This document shows, in pieces, positions 1 through 64,000 of a DNA stretch of 64,000 nucleotides (position 1 is its first letter; each line of letters starts with the position of its first letter). Under the pieces are notes generated by a model. That model made no database searches and was not told where the DNA came from. It worked only from the letters and a program-made list of their open reading frames with translations. The stretch spans positions 310,001 to 374,000 of the forward strand of contig JBLWGC010000043.1 of the NCBI GenBank assembly GCA_048772705.1. The letters run 5' to 3'. The position numbers and the translations under genes were made by a program. Source of the stretch: Leidyana gryllorum EB-2025a. Lineage: Eukaryota; Protista; Apicomplexa.

Positions 1-2269
1 TTGGTGGACCTGAGCTTCTCTGATCTTCTTGTTGATGGTGTTGTTACTGGCGTCCACCTCAGCGTCGAATCCGCGGTCCCGCAACACTCGGGTGACATAC
101 TGAGCGTATGGGAGATTCTTCTCGGAGATGGGACACACGATCGCTTGACGCGGACTCAGCCAGAAGGGCAGTCGACCACCAGTGTGTTCCAGAATGACAG
201 CCGACATTCTCTCAATGGAGCCCAGGATGGCTCTGTGGACCATAACGGGACGTCCAAAGCCCGGCTTGAGCTCAGTCTCAAGAGAGCCGTCAACGTTGCG
301 CAATTGCTGTTGCTGTTGCTGCTGCTCGGAGCCTTGTGGGTGATCGGCCCGCTTGCACTCCTCGTTGGCCTGGACAGCGGTGGATGTACCGTCCTCGTTC
401 GACTTGTATTGCAGGTCGAAACGCAAGGGTAGCTGGAAGTCGAGTTGAATGGTACCGCATTGATGCTGGCGTTCCAAGGCATCCATCAATTTGATATCAA
501 TCTTGGGTCCGTAGAAAGCACCGTCGCCCTTGTTGAGCTTCCAAGGCATTCCACACTCATTCAGAGAGTTCTTCAGCTGGGTCTCCGCTTTCTCCCACAA
601 CTCAACTGTTCCGAGAGCCTTTTTGGGGCGGGTGCTGAGATGGAGTTCGAAGGTGAAGCCGAACAATTTGTAGATGAAGAAGAGGAAATCCAAAGCAGCC
701 GATACCTCGGCTTCGACTTGGTCCATACGGCAGAAGATGTGAGCGTCATCCTGTTGGAATCGGCGGACTCGAGTCAGTCCGCTCAGACTTCCGCTGAACT
801 CATTGCGATGCAATACTCCGAAATCGGCCATGCGGATTGGGAGTTGTCGGTATGAGGGAGCCATATGTTTGAACATAACACAGTGGCCGGGGCAGTTCAT
901 TGGTTTGAGACCCCAATCTTTTCCTTCGACGTCCAGAAGGAACATACAGTCTTTGTAGTTCTGTAAGTGTCCGGAGACGCGGAAGATGTCGCAGGAGAAC
1001 AGATTGGGCGAGTGCACTTCGGAGAATCCACGAGCAGCGTATTCAGCCTAAGATGGGAGGAGGAGATGAGGGGCAAATTGGAGACTACGATCGAAATCTT
1101 TGATTGCGATGATCAATCGCCTCAATTGATCGCATTAAATGTTCACTCACCCGCATCAGTTCGACCAATTTGTTATAAACTTTCGCCCCCTTCGGCAGCC
1201 AGAATGCCGAGCCTGCGGCGAAGGCTGGCTCGAAGAAGAACAGGTCGAGTTGTTGACCTAAGAGGCGATGGTCACGTTTCTTGGCTTCTTCTACTAAACG
1301 GATGTGTTCTTTCATCAACTTGGCGTCGGGGAAGGTGATGCCGTAGACTCGCTGGAGACTGTCGCCTTCACAATTGCCCAACCAGTAGGCTGAAGAGTGT
1401 TTCTCCACTTGGAAGGCTTTGATGTAATTGAGGTTGGGGATATGGGGTCCCATACAAAGATCAACGAAGGGTCCACAGCGATATACCGAAGTTTTGCCAC
1501 CTTCGGGTACTTTAGCGCTGATCAGTGCCACTTTGAAGGGGTTGTCTTGAAACATTATGAGTGCCTCTTCCTTGGTGACTTCCAATCTACAAAACGGAAG
1601 ATCTTGACCGTGGAACTCGGCAGCCTTCTTTTTCATGTCCTCGTAATTATCTTGGGTGATGGAGGGGCGGTCACCCAAGTAGAAGTCGTAGTAGAAACCT
1701 TTTTGTAGGGCGGGGCCGATTGTGACCTGAGCACCGAATAACTGCTCAGCCACGAGACCCAACAAGTGGCCACTAGAGTGCCAGAAGACGCCTTTGGCCT
1801 CCTTGTCGTCAAACTTGAGGAACGCCAATTTGCAACTGCTGGGAAGGGGACGAGTCATATCCCATAATTGGTATTCTTTGTCCTCGTCCTCATCGTCCGC
1901 ACCGTCATCCGAGTAACCTTCGACATCCTCGGTATTGGCACACTGGGTAGCGCTCTGCACCACACTCTTGTCGGCCCACACAACTCGCGCAACTATTGAG
2001 GCTTTCGCCAATCCGCCAGAAATGGACTGCGCAATCATCAAAGGGGTGGTCTCATTTGACACACCCGGCTTCTCTGTGCCGTCTGGCAGTGTAATCACAA
2101 TAGGTTCTCGCGGCAAAGACCGGTTGCGCTCCTCTTGCTCTGCATACAACTCAGAGAAGAACGACAGCCGATTCTCGATAAAGTCCTTCGAACCATCACA
2201 AACACCTCCAACCTTGATACCAGGCTTGAGGGCGGGAACTGTTCCCTGGAAAGCACGTCTGGCAGCCAT
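1..2269 (-). CDS. TARS: Threonyl-tRNA synthetase (cytosolic type), 3' end runs off the window; intron 1048-1150
   Basis: TGS domain (ITLPDG..TTPLMIA), editing motifs HSSGH and DLCMGPH, then [10 protein letters not shown] and [17 protein letters not shown] intron joins to [15 protein letters not shown] and the catalytic domain continues to the window edge. Confidence 0.97.
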
Positions 2270-2303
2270 GTGAGGACAAAAGTACTCAAATAATTTTGAA
2301 CAA

Positions 2304-4438
2304 ATGACTTTGTCAGCACACTATCTGTCGCAAGGCCTCTTCGAGGACCAGGATGATCAACTCGCCTACGAGGCTATCATCAAGCGACCATTACCGATCA
2401 CCTTTCGGATTATCGAGGGGACCGTCCACTCCACATGGGTCAAAGCCTTCATAAACGCAAACAGGTTCGTCCGCTTTTTATTATACCGCTCTCGCAGATC
2501 ACTCCTAATCTATCTGCTTCAGACATCTGTTGGAAGCCGATCCCGCCCATTATAGGTTCACCCGCCTCGACTGGTACAAGTTGTCCGAGGCTTATGAGCT
2601 CGACGTATCCCGCCAGACCCTCAGACAGACTCCACAGCTTCGACAGCTGTTCAATTTTCTGATCAAACAGTCAGAAAATGGAGTCATTGTGCGCCAGGAG
2701 GCCGTCAGCATGATACCCGCAACATTGCTCGCCAGAAGCATTACGTCGGATGACGCACGTTTGCTCGATTTGTGTGCTTCACCCGGAAGCAAAACTTCAC
2801 AATTGTTGGAGCTGCTCGCCAACAAAGCGCCTCCCGGAGGTGCCCGCGGTTTAGTCATTGCCAACGACCTCAACTCCACCCGTGCTCACATGTGAGTCCC
2901 ACTCCCTCGGTCGCTCCTACGAAATTGGCGTCTGCAGGCTGACCCATCATGTCAAGTATCTTAACAGCCCAGCCCTCCTGGTGACTCTGCACAACGCCGC
3001 TGTCTTCCCACGGCTGTTTCCTCCACATTCACCAAACTCTCATATCACCTTCGATGGCATACTGTGTGACGTAAGCGGCCGCTTAAATAAAACTTCCAAA
3101 ACGTATCGATACCCGATACCCCACAGGTGCCCTGTTCTGGTGATGGAACTGTTCGGAAATGTAAACAAGTGGCCGAGAATTGGACTCCCGCTACCGGCAG
3201 AGGACTCCATAAGTTGCAGATGCGGATTCTGAAAAGGGGATTGGCTCTGTGCAAAGTGGGAGGTGTGGTGGTATACTCTACTTGCAGTCTCAATCCTTTG
3301 GAGGATGAAGCGGTTGTTGCTGGTGTACTACGGGGCTGTGAAGGGGCCGCGATTCTCGATCATTCAGCCCCTTTCAAACTCGGATTGCCGTATCGTCAAG
3401 GCATTCTGACTTGGAAGGTCCCTTACAAGAATGAGATGTATGCCGAATACGATGAGGTGCCACCCATTCTTCGGAAGACAAAGATTTATCCCTCAATGTT
3501 CCCGCCCCCGAGCGAAGGAGAAGATGAACTGAAGAAGCAGGTTGTGTTCGGCTGTATGCGGTTCATGCCTCAGGACGGCAATACGGGAGGATTTTTTGTC
3601 GCAGTTTTCCAGAAGGTCGCCCAAATGCCCTGGGAACAGTTCGCCACTGCCGAGGAAGTTGAGGCCGAAGCTGAGGATGTACCAGAGATCTGCGAAACTC
3701 TGGCACAGCATCAGTTGCAGCAGAGCGATCTTTTCTGCGTAGGCCACGACGAACAACAGTGGCGACGCTTAGCATCCGAGGGATTTGAGCGATATGGGCT
3801 TCCAGTAGACGATCCCAGTCTCAAAAACCGGTTGTTTGGGAGACACACTGATAGTCCCCAATCCTCTGCATTGCCTCGCAAGGTAGGTATACTCTGGAGC
3901 GACCACACACACCACACACACTCATATACAGATCTGGTTGGTGTCTGAGGGAGTTCGGGAATGTCTGATGAGTCAAACAAAACGGGCGAGTCTGCGAGTG
4001 TGCTCGGCCGGCACTCAGCTCATGGAGTGTCGTAAAGGGGAGACGATCCGAACAATGTCAGGTGCCTTCAAGCTTTTGATGGAACATTTCAAGAACACGG
4101 ATGCCAATTATTCGTTCGAAAGAGGAACCTGTGTTCGGTTGGTGCCTCGGGAAGACAGTGAAGCACTTTTGAGTTATGGCAATCCCGACGAAGAGACGGA
4201 TTCTGACGTTCACCGGGCACCACGCGCCATATTGGAGCAACAGTTCCAAGAAGCGTCTGAGGGTCACTATATGCTTGTGACGCCTGCCGGTCAGTCGTAC
4301 ATTCCGGTGAGTCTCGAGGCCTTGTCCCCTTCCCATCGACCCAAACAGATCCCCATCTATCTGGGAAAGAGCTCCATTGAAGTCCTTCTCTCCACATGTG
4401 TGCGACGTAGTGTGCGTTGCCTCTTGTTGAAGGACTAG
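2304..4438 (+). CDS. NSUN2: NSUN2/Trm4-like tRNA m5C methyltransferase; introns ~2464-2522, 2892-2937, 3071-3126, ~3883-3930
   Basis: Motifs RQEAVSMIP, LDLCASPGSKT, ILCD|VPCSGDG and VVYSTCSLNPLEDEAVV (both catalytic Cys), plus GGFFVAVF. Joined across GT-AG introns. Confidence 0.93.
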
Positions 4439-6012
4439 GCCGGGTATAACCTCTGATTTGTCGAATAGTTGGGGTTGCTGTATCGGGCGACAAGGAAGTC
4501 TGCGTTTGCGAAAAATAGCCGTTGTCACTATATTTGTTGCTAAGGGTGTCGAGACGTATAGTGCTCGGGTGTGTCTTAGTATATTCAGCCCGTATTGGCA
4601 GAGAGAAATGTCGGTGTCGCCAGCATCTTCACGGCCATCGCTGTTGGTCTCTAGGCCCATGTGAAGTTGGGAGCCTCGGGTTCGCCTACTTCTGTCTTTT
4701 TCGGCTCCAGCTTATGTACACAACAAGCTCGGGGGTCTACCGCGTGCCAGCGACACAATCAAAGGTGCAGATGCCCGGTTCTGTGGTCTAGAGACGATAT
4801 CAAATGATGGCCGCATATTATTTCGAGAAGCACATGCGTGATCGGTATGATGCCATCGTGAATGTTACTATCTTCAAGGCAAAGAACTAAGAATGACGCT
4901 CGTCAGTGTGGCCCATATTCTCGTGTTGGGAGGTCAGTACCACCGTCAGGGCATTTCCTGTCACTATCGATCGTGCCAGACCGATCGAGACTGGAAGTAT
5001 TTCCACCGACCTATGAAGTTGATAACCATTGCTCTGGCCAAGGAAGGGGCTCGCCGATGGAGGAGGCGGAGCTGGCTGCAAATCTCGAATGCCCACGAGT
5101 TCATCCTCCAATCAATTGATTGTTACACAGTAACACTGTGGGCGAGGGCCGAGAGTGGGGTGGTCAGAAGGGCTGGAGCTCCCTCCCGACGAGTGCACTC
5201 GACAATGGATGAGAGTCAATAGATTGTTCAATCTGCACTGGATGGATGAGAAGATCTGCTTCACTCCAAAGGTACAAAAACGCCACATTGGTTTGATTGG
5301 TACCTGAACTCATTTTGGCCCCAATGACTGGGCTGACTGGGACCCGCCGAGTCTCCTGTCGTGTGAATATCAGTTTTCATGTCAGAGTGTAATCATCTGA
5401 AACCCGCCATATTTTCGCGTGATTTGTTTGCAACCGCTTGATGCATAACCCCACTCCCTCAGCCATATCTCTTCTGCGGACACTGTGTTAGATCGCCCTC
5501 GATGTCATCATTGCGTAACATAATGGGGAGCGCCAACTGACGAGCGAAGTGTCGTCGTGAGAGGTCATCACTGTCGATATGTGTGTCAGTTCGAAGAGAC
5601 AAGCAAACGCCGTGGGGCATCTTTGCGTTGACCCTTCCGGCCCTCGGCTGACTTCGCAGTCGCCAGACAGACAGACAGACAGAAAGTGCAACACGATGAG
5701 AGACAAAAAGGCGGCGGAAATCATCACAGTTCAAAACGGAGTCTCGTCCGATAGCCGGAGACACGTGAGCGTTATAGACCTTCACCGCAGAAGCTCCGAG
5801 GGGGTCTCCTCAAAGACGCAGAGCAGAGATCCAACATTGCAGCCGGCTGACAATGAGTGACGTGGGGTTCCAGCGACCGTCAGATTGATCTCTTCCCGCC
5901 CGCCGCAGTCTGTCTGTGGGAGCCAGTGAGCGACTCTAGCATCTGCGGGGGGAACGAGGAGTTTGAAGCGACCTGCACAACGAAATGTCAGGCGAACAGG
6001 AGAGAGTGGTCA

Positions 6013-6101
6013 GAGTGTCACGTCTCCGAGTGTCACGTCTCCGAGCGTCACGTCTCCGAGTGTCACGTCTCCGAGCGTCACGTCTCCAGTGTCACGTCTC
6101 A
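6013..6101. repeat. Tandem array of a 15-bp unit GAG(T/C)GTCACGTCTCC, about 6 copies
   Basis: Directly visible, immediately downstream of the TMEM43 stop codon. Confidence 0.95.
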
Positions 6102-6120
6102 GAGCGTCGAGTCTCAGCTC

Positions 6121-7918
6121 TCAAAGAGCAACGTAACTGGACGTCTTGACCGATCCGGTGTGACTCGCCCCAGTGGAGACGTTTGGCGGGAGTGGCGCGG
6201 TCGAATGCGTCTCGACGGCAACGTAACCGTGCGCCTCGGGACTCACGGGGGAGCTGAGGAGAGAGAAAGCGTTTGTCCACTGCAGAGGCCGAGACGCTGT
6301 GTGCTTACCGACAAGTGTAGCTGAGGAAGAAGACAAAAACAGCTCCGATTACGCAGGCGACAGCAGCGACAACTGAGAATGTGAGATTGGTAATACCAAT
6401 CAGAGCCATGCAGATGGAGGTCGCCATCACCATTGAGGCCGCGAGAGTTGTGGAGGGCGAATATGTCTGTTTGAAGGGAGAGAGAGAGTATTGCTGCGGC
6501 GAGCGGTCGTAATGGTGTCTTACCTTTCCCGTGTCCCTCCGGACCAACTGGAAGGTGAAGAAGACCCACAAACTTGTGATCGCCCAGCCGAAGATACGAC
6601 TGATCCAGAGATACTTCTTGGGGATGTCATTCTCATTGGCGAAGGTATCCAGAAGCTCCTGTGCCGTGTAATCGCCTTCTAAAACCAATGTTCGAGTCCG
6701 ATTGGCCTGTGGCAGAAGTCAATGTGAATATTAGCGCTCCCTGACTTACGTGACTGAATGGGTCGGTAAAGCCTTTGAGAGCTCGCTCCTGAGACCATGC
6801 GACAGCCGTACTTTGTTGGCCAATAGCGCTCAAATGTGTCGCCTTGCTGCCGTAGAAGCTAACCCGTATGTCTCCGACCTGTAAGAGGGTTTTGTGGATG
6901 GGGGCGACTCTGGCACTCACCTGTGGCTCAGTGGGGTCTCCCGAGTAGAGGTGATCTTGATAGAGGCGCGTGTTAGTGGAGGATAGTCGAGTCGGGGGTC
7001 GCTCAGTGCTGGGAATGTACGCCCCGTCATCTCTCAACTTTAGGAGCTGCTTGCCATGAAAGTCTATAAGGTGGGGCCGCTCAAGTTTGAACCCACCCCC
7101 GTACAGGTTGGGGCCGAACTGTCGATGGATGACGGGATTAGCGACTGTTTGCGATGAACTCACGTGTCGACCTGCGCCGGGGACGTGGGGGAAATAGTCG
7201 GGATTCTTCTTGTTACTCCACCAACTCCATCCAGTTTGGGTGGGTATCTGTTAGAAGTGATGGAGACACAGACAATAAGGCCAAGTCTTACGAGACTTTC
7301 ACTCCAGACACCGTGGATTGAGCTGCGTAGGAAGCCCGGGATGAGACTGTATTGATACATCTCGACTTTCATCTCAAAGAAGATTCCTTTGAAGGGGTTA
7401 AGGTTGGGTGAGAACTCTGGTGCGACATTAAAGTTAGATAGTCTCCGTAGAGGACAGTCAATATGCACCAAGTGTCCGTCGTTTTCGGCTTGGGGCTCGC
7501 AGGAAACAGGTTTGACTTCTAGTCGCAATGGCTGAATGGCTCCTTGTATCAGCCCACTGCTAGCGTCAGCGGCCATCATAACGGCCAGCGCACACAATAA
7601 GCCAAGTGTCAAGCATGTGTAGGCTATCACGCCCATAGTTCTCGGCTTGACGGGAGGGGATCCCATGCTGGGGGAGGTGTCTCGTCTGCGTTCTCTGCTG
7701 ACGACGACGGGGGGCTCGCCGGACGGTTTGAGGAGAGGTTTGGCTTCGTCGGGAGTGATTCGAATTGGCGGGGTGCTGAGGTGAATGCTATCGCCTTTAC
7801 GTTGTCTCTTGAATTGGTCGTATTCAATGTTGAACTGCTCGAATTTGGAGCCTTCACCTGCGGACCCGGGTGGTGAGGGAAGTTGAGTACTTGCAGTGGC
7901 CATGACGGAGGCTGGCAT
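6121..7918 (-). CDS. TMEM43: TMEM43/LUMA (DUF1625) family multi-pass membrane protein, multi-exon
   Basis: N-terminal TM, ENDGHLVHI, KVEMYQY, YSGDPTEPQ|VGDIRVSFY after removing a 42-nt intron (6879-6920), and three C-terminal hydrophobic segments. A last exon ending SSYVAL* follows a 29-nt intron. The start may instead be the ATG at 7970. Confidence 0.75.
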
Positions 7919-8205
7919 ATAAATTGTCCTTACCTGCTTAGGAGTAAAAACGGCTGTGCTCACTGTGCATGCAGTGCAGTCTCCACGTTCATGTGGAGAG
8001 CGTATAGATTACGTAGAGATTGGAAAGGTGTGTGTTCTTGGCGAAGCCATGTGGCTCCCTCACCAGCGACACATGTGTAAGGGTGTCGCACACACGGCTT
8101 GTCCCAAGGAGGCAAGCCGAGTTGCGGTACCAAAAATCAGGAGTCTGACTTCTCTTCTTGTCTACCTTTGTCTATCGCTGAGTTTCTTTCTTCGACACAT
8201 TCACA

Positions 8206-9540
8206 ATGGGCAAGGAGAAGCAGCACATCAACCTGGTCGTCATCGGCCACGTCGATTCCGGTAAATCTACCACCACCGGACACCTGATCTACAAGCTGGG
8301 AGGTATCGACAAGCGTACCATTGAGAAGTTCGAGAAAGAGGCCAGCGACATGGGCAAGGGTTCGTTCAAGTACGCCTGGGTGCTCGACAAGCTCAAGGCC
8401 GAGCGCGAGCGTGGCATTACCATCGATATTGCTTTGTGGAAGTTCGAGACTCCGCGTTTCGAGTACACTGTCATTGACGCTCCCGGGCATCGTGACTTTA
8501 TCAAGAATATGATTACCGGTACCTCTCAAGCCGACGTGGCTCTGCTCGTTGTGCCTGCTGATATGGGTGGTTTCGAGGGTGCCTTCTCCAAGGAAGGACA
8601 GACTCGGGAACACGCCTTGCTGGCCTTCACTCTCGGTGTGAGACAGATGATTGTGGGCATCAACAAGATGGACGCCTGCGGATACAAACAAGACCGTTTC
8701 GATGAGATCCAGAAGGAAGTCGCGCAGTACCTCAAGAAGGTCGGATACAAACCCGACAACATCCCCTTCGTTGCCATCTCCGGTTTTGTCGGCGACAACA
8801 TGATTGAGAAGTCTACCAACATGGGCTGGTACAAGGGACTCACTCTCGTCGAAGCCCTTGACAAGATGGAAGTTCCGAAGCGGCCAGACGACAAGCCCCT
8901 CCGCCTTCCCCTTCAGGACGTCTACAAGATCGGCGGTATCGGAACTGTGCCTGTTGGCCGTGTCGAGACGGGTATCCTGAAGCCTAACATGACCGTCTGC
9001 TTCGCGCCCAACGGCGTCGTTACGGACGTCAAGTCGGTTGAGATGCACCACGAGCAGATCGATCAAGCCATCCCCGGTGACAATGTTGGATTCAATGTCA
9101 AGAACGTCTCCGTGAAGGACATCAAGAGAGGAAACGTGGCCTCGGACAACAAGAACGACCCCGCCAAACCCGCTGCCAGCTTCACCGCACAAGTCATCAT
9201 CCTCAACCATCCTGGTGAAATCAAGGCGGGCTACACCCCCGTGCTGGATTGCCACACCGCCCACATTGCCTGCAAGTTCCTGAAGCTTCAGAGCAAAATT
9301 GACAAGCGTACGAACAAAGTGAGTGATGATGCCCCCACGATGGTTAAGAATGGTGACGCTGCGATGATCCTCTTGGAGCCCACCAAGCCGATGTGTGTCG
9401 AGGCGTTCTCCGACTATCCTCCCCTCGGACGGTTCGCCGTGCGTGATATGCGCAATACTGTGGCAGTCGGCGTCATCAAAGCCGTCGACAAGAAGGAATA
9501 CGGTGCCGCTAAGGGCGCTGCCGCAGCTAAGAAGAAGTAA
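8206..9540 (+). CDS. EEF1A: Translation elongation factor 1-alpha (intronless)
   Basis: [20 protein letters not shown] and NKMD motifs. Apicomplexan-type [15 protein letters not shown]..IYKLGGID start. Confidence 0.99.
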
Positions 9541-9615
9541 ATCATTCTTTCTTGATTGTGTGTGTCAACTGTGTTGGGAATCTAAACTTGTGGAAAAGCG
9601 TACCTCTTGATCATC

Positions 9616-10685
9616 ATGAGGCGGATCGACAACCCTCGCAGATCGTACCAGTTCTACAAGACCAAAATGTGTCCTTGGTTCTTCCGCAATCGCTGCGAGC
9701 GGGGAGACTCTTGTAGATTTGCCCACTCTCAAGCAGAACTCAGGTAGTCGCAGAGCTCACATCTAGTTTCAAATAGTGATAGGATGCCGCCTGACCTCTC
9801 TAGGACAAGCCTCTGTCCCCGTGGCAAGGCTTGTCAGGAAGGGAGCAGATGTCGGTTTGCGCATCGCACCTCCGAACTACGTGCCACAGAGTAAGTCCTA
9901 AACAACAGCACACACAGGGACACACGGCGCCTCCATCCTCCCAAGTCGCCCTGAAAGAAGAGCGAAGAGACGAAGCGGGTGGATACTACGATTCTCCCCC
10001 AGCGTCATACAGCATTGGCGAGACGCCACGAGGTATTGGCGAGGAGGAGAGACCGACCGACCGACCGACTGATGAGCGGTGGTGTGACAAACTCTTTGTT
10101 TGCCACCCACCAGCCGCGGAGTCATCACTGAGAGGACTGGGGGTGCCGCTACACACCCACGGCTGCGGGCAATTTGTTGTGGTATAATCCCCGATTTCTC
10201 CTTTGCAGCTCCCTCTTAAAGACGTCCTTCTGTTACATGTGGCTGAAAGGCCGCTGTTTATCGGGCGCTTCTTGTCGACATGCGGTAATATAGAATAGCC
10301 ACCAGAGTGCCTGCCGGTGCATATTGAATGCCTCCATTACCATCATTGAGTCAAAGTGTCTATGTATCTGTCTCAGCACGGGCTCGAAGACCTGCGGGTG
10401 GAACTGAATACGGGAACTATGGCCCCCAGCAGTGCCGCTTTGAGCAAGCCCTCGCCTCCAGAAAGCGATACTACTCCTTCAGCCAATTCGGTGGAGGAGG
10501 AAGCGACGAACGTTGGACACTCTCCACTATTACCATCGCTGAATCTACTGAGCCTCCTGGCTGATAGTTTGACAAGCGAGCACTCCGCGGCCGTTCCAAC
10601 TTGGGACGGCGGAGACATGAGTCACTTGGCAGACGTGATAGCGCAACTTTGGAGCTCGCCCTCGGCAAGCCCAAGAGTTTCATAG
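9616..10685 (+). CDS. CCCH zinc-finger RNA-binding protein with three fingers; introns 9744-9782, 9891-10208, ~10285-10376
   Basis: Spliced product reads YKTKMCPWFFRNRCERGDSCRFAH..ELR, SRTSLCPRGKACQEGSRCRFAH..ELR and LKTSFCYMWLKGRCLSGASCRHAHGLEDLR. Confidence 0.88.
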
Positions 10686-10763
10686 CCGAGTCATTTTTTC
10701 CAACGTGTTAAAGCTCAATCCAGTAGATATCTATCTCTGTAGGTCCCAAGCCGGTAGCAGGAA

Positions 10764-12669
10764 ATGGTACCTCCTCAGGAGCCGCCTGTGATGGCGCGGT
10801 GGTGGCTTGGTGTGACGATTGCTGTCGTTGGTTCCATCTGTGGTGCGATGGGAGGTCAGTTGTCTCGAGTCCCATTCGCACACTCCGTGCAGATCTCGTA
10901 GTTCGCAGGGCCATAGTCTCGCTGAATGAATTAGCGGAGGTGGACAAAGAGATGCTCGGGTCCGGCTTTGTGTCGTTGCACGCGTACGACGAGCTGGAAA
11001 TTGACTCCGATCTGCTCCAACCCCCGGATGACGATTGTCGCCGAACTGGTCAATTTGCTCGCGACTCTCCTGTTCTATGGGAAGACGACAGTGACAATCA
11101 AATCGGCCGTAATGCTACGTACTCCGCGGCCTTCTGGATCGCTGTGTGGTGTTTGGGCTTCATTCTAACCTCGTGCTTAGAAGACCTCATGTCCTTTATA
11201 GCCATGTTTTATGCGCCAGCAGTACGCAGCACCCTTAAACGGTGGGGTATGCATCCCTCTTCTCTTCTCCAACAGGCACTCATATCCCCGTTGCTCGGCG
11301 TGCATATCGCTGCTGCTTTAGTCATGTCGACATTATGCTTGGGCGAAAAAGTCAGCCTTCCTTTCTGGCTCAGTGAGCGCTGTCATTTTCCTCGAAACCT
11401 ATCGCCAATGCAATGCAAATAGGTATCTCCTGTTGTGTTCTCGGAGTCTCCCTGGCTGCCTCAGCGGCAGGAAAAGACTCTCCGGTGGAAACTCTGGACG
11501 GTCTCACCAGCCTCTTCTCCCTCTCGAGCCCAGGGATCGTCCCTCGGATTGTGTTTCTTGCGGTGACACTCGTGATCGGCCTATGCCTCATTGTTCTTAC
11601 ACATCTTCAAAGCCCCCGACTCATCAAAAATGAAGTGTCGCGCAATACTGCGGTAAGCCACAGATTCCCTGATGAATTTTTCACCCAAGAAAGCAGCAGC
11701 TGCTGCGATCAGCGGCATGTTCGGGGGTTTCACGGAAGTTGGGGCTAAACTTCTCACCACCGTGGTGCGGGAGTGCCACTTCAACGGCCTGGGTACTGTA
11801 TTGAGAAGGTTAGTCCTTATATAAATTGAACCGTTTATGCTTAGTGTGGAGAGAGGAGGCGGTGGCAATAAATAATAAATGTATAGTGAAGCGCGCGCAA
11901 CCCCTCAGGCACACACCCATTCGCTCTCTATGGCTATGCCTATGGCTATGGCTGTCACTCATTTTGTCTCTATTTCAGGCCGATTGTCTATCTGATAGCG
12001 TTGATGTTCAGCATCACCATAATATGTGGTGTGATCTATCTCAACAAAGCGATGGCAACGGTTCCGACTATCCTGGTGGTACCAATATCGAATTCATTGA
12101 TACTATTCTTCGGGTCGCTCGGTTCGACGGTTCTGCTCGACGAACGACCACAGAACCTTCCGCTGTATCTCACAGCACTGTTCATCGTCATTGGCTCGAC
12201 GACTGTCTTGCTGGGGCTGGAAGAGAGGAATTCACGTGCACAGCACCGAGCGAGCCTTCAGCACGCTTCGAGGCAGACCAGTCCACGTTCTCCTCCCGCT
12301 CCCGATCCCCCTCTCAGTCAGAGCCTACCTGCTTTGCCCTCCGCGCCCCCAGATCAGCGGGCATCTCCTGCGTCGCCGATCTTACCTGCTATCAAATCGC
12401 TTCCTCTTCTTCCAAAAAGCCGCAAGTCTTCTCATTGTGAAATAGAAGTACAGTCGTGGTATTGTACCCCGCCTTTGACCACGCGGCAGCGAATGCTCGA
12501 TGATACATTGTTCACGTGCTGTCTCCTTCCAGGACATCGTGCTTTTTTGCCCCCAGTGTGGAAGACCTCACGCTTCCCACTCAAGCTCTTATACGACCGC
12601 ACTTCAGAGCACACGTCAGTGGGATCGTCCGCTGACACTGATGCCCCGACAAAAGTCGGTGTCCGTTAA
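10764..12669 (+). CDS. NIPA-family (DMT superfamily) putative Mg2+ transporter, multi-exon
   Basis: WWLGVTIAVVGSICGAMG; W..GFIL..FIAMFYAPA|ALISPLLGVHIAAALV..LGEK; IYLNKAM..TILVVPI. About nine hydrophobic segments. Confidence 0.75.
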
Positions 12670-12673
12670 AGGG

Positions 12674-14134
12674 TCACATCGCCATACTGCATGACGATAC
12701 GGGCCAGTTTACAGTGTCAAAACTGTACGACGACGATGTTTCATAGTCCTCCAATGACTCCTGTGTTCGTGTGTTGAGGAGTTCCGGACTCGACGGAGCC
12801 GTTGGTGATGCTTGAATGGGTACGTTAATAGAGCTCATGTCGACAGCCATCATTTGCGGCTGCAGCGGCTGCTGCTGGTGAGGAGGCGGAGGCGGCGGAG
12901 GGTTCGAGTACATGCCTTGCTTCATCCACTTTCCCACGTTTCCAGCTCCGGTGGCTTTGTACAGCATCGCCAACTCTGGGCTCAAGGCATGGGATGTCGA
13001 GTACATCGCGCCTGGGTCGGCAACCTTCTTCGCACGCCGCATCGCTGCTGTCGGCCGCGCTGGCGCAAACGGCTCCTCCAGCCGCAAACGCTGGCGCTGG
13101 GCCTGATGGAATTCTTCCATCTCATCAGCCACCATCGGCCGAGCTCGCTTTCGGCGCTGATGCGGTTCTTGGTTCGCAGACTGTGTGAACGGCTGGTGGT
13201 TGTGAAAGAAATCGGCAACATCGGGGGGATACCAATACAAAGGATTCCATTCGTCATTCGCACTGCGACCCACCGTGACGTGCTCCCAGGGTAGCGTTAC
13301 CTGCATATTAATGACATTCTTTGGCGAAAGCACGCATACGGGGTCGAGGCCACTAGGAGGGACTTTCGAGAAGTCGTCTTCGCTCCGTCTGATGATGTTG
13401 TTGCTGCCGCCATTCTCTGTCGTCGATATCCGCTTCCACGTGAACGAGCTCGGTAGCACCCCTACAGTAGACGAACCCCAATTTGTTTCTGCTGTCCCCA
13501 GCCCCTCTGTGTCGCTACAGTCACGCTGGGTCACCTTGCTGCCACCTGATCTGCCCGTATCTAGTCGTGTATCACATCGCACCATGCTGTAGCTGTCCAA
13601 CGAAATGAACACCGGCTCTCGTCCATTGGGAACGGGGCTCGAATGTATGCCGAATCCCTTCCCTCCCACTCCACTGTCTGTGCCAGTCGTACAAGTCGCA
13701 CCCATCGCTGACGTGGATACAGAACTGTCAAAAAACCCCACTGCTTTGCTCTGTTCATCCTCAGCTCCAAAGATAGATACATCGTCGTCGATACTTCCGT
13801 CCGAAGAGATACTAATCCCGCGCTGCATTAACATCGGTGGAATCCACTTGTAGATGCTACCAGTATCAAAGCTGCTGGTCTGCGCCGACTGTCTCCTCTC
13901 AGCAAACCTCACTTTCGCGCAAACAGCACAGATTCGCGCTTTCTTCTTCGTTCGTGTGAATGAGGAACCGCAAACTCTGCAGATGTCATCGACAATCTGC
14001 TTCGTTCTTTGCGTCAGACATGCTGGACAGAAACGACTTCGTTTGGCTGTGCGAAAAATAGTAGTCCCGCACTGCTGACACAAGTCGGGCTTGAGGCTCG
14101 TATCCCTGCCCCGACGTCGACCGCCCGTCCCCAT
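12674..14134 (-). CDS. Hypothetical protein with two N-terminal C4 zinc-ribbon-like repeats and a low-complexity Pro/Gln C-terminus; possible transcription regulator
   Basis: Long single ORF; CQQC..FCPAC and CRVC..ICAVC motifs; basic RRKRAR NLS-like patch. Confidence 0.7.
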   Translation of the reverse strand: MGTGGRRRGRDTSLKPDLCQQCGTTIFRTAKRSRFCPACLTQRTKQIVDDICRVCGSSFTRTKKKARICAVCAKVRFAERRQSAQTSSFDTGSIYKWIPPMLMQRGISISSDGSIDDDVSIFGAEDEQSKAVGFFDSSVSTSAMGATCTTGTDSGVGGKGFGIHSSPVPNGREPVFISLDSYSMVRCDTRLDTGRSGGSKVTQRDCSDTEGLGTAETNWGSSTVGVLPSSFTWKRISTTENGGSNNIIRRSEDDFSKVPPSGLDPVCVLSPKNVINMQVTLPWEHVTVGRSANDEWNPLYWYPPDVADFFHNHQPFTQSANQEPHQRRKRARPMVADEMEEFHQAQRQRLRLEEPFAPARPTAAMRRAKKVADPGAMYSTSHALSPELAMLYKATGAGNVGKWMKQGMYSNPPPPPPPHQQQPLQPQMMAVDMSSINVPIQASPTAPSSPELLNTRTQESLEDYETSSSYSFDTVNWPVSSCSMAM

Positions 14135-14256
14135 CGCACAGTACTGCTGATCGTGTGCTATAGCACCGTCACATACAAACACTCTAACGCCATACTTAGA
14201 ATCAGTCTCACTCAAATACAACTCAATCTAAAATGCAATTCAATCGCCAAGTTCAC

Positions 14257-15243
14257 TCAGGCTTCTTCGCCAACAACATAGTCGGGGTTGCATTAGGCAT
14301 GATAAACTTGCCGTCGAAACCCAAGTCTCCCTGATCGTTAATCCGCTTGCCATGACCGAGAAGGACGCTGATTGCAGCGCCAGCCATCGAATGGCCGTAC
14401 ATCAAAACCTGCAAACCATTCGTACACCGTCTCTCTCGAATGTCTCACCTTTGCACGACGTCCCTCAGCCTTGGCGGCCTTAACTTCGGGTTCGTTGTTA
14501 ACCGATTTCAAGAAGTTAGCCTCGCGCTTCAAGAGATCGACAAAGTTTTCAGACTCGTAGATCTTCCCATCACCTCCCCGATGGGGTTCAGGAGCCTTGA
14601 CCAACACGTTCTGATCGAGGTAGAACAGATGGCAGATGTCGTCCTCCTTCATGTAACGGAGTTGCATGTTATCCCAGCAACCGAACTGCTGCTCGCGGGC
14701 CTCGTAGTGTACACGGCACGGGATTTCAGGATGGTTCTTGAAGAAAGCCTCGCCTGTCTCAATTGCACGTCCCAACGGGCTGCACAGAATCAGATCAGGC
14801 TTGAAGGTTGACAAGGTTGATTCCATCTTCGCAGCGGCCTCCACTGCCTGCTGCTTTCCAACTTCATTCAACTGGTTCTCCCAGTAGTCGCAGAATCCTT
14901 GGTAGATACGCGGTTCAGTGTTACCCTCTGTCTTGCCGTGACGTACGTAGCACACGTCGTAGTCCAACTGGATCGGTTGGAACTCCGGAGCGTATCGCAC
15001 GTGGCAAGAGTTGAAATCGAGGATAATGCCAAGTGATTTCATGTCGTTGATCATTTGTTGCTTCTCCTCTGCGGACAGTTTATCCAGGTACTCCTTCTGG
15101 AATTTGGCTTGAGCGATGTCATGGCAAGCAGCAAAACGCTCGTACAAGGCTTTGACAGCTTCCGCTTCCTCTGCAGTCTTGCGCTGAGGCATCCAGCAGG
15201 GGCGGCCAACAACGCTCGGGCGTTCAGTGTTCATAACAGTCAT
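14257..15243 (-). CDS. Histidine phosphatase / phosphoglycerate mutase-family protein; one intron near 14409-14448
   Basis: YVRHGKTEGN (RHG motif), CSPLGRAIET and REQQFGCWD. The second exon supplies VLMYGHS (second His) and MPNATP. Confidence 0.88.
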
Positions 15244-15388
15244 TTTGCGCTAGAAAGTAGTAGTAAGTTGGTAGGAATAAGTGAAGTAAGAGAACAATGT
15301 GATGTGATTCTGATTTTCGTTATTCAATAGGCTTCAGATCACTTGGGACACGTACAAAAAATGTATCTTCACCACTTGTGGGAATTTG

Positions 15389-16180
15389 ATGGACGCTTGC
15401 GCTAGTCACGCCTTGCGGTCCTTTTGGGATGCTATTCTGACTGCTTCCGAGGATGCGGAAAGGATCTTAGACAATGGTGAAGGAAAAGAGGTCTCGATGG
15501 CCAAGCTGTTTGGTGTGTTCGTTCAACTGTGTCCTGACTTGGAGGTGGTGGCGGGGGGTCTAACGCCGCAGATTGTGCATGAAGACCCTCTGAAAGATGG
15601 AGACGCGGTCAGACGAGCCGCCAGACCCAGTCCATCCAGCCGTATGACCACATACAATCGCCAATACAGTCCGGAAGTCACGGCTGTACAAGACGTGAGA
15701 ATCCCGGAACTAAAACTGCAGTGGGAGGTCACGACTTTCTTTCCAAACGGTATGCAATGGACGAAAACGCTGGCCGACGGTGAAGATGTCCGTAAAATAG
15801 CTTGTGTGGGTGACCAACCGGCCGATAGCTCGGCGGTGCGGCGGCGGGAGCGGCTGATGCGTCTTCATGAAATATTCAGGGACAATCCCGAGGTGCGTCG
15901 CTCCGGAGGATTCACGGGAGGGGCTTGTGCTGGGAGTACATTGGACGGAGTGTTGCGGAAACTGTCGTGCGGAATATGCCTGCGATCGTTAAGACATTCG
16001 AAGCCGGAGGATGAAGCGGACGAGACTGATCGGCTCGGTGTTGGACAATGTGGGCACGTACTATGCATTCAGTGTTTAACTTCGCTGAAGGCCCGGGGGC
16101 AGAAGTGCCCGACTTGTCGACAATCGATCGGGTCAATTACTTTCTTGCAGCTACGACCATATCATGAGCACAGTGGATAG
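15389..16180 (+). CDS. RING-HC (C3HC4) E3 ubiquitin ligase-like protein
   Basis: C-terminal CGIC..CGHVLCIQC..KCPTCR. Confidence 0.85.
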   Translation: MDACASHALRSFWDAILTASEDAERILDNGEGKEVSMAKLFGVFVQLCPDLEVVAGGLTPQIVHEDPLKDGDAVRRAARPSPSSRMTTYNRQYSPEVTAVQDVRIPELKLQWEVTTFFPNGMQWTKTLADGEDVRKIACVGDQPADSSAVRRRERLMRLHEIFRDNPEVRRSGGFTGGACAGSTLDGVLRKLSCGICLRSLRHSKPEDEADETDRLGVGQCGHVLCIQCLTSLKARGQKCPTCRQSIGSITFLQLRPYHEHSG

Positions 16181-16380
16181 TTGGGATGCTGCATCGTCTG
16201 GCACCGGGGTATGGGTGCCGGATGTTTTTCGACAAGACTGAGTTGTTTGGAGGGCATGAGGAGGTAGGGGAAAGATGTACGTTGGGGAAGGGTGACACCC
16301 TTGACTAAAATTCACCAGCTGTTAATCGTTGTTGGGCTTTCACTTTGTCAGTCCAGCTATTTGCGCTAACCTTTCGACCC

Positions 16381-16935
16381 CTAGAGTTCGTCTGGTAGTT
16401 CCAGTTTCGGTTGCGAGTGCCAAGGTGCATGGATTTTTGAGTCTGCACATAGCTTAGGGTTGTTGTTCAGGACGTTATCACAAACTGATTTCATGACGTA
16501 ACCGTGTGCGTTCTTAGCTGCTTTGGACCACATTTGACGATCTTTGACCTTTCCTTCCATAGCGTCAAAGACTAGATCAACTGATCTGCGCATCGAGGCT
16601 GCCAAATAAAGGGTAGCCTTCTGCAGTTGTGCTCTCTGAGATTCCGAGAGATGCGCGTCCCCAGGCAAAATCTTAGATAGGGTCTTTGTCTCATCCAGTG
16701 TCTTTTGTAAGCTCCGGAGGAGCTTTGTCAGCACTCGGACTTCGAGCTGCGACATCTCTAGAAGCTGTTGGTCACTGAGCCCCTTCAAGGCGGCATCCGC
16801 AATAGGCTCGTCAACACCGTGCTTCACAAAATGGTCATGAACCCAGGTTGGCTTTCGGCGCCAAGGTACCCAGAAGGCCTCAACGCTACACACCAGCGTG
16901 GCCAGCAGAGCCACGAACAAAGAGATGGTTCGCAT
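16381..16935 (-). CDS. Hypothetical secretory-pathway protein with signal peptide and C-terminal PDEL
   Basis: MRTISLFVALLATLVCSVEA signal peptide, helical body, ends LPDEL (xDEL ER-retention-like). Confidence 0.75.
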   Translation of the reverse strand: MRTISLFVALLATLVCSVEAFWVPWRRKPTWVHDHFVKHGVDEPIADAALKGLSDQQLLEMSQLEVRVLTKLLRSLQKTLDETKTLSKILPGDAHLSESQRAQLQKATLYLAASMRRSVDLVFDAMEGKVKDRQMWSKAAKNAHGYVMKSVCDNVLNNNPKLCADSKIHAPWHSQPKLELPDEL

Positions 16936-17017
16936 GAGGGAGGAAAAAAAGACTACGTAGCTTGACTCGCAAAAGGACCGAAACCCTTTTGACTGACCTC
17001 TGGGACCTCCGGTTAAA

Positions 17018-18843
17018 ATGGATGACACATATGATGTGAGTCACTGGATGGAAGATGCATTCACTTGTTGCCGCAGGTTGTTGTATGCGGCACAGGCTTC
17101 AAGGAATGTATTTTGAGCGGGCTGTTATCGCTTCATAGTGGGTGTGATGTCGGTGCCGCTCTCCATTATTATTCGGCTGCCGCTGGTAATCCGTAGGTAA
17201 AAAAGTATTGCACTTGGATCGCAATTCTTACTATGGGGGCGAGTCAGCAAGTCTCAACCTCACTAATCTGTTCGCCAAGTTTGAACCAGGTACCACACCA
17301 CCTGAGAGCTGGGGTGCCAACCGGTATTGGAATGTCGATGTAATCCCCAAATTCATCATGGCTGGGGGGGAACTCGTGAAGATCCTTGTCAAATCACAGG
17401 TCAAAGACTATCTCGAGTTCAAGGTACGCCTCGAAACTCCTTCTTCGATTTCAACTCTACACGCCCATCTTCTTCGATTGTGTCTCACAGGTTGTTGAAG
17501 GTACCTATGTCTACCAGCATCAAAAGGGCGGATGGTTTACGAGTGAGAAGTTCATTCACAAAGTCCCATCGAGCGACACGGAAGCCTTGACTTCCTCTCT
17601 GATCCCTTACACCGAGAAACTGGCGTAAGTCGCCCCGCCTCTCCCCACTCATCGTCCATCAATAGTGGGAAGAAATTCTTTGTCTTCGCCATGAATTGGG
17701 ACCGAAATGATCCGAAGACTTGGGGAAGTGAGTTCCACAACGCCAAGCAGCTGTCGATTGGTTTCCCCCCACAGAGTTTGATCCGGAGAAGACACCGATG
17801 TCTGACGTGTACAAAAGCTTCAGCCTGCAGCCCAACACCATCGACTTTATTGGCCACGCCTTGGCCCTCTATTCGACCGATGAGTGAGCAATGAATGTCG
17901 TATCGACGATGAAACTTGACGCCTCTCTCCCTCGCTAATCACCAGCTACCTGACGAGACCAATGGGGGAGACGATGGATCGGTTCCGGCTGTATCTGAAC
18001 TCTCTGGTCCGTTACGGCAGTTCTCCCTTCATCTATCCGATGTACGGATTGGGTGTAATTCCTGAGGGTTTCTCACGTCTCTCAGCCGTGAATGGCGGCA
18101 CCTACATGCTGCAAAAGCCTGTCAAGGAGTTCCAGTATGATGCGGACGGAAAAGTTTGCGGTGTGGTGGCGGAGGACGGAGAGGTCGCCAAGTGCAACAT
18201 GGTGATCTGTGATCCGTCTTACGTCATGGGAACGGATAAAATCAAAAAGTCCGGCCAAGTCATTCGGGCCATCAACATACTGAATGCACCCATTCCAAAC
18301 ACAGGAGATCGCAAGAGCTGTCAGATCATCATGCCGCAAAAGCAACTTGGGCGCAAGCACGACGTGTACATTGCGATGATTAGCAGTACCCACGGAGTGG
18401 CAGCTGAAGGGAAGTACATTGCTTTGGTGTCTACGGTCATTGAGACGGGCGACCCAATGAAAGGTGAGCAGCAGTCTTCGAATGAAATGGAATACTTTTC
18501 GGTCCACCAGAAATCGAGCCGGCTGTGAAGCTCTTGGGTCCGGTGGAGAAGCAGTTTGTAAGCGTCAGTGATCTGTGGGAAGCGACAAACGACGGTTCCA
18601 AGGACAACGTGAGTGTCTCGGCCACAAGCGGGCTTCCACTCATTCCATTTCGCTTGGTGCAGGTGTATGTGACTCACAGTTACGACGCGTCGTCCCACTT
18701 TGAGTCTGCCACGGAAGATGTATTGAGAGTGTAAGTTTGGGGTCGTGAGAGTGCCGGTGAGACAGTTCGACAGGTGGAAGAACATCACTGGGTCTGATTT
18801 GGATTTGAATGTTAAACCTCGCACAGAGGAACCTAACGAGTGA
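17018..18843 (+). CDS. GDI: Rab GDP-dissociation inhibitor, about 10 exons
   Basis: MDDTYD|[74 protein letters not shown] and YDASSHFE. Confidence 0.97.
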
Positions 18844-18865
18844 TTATTGATTGATGAGAGTGGTC

Positions 18866-20111
18866 TCAAGCCGAGGGATGTAACACGGGTTGCTGGGAGT
18901 TTTGAGGGAGTGAGGGATCCAGCGGGGGTTGAGATGACTGATCAGTCTGCTTTGTAGCTACTCCAGTGGCAGCTGAGAAGTCAGAGTAAGTCTCATCCGA
19001 AGTCGAATTTAGATGCGCGTGTTTGGCGGCCGCGACTGGATCCACCAAATTGAGCAACTGGGCAATCCACTTCTTGATCGCAGCATCATCTTTGATCTGG
19101 GGGGCGAAAGCGTCACTCCTACAAACGCATTTTTCGCTCAAACAATCATCGAACAATGTGTGTCCACCTACCAGAACGCCTCGGGCAAGCAATGCTTGAA
19201 GGCCTCACGCGCCCTTCGATTGTCGCAGAGCCGCAAATAGCAACGCACTATGTGCTTTAAAAGCCGGGGACTGGGAGGATCTTCTTTATTGTTCAGCATT
19301 GACGCCAAAACAGACGAAACGGCATAGAAGCGCTCCGCCGTGGCACATAAGTGCGCCAATCCTTCATCATAGCTCAGGACCTTTTGCACAATGAAAGTCG
19401 CGACCTGATGGAATCGTAATCCGGGTGATATTGCGGTTTGACCCACCGTTTGAGACAGTTCACTCCCAGCGTCCATAATTCTTAGACACAGCGGCACAAT
19501 CTCACTCTGCAAGAGGAATCTGAGCACATCTATGTCATCCCCCTTGACCAGTGCTCCAACAACCCCCAAAGCTGTGAGTCTCAAGTACTCCAGCGCGCGA
19601 TTATTGGAGACGCTGTTCAGGAAGGGATAGAGATAGAGGGGAATATGAGCTGTCGGGAAGAGAAGAGAGTAAGAATGGGCAGCAGAAGGGGCGGGCTTAC
19701 CCTTGAGGCAAAGATGTTTGGTCTCTGGGTGCGAAGCCACGCACTGCAGGAGGGCGAGACAGTTGCAAACTCTATGGCTTTGCGGACCCGTCAATACAGG
19801 TGGATAGAGTTTGGGACTGGCATAGATGACTCGATATGTCAGGAAGGGCTCGTTTGTGACGTTACGGCTTACTATACGGCAACAATCTCTTGCAGGAAGG
19901 CGGCAATAGTGCCAAAGGAGAACCATAGATAGGGGGCCAGGTTGGGTAGGGACTCCCGCTTTTTACTGAGCTCCAGCAAAGCCGAATCTCTCGAATTGAC
20001 TTGGGTAATATTCAGTATGAGCTCGCACATGCGCTGCTCCTCTGCATTCTGAGGCTGGGCTGGCAAACCAGTGGCAGCAAACCCTGGGGCTAGCTGTAAC
20101 TCTTCAGCCAT
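18866..20111 (-). CDS. CNOT9: CCR4-NOT subunit CAF40/Rcd1 (CNOT9); four introns
   Basis: [72 protein letters not shown] and [16 protein letters not shown]. Confidence 0.96.
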
Positions 20112-20151
20112 GACCGGACGAAGGTTTTTTCTTTAGAGGTGCAAGCATGCA

Positions 20152-23100
20152 ATGAGGGCCAAGTCATCGGCTCTGGAGAGGCTCAGGAGTCTATTCACGC
20201 CAGGCAAAGTGGCGGAGGATGAGGAAACTCACTTTGTGGAACACGGTCGTCGAAAGACTCGGGGGTCAACTGCAGTGCCTCCGCGGCTGAACCTGCTCGA
20301 TCATTCCGGGGTGACCGTCCCTGACTCGGAAGGAGGTGGGTGGCCGCGGAAGCATCGCAGACGAGCCCGTCGGACCCCGGCGCATGACGGTTTCCCGAGC
20401 TCAGTAGGACTGGCGTCTCTGGATGCCGGAGGAGGACTATATCAGGTTTCAACGGTGGAAACTATATCACTACAGCCCGCACAACCGGTCGATCGATCCC
20501 AAATCGAACACCCTGGACTGCGGCCGGGAATGATAACCCGCCTGAATGTGGTGGCCCCGGTCTACGCTGGCCGTCAACTGGCTCCGAGTGCTCTGCTACG
20601 AATGCTTGAACAACAACACGCCGCCAGAGCTGCCGCTACTCACCATCAGATCCAACAACCACTTTCTTCTACAGCTTCTATACCACAGTCACAAGTCCGT
20701 CCAATGGCTCCCACTCATCAGGCACCTACCTCCGTCTTTGAATGCCATACTCAAAGTATCTTTACCCACGACAGTCGTAGCGAAATAGTCCATACCAGAA
20801 GCGGAGACGCGAAGCGTGTTGATGTTCCTCCTCAAAGTCTACATATATCAGCCAAGCCCGCCACCTCACAGCCCCCACCCGAAGTTTCGTCCTTGTCGCA
20901 CGCACCTGCTGAAGGTGTTGGCAAGTATCACACCTTACCTCTCCAGCCGCCGCCTCCTCCTCCCCCCCCCCAAAGCACCTCTGGTGCGTCTTGCGAGTCT
21001 GTAAACATATCTGCACAGCCGAGCGACTTCAGGGGGGTCCACCCTAATGTGCGCAGTCTTGTTGATCACTCTTCTCTTACGCCGTTACAGCCAGTTCCTA
21101 CTCAAACTAATTCCCATAACACGGGAGAGTCACCCATGTGGACACAGGTTGCAGGACCCACCCAACTGGGCGGGGGCGCTGTTCGACCCTTCCACGCACC
21201 GCTTCCCAGTGACTCTTGGAGTACCGAGACGGGACCCAGAGCCGCCCCACCGGTCCTTCCACCGCTGCCCCAGTACACGCGACCCCCACCATTCAGTGTA
21301 GTACCCACACCCGCTCCCCCTACTCCACCACTACAGTCTTTCACTGATGGCCTGATTTTCCCCGATGGATATGGCCCACGACCGCCGTCCGGTGTCATTG
21401 GAGAACCTCTCCCCCAAACTAATCCTCGCCACCACGAGGAGATCTTCCAAGCGCGGGTACCAATGGAAGCGATCACTCCCACGCGAGTCCAACCCAATCA
21501 CGCAATGGTTTGTCGTTCCGTGTCTGCATCGCGTGGGTCCACCACAACAAAGAGCCATCCCGCTCGATCCTTACGGCGCTCCAACACTCGTTCTCTACAA
21601 TTCCAACGCACTCCATGTACCACTAATACCGAAGTCAGCAGTCAAGAGCAAACAAGTCCAGCGGATACATATCGAACAGCGGAACTTGAGCTGTCTACTC
21701 CCATCGGAGAACCCTTCCCCTTCCTCAATACTGCTGAAGGAGTGGTGAGACCCTTCTTACGGAGCCACACTCCGACCAAACTGCTGCCGGACAAACTATT
21801 GTCGAGCCACTTCCAGCCTCTCAACACCCCATCCACAGCGCTGGGTGACTCTCGGCCCGACATGCTGGGCTTATTGGACTCAGCATCTCCAATGGGGGAA
21901 AGCCCCATTGAGGACCCCCCTCAAACCCCACTGCGACAGACTTCCGGTCACGTAGAGTCGCCACGAGCGCCGCTGCCTCGAGCATATCTGGGCACGTCTC
22001 AACCGGAATCCCCGAGAGCTTCGGCGAAAGCGGAGCCCGCCATAACGATCCCGCCTTTCCCAATGGGCCCGCCCCCTGCCATATTATCCAAAGCTCCAAC
22101 CTTTGTCGAGTTTGTCGCTGGTCTACTGGCCACCGAAGGCTTCACAGTCCGGTTAGAGCCCCACAACGGTCACGAGGGTGCGCGACCCGCCCAACATAAG
22201 TTGACACTGTGTGACGAAGGATTTGAGGAGTTGGTGGCTGAAAGAGAGGCACACTTCCTCGATGGACTGGGCAATGGATGGGAGTGTGCACCCGAGCCCT
22301 TGCGATCAGCGGTCAAATTGTTCAGCCAAGCGACTCTGCATCAGACAAGCGACACACAGCCCTCAAACCTCTTCGTGGACGCGTCGGGGGCCCCTTCCAA
22401 CATACAGACGCAACTGTTGGCGCACATCTATAACGCTGCGCAGCACAAAGAAGTATTCGTCAGCTATTTTGGGTGAGTCAACTTGGAGCAGAAGAAGATC
22501 ACTCTCCTATTTATTATCTCCAGGATTGGTCCGAAAGGTTTTGATCCAAGTTTTGATGTTCCGAAATATATGGAGAAGCGAAGGATTCAGAACTCGATTA
22601 GACGTTTCATGGAATTCTCGCTCGAAGGCTTCCTGCAAGCCTCAGACAGGACACAGAGATATCTACCGAATGAGATCGCTTCCTATCTGAGCGGTGCTCT
22701 CGTCCGCCCCGACATCCTGTCGCGGATGCTACGCGCCCAATATCAGTATCTGCGCACCCACTCATCTAATCCGGTCGACGGGGAACCGTTTTCGGTAACG
22801 CAAATGGATGAAGCTATTGCAGCACTGGGATGGTGGCCTCAAGAGCTGACCGAGGCTGACCGAAGAGAGATCCTCCAAGCTATCGCACTCTGTACGGTCG
22901 AAAGCCAAATTCAGTTTGCGAGACAGGAAGAAATGCCCGAGTGAGTCAACAAGTAGTCCAACTCAACGTTCGTATATCATTGATTGCCTCCAATAGATAC
23001 GTGACCGAGAGAGCATATGTGGCAGCACTGAGTTGTCTTCCAATGAATCAGCCCGACTTTGTGCACACCGCTGACTCTTGTACTGCTTGGACCAATGAGG

Positions 23101-24389
23101 AGCTGAACAGACGGTTGAGCCGCATCGTGGCCGCGGCCGATCAACTGGCCGCATGTGTAACATTGGAAGAATGGACCAATGATGAGTCAGATTTGGCTCA
23201 TTTGCGGCTTTTCAACGCTGCCGACCCGAAACAGCATTTCTGTGAGTGAACATTAGAGAGGCTTTGTCCCCAAACGGCCATATCGCAGCACTTCAACGAT
23301 TCCAATTGCGGAGCTGTCTCCGTTCGTGCACATATACCGCACAAGTGAGTTTGCAACATCTGTCGCTCTATCGATTATCCGCTCGCAGGACTTCCTATTG
23401 TCCAACTGTGTATCAATCGAAGAGTTACAGATTCAATGTATATTGGGAACTGATTGGTGGGAACGTTTCATTGTCGCAAGTCCCGAGTGGAGCATGGAGG
23501 AAATTGGAACAGAAGTTCCCGTGTGTCAAAAGGGAAGCGATGGAGGCGGAGATCCCCAGATGATAGATCTTCGACTCTTGTCGTTCGCTATCGAGTACAT
23601 GGTCGGGCTATGTAGCGTCAAAATGAGTAGCTCCGAAAAGTACGTTCGATAATCACCAGGGCCTCAATACATGTACACACACACATTCAGATACTCGGTC
23701 CGATGTCCGCTGTCGAGCCTCGCTGTCCGCATAAACCCGCAAGAGGTGGCGGAGCGTCCGTCCAAGTTACCGATTCCACCGACGGAGGCTTGTTTGCCGT
23801 TGCGTCCGCGGAAGGAGAGTACAATGAATGAGGATTCAAACGAGAAGAGTCGTAAAGATCTACTGTTACCAGCCTTGACGGTCAAGATTCTCACTCCGAG
23901 AGAAGTCAAATCACCACGGCCGGCTCCAGTTCAAGCTCAACCCCTGATTGATTGGATGAGTGAGAATAACACGGGACAGAAAATTCGTCTGTCTGGAGCT
24001 GCCCGAGGCTCGGAGGCTCTGGAACCTGTGCAGGTCTCGAGCGATCTGCTCCATGTGTTGGTATTACTACATGCGGATGAAACATTGATGGGAGTGCAGA
24101 AGCTTTTCAATCCTCCCCCTCAAACAGCCAACGGTCCGGCTCCAATCCCACTATCAGATGCTCGGCTTCACGAAGGTGGTAAGCTATCGGGAGGGAAGAG
24201 CTGGTTTGAATGTACATTTGTCGTTTAGATCCGAGCCAATGGGCGGCATTCTGGCAGCAGGGGTTGGAGAGCTCAGGTCACGCTGTGGGATTAGCGTACA
24301 GCGGGAGCTGGGGACCTCTACGATGGAACAGTCTGCGAGAACTGGCGCTTGTCTACTCTCAAATCCGTCAGACTCCAGTTCAGGTTTAA
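20152..24389 (+). CDS. Large multi-exon hypothetical protein with a Pro/Ser-rich disordered N-half and an uncharacterised helical C-half
   Basis: 774-aa first exon, then consecutive ORFs each ending at a GTGAGT/GTACGT/GTAAGC donor; the last two junctions were checked in frame (e.g. 23640-23690). Stop TAA at 24387-24389. Confidence 0.65.
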
Positions 24390-24425
24390 TGTGAAAATTT
24401 TGAACAGTAAGAATGCCTTCTCAAC

Positions 24426-26318
24426 ATGGAGGCATTCTTGCACGAAGTCAACGGAAATATCGTCCGGGTGCAGAATGAGACCACTGGAGTTACTTGTTCT
24501 GAATGCCATAGCTCACGTCCAGCAGAGGCACTAGAGCTCGAGGGTCAATGGATCTGCTTTACCTGCGGACATACTAATCTACCCGACCTTTTCGCTGATC
24601 CGGGAAACTGGGTGGGAAGTGGAAGACTAAATCTGGCGCGGAATGTCTCAAGCCACGATTGGCACGGCCAATATGTCATGAGGGCTACTCGGAAGATCGG
24701 AAAGTTTGTCGAAAGCCTAATTTCTCGCCACCGCTTACCCATGAGCGCAGAACGAGTCTCCAACCTACTCTTGCAAGTCTTCGCGAGCCGTCGGTATGTA
24801 ACCTCACCGGCTCGTCTGCAGTACCTAACGCTTATATGCTGCTATATTGTATCGAACCAGGACGGCGAGCCCATCCACATTGAGGACTATGTCCGGTTGT
24901 CCGGAGTTCGGCCTTCGTTCTTCCGCCGCCACTTGAGACAAGCCATGGAGGCGCTGGGAATCAAGTCGCTGAGGCCCGCTGATCTCGAGGATATCATAAA
25001 AAACCTCATCAGACGCTACCTGACATGGATCATTGCGGGCTCTCCTGACAGGGACGGCGTCGGCTTAGGTGCACGCGTACCCACTCAGAAACTCAGAAGA
25101 GTATCCACCACTCCCAAACCCCGTAAGACCGCCAAGGAGTCCCCCAAGAATGATACCCCACGAGGGGAAGGTGCCCAGAAACATCCGTCTACCCCAGCGG
25201 CTGCTGAAGGAATACTGACTAAAGGGGAAACTAACAACAATAACGACAAGGATAACGATAAAGATAAGGATGAGGATGAGGATAACGGCAACGGCAACGA
25301 CAATGACACACTGTTGTCTCTCCTGATGGGAGGGAGCAAACCGGAGTCTGCAGAGGCTGCATCTCAGCATGTTGACTATATGGTGGAGGATTACGGAGCT
25401 TTACTGCTGTTCGCAATGTCCTCTGAAGAGGTGGAGGGAACACCCACCGCAACAGCTGTCAGCACCACCCAGGAGGGAGAGGACGAGAGCGATTTTCCGG
25501 ATCTGTTCGAACCAATAGAGGGAGATGAAGCTTATGATCTCCTGACGCCCTCTGTTAGCGAGTTTATGGGGCCCACTGATACCGCCGCTGAGCCGCCATC
25601 GTCCAGGAAACGAAAACGAAGTGTCCCGTCAAAGCAGATTTCTACTTGCGAGTCGTCCGATGTCGCAGTGGCACACGCCGAAGAAGAAGAAGGGGTGTCG
25701 CCCGTTTCTGCGGAGAAGCAGAACGAGCTGTTGGAGAAATTGTTCGAAAACATCGGAACAGACTTGTCGGATGAAGCTTCGCCAGATTTCGGCACTGCAC
25801 TTGATCTCGACCTTTTCCTCGCCGAAGGATCTGAGCAACAAAAGGTCAATCGAACCTATGAGGAATACCAGCCCATCACCGACCGAAAGCTGGCACCCTG
25901 GCCAATGGAAGCTCAAAAGTGGAAAACAAACCAGCTGCTGATGGACAGATGGGTTCAAGTGGCCCAAGGACTGCTCCGGTGTGGCAAAAAGGCTTTAGAG
26001 CCTTACTACGTCAACGGGTCCCAGTTGGAAGTCCAAGCGGGCTTGCGGTTAGGTTCATTCATTCACATCGCAGCCAAACTGGTGGGATTCAAATCAAAGT
26101 GTGCCGAAATGGCTCGCTTCCTGGAGGCAAGCCGCACCGTTTTCTGTCAAGTGTGGATGGGTGTTTTGGACTCATTACTGTCGAGGGCGACTTCTTTGGG
26201 ATTAGCAGGTCCCGATATCTGGCAGGCCACTCTCACAGACCGCAGGAACGTCAAAGGTGCAGTCAGTGTTGCTCTACGCTCATTCCTTCGTACCGAGGAG
26301 GGTATAAACTGGGTGTAA
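24426..26318 (+). CDS. Divergent TFIIB/Brf-family general transcription factor
   Basis: Zn ribbon CSEC..ICFTCG; cyclin fold 1 LTLICCYIVSNQDGEPIHIEDY..LGIKSLRPAD; cyclin fold 2 near the C-terminus (FIHIAAKLVGF..AEMARFL). A long acidic insert lies between the folds. Confidence 0.72.
   Translation: MEAFLHEVNGNIVRVQNETTGVTCSECHSSRPAEALELEGQWICFTCGHTNLPDLFADPGNWVGSGRLNLARNVSSHDWHGQYVMRATRKIGKFVESLISRHRLPMSAERVSNLLLQVFASRRYVTSPARLQYLTLICCYIVSNQDGEPIHIEDYVRLSGVRPSFFRRHLRQAMEALGIKSLRPADLEDIIKNLIRRYLTWIIAGSPDRDGVGLGARVPTQKLRRVSTTPKPRKTAKESPKNDTPRGEGAQKHPSTPAAAEGILTKGETNNNNDKDNDKDKDEDEDNGNGNDNDTLLSLLMGGSKPESAEAASQHVDYMVEDYGALLLFAMSSEEVEGTPTATAVSTTQEGEDESDFPDLFEPIEGDEAYDLLTPSVSEFMGPTDTAAEPPSSRKRKRSVPSKQISTCESSDVAVAHAEEEEGVSPVSAEKQNELLEKLFENIGTDLSDEASPDFGTALDLDLFLAEGSEQQKVNRTYEEYQPITDRKLAPWPMEAQKWKTNQLLMDRWVQVAQGLLRCGKKALEPYYVNGSQLEVQAGLRLGSFIHIAAKLVGFKSKCAEMARFLEASRTVFCQVWMGVLDSLLSRATSLGLAGPDIWQATLTDRRNVKGAVSVALRSFLRTEEGINWV
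25233..25307 (+). repeat. Coding low-complexity trinucleotide run (NNNNDKDNDKDKDEDEDNGNGNDND)
   Basis: AAC/GAT/GAC-rich run inside the Brf-like ORF. Confidence 0.8.
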
Positions 26319-26353
26319 CAGGTAGCTAGAATGACCCCTTTTCGTACATATCC

Positions 26354-28188
26354 ATGCTAAACATCTTTTCGCTGGGGAGGTCAAAGTCTACCCCACGACA
26401 AAGCTCAACAATTACAAGTACTGCCTTCGCTAACCGATGGTCGAAGAGAATATGTGAATTGGGATCCGTCGAGCAGGTTGCCGCCTTCCTGCATCTCCTA
26501 AAATCGATAAATCAACCCCCTCAACCCGATGAAGTACGCTCGCCTGCCGAAAGCAGTGTCCTGGAGGTGGAAAACTGGACCGTAACGGCTCTTCTGAGCC
26601 GACTGCTGCAGGAACTGGAGGAGAAAGGGGGCTGCACCTTGGAGGACCTCATCAAGCTCCCCTTCCCTGAAGCCACAGATGCTACGCCACTGTTGCGAAG
26701 GCCAGTACATGTCCCCTTCTGGAGTCTGTTCGGTGCGGCAGGCCTCCTTGATGGGCTCGTAGCACAAGTTATGACTTTGCCATTGGAGGACCGCAATGGG
26801 CAAATCGACCTCGAAGTCGCATTGGCAGAGGTTTTTCTAAATCTGCTCGCAGAGCCGTACAATACCATGGAGACCGGCAGAGAGATCGCCCGATGTATCT
26901 TGACTTGGAATAGCGATGGCACCGTAATGGAGGCCGACTATGTCCCTCTGTGCCTTCTCCTATTCGAACTTCTGCAAATCACCTCCAAGCCTTGGGCTGT
27001 AGATGCAGCTCGCCACCAAGCAAAGCAACTGCGACAAGAAGCCAGCAGCCTCCGCGAACGCCTTCAAAACACTGAGGTGACGGGAACCATTCACACCCCT
27101 CCAGTGGTGACTCCACGGGGCAGTGTGGCGCCCTCGAGCTCCGCCGAAAGCAGCGAAGATGGTGCTGCGTCGAGTGCATATCTACGCATGACCGAATCGC
27201 TCGATCAACAACGGTTACAGATTGATCTGCTTCAACAAATGGCCAATATACTCATCATAGCCGATCGGCTCGAGGCCTGGGCGGCGAAACGGGCTTCGGA
27301 AGATGTGGCTCTGCGAGCCGAGGTCTTCCCACATTGGGTGCAGAAAGTACAGAAAGGGTCGCATTCGTTTCAAAACCTCAAATATCCCAACAGCAAGGAG
27401 ATCGAAGAGGAATGCAAGTCCAACATGAAAACTCAGGAGTGCGCCATTTTGGAGTCTATGGGAGCGCTCAAAATACAGAAACAAGAGGTCACATTGCAGC
27501 GGGAAGCATTAACAAGAAGGGCACAGGAGCTGTCCCAGGAGCTGATGCAGGTCCACAGTAAGATAGTTGAGGTCACAGAGGAGGAAAGAAAGCTGGCCGA
27601 GAAGCTGTGCGTTGAAGTCAGCCGTCTGGATGACATCACTGCCCACGCTGATGACGAATTGAAGGGACGTCTGGCGGCGATCAAAGGTAAAGAGGCTGTT
27701 GCAGCCGATTTCTCCGAGTTAACGAAGCTGAGCACCAAGCTTGACGTCCCACAACCAGCTCCGTGCAGTCCGAGACCCAAATTGCCTCAGAATGCTTCTG
27801 AAAAGCCCGTACATCTCCGCCTTGACCGGGAAGTCTCGGAGACGATCAAACGAATCCTACAGGACGAGTTACCAGAACACTTTACCACCCAACACATGTT
27901 CATACAATATTGCTGTGACAAATTGAGTCATCGCAAAGGTTCGGTGAGTTAACAATGTCAAATCTACTAATCTGTCTGCAGTCAAGTGGACGCCAAAAGT
28001 CGACATTGTATCGGCCTGTGCTCTCCCAAACCTTGCTTGCAATTGATCGTTTGGCAAAACATGCGGAGATGGCATCGTTGCTGATATCTGATAACGAAGA
28101 CGAAGCGAAAGCTTTACGTCAAGTAGCCACTGGGGAGTATCAACGGTGCAAAGCACTAATAGCTGACAACTTGGCGATGATCTTTTGA
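26354..28188 (+). CDS. Hypothetical coiled-coil protein; intron ~27943-27981
   Basis: 532-aa ORF with long E/K/Q/L heptad regions, spliced in frame to the 27955-28188 ORF. Confidence 0.7.
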
Positions 28189-28274
28189 GTGCGTGTTATT
28201 TATCAACCTATCACACTGTGTTTGTATAACATTCACAGACATCTTTGAGTGTTCAGTACACGCGTCGTGAGCAG

Positions 28275-31200
28275 ATGAAGCTCCAAGTTGTCTTACTGAG
28301 CGTATTTACGCTGTCTCGAGCCGATGGTGAGTACCCGCAGGCCTGCACTTCACATTAAGCTGTTGCTCAGAACATGATTTTTTGAGGCGCTCTATAGCTC
28401 TGGAGAGAGCTCTCGATGCTTACAAAACGAGTCACTCACAGGAGCCAGTACTTGAAGGGCAGACGACCCACAATATAGTCGTTACAGACTTTGAAAATGA
28501 CATGCTGATACCTAGCTTCTTGAAAGGTCCCGCCGCTCATGTGGTTCACGATGAGCAGGGAATGCCAGTCTGGTGGCCATTCGACCGAGGAGTTTGGGAT
28601 ATATTCAGAGCACCCCTCAGTCGGGTGATGCCACGTGTCACCATCTCTTCCGAGTCCAGTGATCCGGTACTAGCGATTCCTGGTGTCACAGCTGTGAACT
28701 TACGCAATTCCCGCGAACTGCAACTGAAACCACCTGCGCTCCTGAAGCCGGTGCCCTTCCTTGGAGCAGCACTGAACCACTTGTCGCAAGAGTTCGGGCA
28801 CATTCCACTTCCGACGTTGGAGTACGTTCCCGGATCTGCCCCAAATCTCTTCAACAAGCCCTGGCTGGGTAGACTGAACCCAGCCTTGCGCTATGCGGGC
28901 AGCCGACCGAAACCGCAAGGGCCCTTCGAGCCTGCAAATGCACCGCCAGTAATCGCTCCGTTGGCAACCGGTCCATTGGTAAGACTAGCACGGACATAGT
29001 CGACATATCCTATATCTTCACTCCAGACTGCACCACGTCCTGTCCAGGAAGTCGTATCTGATGAAGACCGTTACGACTACACGGTCATGGGAGGTGATGG
29101 GGACGAGAACAAGGTGGAGCAAGACTTGGAAGAAGCTTTGAGGAAGTTTGTCATCCAATTGGCTTCGACTGAGCTTCAAAGCGAGCTTGAGAAATTGCCG
29201 ATCCCCGAAGTGGACCCCAGTTTGTACCGGGTTGATTTTTCTGAGACTTTGGCTGACACTGATCAGATACCGCCTGGTTCAAATGTGCTGGCAGACCTGT
29301 TGATTGCTTCTGCTCGGACGCCGTACGATGAGTTGCCCAGTCCGGGCGATCCAATTGACTGGGCCCTCTGGCTTGACATAATCACTCGAGCAGATATCTT
29401 GGCACAAGAGGACTTGCACAGGATTCACTTGATGGCAGAGAAAGAGCTTTTGACTATCGAAGAAGAGGATGCCATTCGAGATCTCCTTTTCCAAGCTATA
29501 GGAGCGCTCCAAATTCGGCAGCAAGTTCGGGAAGTCGCAGCTCAGATGGGTTTCGAGTTAGAAGAGGAGCCGATCTTTGCTCGTGATGCTCTGGTTTCTG
29601 GCGAAGTGTCTGATCGCCCATCGCGGGAGGTTGCGGAAGTGGATCATGATAAGAACGCCTTCACCGATGTGAAGAGGAAGAAGAAAGGAAGTCCCGTCAC
29701 CATCACGGATCCTCAGACTGTCTACGAGCTCACTAAAAACTCTCGCGGAGAAGATCCTGAACATCTGGAAGACTTCGCGGATAAATACCACCTCAATTAC
29801 GACAAGCTGAAAAATCAGCTCGCAGCTCCCAAGAATCAGAGATACTCCGTCCAATCACTCCCGCCATCCATGCCCAATGCGGCTGATCTTAGCAGAGCTG
29901 TATCGAGTAGACATGCCGCAAATGGGGGTCCGGAGTCGAACTTAGGGTCTACTGGTGCGCTCCCAGATGTGTCAAATGTGAGTTTGGGAAGCCTGAACGA
30001 TTCTGCAAATGTGGCACCCAAAATCCCGTCTGCGATCGAAGCCGGAGGAAATCTACCTTCCTCTGCGGGTGCAGCCGAACAGGCTGTCGCTGGCTTAGCA
30101 CCAGCCGAAGTGAACGAGCGGAAGACAGTAGCGGAGCTCGCCCCCGCGGCCGTTGACGGAGGGAAGGCAGTGGCAGAGCTCGCGCCCGGAACGCTTGACG
30201 GAGGAAAGGCTGTGGCAGAGCTTGCGCCGGCGGAAGTTGACGGAGGCAAGGCTGTGGCGGAGCTCACCCCCACGGAGGCTGAAGGAGGGAAGGCAGCAGC
30301 GGAGCTCGCGCCAGGTGTCACAGAAGTCGGCAAGGCTGCTGCTGATCTCACTCCTGCGACGACTGAAGCCTTGGAATCAGCACCGGAAGCTCCCGCCGCT
30401 AATTCTGGGGCACAAAAGGCGGAATCAGACGGGGCTCCGGCCGCTGTTGGCATAGGCAAGGCAGCTTCCGACCTCGCACCTTCAACACTTACGGAGGACG
30501 GACAGAGTACGCCCCACGCAAGCGGCTCGGAGGAGAAAGCGGGAGAATCTGTCGCAGCTGCTGACGCACCGTTGGCGGACACTGCTTCCGAGGGCAAAGT
30601 GGGTACCGCCAAAGACTCAGAAAGCGCCGCCGAACCTTCCTCCAACCACAATGAAGAGGGTAGCCCAGCATCTGAAGCTGCTGCGCCTGTGAGTGGCCCC
30701 GCTGAGACCAGCACAACTACGGCAGCACCTCCTGGAATCGGTGGAGTGATTGGGAAAGTTGGATCGGTCTTGGATCCCTCGAAACTCGATAGCAGCCTCA
30801 AGAAGCTCACCCTCAGTGATACATTCTTCGACGTCCCGTCGGAGAATGGACGTCCACTCACCATAATGTACTTGGACGATGACGATTCGTCCAATACAGA
30901 GGCTGCTACGGATCCAGCTGTTGCGGCTGTTTCTTCCGCCGAATCCACCATACTGTCCACAAAGGACGCCGTAAAAGCTGGAGTTCCTGATGGAGTCTCA
31001 CTCGCAGAGGTTGTGCAGCAGCCATCTGACACAATGCGGATGATGGACGTTAACGAAGAAGAGTTTGAGGAAGCTGTGATTCCCGAGGAACCCATTCTTG
31101 CCAACAGTGTTTGGGTTCAAAAAGGTTTACAGAGTCCAGTGAACGCGAAAACTTCGCTTGTTGATGGAGTCTCCGAGGCAATCGACCGGGCTGCGGTCGC

Positions 31201-31699
31201 CATCGCTTCCTTGGAAGTGAAATCGGCGGAGAAAGTGCCTGTGAGTATCCGGCCCCTCGAAGAGGCGGAAGAGCTTCCACGGCAATCGGCTCAAGTCGTG
31301 AGCGGGCCATCCACCACGTTTATTGAGGATCTACTGTGGGAGCCGGAGACAGTTGTGGAAGGGGTGAAAGGTGTCACATTCGAGGATGATCTAAATGTTT
31401 TGCTAAGTTCTCGTTACCGAGATTATATCGCTGAAGGGTTGAACCCCAATGTGACTCTGACTGAGGCACAACGCCGCGTTATCAGTCAACTGGCTGATCA
31501 AGTGCGGGCAAACCGAAGTCAAAAACGTCCGACCACTGAAGACTGGGATATTCTTTTAGCCGCCCTGTTGGAGCAGGGTACGGTGGATGAGACCGACATA
31601 GTTTCGTTGAAAATGGTCGGAGGTCGCAAGTTGTTTGATTATTTGGTGATGACTGACTTGGCGGAAGGGCTCTTGAGCGCTGCCCTAAGTCTATCTTAA
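28275..31699 (+). CDS. Secreted protein A of a novel tandem family (signal exon; introns 28327-28370 and 28979-29026)
   Basis: MKLQVVLLSVFTLSRA signal peptide; shared domain IPGV..PNLFNKPWLGRLNPALRY; acidic and Ala-rich repeat region. Splices join in frame to the 870-aa ORF. Confidence 0.82.
30083..30360 (+). repeat. Coding 42-bp / 14-aa tandem repeat AVAELAPAEVDGGK, about 6-7 copies
   Basis: Visible in translation and DNA (GCGGAGCTCGC.CC..GACGGAGG.AAGGC). Confidence 0.9.
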
Positions 31700-31773
31700 T
31701 AACACAGCGTAGTGTTTGTATACTATATTTCCTATGCTTGCAAGCCTGAGAAGGCAGACATCGATTTCTGTAA

Positions 31774-33631
31774 ATGCGGAGTGTGTTGATCGGCTTTTTG
31801 TTAGGGAGCGGCAGGTAAGTGAGCTCACGCCCGTACGCAACAATATTGGATCAGTGGATACGAGGATGAGATATTGACGAACATCTCGGCCAATGCTGAC
31901 ACGCCTCTCGAGCGGCCCACTCAGGTGGAAGTTGGATTGAATGAGCGGATGGCTGTGGTCAATGACGCGGAAACCAACGCCGAGATCCAAGATGCAGAAA
32001 TTATGGAGGGGATGGCCCATATATATGCAGACGACGAAGCCCCGTATCACTATTATGTCAGTGTTGCCGATCCCAAATGGTCACTGCTCCCTGCTCCTTT
32101 GCTGGCAGGAGATTTGACCTGGTTGGACAAACCGTGGTTGGGAGGCCTGAACCCCCGCGTCTTCGTTGATCGTGCCCGGAGTCGCGTTCAGGCCATGTCC
32201 GGGCCAAACGGGGACTTGGTGACGATTCCCGGGGTCGCTCGGTTCACCCGAGTTCCACTTCGGGAAGACTTTGATCTGCCCAGCCCGGTTCTGGGCGTGC
32301 CATGGAGCCGCGATGAGTATCATAATCCGACGATGCCCACTGTCACTCTGCGAGCTCCCAGTTTCATTCATCCCATTCCTGATCACCCACCGGCTTTACT
32401 GAATCTCCCCCACCGCGGAGGTTTGAATCCAGCGCTCGCATATCGCCCCAAAACGGGTGAAGACGGGGTCCACGAGCAAGCTGAGGTGCCCAACCCAGCG
32501 CCCTTGTCAGAACCCAACCCCCCCTCTCTCGCAGCTGCCACCAGCGAGGACGCTGATCGCGAACATCAACAAGTTGGTGTCTCCAGTGTACCGGATACCG
32601 CTGAGCGCGCGAATGTGGGAGCTCCCATGGAGATCCCGGACGGAACAACGGCAATCAACGAGGGGAGCCGGGCAGAGGATAGCCCCGCCGAAGAGGACAG
32701 CCAGGAGGCCTCCAGTGCCTCTGTCTCCCCCTGGGCGCCGCAGACTTCCGACGAAGGATACGGCAAGAGTGCCCCGAGTCTACTCGAGTCGGATGATGAA
32801 GGAGACTCTGGCAGCCACAAGGCATCCATCAGCGAGTATGGGATGATGCCCGAGAGTCCCCCTCTGCCTCTCGGTGACGATGATGATGATGAGGCTGCCA
32901 AGGCTACTCGTGAGACCCATAACTCGCCTGCACCCGCTTTGCTCGGTCCAGATTTGGCGCTAATCGGGAGAAGGCTGAGTCATCGTCTCCCCATCTATCG
33001 CAGTCCTGTCGATGGGGACGTCCAGCTGGCTCGGCTAATTTTGGATGCAGAAGTTCAGGCGGGCAATACTTATTATCCAGTCCAGGGAGTCTCACTGATT
33101 CCGGCTACACTACGTGTGATCCGAGAGGCGCCCACCAGGCAACTGGGTGGTCTACGGTGGGGTGACTACTTGGAAAATTCACCAACAACTCGATGGGGAA
33201 AGTCGCTGGATTTCCAACGCGGTGAGATGCACACCCCCGCTCCTGAGCTTATGGGACGATTCCGGTGGTTAAGTAACGAGAGATCAGCTGACAGTGGTGT
33301 GGAAGAGTTGGAGCTGACTGATCTGCCCGTTGCGGTACTCGACAGGGGCGCGCAGGATCTAATCTGGGACGAGAGGCCCTCGGAAACTTCACCTTTCAAG
33401 GAGGAGGAGGACCCGGAGGCAGGAGTCACTCGCCAGAGCACCAAGTCACCATTCTTCGTGCATCGGCCATTAGCCCCGGGACAACGACGTCCCACCGATT
33501 CAAAGAGAGCTCCCCTAAAACGTGGAGATTTCGAACGTCAAAAGACGGAGCGGGCCGGCTCTCCGTTTGTTCCCGACTACGCTACACCGATACGCCTTGA
33601 CCCGGCAGGGGCTTTCCGTCCTGTGAAATGA
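31774..33631 (+). CDS. Secreted protein B of the novel tandem family (intron 31815-31854)
   Basis: MRSVLIGFLLGSGSG signal-like exon spliced in frame; domain WLDKPWLGGLNP..TIPGV..LLNLPHRGGLNPALAYRP. Confidence 0.82.
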
Positions 33632-33910
33632 GCTTTCGAATATACGAAGGATCTTTCTTTTTGTGCCATTACACTATCCAACTGTAAGCATACTTTATGC
33701 TGAAGCTTTAATGTTGTCATCGACGAGGAGGGGCAGCAGATTGGTTGCAGGAATTGAGGTTAGATCACCTCAACGGAGCTTTTCCTGCGCCTGACTCCTG
33801 ACTAGAGTAACTGATGGGGTGTGTGAAGGTGGACACGGTGTCTGAAGATCAAGGAAAAAGCCCCAAGAAGCAAACAATAAGCCGTGGGGATATTCACTGG
33901 GCCAAAGTAA

Positions 33911-36900
33911 ATGCGAAAGTTTACCTTCATCGCAGCTCTGGCCACCTTTGGCGGTGCCGAGCCTCAATCAAAGCGAGATGCGAATTTGCGTCCGTCACCC
34001 GTTCGCCAATTGACTGGAAATGAGGTCGAAGCCCAGAATCTCCTAACCAGGTGGAGGAGCGCGGTGAACACAGCCGTTGCAGCCAGGGCCACTCCCCCAC
34101 CTGAATCGCAAGTTGACCAACCTGATCCTCTGGAATTAGACACCCTCGATTTACCCACATCCTCCTTTGCGGCGTTGCCAGGTGCAGAGACCACAACAGT
34201 TCAAGGACAGACCACCGAGCATCGAAATCTCCAAACAGAGGCAGAAACGACAACTACCCCTCCCCCGGCTCCCGGAGCTCTTTCTCCCAAGAACGATGCT
34301 GCCGGGGCAGAGAAGCCTCAAACAAAGGACCAGGCAGCCGACGCCAAATCTGGCCAAGCTTCAGATGCGAAAGCTCCGGTAGCCAAAGCTCCAGTAGCGG
34401 AAGACAAGAAGGTCCCAAGTGCCTCCAGTCCCGCGTCTGGCGATGATGCTGCGGCGGCCAAAACCCCCGCTCAAGAGGAGGAAGCAGGAGTGAAGGACGG
34501 CAAGGCCCCGGCAGAGGAGGAGGAAGAAGGAGTGAAGGACAGTAAGGCCCCGGCAGAGGAGGAAGAAGAGGGCTACGGCGGCAAGGCCCCCGCTCAGGAA
34601 GAGGAGGAAGGACTGAAGGACGGCAAGGCCCCCGCCCAGGAGGAGGAGGAGGAGGGGTTAGGGGAGCAGTCGAAGGATGGTCAAGAGCTCGGTACACCGT
34701 CGACCTCCCTCCACCAACAGGGTCCCTACGACACTCCGTTGGGTGCATGGAGCTCAGACATTGGAATGAACACTCCTCTTACACAAATGTCGAGTATGAG
34801 TACCGATAGGGGACGACAGGAGCTGATGAGCCGTCTGAACCAGGCGAATCGCGGAGTATCCAATCAAGCGGTTCCGCCCCCACCTGTTACGCCCTGGAGT
34901 AACCCCAAACCGCCCGGGCAATGGTCGAGCGCCGGTCAATTGACTCGTACTCCTCTAACACAGTGGCTGGAGTCGCCCATCAACATTTGGAATCGGATTC
35001 CGTTGCCCGAAGTCTACGTCCAGGGCGGTGCGGCCAACAAACACTGTGGTCAAACCACTGCCACTAAGAGTTGGCTAAGCCGGCCCCAGTTGGGAATGTT
35101 CGATCCCGAGAAGTGGGTCCCGGACTGCCTCACTAAGATCTCTCCTTTCAATCCCTGGCCGTATCTCGATGCCACCATCGATGTACCAGGTGTGGGTCGA
35201 ATCAATCTGAAACCCAATCGTCAGCAAATCTCTGCTCGACTTCCCACCAATCTGGAACAAGCGTTCCCAGGACTCTCAGCCGTTGTTCCGCAAGAAATTA
35301 CTTTACACTATCCGGAATGGCTGCAACCCCTCCCCGGTCCCCCGCCTCCCATATTTGACCTCCCCCACAGAGGTGCATTCAATCCCGGTCTCGCCTACCG
35401 TCCGTCGTCCGCTAACCCCGCCTGGGCCCGAGGCGTCCAGGCCCCCTACGGCACTCAGGAGCACACAGCACAGGACAGTGAGGCCAGCAGAGAAGAAATG
35501 GCTATGCTCTACACGATGGGAGAGTTGGCCAAAAGAGTGCTCGCGTGCTACGAAACGCGCAGCAATTGCCGACCGGACACCGCCAGACGTCTGGCTGAGG
35601 TGTTGGCACGCAGCGGACGAGGAGGAAGCGCCACCCAGCTGTCTGGGTTCGATCTCGCCAGACTGGTCCTTGAAGGTCTCGAGATTATGCAGCAAGACCC
35701 CGATGCCTTCTCCGAAACCGACGTTGAACTCCCCAAGAGGGAGTATGCCGGCACCGTGGCCAAAGGTATCATAAAGTGCTTTGAAGGCAGAGGGTGTAAT
35801 CCCGGTCTGACCAGCTTCCTGGGAGGTCCCGGAAAGTGGGAGGATTTGACCGACGGTCAGCAGCAGGACATTCTGGAAAGGATCCAACAGACAGAAGACC
35901 CAGGATTGTTGGAAGAATTCCACCAGGTCGGCGCAAGTGGAGACGACTCGGTAACCGGCGCTCAGGAGAGCCAGCAGACACCTGCTGATCATCGCGAGGC
36001 GCAGAACGATCACGACAGCCCAAATCCGCCCCATGCGGCCGCGGGAGAGAGCGCACAAGAAAAAGGCGACAAGTCAGCACCCGCCGAGCAACATGAAGCC
36101 ACAGCCTCCCACGGTGATGCCTCGGCGGGCCCAGCTGTCGCCGAGAAGACTCCCGCGATCGACACTCCGGCCAGTGCCACAACCACAGCCAAGCCGGCAG
36201 GGGCTGGCGCCGCCGCTAAAGCCCCCGCACAGCCGGCCGAGACAGATCCCGTGTCAACGCCTCACACAGCCCAGGAAGCCACCACTACGCCTGAACCTGT
36301 GGAAACTACACCAGCCGGCGAAGGGGACAATCGGAACAACGAGGACACAACTAAAGCTCCGATGCCGGAAGCAGCTCGGATGCCGGCGGCCGCGACCACA
36401 ACTGCGGCTCCCAAAACTGCCGCTACCACAACTACGGCAGCACCGGCGGCAGCGGCACTGGCAGGGGCAGATGACATGGGTGACGAGGAACAATCTTTTA
36501 GCGGTGACTTTGGAGAACTGCAACGACGTCGATTACTGGCTGAGGACGCCGCGAGCGGTGAGGAGCAGCAGTTGGTGGCAGACGCACTGCCCGAAGTCGA
36601 TGTCAGTGCTCCTGCTGCGCCCGTTACCCTCGCTCGGCCTCTACAGGGCCTCCTGGGACGGTCATTCTTGGGGAGCTTCTTGAACAACAGGGGCCGGGGG
36701 TGGCAACAGCCCCTCCCTCCTCCAGAGTATACAGCTGACAAAGAGCTCGAAGGGATGGTATCGAGCCGAAACCCATTGGGAGTCATCGGACAGAAACCGT
36801 TCTTAGAGTCGAAACCGGCGGCAATCTTCACCTCTATGCCCAGTAGCGACATTGCAGCCGACTTGTTGGCATTCCAAAGCGATTTGGAGGGCCAAGAAGA

Positions 36901-37516
36901 GGCTCGGTTAGCAGCTGAGCTGGCTGAAGTGGAAGAGGCTCAAGTCGAAGCGCTGGCTGCAGCTGAGGAAATTGAGATGGCGGAGGAGGAGGAGTACGAG
37001 GAGCCCGTGTTGTCGGCTGAAGAAGCGGCTGAAGAGGTGCCGAGCGCTCTGATGAGTGAAGAGGAGGCTGAATTAAAAGAGTTATTATCAATGAACCGGA
37101 GAGACCGGTTGGTGAGTCTGTTGGCAAAATTAGCTCCCACTCTGGCGGAAACTGATTTGGCGACTGCCATACAACCCGCGGTCGAGTTCCTCGAGGACGA
37201 GTTACAGTTACCCCCCGCACCGCCAGCAGCACAGATGCCACAACCCCCCATGATGCCAACACCCTGGATGAATCGGCATCCGTATCCACCAATGTACCCC
37301 ATGATGGAGGGTCCCATCATAATTCCCTCTGCAGACATGATGGGACCAGTGCCACCCCAGATGATGGCCGGCAGCCGTCCCGACATGATGTTACCTCCAA
37401 GTAGACCAACAGCAGCCGATATGCGCCAGAACGAGCTCATGCAGAGACAACAAGAGTACATGATGAGAGCCGCCCCGCCGCCTTACTGGAGAGAAGGGGA
37501 ATGGATGAGGTTTTGA
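33911..37516 (+). CDS. Secreted protein C of the novel tandem family (1201 aa, intronless)
   Basis: MRKFTFIAALATFGGA signal; domain WLSRPQLGMFDP..DVPGV..IFDLPHRGAFNPGLAYRP; mucin-like Thr/Ala tracts, Glu repeats and a Met/Pro-rich tail. Confidence 0.88.
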   Translation: MRKFTFIAALATFGGAEPQSKRDANLRPSPVRQLTGNEVEAQNLLTRWRSAVNTAVAARATPPPESQVDQPDPLELDTLDLPTSSFAALPGAETTTVQGQTTEHRNLQTEAETTTTPPPAPGALSPKNDAAGAEKPQTKDQAADAKSGQASDAKAPVAKAPVAEDKKVPSASSPASGDDAAAAKTPAQEEEAGVKDGKAPAEEEEEGVKDSKAPAEEEEEGYGGKAPAQEEEEGLKDGKAPAQEEEEEGLGEQSKDGQELGTPSTSLHQQGPYDTPLGAWSSDIGMNTPLTQMSSMSTDRGRQELMSRLNQANRGVSNQAVPPPPVTPWSNPKPPGQWSSAGQLTRTPLTQWLESPINIWNRIPLPEVYVQGGAANKHCGQTTATKSWLSRPQLGMFDPEKWVPDCLTKISPFNPWPYLDATIDVPGVGRINLKPNRQQISARLPTNLEQAFPGLSAVVPQEITLHYPEWLQPLPGPPPPIFDLPHRGAFNPGLAYRPSSANPAWARGVQAPYGTQEHTAQDSEASREEMAMLYTMGELAKRVLACYETRSNCRPDTARRLAEVLARSGRGGSATQLSGFDLARLVLEGLEIMQQDPDAFSETDVELPKREYAGTVAKGIIKCFEGRGCNPGLTSFLGGPGKWEDLTDGQQQDILERIQQTEDPGLLEEFHQVGASGDDSVTGAQESQQTPADHREAQNDHDSPNPPHAAAGESAQEKGDKSAPAEQHEATASHGDASAGPAVAEKTPAIDTPASATTTAKPAGAGAAAKAPAQPAETDPVSTPHTAQEATTTPEPVETTPAGEGDNRNNEDTTKAPMPEAARMPAAATTTAAPKTAATTTTAAPAAAALAGADDMGDEEQSFSGDFGELQRRRLLAEDAASGEEQQLVADALPEVDVSAPAAPVTLARPLQGLLGRSFLGSFLNNRGRGWQQPLPPPEYTADKELEGMVSSRNPLGVIGQKPFLESKPAAIFTSMPSSDIAADLLAFQSDLEGQEEARLAAELAEVEEAQVEALAAAEEIEMAEEEEYEEPVLSAEEAAEEVPSALMSEEEAELKELLSMNRRDRLVSLLAKLAPTLAETDLATAIQPAVEFLEDELQLPPAPPAAQMPQPPMMPTPWMNRHPYPPMYPMMEGPIIIPSADMMGPVPPQMMAGSRPDMMLPPSRPTAADMRQNELMQRQQEYMMRAAPPPYWREGEWMRF
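34460..34680 (+). repeat. Coding repeat KAPA(E/Q)EEEEG(V/L)KDG, about 5 copies
   Basis: AAGGCCCC.GC..AGGAGGAGGA repeated in the DNA. Confidence 0.9.
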
Positions 37517-37554
37517 TTTTTACATTGAAAGATTTTTTATGGCAATTCGTCGCA

Positions 37555-38280
37555 ATGCGCAGACAATCACCATCACACAAATCATCGCTGTTTGAGAATG
37601 CCATCGCCAATATACCCCGAGGCGGGCCGACCTTGAGTACACGTAGTCGGTCCGTATTCGAGAGACTTGATCACATGCCCGATGCGGCACCTCCCAAGAG
37701 ACGAACTGTCCGTGCGAGTAGTCCATACGGACATCGAAGGGTAACCATGGATGTCAGCCGCCAACAGGATGGGTCTTCGTCTTCCTGGCGACACGATCGG
37801 TACCACGCCGCCGAAGGGCCCTCCGGCTCAACGCCGCCTGCAAACGGCATCCTGAGTACGGTGTTTGTACGGGGCCTAAATATGGACGTCAGTGAAGGTG
37901 CACTCCGAGGCTTATTCGAAGATGCGGGGTGCGAGGTTTCTATGGTTAAAATTGAAAGAGCTCCGTTGACAACCGCAGTGGTCGGCTTCGCTCGTCGAGA
38001 TCATGCTGCAAAGGCGGTGGAAAAAGTTCATGGACACCGCCTAATGGGAGCTCGCGTCCGTGTAATGGTGTGGAATCGGGATGACGGTGCTGCCATCAAA
38101 GCCCTGCAGGACCGTCGAGCCATGGATAGAGAAGAAGAGCTTCAGATGAAACAGGAGCTGATGCAAATGCAGCGCAATGACTCGTCGAGACCGTCAAACT
38201 CCGACTGGCCTGAAAGCCGAACAGGCGCAACAATGGCGCACCTGGCGCCCAAGCAATCTGTCTTCGAGCGCGTTTCTTAG
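37555..38280 (+). CDS. Single-RRM RNA-binding protein
   Basis: TVFVRGLNMDVSEGALRGLFE..AVVGFARRDHAAKAVEKVHGHRLMGARVRV. Confidence 0.85.
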   Translation: MRRQSPSHKSSLFENAIANIPRGGPTLSTRSRSVFERLDHMPDAAPPKRRTVRASSPYGHRRVTMDVSRQQDGSSSSWRHDRYHAAEGPSGSTPPANGILSTVFVRGLNMDVSEGALRGLFEDAGCEVSMVKIERAPLTTAVVGFARRDHAAKAVEKVHGHRLMGARVRVMVWNRDDGAAIKALQDRRAMDREEELQMKQELMQMQRNDSSRPSNSDWPESRTGATMAHLAPKQSVFERVS

Positions 38281-40760
38281 CTAAGCATCATCACAATGAG
38301 TACGGGTAGCAGCAACCGGATGAAATACAGCGAGCTTGCTCCCTCTGACAGTGCTACAACACCCTCCGATCCCATCATACGAGCCAGTGATGCTATGCGG
38401 CTGGACTTGGCCTTGCCTGTCAAGTTCTGCACGTGTGTGCCCGTCTCCATGATCAGTTGCTTGACTTCCTCGGCGGTCAGTTCGGGTTGATAGCTCCATA
38501 ATACAGCAGCCATCCCAGCAACAATGGGGGCGGAGAAGCTGGTTCCTTTCACCGAAGCAAGTTGGTTTTTCCCTGCGCGTTCGAATTGAGTGAGTCATGT
38601 CGTCGTAAAAGGTCAGTCATTTAGGAACACAATGCTTACCGTAAATTGTAATAATCCCACTGCCCGGAGCGAAGACGTCAACCGATTTGGATCCATAGTT
38701 GGAGAACCAGTCCAACTCGCCGTCTTCATTGGTCCCTCCCACGCTCACAATACTTGGCAGATCATAGCTTGCCGGAGTGAATGGGCCCAGCCAGTCACCA
38801 GTGTCGCTCAGACAGGCATTCGGGCCCGATTCACTGTCCAAGTCGCAGCCGTTATTGCCAGAGGAGCAGATAGACAAATGGCCCGCTGCCTGCAGGGCTG
38901 CATGCGCGTTGTACTCGGCTTCACTCGCTCCGAAACCGCCATACGAGTGATTGGATATCTTGATACCCTTGTCGAGCACATAGTTCAACGCCTGATGAGG
39001 GGGTTAACGGGACGCGACAAAGCGCTTCTGACTTACCCTCAAAACAGAGGTCATTGTGATCTTTTGCAGATCGGAATCATATATCTTTAGACACATAATC
39101 TTGCAATGCGGACATATGCCGCTGATATCTATCTTGTTGTTGGACTCTGCGGCCACCAGGCCAGAAGTAGAGCTCCCATGGATCTTCCCAACAACTTCGT
39201 CCGTGGGATCCGGTTGGTCGTTGCCAAAGTCCTGGGCGTTTGGTTTGTGACACAACAACGAGTTGACTTACATATCCGACACAATCACGGCTCACTCCAT
39301 CATCGGAAACGATGTCTGTCTCATCTCCCACAAAAGAGTCGGAGGTACAACCTGGTGTTTCTGTGTTCCTCCAAAATTGATTGACCAGATCTGAGTTTCG
39401 AGAGCACCCTGAATCCAATATAGCAACAGTCATTCCATAGTGTACATTCGCCAAATTGGCAAATTCCAATGCTACTTGTGCTGTTTGAAAGAGAAAGGGC
39501 GAGAAATGTTTTGATAGTTATGATTGCGGTCGACTCACAAAGCGATGAATTAGCGGCAGAAGAGTTCAGGAACTGGTCTCTCAGCATTGAACTCCATCCG
39601 TCGATGACCTGTGCTCCGTAGGGTTGCTCTTGGCTCGGGCCGCGTAGGTACCACTGATTCGAGAAATATCTATCATTGGGGACCACGAGTGTGTATTGAA
39701 TGGGAGATTCCGTTGACTGTACTTCTTTAAATAGCCCAAGAAACTTCTTTTCCACATTGTCCACTGTCGTCTGGAAAGACGATACCTTCTCTGTGCGTGC
39801 TGACGGCGATACAGTCACGTTGCTTTCCCGCATTACACGGATGGACTTGAGTGGAGTGTTGCTCGTGGGAGGTTCTATTTGTCCCAAGGCTTCCTTGGTT
39901 CGATCTGCTTCTGGTTTGAAAGCCCCACATGGCAATAAATTGGCCAAGTTTAGGAGATCCACTCCCAATAGGGGATTATGGATCAGCTTCATACCGAGTC
40001 CATGCAACGCTTCGGTCTCTGTCACGATCGACAAGGCTTGATGGCTCATCCACTGGGCTTCGTTCTGGAGGTTTTTGTCTCCATCAGCGGCTACTCGCGT
40101 CAACGTTGCGTTTCTTGAGCTCTGTTTGGCCTCAAGGCGTGCCTCCATGCGTGTGAGCCACGAGTCTTTGACTTCGACTTGGGCATGTTCCTTTACCAGA
40201 GCCAATGCCTCCCTCCAGCTGCCTCTCTTCTCGAGAGTCAGGAACTCGCTGACGTGATCAGTTCCGATCAGCTGCAGAGCTGCCAGGAGGTGCAGTGCGG
40301 ATAAAATCTCGTCTTCTCGTTGCGCGGGAGACGTGTCGCCCAGTCGTCTACGCACTGCCGCCGTTTTGTCGAGGAGAATGGGTTTGAGAGATGGCACTCC
40401 CACGATGGCTTGAGCGTCGTTCAAATGCTTATCGAAGACAGTCTTGAAGGCGGAGGGATCCGGGTATGAGGTATTGGCACCAGACTTTTGAGTGAGACTC
40501 GCAAAACCAGCAGATTTAGTATCAACGGTCTTGAGGCTCGCCCGTTGCATCTCCTTGAGCTGCTCCTCAATGTATTCGGCCAAGTCAAAGTCCTTGTGTT
40601 CTGAACATGCGGAGTCAAACTTGATGATGATGTGGTCATATAAGAGCTCAGAGGCTACCCGATTGGCCTGCGCTTCTTGAAGGTCAAGGGCAAGTACTTC
40701 TACGACATCGGTCTCCTCTGCCAACACACTGGTCAATGCTAGCAACCACCACTTCTTCAT
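38277..40760 (-). CDS. Subtilisin-like serine protease (S8A) 1 with long prodomain and C-terminal hydrophobic (GPI/TM-like) tail; four introns
   Basis: Signal MKKWWLLALTSVLA; PNDRYFSNQWYL; triad ILDSG / IHGSSTSG / GTSFSAP; oxyanion SSGNNG; tail GASSLYFIRLLLPVLIVMMLS. Confidence 0.92.
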
Positions 40761-40780
40761 GGGGGACATGCACCAAAACG

Positions 40781-41601
40781 TTATGGGGGTTCGCTTCTGC
40801 TTGTGTGCAAGAAGGAAAGAATCTGCAACACCGCTTAACACCCAGTCCCAATCCGCTGTTACCTACCCAACGGACCACTCGGATGATTAACAATCCTAAT
40901 CTCAAGAGGTTCAGCCTCTTGCAGAATATATATGCTAAAACCCCGATCGCGAAGTTCCGGGCCCAACGCAGATACCGCTCATCCACCTCCGCCCTAACAC
41001 CCCATTTTCGTGTCCAACAGGACTGGAGGGACTCTTACTTTTGTCTCAACTCTCGCAAACGCTCCCCTGCCAGACTCAACTCCGTTGTGTAACGGGAGAA
41101 CATAGTCTTCGTACCAGCGAGGTTGGCCGAAATACCGATCAGACCCTCCTCCACTCTATCCATCTTAGCCAACTCTTCCTGCATCCTCGCCTTGGCCGCT
41201 CTCAGAGTCCTCTCGGCCGTCTTCATCTCTTTACGTTGCCGCTGTCGCTTGTCGGCCGCCAGAAACAGCCGATTTCGCTCATGCATCTCCACTGTAGTTT
41301 CCAAGGCGACTTCGAAACTGAGAGGCCGATGACAGACATCAGCGCCACACCTCCCTCTCACCCACCTGGACAACTCTTTTGAGTGCCAATTCAACAATAA
41401 ACCCAAACACTGCCCGTCATGAAGATTGGTGGTCGCAATCTGATAGGCGCGAGTAGCCTCCATGACCCGCTTGTACTCTCGAACCGCTGTGTTGCAAGCG
41501 GTTTGAGCCTGGCCGAACACTCCATCGTCAACGTCTCCCGCCAAATACGCTAACAGGGTCACTACCTGGCCGTGCAGCAGGTTCAAGTCTTGGACACCCA
41601 T
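40781..41601 (-). CDS. SEC20: Sec20/BNIP1-like ER SNARE
   Basis: SNARE-like coil ARMQEELAKM..LAGTKTMFSRY..LRELRQK|AEVDERYL, followed by TM FAIGVLAYIFCKRL. Joined over GT-AG introns; stop at 40781. Confidence 0.7.
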
Positions 41602-41801
41602 ATCTTTTTTCTCCACAGACAGTGTATGGTGAGAAATATATCATTGCCGCGTCGTGGCGAGAGAATACACCGCGACTAATCTAAGCCGCGACTCGGCGGG
41701 CTGTTTTACTATCGCTCATGAAAACTACATTCAGGAGGAAACTTGGATCAACCAGCGTGTTTGTACACTTAGGCAAGGTACATCACGCCAATTGAACCAA
41801 A

Positions 41802-43128
41802 ATGTACAATACTCCCGTGACACAGTCAGTTTTTCTTCGTCGTCGCCGCTTTCTTCTGATGCGCTCGCCTCCTCCTGCAGGCGGCGAGTCCCAACGTTTG
41901 TCCCTCGCCTCCACCAGAAAGTCAGACCCTCTGAACAGGTACCCCACCACAGATGGCGTACATCTGGCATGCGCCCTGGCCACTGAATGGTTCCGTGAAG
42001 ACTGGAACACGAGAGCGCGACACGGCCTCACTCGAGAGGCACTTGTTCAACTTTACCACAACGACGGGCACGGCAATAATAAGGTGAGCTACTTTACACT
42101 TTCACACTCTCTTCATGATCTCTTTTCCTCAGCTGGTAGATATTGCTGATTTGACCGGGATACTGCGCCGCGATGGTGATTTTGAGCGACCCATCCCGGG
42201 GAAGCGATGCCGCTGCGAGGGAGGGGCGCTCTGGCGGTACCAGTTCTCTAAACCTCATCCATTCACGGAACCGGACAATCCGTGGATAATCGCATTCGGC
42301 GAAGCAGCCGCTCCTTTGAGCACTGTGGGCCGACCCTCTCGACCGTGCATGAATTTGCAGTCATCAACCGACTTTATGGTCTTCACTTTGCAGTACCTCG
42401 GAGATAAAGATTTGTGCGAGTGCGAAGATGAAAATGACTGCGTCTCGAGACGATATCGGGGCTCATACTTGGCATTGGGGGATCCAAAACTCGACGTGCG
42501 CACGGGTGCCAGGGGAGCTCGGGCTACCGAAATGCTCAAAAGCCGCGGGCGCATCCGGGGATTGGGGCTACGGGAACGCTACCGGCGGATATCCAAGTCT
42601 ACTCTACTCTGTTGTTATGCACAAGATCAATTAGAAGGGATGTGCGCCGTCTTTCACGCTGCATCCGGAGCCTTTTTGGGGAGACGCACCTCCAGCTCGG
42701 GTTACTTTACGTGGATAGATCACAAAGAAGGAAGGGATAATCGATTTCAGAGTCAGTTTCGTTTCAGTTGGGTGGCCGATCTCACACAACGCGCTCGGAT
42801 TTACGGGCAGCAGCGTCTTTATAGCGAGGTCGAGGAGATATTCTGCGAATCCCCTGGAACTACACCGCCAAGCGCGCCAATGATCGGCGTCGTCGAGGAG
42901 GAGGAGTCTGAGGGGGACGGATGGACATCTCCTCATTACCGCACTGTGTTTCACAACTCACCACTGTCAGTTGTCACACATGTATCGGCCGAGCAAACGC
43001 CTGTTCGCATAAGGGCCACAAGTCATGAAAGCACCACTTCCAGCGGACACGGGCGGGTCAGAAAAAGCTCAGATCCCACTTTTGATGTGGAAACGCGGCC
43101 CATTTCGTGGTCAGAGCCGCGTAGGTGA
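41802..43128 (+). CDS. Hypothetical Cys-containing protein, two exons (intron ~42084-42132)
   Basis: Two ORFs joined by GTGAGC..CTCAG in frame; no family recognised. Confidence 0.55.
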
Positions 43129-43530
43129 ACGCGCCGAGGGATTGTCAATCCCCTGAAAATAAACATAGATCGGAAGGAAGGCGAACAGCGCCGCCGCAGA
43201 TAGGGCCATACTGGAGCCAACAGTCAGTGCGCTCATGAGAAGGGGATGCTTGCAGAAGCCCTGTTCCATCCAGAGACCCAATGAAACCACAATCGGGGGC
43301 CAGCCGCTTCCCCTCGCTTCCTCAGCCTCGAAAGAATCGTCCCAAGGGACATATGGAGTGGTAGCGGACGATGGGGGCTCTTCAGTGCAGTTCGGCAAGA
43401 TATTGTATTGAACGGCGCATTGTCCAGGTGCCACTGCGGACGAAGCAGCGGTGGCAGTCACACTGTCGATGTTGAGGAGGAAGCACCATAGCCAGGAAAG
43501 CACCAGTATACGGATGTGAGTGAACCACAT
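43111..43530 (-). CDS. Small hypothetical membrane protein with signal peptide
   Basis: Hydrophobic N-terminus (MWFTHIRILVLSWLWCFLL) and a C-terminal TM segment. Confidence 0.55.
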   Translation of the reverse strand: MWFTHIRILVLSWLWCFLLNIDSVTATAASSAVAPGQCAVQYNILPNCTEEPPSSATTPYVPWDDSFEAEEARGSGWPPIVVSLGLWMEQGFCKHPLLMSALTVGSSMALSAAALFAFLPIYVYFQGIDNPSARSPTRL

Positions 43531-43852
43531 TGTTGAGCTTGTTTGTACACAAACAATTAGACACTTATACAAACACTGTTGTGTTGTCGAACACAAATCG
43601 ACGTCAACGTAGTAATGCGTCTTGAGGTCACAACCGCCCTCTTTGAGGGTCACATGGGGCGGGCAATTATTAGGAAGTCATGTCACCGCCAGAGTAGGAA
43701 TATTTGGGTGGGCAGACCATCAGATGGCAAAGTAACCAAATAATATCTGTTGAGCGTGGGTAGCCAACTCATGATGTCAAACTCGCACACCTCTTCCTGG
43801 TGACCGCCGTTTTTAATGAAAGCTCGCGACGTTAGTTCAGGGTTAGATCAAC

Positions 43853-45513
43853 ATGCAAGTCGGCACACGGGGCGGCGAGGAGGAGAGGCTTCCGAGTGCA
43901 AGAGTTGATGAGGTCGGCCAAGTCCTAACGTCAAGGAGCAGTTCGCAGAGCGCGCCCACAGAGGCCCCCTGCCTACCCCACCTTCCTCTTACTGTTCCCG
44001 CTGCTACCAAACAAGCGCTCCAGCTTGAGTCTATGATGTCTTCTGTAGTTTCTGAGGCCTCTGGTGTCATATTGCTGCTGGGGGACAGGGATTGCAATCT
44101 GATAGACGCTGCTTTCGGTCCCTTCTCCAGACCGAAGGAGGAAAGAGGCAAAGGGCCCAAACTGTGGGCTGCTGCGACTGAATCCGGCGCCTTGATATTG
44201 GACTTGGAACCCAGAGGAACACAATTAGATGACAGCACCCAACCACCTGAAACCGAACCCACTGCCGAGAACGCGTCTGCTGCTGCTGAGTCTCAACACA
44301 ATCTGGAGACAAGATTGATACAAATGGCACTCGAAGTTTGCAATGCGGTGGTGATAAATATCAATTTCCGAGATGTCGAATCTGGCAGCATGTCAAATAG
44401 ACGCTTGGGCGAACAGCTTAAGCTTGTTTGTCAGTGCGAACGAGATGACGAGTTACCCAAAAAGCTGATCTTGTGTGTAAGAGATTGGGATCCAATCCAA
44501 CATCACGCAGGTAGGGCAATTTCAACGAGCCTCTACCAGATCAATGGAGTCGCACAGGCGTCATGCAATCCAGAATCGTCCCTCGGTTTCTGAGTAGAGC
44601 ATTTGGCACCTGTGATCGCGTTAAAAATCTATTCAATGTGATCACGTGCCTGTTCACCAACCCGGCAGATGCTCCCGCAGAGTTTCACTGTGCCATCGCC
44701 CAATTAAAACAAAAGTAAGCGTAGAAATCACCCACACAACTTGTGCGAGGAACATCCATTCACAGTGTGAACGACATACAAAGATATATCACCCGGAGGC
44801 GTAATAGGCCGAGGAACGAAGCGTTTGCCCAACATTTACTCAACACCTGGCACACAGCTGGGGGTGGCCGGGCCCAAGAGGCTGGCTCAGATGCTCGTGA
44901 CACCTCTGGAACGAGGAGAGGCGGCGGCAGACATACACCTGAAAGTGGTTCTCAAACGGCCCCTGACCAGGTACCGGCTTCGAACCCCGCTCAGAAAGTT
45001 GTGGACGCGCCAATGGAGGAAGAACCAGAGCAACTCCCAGAAGTCCAACAAGATATCGCGGAGCCTGTGGACGCCACTCCGGAGACTGCAGAAGCCACTC
45101 CTCCAGTTCCCAACGAGCCACCAGTATCAGTGCCTGCTGAAGGTCCAGCAGCTAAGATTTCTGAAGTTCCGGCAGTAACGAGTGACACGGCACTGAACGC
45201 GACCATTGCGGACTCAGTGCACTGCGAAAAGTATGGAAAGAAGAGGAAAGGGAAACACAGCCGGCATCACGATCCTCTGCGATTTCCGGGACCCTATGAT
45301 ATCGGACGACATGGAAATCACATCTGGCAGAGGACAGGGGCATCGGATACGTCTATATGTTTGGTAATCATGTTGCAACAGCAGTTTTTGGCCTTGCAAG
45401 CCAGGTTTGAGGATCTTCAGAAGGAATCCTATCGGCGGGAAGCACAGATTGGGGAACTCCAGCAGGAAATCCAGCGGTTACACAAGACATTCCCAATGGC
45501 GAGTTGTCTTTGA
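43853..45513 (+). CDS. Degenerate RHD3/Sey1 (atlastin-like) GTPase-domain protein with C-terminal coiled coil; introns ~44511-44557 and ~44715-44765
   Basis: Collinear Sey1-like blocks VILLLG, KLWAA, LILDLE, LETRLIQMALEVCNAVVIN, LILCVRDWD, LFNVITCLFTNP..EF..IAQLK and FAQHLLNTW. No GxxxxGKS motif. Confidence 0.6.
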
Positions 45514-45565
45514 GGTGGGGAACGTCAGAACGGACTCTATGTGCGCGATAGGCGAAAAACAACAG

Positions 45566-46082
45566 ATGGGCAGTGTTCTGCACACTCTGGACGCAGACTG
45601 CTCTGCATCGAACAATGGTGGACGGGAGTGGACACACGTGTGCCACACATACAAAACTACACGCTTAAGACCGGAAGATGCGTTTGTGGATGAAGCAAGT
45701 AGCTGCAATCAATATAACGTGCACGGAATCTGAAGACGATGTGGTGAAGATAAAAGGCGTCCGGGCAAATGGCAGTCCGCACTGGGCGGAATTTGAGAAG
45801 GAGTTGATGTGGCGAAAACGTGTTCTTCGGTCTCTGTTGAACGCGACGGTGCCCGACAATGAGAGCGATGACCGTGACGGAGGCCGAAGCGAACTGCTTC
45901 ACCATGAGTACAACGGGCTCCCAAGCAGAGTGCGGTCATACGTGCCTGAGTTACTGCGACCTCTTACCACCAGTCGCAATCCGCTATCGATCCGGTCAAC
46001 GAAAGAGCCGCGGGTACCGTATTGGACGGCTTGCGAGATCGCAGAGCTGGGAGAAGACCTGCACACTCTGATGAAGATATAA
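45566..46082 (+). CDS. Small hypothetical protein, possible N-myristoylation (MGSV); intron 45618-45669
   Basis: A short first exon splices in frame to the 134-aa ORF. Confidence 0.45.
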
Positions 46083-46094
46083 TTTAGGATGCGT

Positions 46095-47739
46095 TCAGCC
46101 CCTTTGACAGGCCTTGACAAGTTTTGATGCGTCCACCTTGCCCCCCCATTTTGTCTTATCCTTCATCTCCGCGACTGCAACCACCGATTGTTGCATGAGT
46201 TGGATAATTTTTGAGTATCGTAGATTCGGATTCGCCGCTAGGCACAATGCTGCCAAGCCTGCGATGTTCGGTGTGGCACAGCTGGTACCTCCACGATAAG
46301 CATAGCCATCGTTGAGACCGAGGCTGTACACATAGTCACCAGGCGCTGCGACATGAACAGTATTTCTGCCCCAATTGCCTTCGTCGATTAGCTTTTGATC
46401 TTGATCGTATCCAGTGACGACAATCATATTGTCCAAATCGGTATAGCTAGCAGGATATGACGGTTGTTGGTCGATATCGCGCTTGTTGTTTCCAGCGGCT
46501 GTGACGAATAAGATGTCGTGTTTCGCAACGCCCGATATGGCTTTTTTCAGCTGAGCAGTCTCTTGCGATCCTCCCCAACTTGCCGTGGCCACATCCACAT
46601 CGATTTTGGTGGCGTAATCCAAGCATTTGGACGCATCACTCATTCGTCCCTGCGCATCGCGATAGTTATTTCGTGCGGTGTGTGTAGGCTCACCGATGTT
46701 CCGCTCCCCATGAATTTGCAGCAGACGATTTCGGGTGCCCAATTGATACCGGCAACGCCGATTCTGTTGTTGGTTACAGCGCCGATGATGCCAGCCATAT
46801 GGCTGCCATGTCCGTCGGTGTCCATACAGTTGCCGGTCTCGTCAGAAGCGTTGATGCCATGTTTGTCGCCCTTGTAGCCATTATCTGGGAAGATAGGATA
46901 GATGGCGTGGGTTGAAGAGCGGACTCACTGTCTCTGTCCTGATTAAAGTCGTCTCCTTCTTTGTTATTATTCCACATGTTATCTTTCATGTCTTGGTGCT
47001 TAAAGTCAACACCGGTATCAATGACCATCACGCGGATGCCCCTGTCACCTTTGGTGACACTCCATGCATCCGGAACTTTTTGATCTTTGAGGTGCCATTG
47101 CTGTGAGTACTTATCGTCGTTTGGCGAGGGGACGCGTCCCAGAGACCTCAAGTTTTCACTCTTGGTGACCAGTGCGTCTGCCGATATCTGCAGGGAGAGA
47201 TGCTGCGTTGGGAGACCTTTCAGTTTGGAGAAACTCACCTCCTCGACAAAGGGGTTACAGCCGATTTCTACTGCCATATGACGAATGTGCGCTAAGGTGG
47301 CCCCCCTCGGGACTCGAACGTGTCCAATGCCCAAATTCTCTGAGAGAAAGATGTCCGACTCGTGGCCGCCCCATCTTTTGACCGAGTCTGAAAGGCACTC
47401 CTTAGAAAGGCCTTGCAGACAAGTGGGAGGTGGGGTCCAATTAGTACACACGTTAACAGTCGCCTCTCCAGTCAGCAGCTCAAAGTCCGACGGTAACTCG
47501 ACTCCAGCGACAGTGCGACGGCTGGGGATGCTACGTACTGAGGCAGAGTGAACTCGACCCCAATTAAATAGGAGAGCGTTAGGGCGAGATAATAGGGGGA
47601 TTGATAGTTCGTGAAGCAATAAAGTGAGATCGCGGAGCGCAAAATGTACCATCGGCACGAAAGCAGCGGTCTGATCGGACACGTCTACGGCCCCAGCAGC
47701 CCCGATAATGAGCATTGCACTCAGGAATGATCGCTTCAT
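46095..47739 (-). CDS. Subtilisin-like serine protease (S8A) 2; two introns
   Basis: Signal peptide; PNDDKYSQQWHL; VIDTG / HGSHMAG / AAGN / GTSCATP. Confidence 0.95.
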
Positions 47740-47781
47740 GGGGAATGTGTAGAGGGAAAACGATTTGGTCCCAGGAGGTTC

Positions 47782-49746
47782 TCAACATGGCACATCGACG
47801 ATAGTGCGAGAAGTGTGTATTTCAGCTTCTTCTTCAGTTGTTCCCCACTCGTACTGAGTACCCAACGCCACATCCAACTGGACAGCGCTGGAGTTTTCGG
47901 GTGGATCAACGAAGATGGGGAATCTCATTTCCTCGCCCGGCCGCAAGACGAAACGTCTTCCGGTGGTGTGCAAACCGGTCGTAGAGGACGTGGCAGCCGC
48001 CAGAGCGCCTTTCACTGCTCCCAAACTGTCCAGTCGGCCTGATGAAGATATCTTGGACGCATAAGCGCTGACGACTTGCACAGACGACAGGATGAGCGAT
48101 TTTCGTTGGGTGACAGTCAGATTGGGGTTGGCTTGTAACATAAGAGCGATGGTGCCCGCGACCATCGGAGTCGCCATGGAGGTTCCGCCTCGCCATTGGT
48201 AGTTGGTGTTTCCGACATTGTATATATAATCTCCAGGAGCGGCCAAGTGCACACACTTCGTGCCGAAGTTAGTATAGTCGATCAGCGACGTGTTTTGACA
48301 GGTGGCAGAAACTGTCAAAGTATTATTGAGATCCCAGCACGCCGGATAGTTTGGCGTGGCATTCATGTCGGTTCCTGCATTTCCTGCAGCGGTCACCCAC
48401 GATACGCCTTTGGCACCCGCTGCTTTCAGAGCGTTGAACATTGTGGTATAATTGGACGTGGCTCCACCCCAACTGGCGCTCATGACTTTGACGCCAGTGG
48501 AGACACCGTAGTCAATACATTTGACAGCATCACTGAACAGACCGGATCCGGAGTTCATGAACTTGCAGGTGACCAAGCTGGGCCCCCAGGACATACCCGC
48601 GACACCGATGGAATTGTTGGTCACTGCCCCCACTGTTCCCAGGCAGAAGGAGCCGTGCCCATCGGTGTCGGTGATATTGCCGTCAATGACACCACTGGCC
48701 ACACGGATTCCGTTGACATCGTCTTTATAGCCGTTGTCTGTGGAGGCACGAAGATGAGCATTTGTTGTGATACAGTGCGTTTAGAAATGAGAAGGTGTTG
48801 AGAACATACTGTCATCGTCGACTCCGGCTGCGCCATTGGCTTCGGCGGAATTGACAAAGATGTTTGCTTGAAGGTCCGGATGGGACACGTTGGTGCCAGT
48901 GTCTATGACCATCACCTTGGGGGACTTCATATTGGCACCTGTGACATATCCCCAGGCTTGATTGACTTTGGTGTCTTTAATGTACCATTGGCGGCTGAGC
49001 CACTGGTCGTTGGGTGTAACAGCAGCGTCAGCGAAGGCTTGGAGTTCATGTTGGAAGGCTTGGACGTGTTGGGCGGGATCGATACTGCCGCGATGGACAA
49101 AGTCGTCGAGGTCGATTCCGTGAATATGGGGATGGCAGACGAATTGTTTGAGTAGATCCAAGATTTTACCACTTTCCTGGCCGAAGGTGTCAGCGAAGTG
49201 GACAACACCAGTCTTGATGTTGTCGCTAAGGAAGATGCTTTTGACCAATCCGTGGCAGGGCATTTTGGGTAGACATTGGAACTGTCTGGCTTTAGAAGAG
49301 AGGGGTTGTAACCAATGGGCTTTGGGGTCTACGAGATTCTCGCAGAATTTGGCCCAACGCTGCATTTGACTGCCGTCTTTGAACTTGTTGGGGTCCCAGT
49401 GAAAGAGGAGGTTGAGAGGGCCCTTCTTGGCGTGGGTCAACTCCAAGGCTTTGTGCAGGAAGGTTACAAACTCTGCGGTCCGCATGATTGTGTGTGTAAC
49501 ACTTTGCCCCTCTACAGGGGTTTGGTGCTCACAGGTGGCGCTGGCGCCCCGGAGAAGGCCGGTGCTACTGACTTTGCCATCTTCCAGCCACACTTCCACG
49601 GGTTCATCATCTCGATTATGGACTTTTAGGTCAACTCGAGGCGAGCGCCCGAGGTCATGTTCAACTTGCTCGAAAGACGTGTGCAGTTTAGGTTTGGCAG
49701 GTCCAGCCAAGACCGTGGTGCACAGGAAGATCAACTTGGTCCACAT
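47782..49746 (-). CDS. Subtilisin-like serine protease (S8A) 3; one intron
   Basis: Signal peptide; PNDQWLSRQWYI; VIDTG; GVDDD|NNGYKDDVNG (SUB1-like Ca loop); HGSFCLG; AAGN; GTSMATP. Confidence 0.95.
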
Positions 49747-49832
49747 CTGTGCGCCAGGGTGGTGCTTTTCCGGATGGCCAAAGTCCCGAATCTGCGCATG
49801 TGGGGTACATGCGGCGAACTATTCCTTGAACG

Positions 49833-50357
49833 ATGGATCGGTTTGAATCAGCACTTCGTCGTGGACAGCAGGACCTTGTAACCGACAAGACCTGTTGCTG
49901 CTTTTTCGACAAGCACAAGTGGCACTTGGTGAGTGCAGTGTGATTTCTGCTGCATACCATTCCTCAGTTGTGGTGTTGGGTGACGAGCGGGCGCGGTTTC
50001 CAGGGCGGCGTCTATGAGTACAAAGTGCCTCCCCGACCTTTTGATCTGACAAAAGAACAGGCCGATGTGCAGATGTACCGTCAAATGACTTATGGCGCGG
50101 CGTCCAGCGAGTTTAACCCGCTCCAAATGCAAACTCTCGACAGGTCCAGCGCCCCCACCACCATTCAGTCACATGGCAGACTTTCATTTGATCAGTACTG
50201 TCTACTCGCTAAAAAGATCTATGAGGAAAGGTATGTGCGATCGCTCCCCAAGTCGTTTCCCCCCGTCAAAACTCACCTCTCTGCAGGTTACGAGAGCCCC
50301 TCGACATCAGCATCTGATCATTGCACAACATATTTGTCTACAAAGGTGTCAAAATGA
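49833..50357 (+). CDS. Small hypothetical protein with CCC (possible palmitoylation) motif; intron 49929-49967
   Basis: MDRFESALRR..KTCCCFFDKHKWHL spliced in frame to LWCWVTSGRG. Confidence 0.55.
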
Positions 50358-50367
50358 CCAATTCTCA

Positions 50368-51708
50368 TCAGAGCTCAACGTGATCACCTCCTGAGGACGG
50401 CTGCTCGTAAATGTTCTCGGGACACAATACTTGTCGCCGGCCTTTGCTGTCCTCGTAGCATAAATAATCGTCCGATGCAAAGAGGTGTTGACTCCAATCA
50501 ACTTTGGCTGGTTTCCGCACCCCGGTGTCCGAGACGGGGTACTCTGGCAGAGCGGTGATCGTCAGTACCTGGTAGCTGCGACTGGTGTAATACAGCCCGT
50601 AAGCCTTGTTATATTTGAGGTGTTTCGCCGCGGGCGTCGTAATACGCAATGCGTTGGGAACTCCACCCATCCAGCGACTGGAACCAGTGTCCATCATTAC
50701 GTAGGAGTCGTCGCATCGCAACTCGATTCGGTTACTACGGGTGGGGGTGTGTCCCACGAATTGACGGGTGACATTGCGCAACTCGTGAGCTTCTTTGACC
50801 TGTGCACATATCGACTTGGTCTCACGATTGCCTCCAGAGAGCACTCGTGTCCAGATAGGTGAATTGTTCCCCTCGAGCAGCCAAGCAGCACGTCTGAGTC
50901 CTTCTTGATCGCGTCGCTTGTAGGCGATGATACCCTCAACGAACAACTTGTGAACGTCCTGGAAAGACCACCACCCCCCCGGAGTCTTTCCGCCGGTCGG
51001 ATCGCCCGAAGCGAAGGCGGGAGTCATGCCAGCGTGTATGAAGACAAAATCTCCGATTTGAAGGACGGGTATGAAGGTAGAGAGAATTCGGTTACCCAGA
51101 TATCCGGTCAGCGGATCCCAAACTTTCTTGGCGTGCTCTCCGTTGCCTTTGTAGTACGTTTTGAGTTCGCGGAACGCAATATAATGGGTTTGTTCCATCA
51201 TATTCATAATCTCGTGGTTGCCGAACAGCTGGTACACTTCATCTCCCACCTCTGCAGCTTCGGCCGTCAACCGCCAGAACAGCTCGTATATGGCTGGACT
51301 GTCGGGGCCTCGATCAGCAATGTCGCCTAATTGTATCAAAATCGATTTGCCGCCACTCGCAGACTTCTTCCACTTCCCCTCATCATCGATGACCCCTAAT
51401 TCGTACAATAGAGTACTCGCAGTCAAGAAGTCCCCGTGCAAATCGGGCAAAACATGGACTGTACTGCCCAACGGCCACGCTTTCATAGCCTTGTTCAGGT
51501 TCTCCGAATACATTTCGCGGATACTGCGGAACGAGGCTCCGTATATTTCGCTGGGGGCTATCTTCTCCACCGAGTCCGCCCAGGGAGACGTCCGATTCCG
51601 GAACTCCTCCTGATGAGTGATATAGGCAGCCCTCTCATCAGTCCGCAGCGTCGGAACATCCAGAGCGCCACAGCCAGCCCATACCAGCCACAGCCAAGAT
51701 AGTTTCAT
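50368..51708 (-). CDS. Shewanella-like PPP metallophosphatase (SHLP/SLP) with signal peptide and C-terminal HVEL
   Basis: DLHGD, GDIADRG, GNHE, HAG, GHT and MDTG (Shelph I/L-D-T-G-type signature). Confidence 0.9.
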   Translation of the reverse strand: MKLSWLWLVWAGCGALDVPTLRTDERAAYITHQEEFRNRTSPWADSVEKIAPSEIYGASFRSIREMYSENLNKAMKAWPLGSTVHVLPDLHGDFLTASTLLYELGVIDDEGKWKKSASGGKSILIQLGDIADRGPDSPAIYELFWRLTAEAAEVGDEVYQLFGNHEIMNMMEQTHYIAFRELKTYYKGNGEHAKKVWDPLTGYLGNRILSTFIPVLQIGDFVFIHAGMTPAFASGDPTGGKTPGGWWSFQDVHKLFVEGIIAYKRRDQEGLRRAAWLLEGNNSPIWTRVLSGGNRETKSICAQVKEAHELRNVTRQFVGHTPTRSNRIELRCDDSYVMMDTGSSRWMGGVPNALRITTPAAKHLKYNKAYGLYYTSRSYQVLTITALPEYPVSDTGVRKPAKVDWSQHLFASDDYLCYEDSKGRRQVLCPENIYEQPSSGGDHVEL

Positions 51709-51738
51709 AGCTTTTTTGCCACATTTTTATTCTTAAAG

Positions 51739-54700
51739 ATGGTGCAGCTCCTTGAAAGGCGATCCGCTTTGTTGAGCGAGCGACTCAAGTGGAAACCTCC
51801 GTCTCATCCTGCACTCGAATTAGATCAGCTAGCGGATCTCAAGTTTGTTCCCTCCTCTCTCAATCCTAATTTCTCCTTACTCGTCACACCCGACAAAGAG
51901 GACGACGACCACCAACAGACTGCCCACAATGCTAAACGCCTCCAAGACTTGGTCAGAGGCGTCGCCGAGGTTCCCCCAATAGTTGGCATATTCTGTCGCA
52001 ATGTCACATGTGTTGCTATGACACAACTGGTCTTTGCGACTTATGAAAAGCTCAGGGGAATCGATCAGGCGTCTCGCGTCCTCCTCATACATCCCGATCC
52101 AACCGAGCCTGCCATCGATATCTCTTCCTCTCTACGCGAGGATTTGTTCCATCTCCTTGTGGATTGGAGCACACAACGGGTATGTTCGATCTGACAAATT
52201 TATCCGACAGTCAGTTGTCCTCCCCAATCAGCTTCTCCTAATCAGCTTCCCCCCCTCCCCTCACACTCTCTCCACTGGACATCCTCGTAGGTCAACCGAT
52301 TGGATGAATTGCTCCGGACGGCTCTGGAAAGATATCAACTGACTCACGCGATCGTCATCAATTCAAAAGTAGAGACCGGCGGGATCGACGCTGTGATCGA
52401 CCGGTTACCCATCGTTCATATCCCGCTCGAGCCTGGGTGGGCCTGTCCCTGCCATTGCCAGCCGGCGGCCCCAGTTGGCTTCGATTCTCGTGCCAGAGAG
52501 CTCGCTGGTCGATATGCCATGTTGTCCGCGGACGCGAGAATAATGGGCAATGGGCCAGTTCTCGTCCGAGCACCCCCAGATGATCTGCTCACCACAGAAC
52601 TGGTGATGCAGTTGCGACCTCGGCAACTTGTTACAAATGCCGCCGAATTAGAACCCTTCCTGCCCGTTACAGCCGCTATGTACCCAGAACCCGACCAGTT
52701 TGAGCTCGCGAAAAGAGAGCAAACCCAATTTCTCGCAGATCTCGGCCCCGGGATCGTCCTGGTGAAACACGCGTTCGCCGAGTCCTTACCTATAGAGCAA
52801 TCCTCCAGTCTGCTCCTCAAAGCACCGCTTGATGACACCTGCGACGAGAGGTGTCTCGCGTCGGACTTTGACTTCACCTATGCAACCTTACTGGGCTCCG
52901 CGGGCGCCGTGGGCGCGCTGTGTGTCCTCAAAATGATGGATGTCGGTCAATTGATACTTTCAGTCTGCCACCTCGAATCTCAGATCGCCGACTGGAAGAT
53001 CTATTTCGTCCAAGGCGAGCTGCCAGCGCCTTGTCGCTTTTTTGATTCTGACAATGGACTCCTCGACTGCGCCGAGCTGAAATCGGTCCTCCCGCGAGTG
53101 AAAGAACGTCCCTTGGGACCGCCGCAAATCACAACAAATCGCACCGAGCGTCCCGGCCCCATTTGTCCCCCAATGATTGTCCGGATGGCACAAAAGTGGA
53201 GACTCCCTGAGACCGAAAGAGTGTCATTCATGAAGGCTCTAATGCAATGGGAGTACGACAACCTTCGGTTGAGAAGACTGCGGTATCGCGCTCCCATACC
53301 CAGCGTACTGGCCGAGCCAAAACTCCGTCTCACCAATCACACACGCCCCGTCTCCCTATCGGCGCTGTCTCGGACACGAATTGAGCAGTGTCTCCCATTG
53401 TCCACAGCCCAAACTAAGCTCGAGGTGGCCTCTTTGGCAGCGAGCCGGGGAGCGGTGGCGAAATGGCATCAGCGTATTGGCATTCTACTGACCGAGAGCG
53501 CGGTGGCTGGGCTGTCCAACATTCTGTTTGGCATTCACGAGCGTTGTGTGGTACACTCAAGTCGAATGCTCGCCTTCAAAGGGTCGAACGGGTGGAGAAC
53601 CGGGGATTACATTATGATCTCCAGAGATACTCTGACCAATCAGCTAAACTCTCCCGGTCTCGATCTGATCCACGAAATCGGTCTGGGAGTGGTCAGTGCG
53701 GAGACTCTCAGGAGCCAATCGTCTGCTCTGGAAGACTTGGGACGCTCGTGCAGCGAGATTGCTTTAGATGGATTGGTACTGGTGGGTGGGAGACGGGTGC
53801 TTGAATTAGCCAGTGACATCACCGAGCTATTTCTGGAGAAGAACATTCCAACTAACGTCATTTGCGTTCCGGCGAGTGCCGAATTCAACTGTCGACACCC
53901 TCTGCTCGAAATGTCGGTTGGATTCCATTCACACTGCGCACACTACGCCCACTATGTCGGGAAACTGCACAGAGAAATGGCCGACTCGTGGGTTATCGTT
54001 GATATCCCCGGAGACGAGCCTTCGTTGACTGCCGTTGAAGTTGCATTCCGAACCCACGTTGACTTTGTCGGCCTGTCAGATGAGTACGCCCACATCGAAG
54101 ACCCCGCAGCACGCATTCGTGCGGCAGTGACCGACATCAAGAACGTAATGGTCAAATCGAGGGCCCGCCACAAGGCAGGCGGGATCGTACTGTGTCCGAA
54201 TGACCTCCTGGAGGCTGCGTACTGCAGAAGCCGGGAGGCTGTGGGGAAACTGGAATGGACCAGTGAAGAGAGAACGTGGCTGGAGGCGGCCGAGCGAGAG
54301 TTGAGCACACCTGCTGCAATTGTCACCAGGCTGCTGGAGAGATACATTCGTGATGACAAGTCCGATATAGGCGACATGATGCTACGCACCAACGAAGTCC
54401 TCAGACACTGGGGACAATCGGTTTACCCTTCGAATTTTGACTGTGCGTTAGCTACCGCTCACGGTTATATGGCAGGCGTACTGATTGAATGTGGAGTCAC
54501 TGGATACCTGACATCCTTCAAACACCTAAACTCGCCCTCGGCACAATGGAAACCAATGGCTGTGCCAATTGCCATTCTGATGGATGACCAGTCAAGTGAC
54601 TCCTCCCAGATCGAAGGGGTGTGTGCGAGCAAAACAGCGAAACCGGGCATGTCGAGGAGGCGATTGGCAGCCCGAGACAAACTGCTGGTAGATCTGGGGA

Positions 54701-55021
54701 GTCATATTGGAGCCGTAAGTAGGGAGGGCCGGGTCGGTGTGTGGTGTGTTGATCAAATTAATTCTCATTCTGTAGTGGCGGGGAGGACACTGCTATCGAG
54801 AACCCGGGCCTCTGCAATTCGATTTCTCGAGTGGCGATCGGCCGCTGTGCCTGGAACTAGAGTATCGAGAGTCGGAGGAGCTGCAGGCGCAAGTTGCCGA
54901 GGTGTGTCGCGGGCTTAGTGATGTTTGTGGTTTGGACGTGCCAGACCCCATCCTGCAATCAGTGCTTCGGAACCTGTTGAAATTGAAGAGTTTGGTCAGC
55001 GACCTCCATTTTCGATCATAG
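51739..55021 (+). CDS. PPi-dependent phosphofructokinase-like protein (tandem two-half type), catalytic motifs degenerate; introns 52180-52290 and ~54715-54775
   Basis: LDGLVLVGG, VICVP..EMSVGF, PSNFDC..GVTGYL..NSPSAQW and YREPGPLQF. The N-half repeats VGFDS and SDFDFTYA. Confidence 0.82.
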
Positions 55022-55068
55022 ATGAACGTTTTTGCTGGTGGAGATTGATAGTTGTTTGATTTCATCCA

Positions 55069-58000
55069 ATGCAGCCCGCAGAGGGGTGGTGGAGACAGTT
55101 GCGAAAGAGCATTGAGGGGCGAGCGGTAGTCAAAGTCTCCAGGGAATCGTTCATCACAGCGTCTCATCTCGGCGAGGTTAGTGCCCGCCCTACTGGTCCA
55201 ATCCAATCCAATCCTACACCACAACTCGCAGTTTGAAGAGCAATGTTCTAAGTTTCGTGCCAGTCAAGGCGACTTCCGATCCAGGTTGCTCGCCGTCCTT
55301 CTATTGCTCCGCCGCGAACTCGATGATCGAGCATGCGCAGAAAGCCTCACACGGCTTTGCCTCTTCACCCGCAAAGCCGTTCCACAGGTACAGACACACA
55401 CCACACTCACTCGCTCGCCCACATACCGATCGTTACTATAGCTGATGTGTGCTGACTCTGCCTGTTTGTTCTTCCAACACGAGCATCCGGACGAGTTGCG
55501 AAGTTTCGCACCCCTCAACAACGAAGACGGAGCTGAAGATGTTAGCACCACCGATACTCAGAGAGCCCATATGTTCCGGTGTGATGATCGATACTCCTGG
55601 GTCGGGCGCAAGTATCAAAAGCTGCGACGCCAGCGACGCCGAAATCATATCTCCTTCCCCCCCCTTTCCGTGCAAGCCGAACCGTTCGTTTGGGCCACCC
55701 TTCCCGATCCCAACCGGCCCAATCGGTTAACTAGCGGCGTCTTGGAAGAGCTGCTGCCCTCTGCGGCCGATGACTCGGACAATTCCAGTTCCAACAGCAG
55801 CACCTCCAGTTCGCTTTGTCTCTTTGTGTTGATACGGGGAACGTCTGGGAGCCCTGTTGGGATGTTGGCGATCAGGAACCCCCGCTGGGAAAACCTCCCC
55901 TTGTTGTTGAGCGAAAATCCAAGTCAAGTCGAAGAAGTAGCCGGACAGCTGGGTCTGGCCGACCGTGAGAGTCTCGCGTTGGTGGCTGTTGCGCAGATTA
56001 TCGCGTTTGGGATAGAAACTACCCTACGCGCTGCACTTCGAGACGACGCTTTCAAAGCAGAGCTAATGAAACAAGACTTCCTTCTGAACCTCACCCAATA
56101 TGTCTGCAAGGTGAGCAGCGTTGGGGGTGGTGGCGAGGCGACTTGTCTGCAATGAACGTCACTTGCGCAGGATCGCAAGGACATTGGGCGTGCAATGATC
56201 CGATTCGATCGCATACTTCAAGCTTCATTTCATGTCGCGATTGCTGTCTGTTTCGCAGTGGACGACGTAGCACGTGAGATGGTACGCATTTGGGGTGGAG
56301 AATGGTGAGTTCACCGCGTCTTTTGCTTCGCGAAAGCCATATTCTTCCTCAGCTTCGAAGCTCAAGCCTTGCCTTTCCGGCATCGCATCATGAAACTGTG
56401 CATGGAAAGTGCTGAGCCGGTGGTCTCCATGATATTGTGGCGCGACTTTTGGAGCTTGGACGACGAATCAGATGTCAAGGAGGCTTCAGATTGTATCTCC
56501 ACGACCCTTCCTCCCGAGACAGTTGAAGATTGGTTGGATCATCAGATGTCTTGCTGTGTAGACAAAGTCCCTCCTGAGCTGGTGGCTACGTTGACAGCAC
56601 GTGTGCGGCCACGAAGAGGAACAGCAGGCGCATCCCTCCATCGACCGCGGTCTGCCTCTGAACCGAGCGAAGGGTAATTTGACTGACTCTGTGACGATAC
56701 ACTCACTTTTGTAAACAGCCCGAAGGTCTTTCTACCTATACGATCCGCCGACGGCAGAGCCAAGCTGTTATTGGTTCTAGTACGCAAGGAACACCTTCCA
56801 CGCCGGCGTCGGGACAAAATTAATCCGCGTACGAATCACGAGAGTCAGCGCATGTTCACAAGTTGTGACTTGGCAGTCATAAGCAGGCCAGATCTCACAA
56901 CCTCATCCGTTGAAACCTCACGCCCCCCTCATCCTCAACCTCGCACTTTCATGAAAATGAGCAGCAGGTTGCTCACAAACGACAACTTGTGGAAGAATCA
57001 ACAGCAACAAATTCTTGAGGTAACCATCAGTTTCTCCTCAAACTCATCATCTCTCACTTGTTCTTCGCAGAAATCAGATATGACTCCATTCAATCTTCAC
57101 TTCTCTCAGCCGTCCACCCCTATGATCGATCGCCCAGTCCGATTTTGGGACTGGGAGATGGATGGAACCTTCCCCCGGTGAGACATTGCCACGCGCGATC
57201 TGGGCATCTGACACATCTCCAAACCACAAAGACAATTCCTCGAAGTCCTGCGACAAGCCTCTGAAATTCTCTCCCTGGAACTGGACAGTGCCATCCCCCG
57301 CTATGTGATGCGCTCACTGATGCTCTCACAGCAACGTCGGGACTCGGGACCCAGCCATTCCATCATTGAGTATGCCTTTGGGCCATCTGAGCCCACAGTC
57401 CCCCGCCAACAACCCTCGTACGTCGTACGGTCTGCACCGGTCGGCCACGTCTGTTGTAGATGGGCTACTCATCGGAGAGCATCCGCCCCATACGCCCTTC
57501 ATCTAATACCTCGAAAAAGTCCTGTGGAGGATCGGATGGGTCCCCTGGTCTCTCCGGTCAGGAGAATGCGCGACAACTGGCGGCGATGCTCGCTTCTGCA
57601 GCCAGTTCGGGAAGGGTGAGACACAGCAGCAACGCCAAACCCATCCATCCCGCCCAGAGAATACGCCGTGACGCTGTCCGATAATGGGAGGGACCTTTTC
57701 CGCAGAAGTAGCGGATCGCCCCTTGAGAATGCGACCTCGTTGCCGCAGACTGAAGTGAGCACATTCTGCATTCAGAAACTCCCTCCACAACACACATCGA
57801 CAGAATCAGGGCATGTACAGAGCGTGGCGGACGCATCACGTTGATTGGTGGCATCTTCCGCTAAAGGAAGGCCGCATGTTCTTCAATTGGAGCCTGGATA
57901 CTTTGGGCTTCGCTCACGCAGTCCCTAGTTATGAGGAAGCCCGAAGTGCTCGACTCCTTCTGTACGATTTTATCTCCGCTTCCTACCGCAGGTCCAACCC

Positions 58001-59417
58001 CTATCATAATGCAGCTCACGCCTTACAGGTCTATCATGTGAGGAATAGTGTTTGAATGCCGTTTGTTACAATAAATGGCAGGTCCTATGGCTCCTCCTCA
58101 GTGAACATCAGCTAATCTCCCATCTCACCCCAACTGAAGCCTACAGCCTCATGTTGGCAGGCTTTGCCCATGATGTCGACCATCCGGGCGTCACCAACCA
58201 GTTCTTGTCCGCTAGTGACGACCCTCTGGCTATACGATACAATGACCGCAGCGTGTTGGAACATCATCATGCCTCTTATGTCTTCCAGTAAGCAGCAGAA
58301 GACGGAAGAGGCCCGGAATACTTTGGTCTCGGATAAATTCGTGGTCCTTGACACTTTATATCTGGCTCTGACATCAACATGCTTCTTTGTGCTGCAGGAC
58401 CGTTATGGCACGCCCGGAGATGAACTTCTTGGAGCCCTGTGACCCGGCGACCCGCCGGCAAATCCGCAAAGCAATGATTGAATTTATTCTGGCCACAGAT
58501 ATGCAAGTTCATTCGAAAATGTTGAGTCAATTCACGGAGCTGCTCAGCCGTGTGAACACTGAAATTGACTGTGAACCGCCACGGCTGGACGGCAGCACTG
58601 ACAATGATTGCAGCGAAGGTGATTATCCGAAGGCAGGGCCGCTGGAACTATTCCGCTCAGAATGGACGGACGATGATAGATCTTTGATAGGGTGCATTTT
58701 GATCCATGCAGCTGATCTGTCGAATCCGGTGAGCTTCGCCGCCTCATTGCCACCCACGCCTCCCAGACCTTGCCATTCCCATGGTTCGCTCGATGGAGCA
58801 GTTGTGTTATTGAGGAGTTCAACGCGCAAACGGATCGCGAGAGGGATCTGCAATTGGAGATCACTGGATATATGAACTGCCGGACAGAGAAATCTCGGTG
58901 AGATCTGCTACTCCCATTCAAGTATCGGTCTTTAGTATCGAGATGCAACTGGGTTTCAGCGAGTTTGTGGTACTGCCGTTATGGAGACCCCTGATGCAAT
59001 TCGAGCCGAGCCTGACAGAATGGGTACAACAAGGAGAGGCTAATTCCGCGTTCTGGCGCAGTGCTCTCGCAATTGTCGGCCAGCAGCCGAACTCCCCTCT
59101 CACATCCGCTGAATGGCTGGACTCCTTCGAAACAGCTCCGGATGACGGGTCCGCCGAGTCGTCAGCATGTTTCCTGTCCCATTCGGAAACTGCTGTTTCT
59201 GAGTCATCAGAGAAAGGCGGTGGCTCGCCTGCCGCGTCAACCGATGCTCAGTCTGACTGTAAAAAAGCAACTGATTTGGGGATCGACATTGCGTCGCGCG
59301 CGATCGATCCTCCAGCTCAGAACTTCTTGAAAACGTGGAAATGGTAAGTGATGACATGCTGACAAACACTTCGTGCCCAGGCAGGAGCAATCACTTTTCA
59401 ACTTCAAGAGAGACTAA
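55069..59417 (+). CDS. Class I cyclic-nucleotide phosphodiesterase with N-terminal GAF-like region, multi-exon
   Basis: YHNAAHALQV, AHDVDHPGVTNQF..YNDRSVLEHHH, ILATDM, IHAADLSNP, EEFNAQ and QLGFSEFVVLPLW. N-terminal LMCADSACLFF..SLCLFVLI..VGMLAIRN resembles GAF. Linkage of the middle exons is inferred. Confidence 0.85.
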
Positions 59418-59505
59418 TTGCATAACACACGTGTGTGCTCCGTGATGTGTCTCATGCTTTCAGTGTCATAACTCACCCTTTGTTGTTACATTCTCTTGGG
59501 AGGAA

Positions 59506-60867
59506 ATGCGATCGATGATGCTACTTTGGATATCCTTATGTCTCGCACCGCTAACCTTCGCTGTGGTACCATATCCTGTAAGTTTGCATTTATCGATTGT
59601 GAAAATGCGTGACAGATTGCCGGATATGTCAATCATTATTCCCCTGAGGGAACTGAAGTCGACAAAGTGAGTGCTGTCGTATTATAATGTAGAGTTTCTC
59701 CCAGGAGTTACCTCCGCAAGCTTTCCCTCATGAAGGCCTGACAGAAGATGCAATTTCGGCCGCGATCCAGGAAGCTCTGGCTCAAGAAGAGGCAGAGCGA
59801 GAGGCCGAAGAGCGAGAGAGAGCAGCGGAGAATGAAAGAGCAGCAGCTTTGGCGGCAGCCGCCGAAGAAACTGGTGGTGGCGCTGGTGGGGGGGCTGGCG
59901 GAGAAGGCGAAGGCGCTGGCGCGATGGGGGGCCAGGAGGTCTCCGGACGGCCCACAGGAGCACAAATCACCTTCGGCGATCTGAGAAATGTCAGAGCAGG
60001 GGACTACGTTTCATTTGGCATTTCTGGTGCTGGAGTGATGGCGCAAGTCTTGGGTACAGCTGCCACGAAGCAGTTACAATTCTTGGATGGATTGGCAGTG
60101 CTGGCATTTGGGCTGGGATTGGTGAACTACAGGTGGGTGGTACCGAAAGCATACCATAGATCTTTGCAGTGCCCCTGAACTGATACGCGGTCTTCACGCG
60201 GCTTACACCTTTTTCTGGTATATGTGGCTGTTAGTGGGGGCCTCCTTCTCCTTCCTTTTCATTTGGCCGGATCGGGCAATCCTCCCTTCTTGGGCACTGC
60301 TCCCTTTCCTGGTTCCGATTGCCGCTGTCCCAGCATATAGAGCATTCAGCCACAAACAGCCGCGTGCAGTCTTCCTGATTATAGCCCTTACTTATCTCAC
60401 GGGGTGCCTATTACCTATCCTTCCCCTATACAGAAGCAAGTTTGCGTCGGTGCTTGCCCCACCTAAGCTCATTCTCGTTACCACATGTTTGGGGTTCGCA
60501 TTCTGTACCACCACAGTGAGTGTCAAACGTTGGTGGTCTAGTTCAAAGTTCTATTAGCTGAAAACACCGCAAAGAGGATGGCTTGCAGGCTTCATATGCA
60601 CCCTTGGCTTCTTCGGGTCCTTGGCATCTTTCGTTTCCATCTTTCAATGCTGGTACCCCGTATACTTGTTATCACCTGTATATGCAAAGTAAGTCTCCCA
60701 GCAGATCGCGATCACATAAGCGTCGCAGGTTAGCCAATGACCCTCCGTTGATGACACGGAATCTAGTCAACATCGGTGGCCTACTATTGTTGGGCGGCAG
60801 CACAGCCATGCAGATCTTCCGCGATAAGCAACGCAAACTAACAGATGAAGAGGTATCTCTGCTTTAG
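59506..60867 (+). CDS. Hypothetical multi-pass membrane protein with signal peptide and Glu/Ala/Gly-rich ectodomain
   Basis: MRSMMLLWISLCLAPLTFA signal; about seven hydrophobic segments across spliced exons; C-terminal EEVSLL dileucine-like motif. Confidence 0.62.
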
Positions 60868-62037
60868 GAGCCGGCGGCTGCCACCTTGCCATTAATTTCG
60901 TCTGTGATGCGGAAGTGCAGCATAGCCTGCGAGCACTCAAATCGACAGAATAAGTTACTTACGTCTTTTTCGTCCAAGAATCTCAACGCGGCCAAAGCTT
61001 GAATGGTCCGAGGCATAGCTTCTTCCTTTAACTTGTTCATCAAAGTCACTTCGGCGTCCGCGACCAGTGACAAAATGCTTTCCAGTTGGAAAGCTTTCGC
61101 ATCGGGAGTTCCGTCACTCTGATTACTGTACTTTGAAGAATCCAGCTGAGCCCAAGAAAGATGCGGGTGAACATTGCTCAACTCACCGCCATAATTGACC
61201 GGGTACCGAAATCCACACTGCCAAACGTTTCCGACTCAGCCGTAATGTTGACGTATAGTGTAGTCTTGATGCGATAGATTGCTGGTGTGGGATGTCGACC
61301 GCCCACATTTTCGTCTTACCATGTCGGGCGTGAGCCAACTGTGTGTGAATCATATGCGTGATCACGTGGGTGACGTCCCACGTCACCCTGCACCTCTTGT
61401 AACTCTCGCTCGCAAACTCCACGCCTTTTCGAACCATGGAGACTCAATTCCCCTCATACACTTACTTGACTGGAAGTGTACAGCAACACCGAAGCCAACC
61501 TGTTTGGGAAACTCCCAAGCGAAAACACTGGATACTCCATGGGGATACCTCCGAGTACAATACTTCTCAATCTCAATGTTAAGATAGTGCTCTAATTCCC
61601 GAATGGCCTTTGCTGCCGCTATCGAGCGCTTTTCGTCGGATTCGGTTTCTGCGCCATGGCGATCAAAGAATCGTATATCATCTATTCGCCAAGGGGATCT
61701 GTATGCCCCAGCCGACTTATTGAAATCGTTTCCCAGGAAGAATTTCTTTTCATGAGCGTCAAAGATCATGTAACTGGGCCTTTGTACCCGCTGCAGTATC
61801 AAATCAGCGCGGTCGTTGTTCATCGCACCTAATGCTGCCGTGAGGAGACAAAAGCGGTTGCCTACATAGCGTGAAGACATCTCGGGTGGTGTCCTGCGGA
61901 GGTAGTCGCCACAAGAGACTCAGCAGTCCCAACAACACTGGGTCCCCGTCTTCATCTCCAACGCCCAGCATACCCAAGCGGTTATGGATGTGAACGAATT
62001 CGGCAGCGGTGCGAGTTCGACTTTCGCCAACCCCCAT
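60864..62037 (-). CDS. Divergent F-actin capping protein beta subunit, multi-exon
   Basis: LLWRLPPQ, FLGNDFNKSAGAYRSPW, IRELE, YPHGVSSVFAWE, WDVTHV and HYTSTL match the CAPZB blocks LMRRLPPQ, YLLCDYNRDGDSYRSPW, GVSSVYLWD and WDSIHV. Confidence 0.8.
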
Positions 62038-62144
62038 ACAGCAGATTCGCAGCCCTTCTAATGCGGAAATTCACAATGCCGAAAGCATAACTTTCAATCA
62101 TAGCAAACAATGTTCAAGCTTAACTAATCTCGACTAAAAAATAC

Positions 62145-64000
62145 TCAACCACTGCAGGCGTGACAAATCTCGTCATCCGGATTATACTGATAACCAGGCT
62201 TCTTCCTTGGACAAGCGAAAGGCACTTCTGCTGAGTTCTCCTTGTTATCGCCAACTGCTGTGGTGGCGTGTGATGGAGGGGCTTCGGCGGGGACAGTGGG
62301 TCTATCCGTCACCTTAGCCTGCTGTACCGTAGCCTTGTCCACCGTGAATTTGATGGCGTCGACTGCTGCTTGCGTTCGCAAGTAGTACATTCCAGTCTTG
62401 AGACCTGCGCGCCATCCGTAGAAGTGCATGGAGGAAAGTTTAGCAAACGTGGGGTTCAGAACGTAAAGATTCAAAGATTGGCTTTGATCAATGAATGGAC
62501 CACGCGCGACCGCGAGATCAATCAGAGTCCGTTGCTTGATCTCCCACACAGTCTTGTAGATCTGCTTCATGTCATCACCAATCTCAACTATGTTCTGAAT
62601 ACTGCCATTATTAGCAATCAGTCGTTGCTTCATTGCCTCATCCCACAGTCCACGTTTGATCAGGTCACGGAGGAGATGTGGATTCACAACAAAGAACTCG
62701 CCGCTAAGAACCCTTCTCGCATAAATGTTTGATGTATAAGGCTCGAACGATTCGCAATTGCCCAGAATCTGAGAAGTACTGGCAGTGGGCATCGGCGCTA
62801 GCAAGAGACTATTCCTCATGCCGTGTTCCTTGATTTGTTCTCTCAACGTGGCCCAATCCCACATTCCACTGAGCGCAATAGGAGCGAACTCAGATGGTAA
62901 TGTGCCCTTTTCGAGTGCCTCATCGTACGAGCTGCCAGGATTCAGCCGTTCGTATTTCTGACGTCGTTCCTGATTCCACATGTCGAATTGGAGAATTCCT
63001 TCGCTTGCGGGACTTCCTTTGAACGTACTGTAGGGACCTTCCTCCTTCGCCAGCTCCATGCTCATCTCGCAAGCGGCAAAGTATATTGTCTCAAATATCT
63101 TCTTGTTCAGCTCCATTGCCTTCTCACTCTCATATGGGAGCCTCATCAACATCAAAGTATCAGCAAATCCTTGTACGCCCAAACCAATTGGACGGTTTCT
63201 CATGTTGGAACGATAGGTCTCGGGAACAGGATAGTGGTTCCGATCGATCACGCGGTTGAGATTTCGAGTCACTACTTTGGCGACTTGGTAGAGGCGGTCG
63301 TAATCAAATTCTATATTGTCTTGCTTATCCGCCAAGTCGTTTAAGCTCTCCTCGACCTTAACGAACTTCGGCAAAGCGATACTAGCTAAGTTGCATACTG
63401 CAATTTCGTCCGGGCTGGTGTACTCCACAATCTCGGTACACAGGTTGCTGCACTGTATTGTGCCCAAATTCTTCTGATTGGATTTCCGATTGGCGCTGTC
63501 TTTATATACCAGGAAAGGATTTCCGGTCTCTATCTGGCTCTGTAGTATAGCGAACCACAGCTGTTGTGCTTGTACAGTCCTCACTCCACGTCCTTCCCTC
63601 TCATATCTCGTGTAAAGCTCATTAAATTCTTCTCCGTGTGCTTCCGGAAGACCAGGACACAAGTGAGGACACATCAGCGTCCATTTGTCATTCGTCTGTA
63701 CCCTCTCCATGAATAAATCACAGACCCACAAAGCGTAGAATAGATCCCGGGCTCGCGTTTCTTCTTTGCCATGATTCTTTCTCATGTCCACGAACTCGAA
63801 GACGTCCGCATGCCAAGGCTCCAAGTAGATAGCGAAAGAGCCTTTGCGTTTCCCTCCTCCTTGATCAACATAGCGAGCGGTATCATTGAAGACCTTGAGC
63901 ATGGGTACGATACCATTGGAGCGGCCGTTGGTTCCAGCAATGTAAGTACCTGTAGCCCTGATCTTATGGATGGCGAGCCCAATCCCTCCTGCCGACTTGC
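62145..64000 (-). CDS. RRM1: Ribonucleotide reductase class Ia large subunit, 5' part off the window
   Basis: [48 protein letters not shown] and C-terminal CxxC (CHAC). Confidence 0.99.

Follow-up and report, generated by a model that had tools for sequence, protein, structure and literature searches.

Three tandem genes of a eugregarine encode secretory proteins that share a Pro- and aromatic-rich module with small proteins of two other eugregarines

The analysis of the 64-kb Leidyana gryllorum window (the whole stretch of 64,000 nt that was analysed) reveals a tandem cluster of three genes on the forward strand, A (28275-31699), B (31774-33631) and C (33911-37516), which are paralogous neighbours in this eugregarine and code for soluble secretory proteins. 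Gene A opens, as read from the sequence, with an exon (28275-28326) that holds a 17-codon signal peptide with an 11-residue hydrophobic core and ends in phase 1, followed by a predicted 44-nt intron (28327-28370, GTGAGT..CAG) of the same class as verified RNR introns and by the module-bearing exon 2 (28371-28978), in which the open frame runs on from exon 1. A putative second intron of 48 nt (28979-29026, GTAAGA, pyrimidine tract, CAG) contains the TAG at 28997-28999, which is the only in-frame stop separating the two long open reading frames of A. Retention of this stretch would yield a 222-aa protein with little beyond the module, while its removal leads into exon 3 (29027-31699), an 890-aa acidic tail of net charge -84 that has neither Cys nor a membrane segment and carries a 42-nt tandem repeat (30120-30309, 4.5 copies) encoding a 14-aa Ala/Glu/Pro unit.

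Gene B starts 74 nt past the stop of gene A, with a signal exon of 13 codons ending in phase 2 (31774-31814), a predicted 40-nt intron (31815-31854, GTAAGT..CAG) and a second exon (31855-33631) that codes for the module and a Cys-free acidic tail of 393 aa with a net charge of -28. Gene C is a single exon of 1201 aa in which the signal peptide is followed by a 370-aa acidic Thr/Pro-rich leader, the module, a helical segment, an acidic, Thr-rich tail and a Met/Pro-rich end. Its leader contains a further 42-nt tandem repeat (34464-34654, 4.6 copies) with a Lys-Ala-Pro-Ala-Glu-rich unit. The segment at 35468-35950, which bears four Cys, was modelled by AlphaFold2 from a single sequence with pLDDT 62.7 and pTM 0.55, and we are moderately confident in its prediction as a helical bundle; Foldseek against the PDB returned no fold match for it at E<=0.001. 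The introns that had been proposed directly after the signal exons of A and B are supported as predictions, having GT..AG ends, preserving the reading frame and agreeing in size and ends with two RNR introns of the same genome (43 and 37 nt) that were verified by homology.

The signal peptides announced for all three proteins are likewise apparent, with hydrophobic cores of 8-11 residues, as judged by eye and not with a predictor. No hydrophobic stretch of membrane-span grade occurs in A, B or C, the highest 19-residue Kyte-Doolittle mean being 1.23. All tails are acidic (net charge -28 to -84), and runs of three to four Ser/Thr residues number eight in C and two in A, with none in B. In a charge-hydropathy comparison the module falls on the folded side of the boundary, while the C leader and the B and C tails are placed on the disordered side.

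The central claim of the earlier note, that A, B and C have one ordered block in common and are otherwise unalignable, was borne out at a length of about 110 aa (the note had about 120), with copies at 28571-28894 (A), 32120-32449 (B) and 35072-35404 (C) on the forward strand. Pairwise BLASTP gave E values of 6e-12 for B/C, 3e-6 for A/B and 2e-4 for A/C, and an all-against-all BLASTP of the exon translations revealed no further common segment. This observation is further strengthened by the shuffled-control comparison for which the note had called: Smith-Waterman block scores of 87, 91 and 152 stood against shuffle means of 32-33 (SD about 6), or 10-20 SD above composition-preserving shuffles, none of which attained the observed score (0/2000). 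The three copies match a five-member profile at E values of 1e-42 to 1e-52, and they are the only module copies in the 15.5-Mb genome, all of them adjacent.

The module is Cys-free, Pro-rich (14-19%), aromatic-rich (8-11%) and almost without charge, with an invariant I/V-P-G-V turn at its centre and P-[WH]-[LR]-G-x-[LF]-N-P-x-L-x-Y at its end. The motif P-x-x-G-x-[LF]-[ND]-P lies, as had been described, at both ends of the block in B and C; in A the C-terminal copy is full and the N-terminal one degenerate. When the window is translated in six frames, the pattern P..G.[LFMIVW][ND]P has exactly five matches, each of them at a block end. The internal duplication suggested earlier stands in part: a 15-residue motif is repeated, in B and C only, but a duplication of half-domains is contradicted by profile-profile comparison, in which the N-terminal and C-terminal halves have that motif alone in common (probability 91%), so that the repeated unit is a short motif and not a half-domain.

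Two true relatives, both uncharacterised and unannotated, emerged when 1.84 billion proteins were searched with a profile: EukProt P0001 from Gregarina sp. Poly (171 aa) and P0003 from Blabericola migrator (167 aa). Like the window proteins, they have a signal peptide (with a hydrophobic core, again judged by eye) and the same ordered module, with I/V-P-G-V and the terminal P-W-L-G-x-[LF]-N-P..Y; they differ in consisting of the module only, without an acidic tail or a second motif copy. Their chains stop 4-8 residues past the terminal motif, the mature part of about 150 aa being module entirely. Their identity to the copies in the window is 27-35%, and all pairs among the five members lie near 30%. 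In the five-row alignment of A, B, C, P0001 and P0003, 13 columns are invariant, P-G-V and G..N-P..Y among them, and the invariant positions are nearly all P, G, N, W or Y; signal peptide, central turn, terminal motif and Cys-free module core are found in all five. In a tree, the sister copies B and C are split from A and the small proteins with support of 97/98. Both relatives come from transcriptomes of hand-picked trophozoites (PMC8051059), and the module family is therefore not exclusive to cyst stages. In the Gregarina sp. Poly assembly, k-mer coverage is 7 for the contig of the relative's transcript and 377 for RNR.

Other searches delimit the family further; in these, as throughout, A and B were represented by single-exon translations. 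The statement that the block is undescribed is upheld, with no Pfam family at E<=0.1 for four exon products or at E<=10 for five module sequences. The best match in a sequence-profile search of the PDB was not significant (E 0.17), the ESM Atlas gave nothing usable for the C module or P0001, and the two most conserved peptide patterns produced 178 pattern matches in JGI metagenomes, of which none was confirmed. A word-index protein search found P0001 alone with the five-row alignment and no match with region 60-200 of B, and exact look-ups of gene C, EF-1alpha, P0001 and P0003 returned no record. The proteins P0002 and P0004, also returned by the profile search, were set aside as false positives, being repeat proteins that match a short hydrophobic stretch many times. 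In Gregarina niphandrodes the 1.84-billion-protein profile search found nothing at a library-wide E<=0.001. By its RNR large subunit, which shares 70% identity with that of Gregarina sp. Poly and 65% with that of G. niphandrodes, the genome is that of a gregarine other than G. niphandrodes; in a synteny comparison from RNR with the latter, RNR alone matches and the flanking genes differ. The expected lineage restriction is seen in that, besides this genome, the module turned up in two other eugregarines and nowhere else in these searches. On this evidence the family is real and secretory, and its known members so far all come from eugregarines. Where the earlier note had proposed an old lineage-specific family of secreted structural proteins, the genuine homology, undescribed status, secretory appearance and lineage restriction stand, and co-assembly or polymerisation through the module and a cyst-wall role gained no support.

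Of the large branches of Apicomplexa, the gregarines are the least known, and the molecules of their coat, mucus and cyst wall are almost uncharacterised. For now the module defines one more orphan secreted family, and since such families are common in parasites, its present value is descriptive. It is at the same time a cleanly defined secretory module: it has five members, its motif is diagnostic, and the small module-only member is easy to express. This offers a concrete starting point for work on localisation and binding, and a family that can serve as a marker in eugregarine genomes.

Likenesses and differences both emerge from comparison with known secreted proteins of Apicomplexa. COWP/OWP proteins are built of Cys-rich repeats, and Eimeria GAM56/GAM82 are Tyr-rich, for dityrosine cross-links, and processed by subtilisins; the window proteins resemble them as secreted structural candidates and have subtilase genes next to them. 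Membership in the former was rejected on Cys content (none in A, B or the mature P0001 and P0003, six in the 1201 aa of C), in the latter on a Tyr content of just 1.3-2.4%, with no profile match to either. A TRAP/MIC-type adhesin, which would combine TSR, vWA, EGF or Apple domains with a membrane span and a cytoplasmic tail, was likewise dismissed, as no Pfam domain and no membrane span was found. Acidic, low-complexity or mucin-like secreted proteins of other Apicomplexa, such as the mucin-type glycoproteins of Cryptosporidium, share with the cluster a signal peptide, the lack of an anchor, acidic repeats, short Thr runs, tandem genes and rapid divergence; there is no sequence relation. Long O-glycosylated Ser/Thr-rich stretches mark the mucin type, and the Thr runs here are only 3-4 residues long.

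The explanation that we favour, while granting it somewhat less than an even chance, is that the module serves outside the cell for docking or assembly and tethers long acidic tails to a common partner. In this species, where the tails are strongly acidic, partly repeat-bearing and Thr-rich, the partner would belong to the extracellular coat or secreted matrix of the parasite and might be the module itself, another coat protein or a glycan, and the two motif copies would render B and C bivalent. In favour of this reading count the homology above composition controls, the motif's exclusiveness to the blocks, the three adjacent copies, the relatives with a signal peptide, the folded-side module beside acidic tails and the lack of membrane spans. 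Were such a protein a major component of the trophozoite coat, a higher coverage of the Gregarina sp. Poly transcript would be expected, which counts against this docking and coat reading, as does the low model confidence described below. A prediction of the complex between the B and C modules, run without controls, gave an ipSAE of 0.00 and is evidence neither way.

It is unlikely, in our estimate, that the block has no folded domain and is instead an ordered set of short linear motifs, which would act as signals for sorting, processing or modification in disordered secreted proteins. The AlphaFold2 model of a small homologue, with a pLDDT of 42 overall and 68-76 at the C-terminal motif alone, points that way and suggests that the block may not fold autonomously; the restriction of invariant residues nearly to P, G, N, W and Y and the recurrence of the terminal motif as a separate 15-residue unit agree with it. 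Order and spacing are nevertheless preserved over about 110 residues in five proteins that are only about 30% identical, the charge-hydropathy comparison places the hydrophobic, aromatic module on the folded side, and a shallow five-row alignment can by itself account for a poor model. The small homologues, being nothing but module, moreover leave no cargo for sorting or processing. A host-facing role also seems improbable; here secretory organelles would store the proteins and discharge them where the parasite attaches or into the gut lumen, and the module would bind a host ligand. The signal peptide without an anchor, the acidic low-complexity bodies and the fast divergence seen here typify dense-granule antigens and other secreted antigens of Apicomplexa, and the family is limited to gut-dwelling eugregarines. 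No known adhesive domain was found, however, and the motif is strictly conserved although the hosts of the three gregarines differ, so that a partner on the parasite side fits better. We give a distinctly low probability to a cyst-wall reading like that of the earlier note, with the three proteins as gametocyst or oocyst wall precursors that use the module to polymerise; the neighbouring subtilases would perhaps process them. Consistent with this are the tandem cluster of secreted-protein genes, the subtilase genes 1-12 kb downstream on the opposite strand (Peptidase_S8 at 38277-38988 and 47782-48702), the cutting of the Eimeria wall precursors GAM56/82 by subtilisins and the low trophozoite coverage of the homologue transcript, which would fit a peak in another stage. 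Against it stand the lack of COWP-type Cys-rich repeats and of GAM56/82-like Tyr richness and the recovery of both foreign homologues from picked-trophozoite samples.

It is possible, if on the whole doubtful, that A is a near-module-only protein of 222 aa ending at the TAG, with the open reading frame at 29087-31699 as a separate, signal-less gene. Both the tree and the wording of its motif place A with the small proteins, and the resulting gap of 88 nt is feasible because an intergenic gap of 74 nt exists here. The 48-nt stretch has, on the other hand, its donor at a codon boundary as well as a pyrimidine tract and an acceptor, its removal preserves the frame into an 870-aa open reading frame, its size is in the range of the verified RNR introns, and B and C too have long acidic tails past the module. 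A bolder version of the docking reading, which we regard as a long shot, is a new Cys-free, Pro- and aromatic-rich extracellular assembly module peculiar to eugregarines that builds coat, mucus or cyst wall, with retention or removal of the 48-nt intron switching A between a short, ancestral-type form and an acidic-tailed one. If so, the short form of A would correspond to the module-only architecture of the cockroach gregarines, taken here as ancestral.

The comparison of three neighbouring forward-strand genes, A (28275-31699), B (31774-33631) and C (33911-37516), shows a real and undescribed family built on a secretory module, known so far from eugregarines alone; in this genome it appears as a tandem triplet whose members also carry long acidic tails. 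The module lies at 28571-28894 in A, 32120-32449 in B and 35072-35404 in C (all + strand), with BLASTP E values of 6e-12 for B/C, 3e-6 for A/B and 2e-4 for A/C. Smith-Waterman scores of the module stood 10 to 20 SD above those of 2000 same-residue shuffles, none of which reached the observed value, so the match is not explained by Pro-rich composition, a concern raised in the earlier note. Outside the block nothing aligned among the three proteins, as that note had described. The six-frame translation of the 64 kb contains five copies of the motif P..G.[LFMIVW][ND]P, each at a block end: at both ends in B and C and at the distal end in A, which fits the earlier description of a degenerate copy at the start of A. 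The accompanying proposal of an internal duplication fared less well; comparing profiles of the N and C halves recovered only the 15-residue motif (probability 91%), which is interpreted as repetition of a short motif rather than duplication of a domain. Whole-genome profile searches with three or five rows (assembly of 15.5 Mb in 237 contigs) returned three copies only, namely A, B and C.

Searches were run exon by exon, with one exon per query. The module, which the earlier note had not recognised, found no match in Pfam, PDB sequences, the ESM Atlas or a word-index protein search, and no relative in JGI metagenomes; it appears new to the databases searched. An exhaustive profile search covering 1.84 billion representative proteins gave four matches, two of them genuine: P0001 (171 aa) and P0003 (167 aa), EukProt entries from Gregarina sp. 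Poly1 and Blabericola migrator, respectively. The other two were dropped as repeat-protein artefacts. This distribution is consistent with the lineage-specific family proposed earlier, and a secreted orphan family of this type is a familiar kind of thing in a parasite. Among the G. niphandrodes proteins in the searched library, none matched at a library-wide E<=0.001, a level at which a weaker relative there is still possible. Both small homologues have a signal-like leader at the start and no Cys beyond it, align across the entire block with 13 invariant columns, and stop 4-8 residues past the terminal motif.

In a maximum-likelihood tree built from the five modules, one split was supported, B and C versus A, P0001 and P0003 (97/98). 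The wording of the terminal motif agrees with this split, being P-W-L-G in A and the small proteins and P-H-R-G then A-Y-R-P in B and C. Together, these observations suggest that gene A may correspond to the small proteins and that B and C may be a derived pair in which the motif is present a second time. Since all module pairs are merely ~24-35% identical, either the triplication would be old or the genes evolve fast.

The gene models of A, B and C were predicted by reading the sequence. Gene A opens with a 17-codon hydrophobic leader exon (start 28275), followed by intron 1 (28327-28370, 44 nt, GTGAGT..CAG), across which the frame is kept, and by the module exon (28371-28978), open in phase with the leader. 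Putative intron 2 (28979-29026, 48 nt, a multiple of three) has a GTAAGA donor on a codon boundary, a pyrimidine tract and a CAG acceptor that returns the same frame to an 870-aa ORF ending at 31699; the sole stop separating the two long ORFs, an in-frame TAG at 28997-28999, lies inside it. A useful splice-site reference for this genome is provided by the RNR large subunit gene at 62145-63902 (- strand), whose product is 70% identical to that of Gregarina sp. Poly, 65% to that of G. niphandrodes and 68-69% to those of Protomagalhaensia and Polyplicarium. These identities mark the genome as that of a gregarine distinct from G. niphandrodes and from every species represented in the protein collections. 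Its two introns, verified by homology to Gregarina RNR proteins and with GT..AG ends (2770-2806, 37 nt, and 3122-3164, 43 nt, - strand, in L009, the contig stretch holding the gene), belong to the same short-intron class as those of G. niphandrodes, with a mode of 37 nt (PMC9250747). Splicing of the 48-nt stretch is favoured and fairly probable because it resembles these verified introns and because in B and C, too, the module is followed by a long acidic tail. With the stretch retained, the product of gene A would be 222 aa with little beyond the module, which is the architecture of the cockroach-gregarine homologues. Gene order around RNR was not conserved relative to G. niphandrodes, and EF-1alpha (8206-9540) is one unbroken ORF of 444 codons. 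Within the Ala/Glu-rich tail of gene A, a 422-aa antisense ORF (29836-31104, - strand) is most likely a by-product of biased composition and no gene.

The genome is very compact, with gene B starting 74 nt past the stop of gene A, and local G+C is ~52-58%. The model of gene B comprises a 13-codon leader exon (31774-31814), a 40-nt intron between 31814 and 31855 (GTAAGT..CAG) and a main exon (31855-33631), while gene C is a single ORF of 1201 codons with a hydrophobic leader at its start. An R-x-L-x-E (PEXEL-like) word sits deep within gene C (36530-36544, residues 874-878), a long way from its signal peptide. The module is close to uncharged (net charge 0 to +4) and contains 14-19% Pro and 8-11% aromatic residues; relative to the charge-hydropathy boundary, it plots on the folded side. 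In the parts flanking it, net charge ranges from -23 to -84. Of these parts, the leader of C and the tails of both B and C plot on the disordered side, and the tail of A just on the folded side. None of the three proteins contains a stretch hydrophobic enough for a membrane span. Tandem repeats of 42 nt occur in A and C, and short Thr runs in C. A helical segment of C (35468-35950) was predicted as a moderately confident fold (pLDDT 62.7) that matched no solved structure.

Regarding function, we tentatively propose that the module could serve in extracellular docking or assembly, where it would tether the acidic tails to one shared partner within a coat or secreted matrix. A role as a host-interface effector is unlikely. 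That the module is a motif array without a fold, a reading that bears on structure rather than role, seems similarly improbable. Counted in its favour is an AF2 model of P0001 from the five-row alignment with a pLDDT of 42, which shows the P-G-V turn as a hairpin and reaches 68-76 at the terminal motif alone. The cyst-wall polymer, one of the roles suggested in the earlier note, appears more doubtful still. Known apicomplexan wall proteins are Cys-rich or Tyr-rich, whereas A, B and C are neither (no Cys in A or B; Tyr 1.3-2.4%), and the small homologues come from transcriptomes of hand-picked trophozoites of cockroach gregarines (PMC8051059). Mildly in its favour, the P0001 transcript, although present in trophozoites, is not abundant there (its contig has a k-mer coverage of 7, and that of RNR in this assembly has 377), and subtilase genes adjoin the cluster.

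These subtilase (Peptidase_S8) genes, at 38277-38988 and 47782-48702 (- strand), are convergent to the cluster and just downstream of it. A downstream RRM-protein ORF (37501-38280; RRM_1 E 1e-7) has its first ATG within an overlap, in a different frame, with the final 16 nt of gene C (37501-37516), and a later ATG probably marks the true start of this ORF. The subtilase at 38277-38988 is spread across at least two ORFs, which suggests that this gene also has introns.
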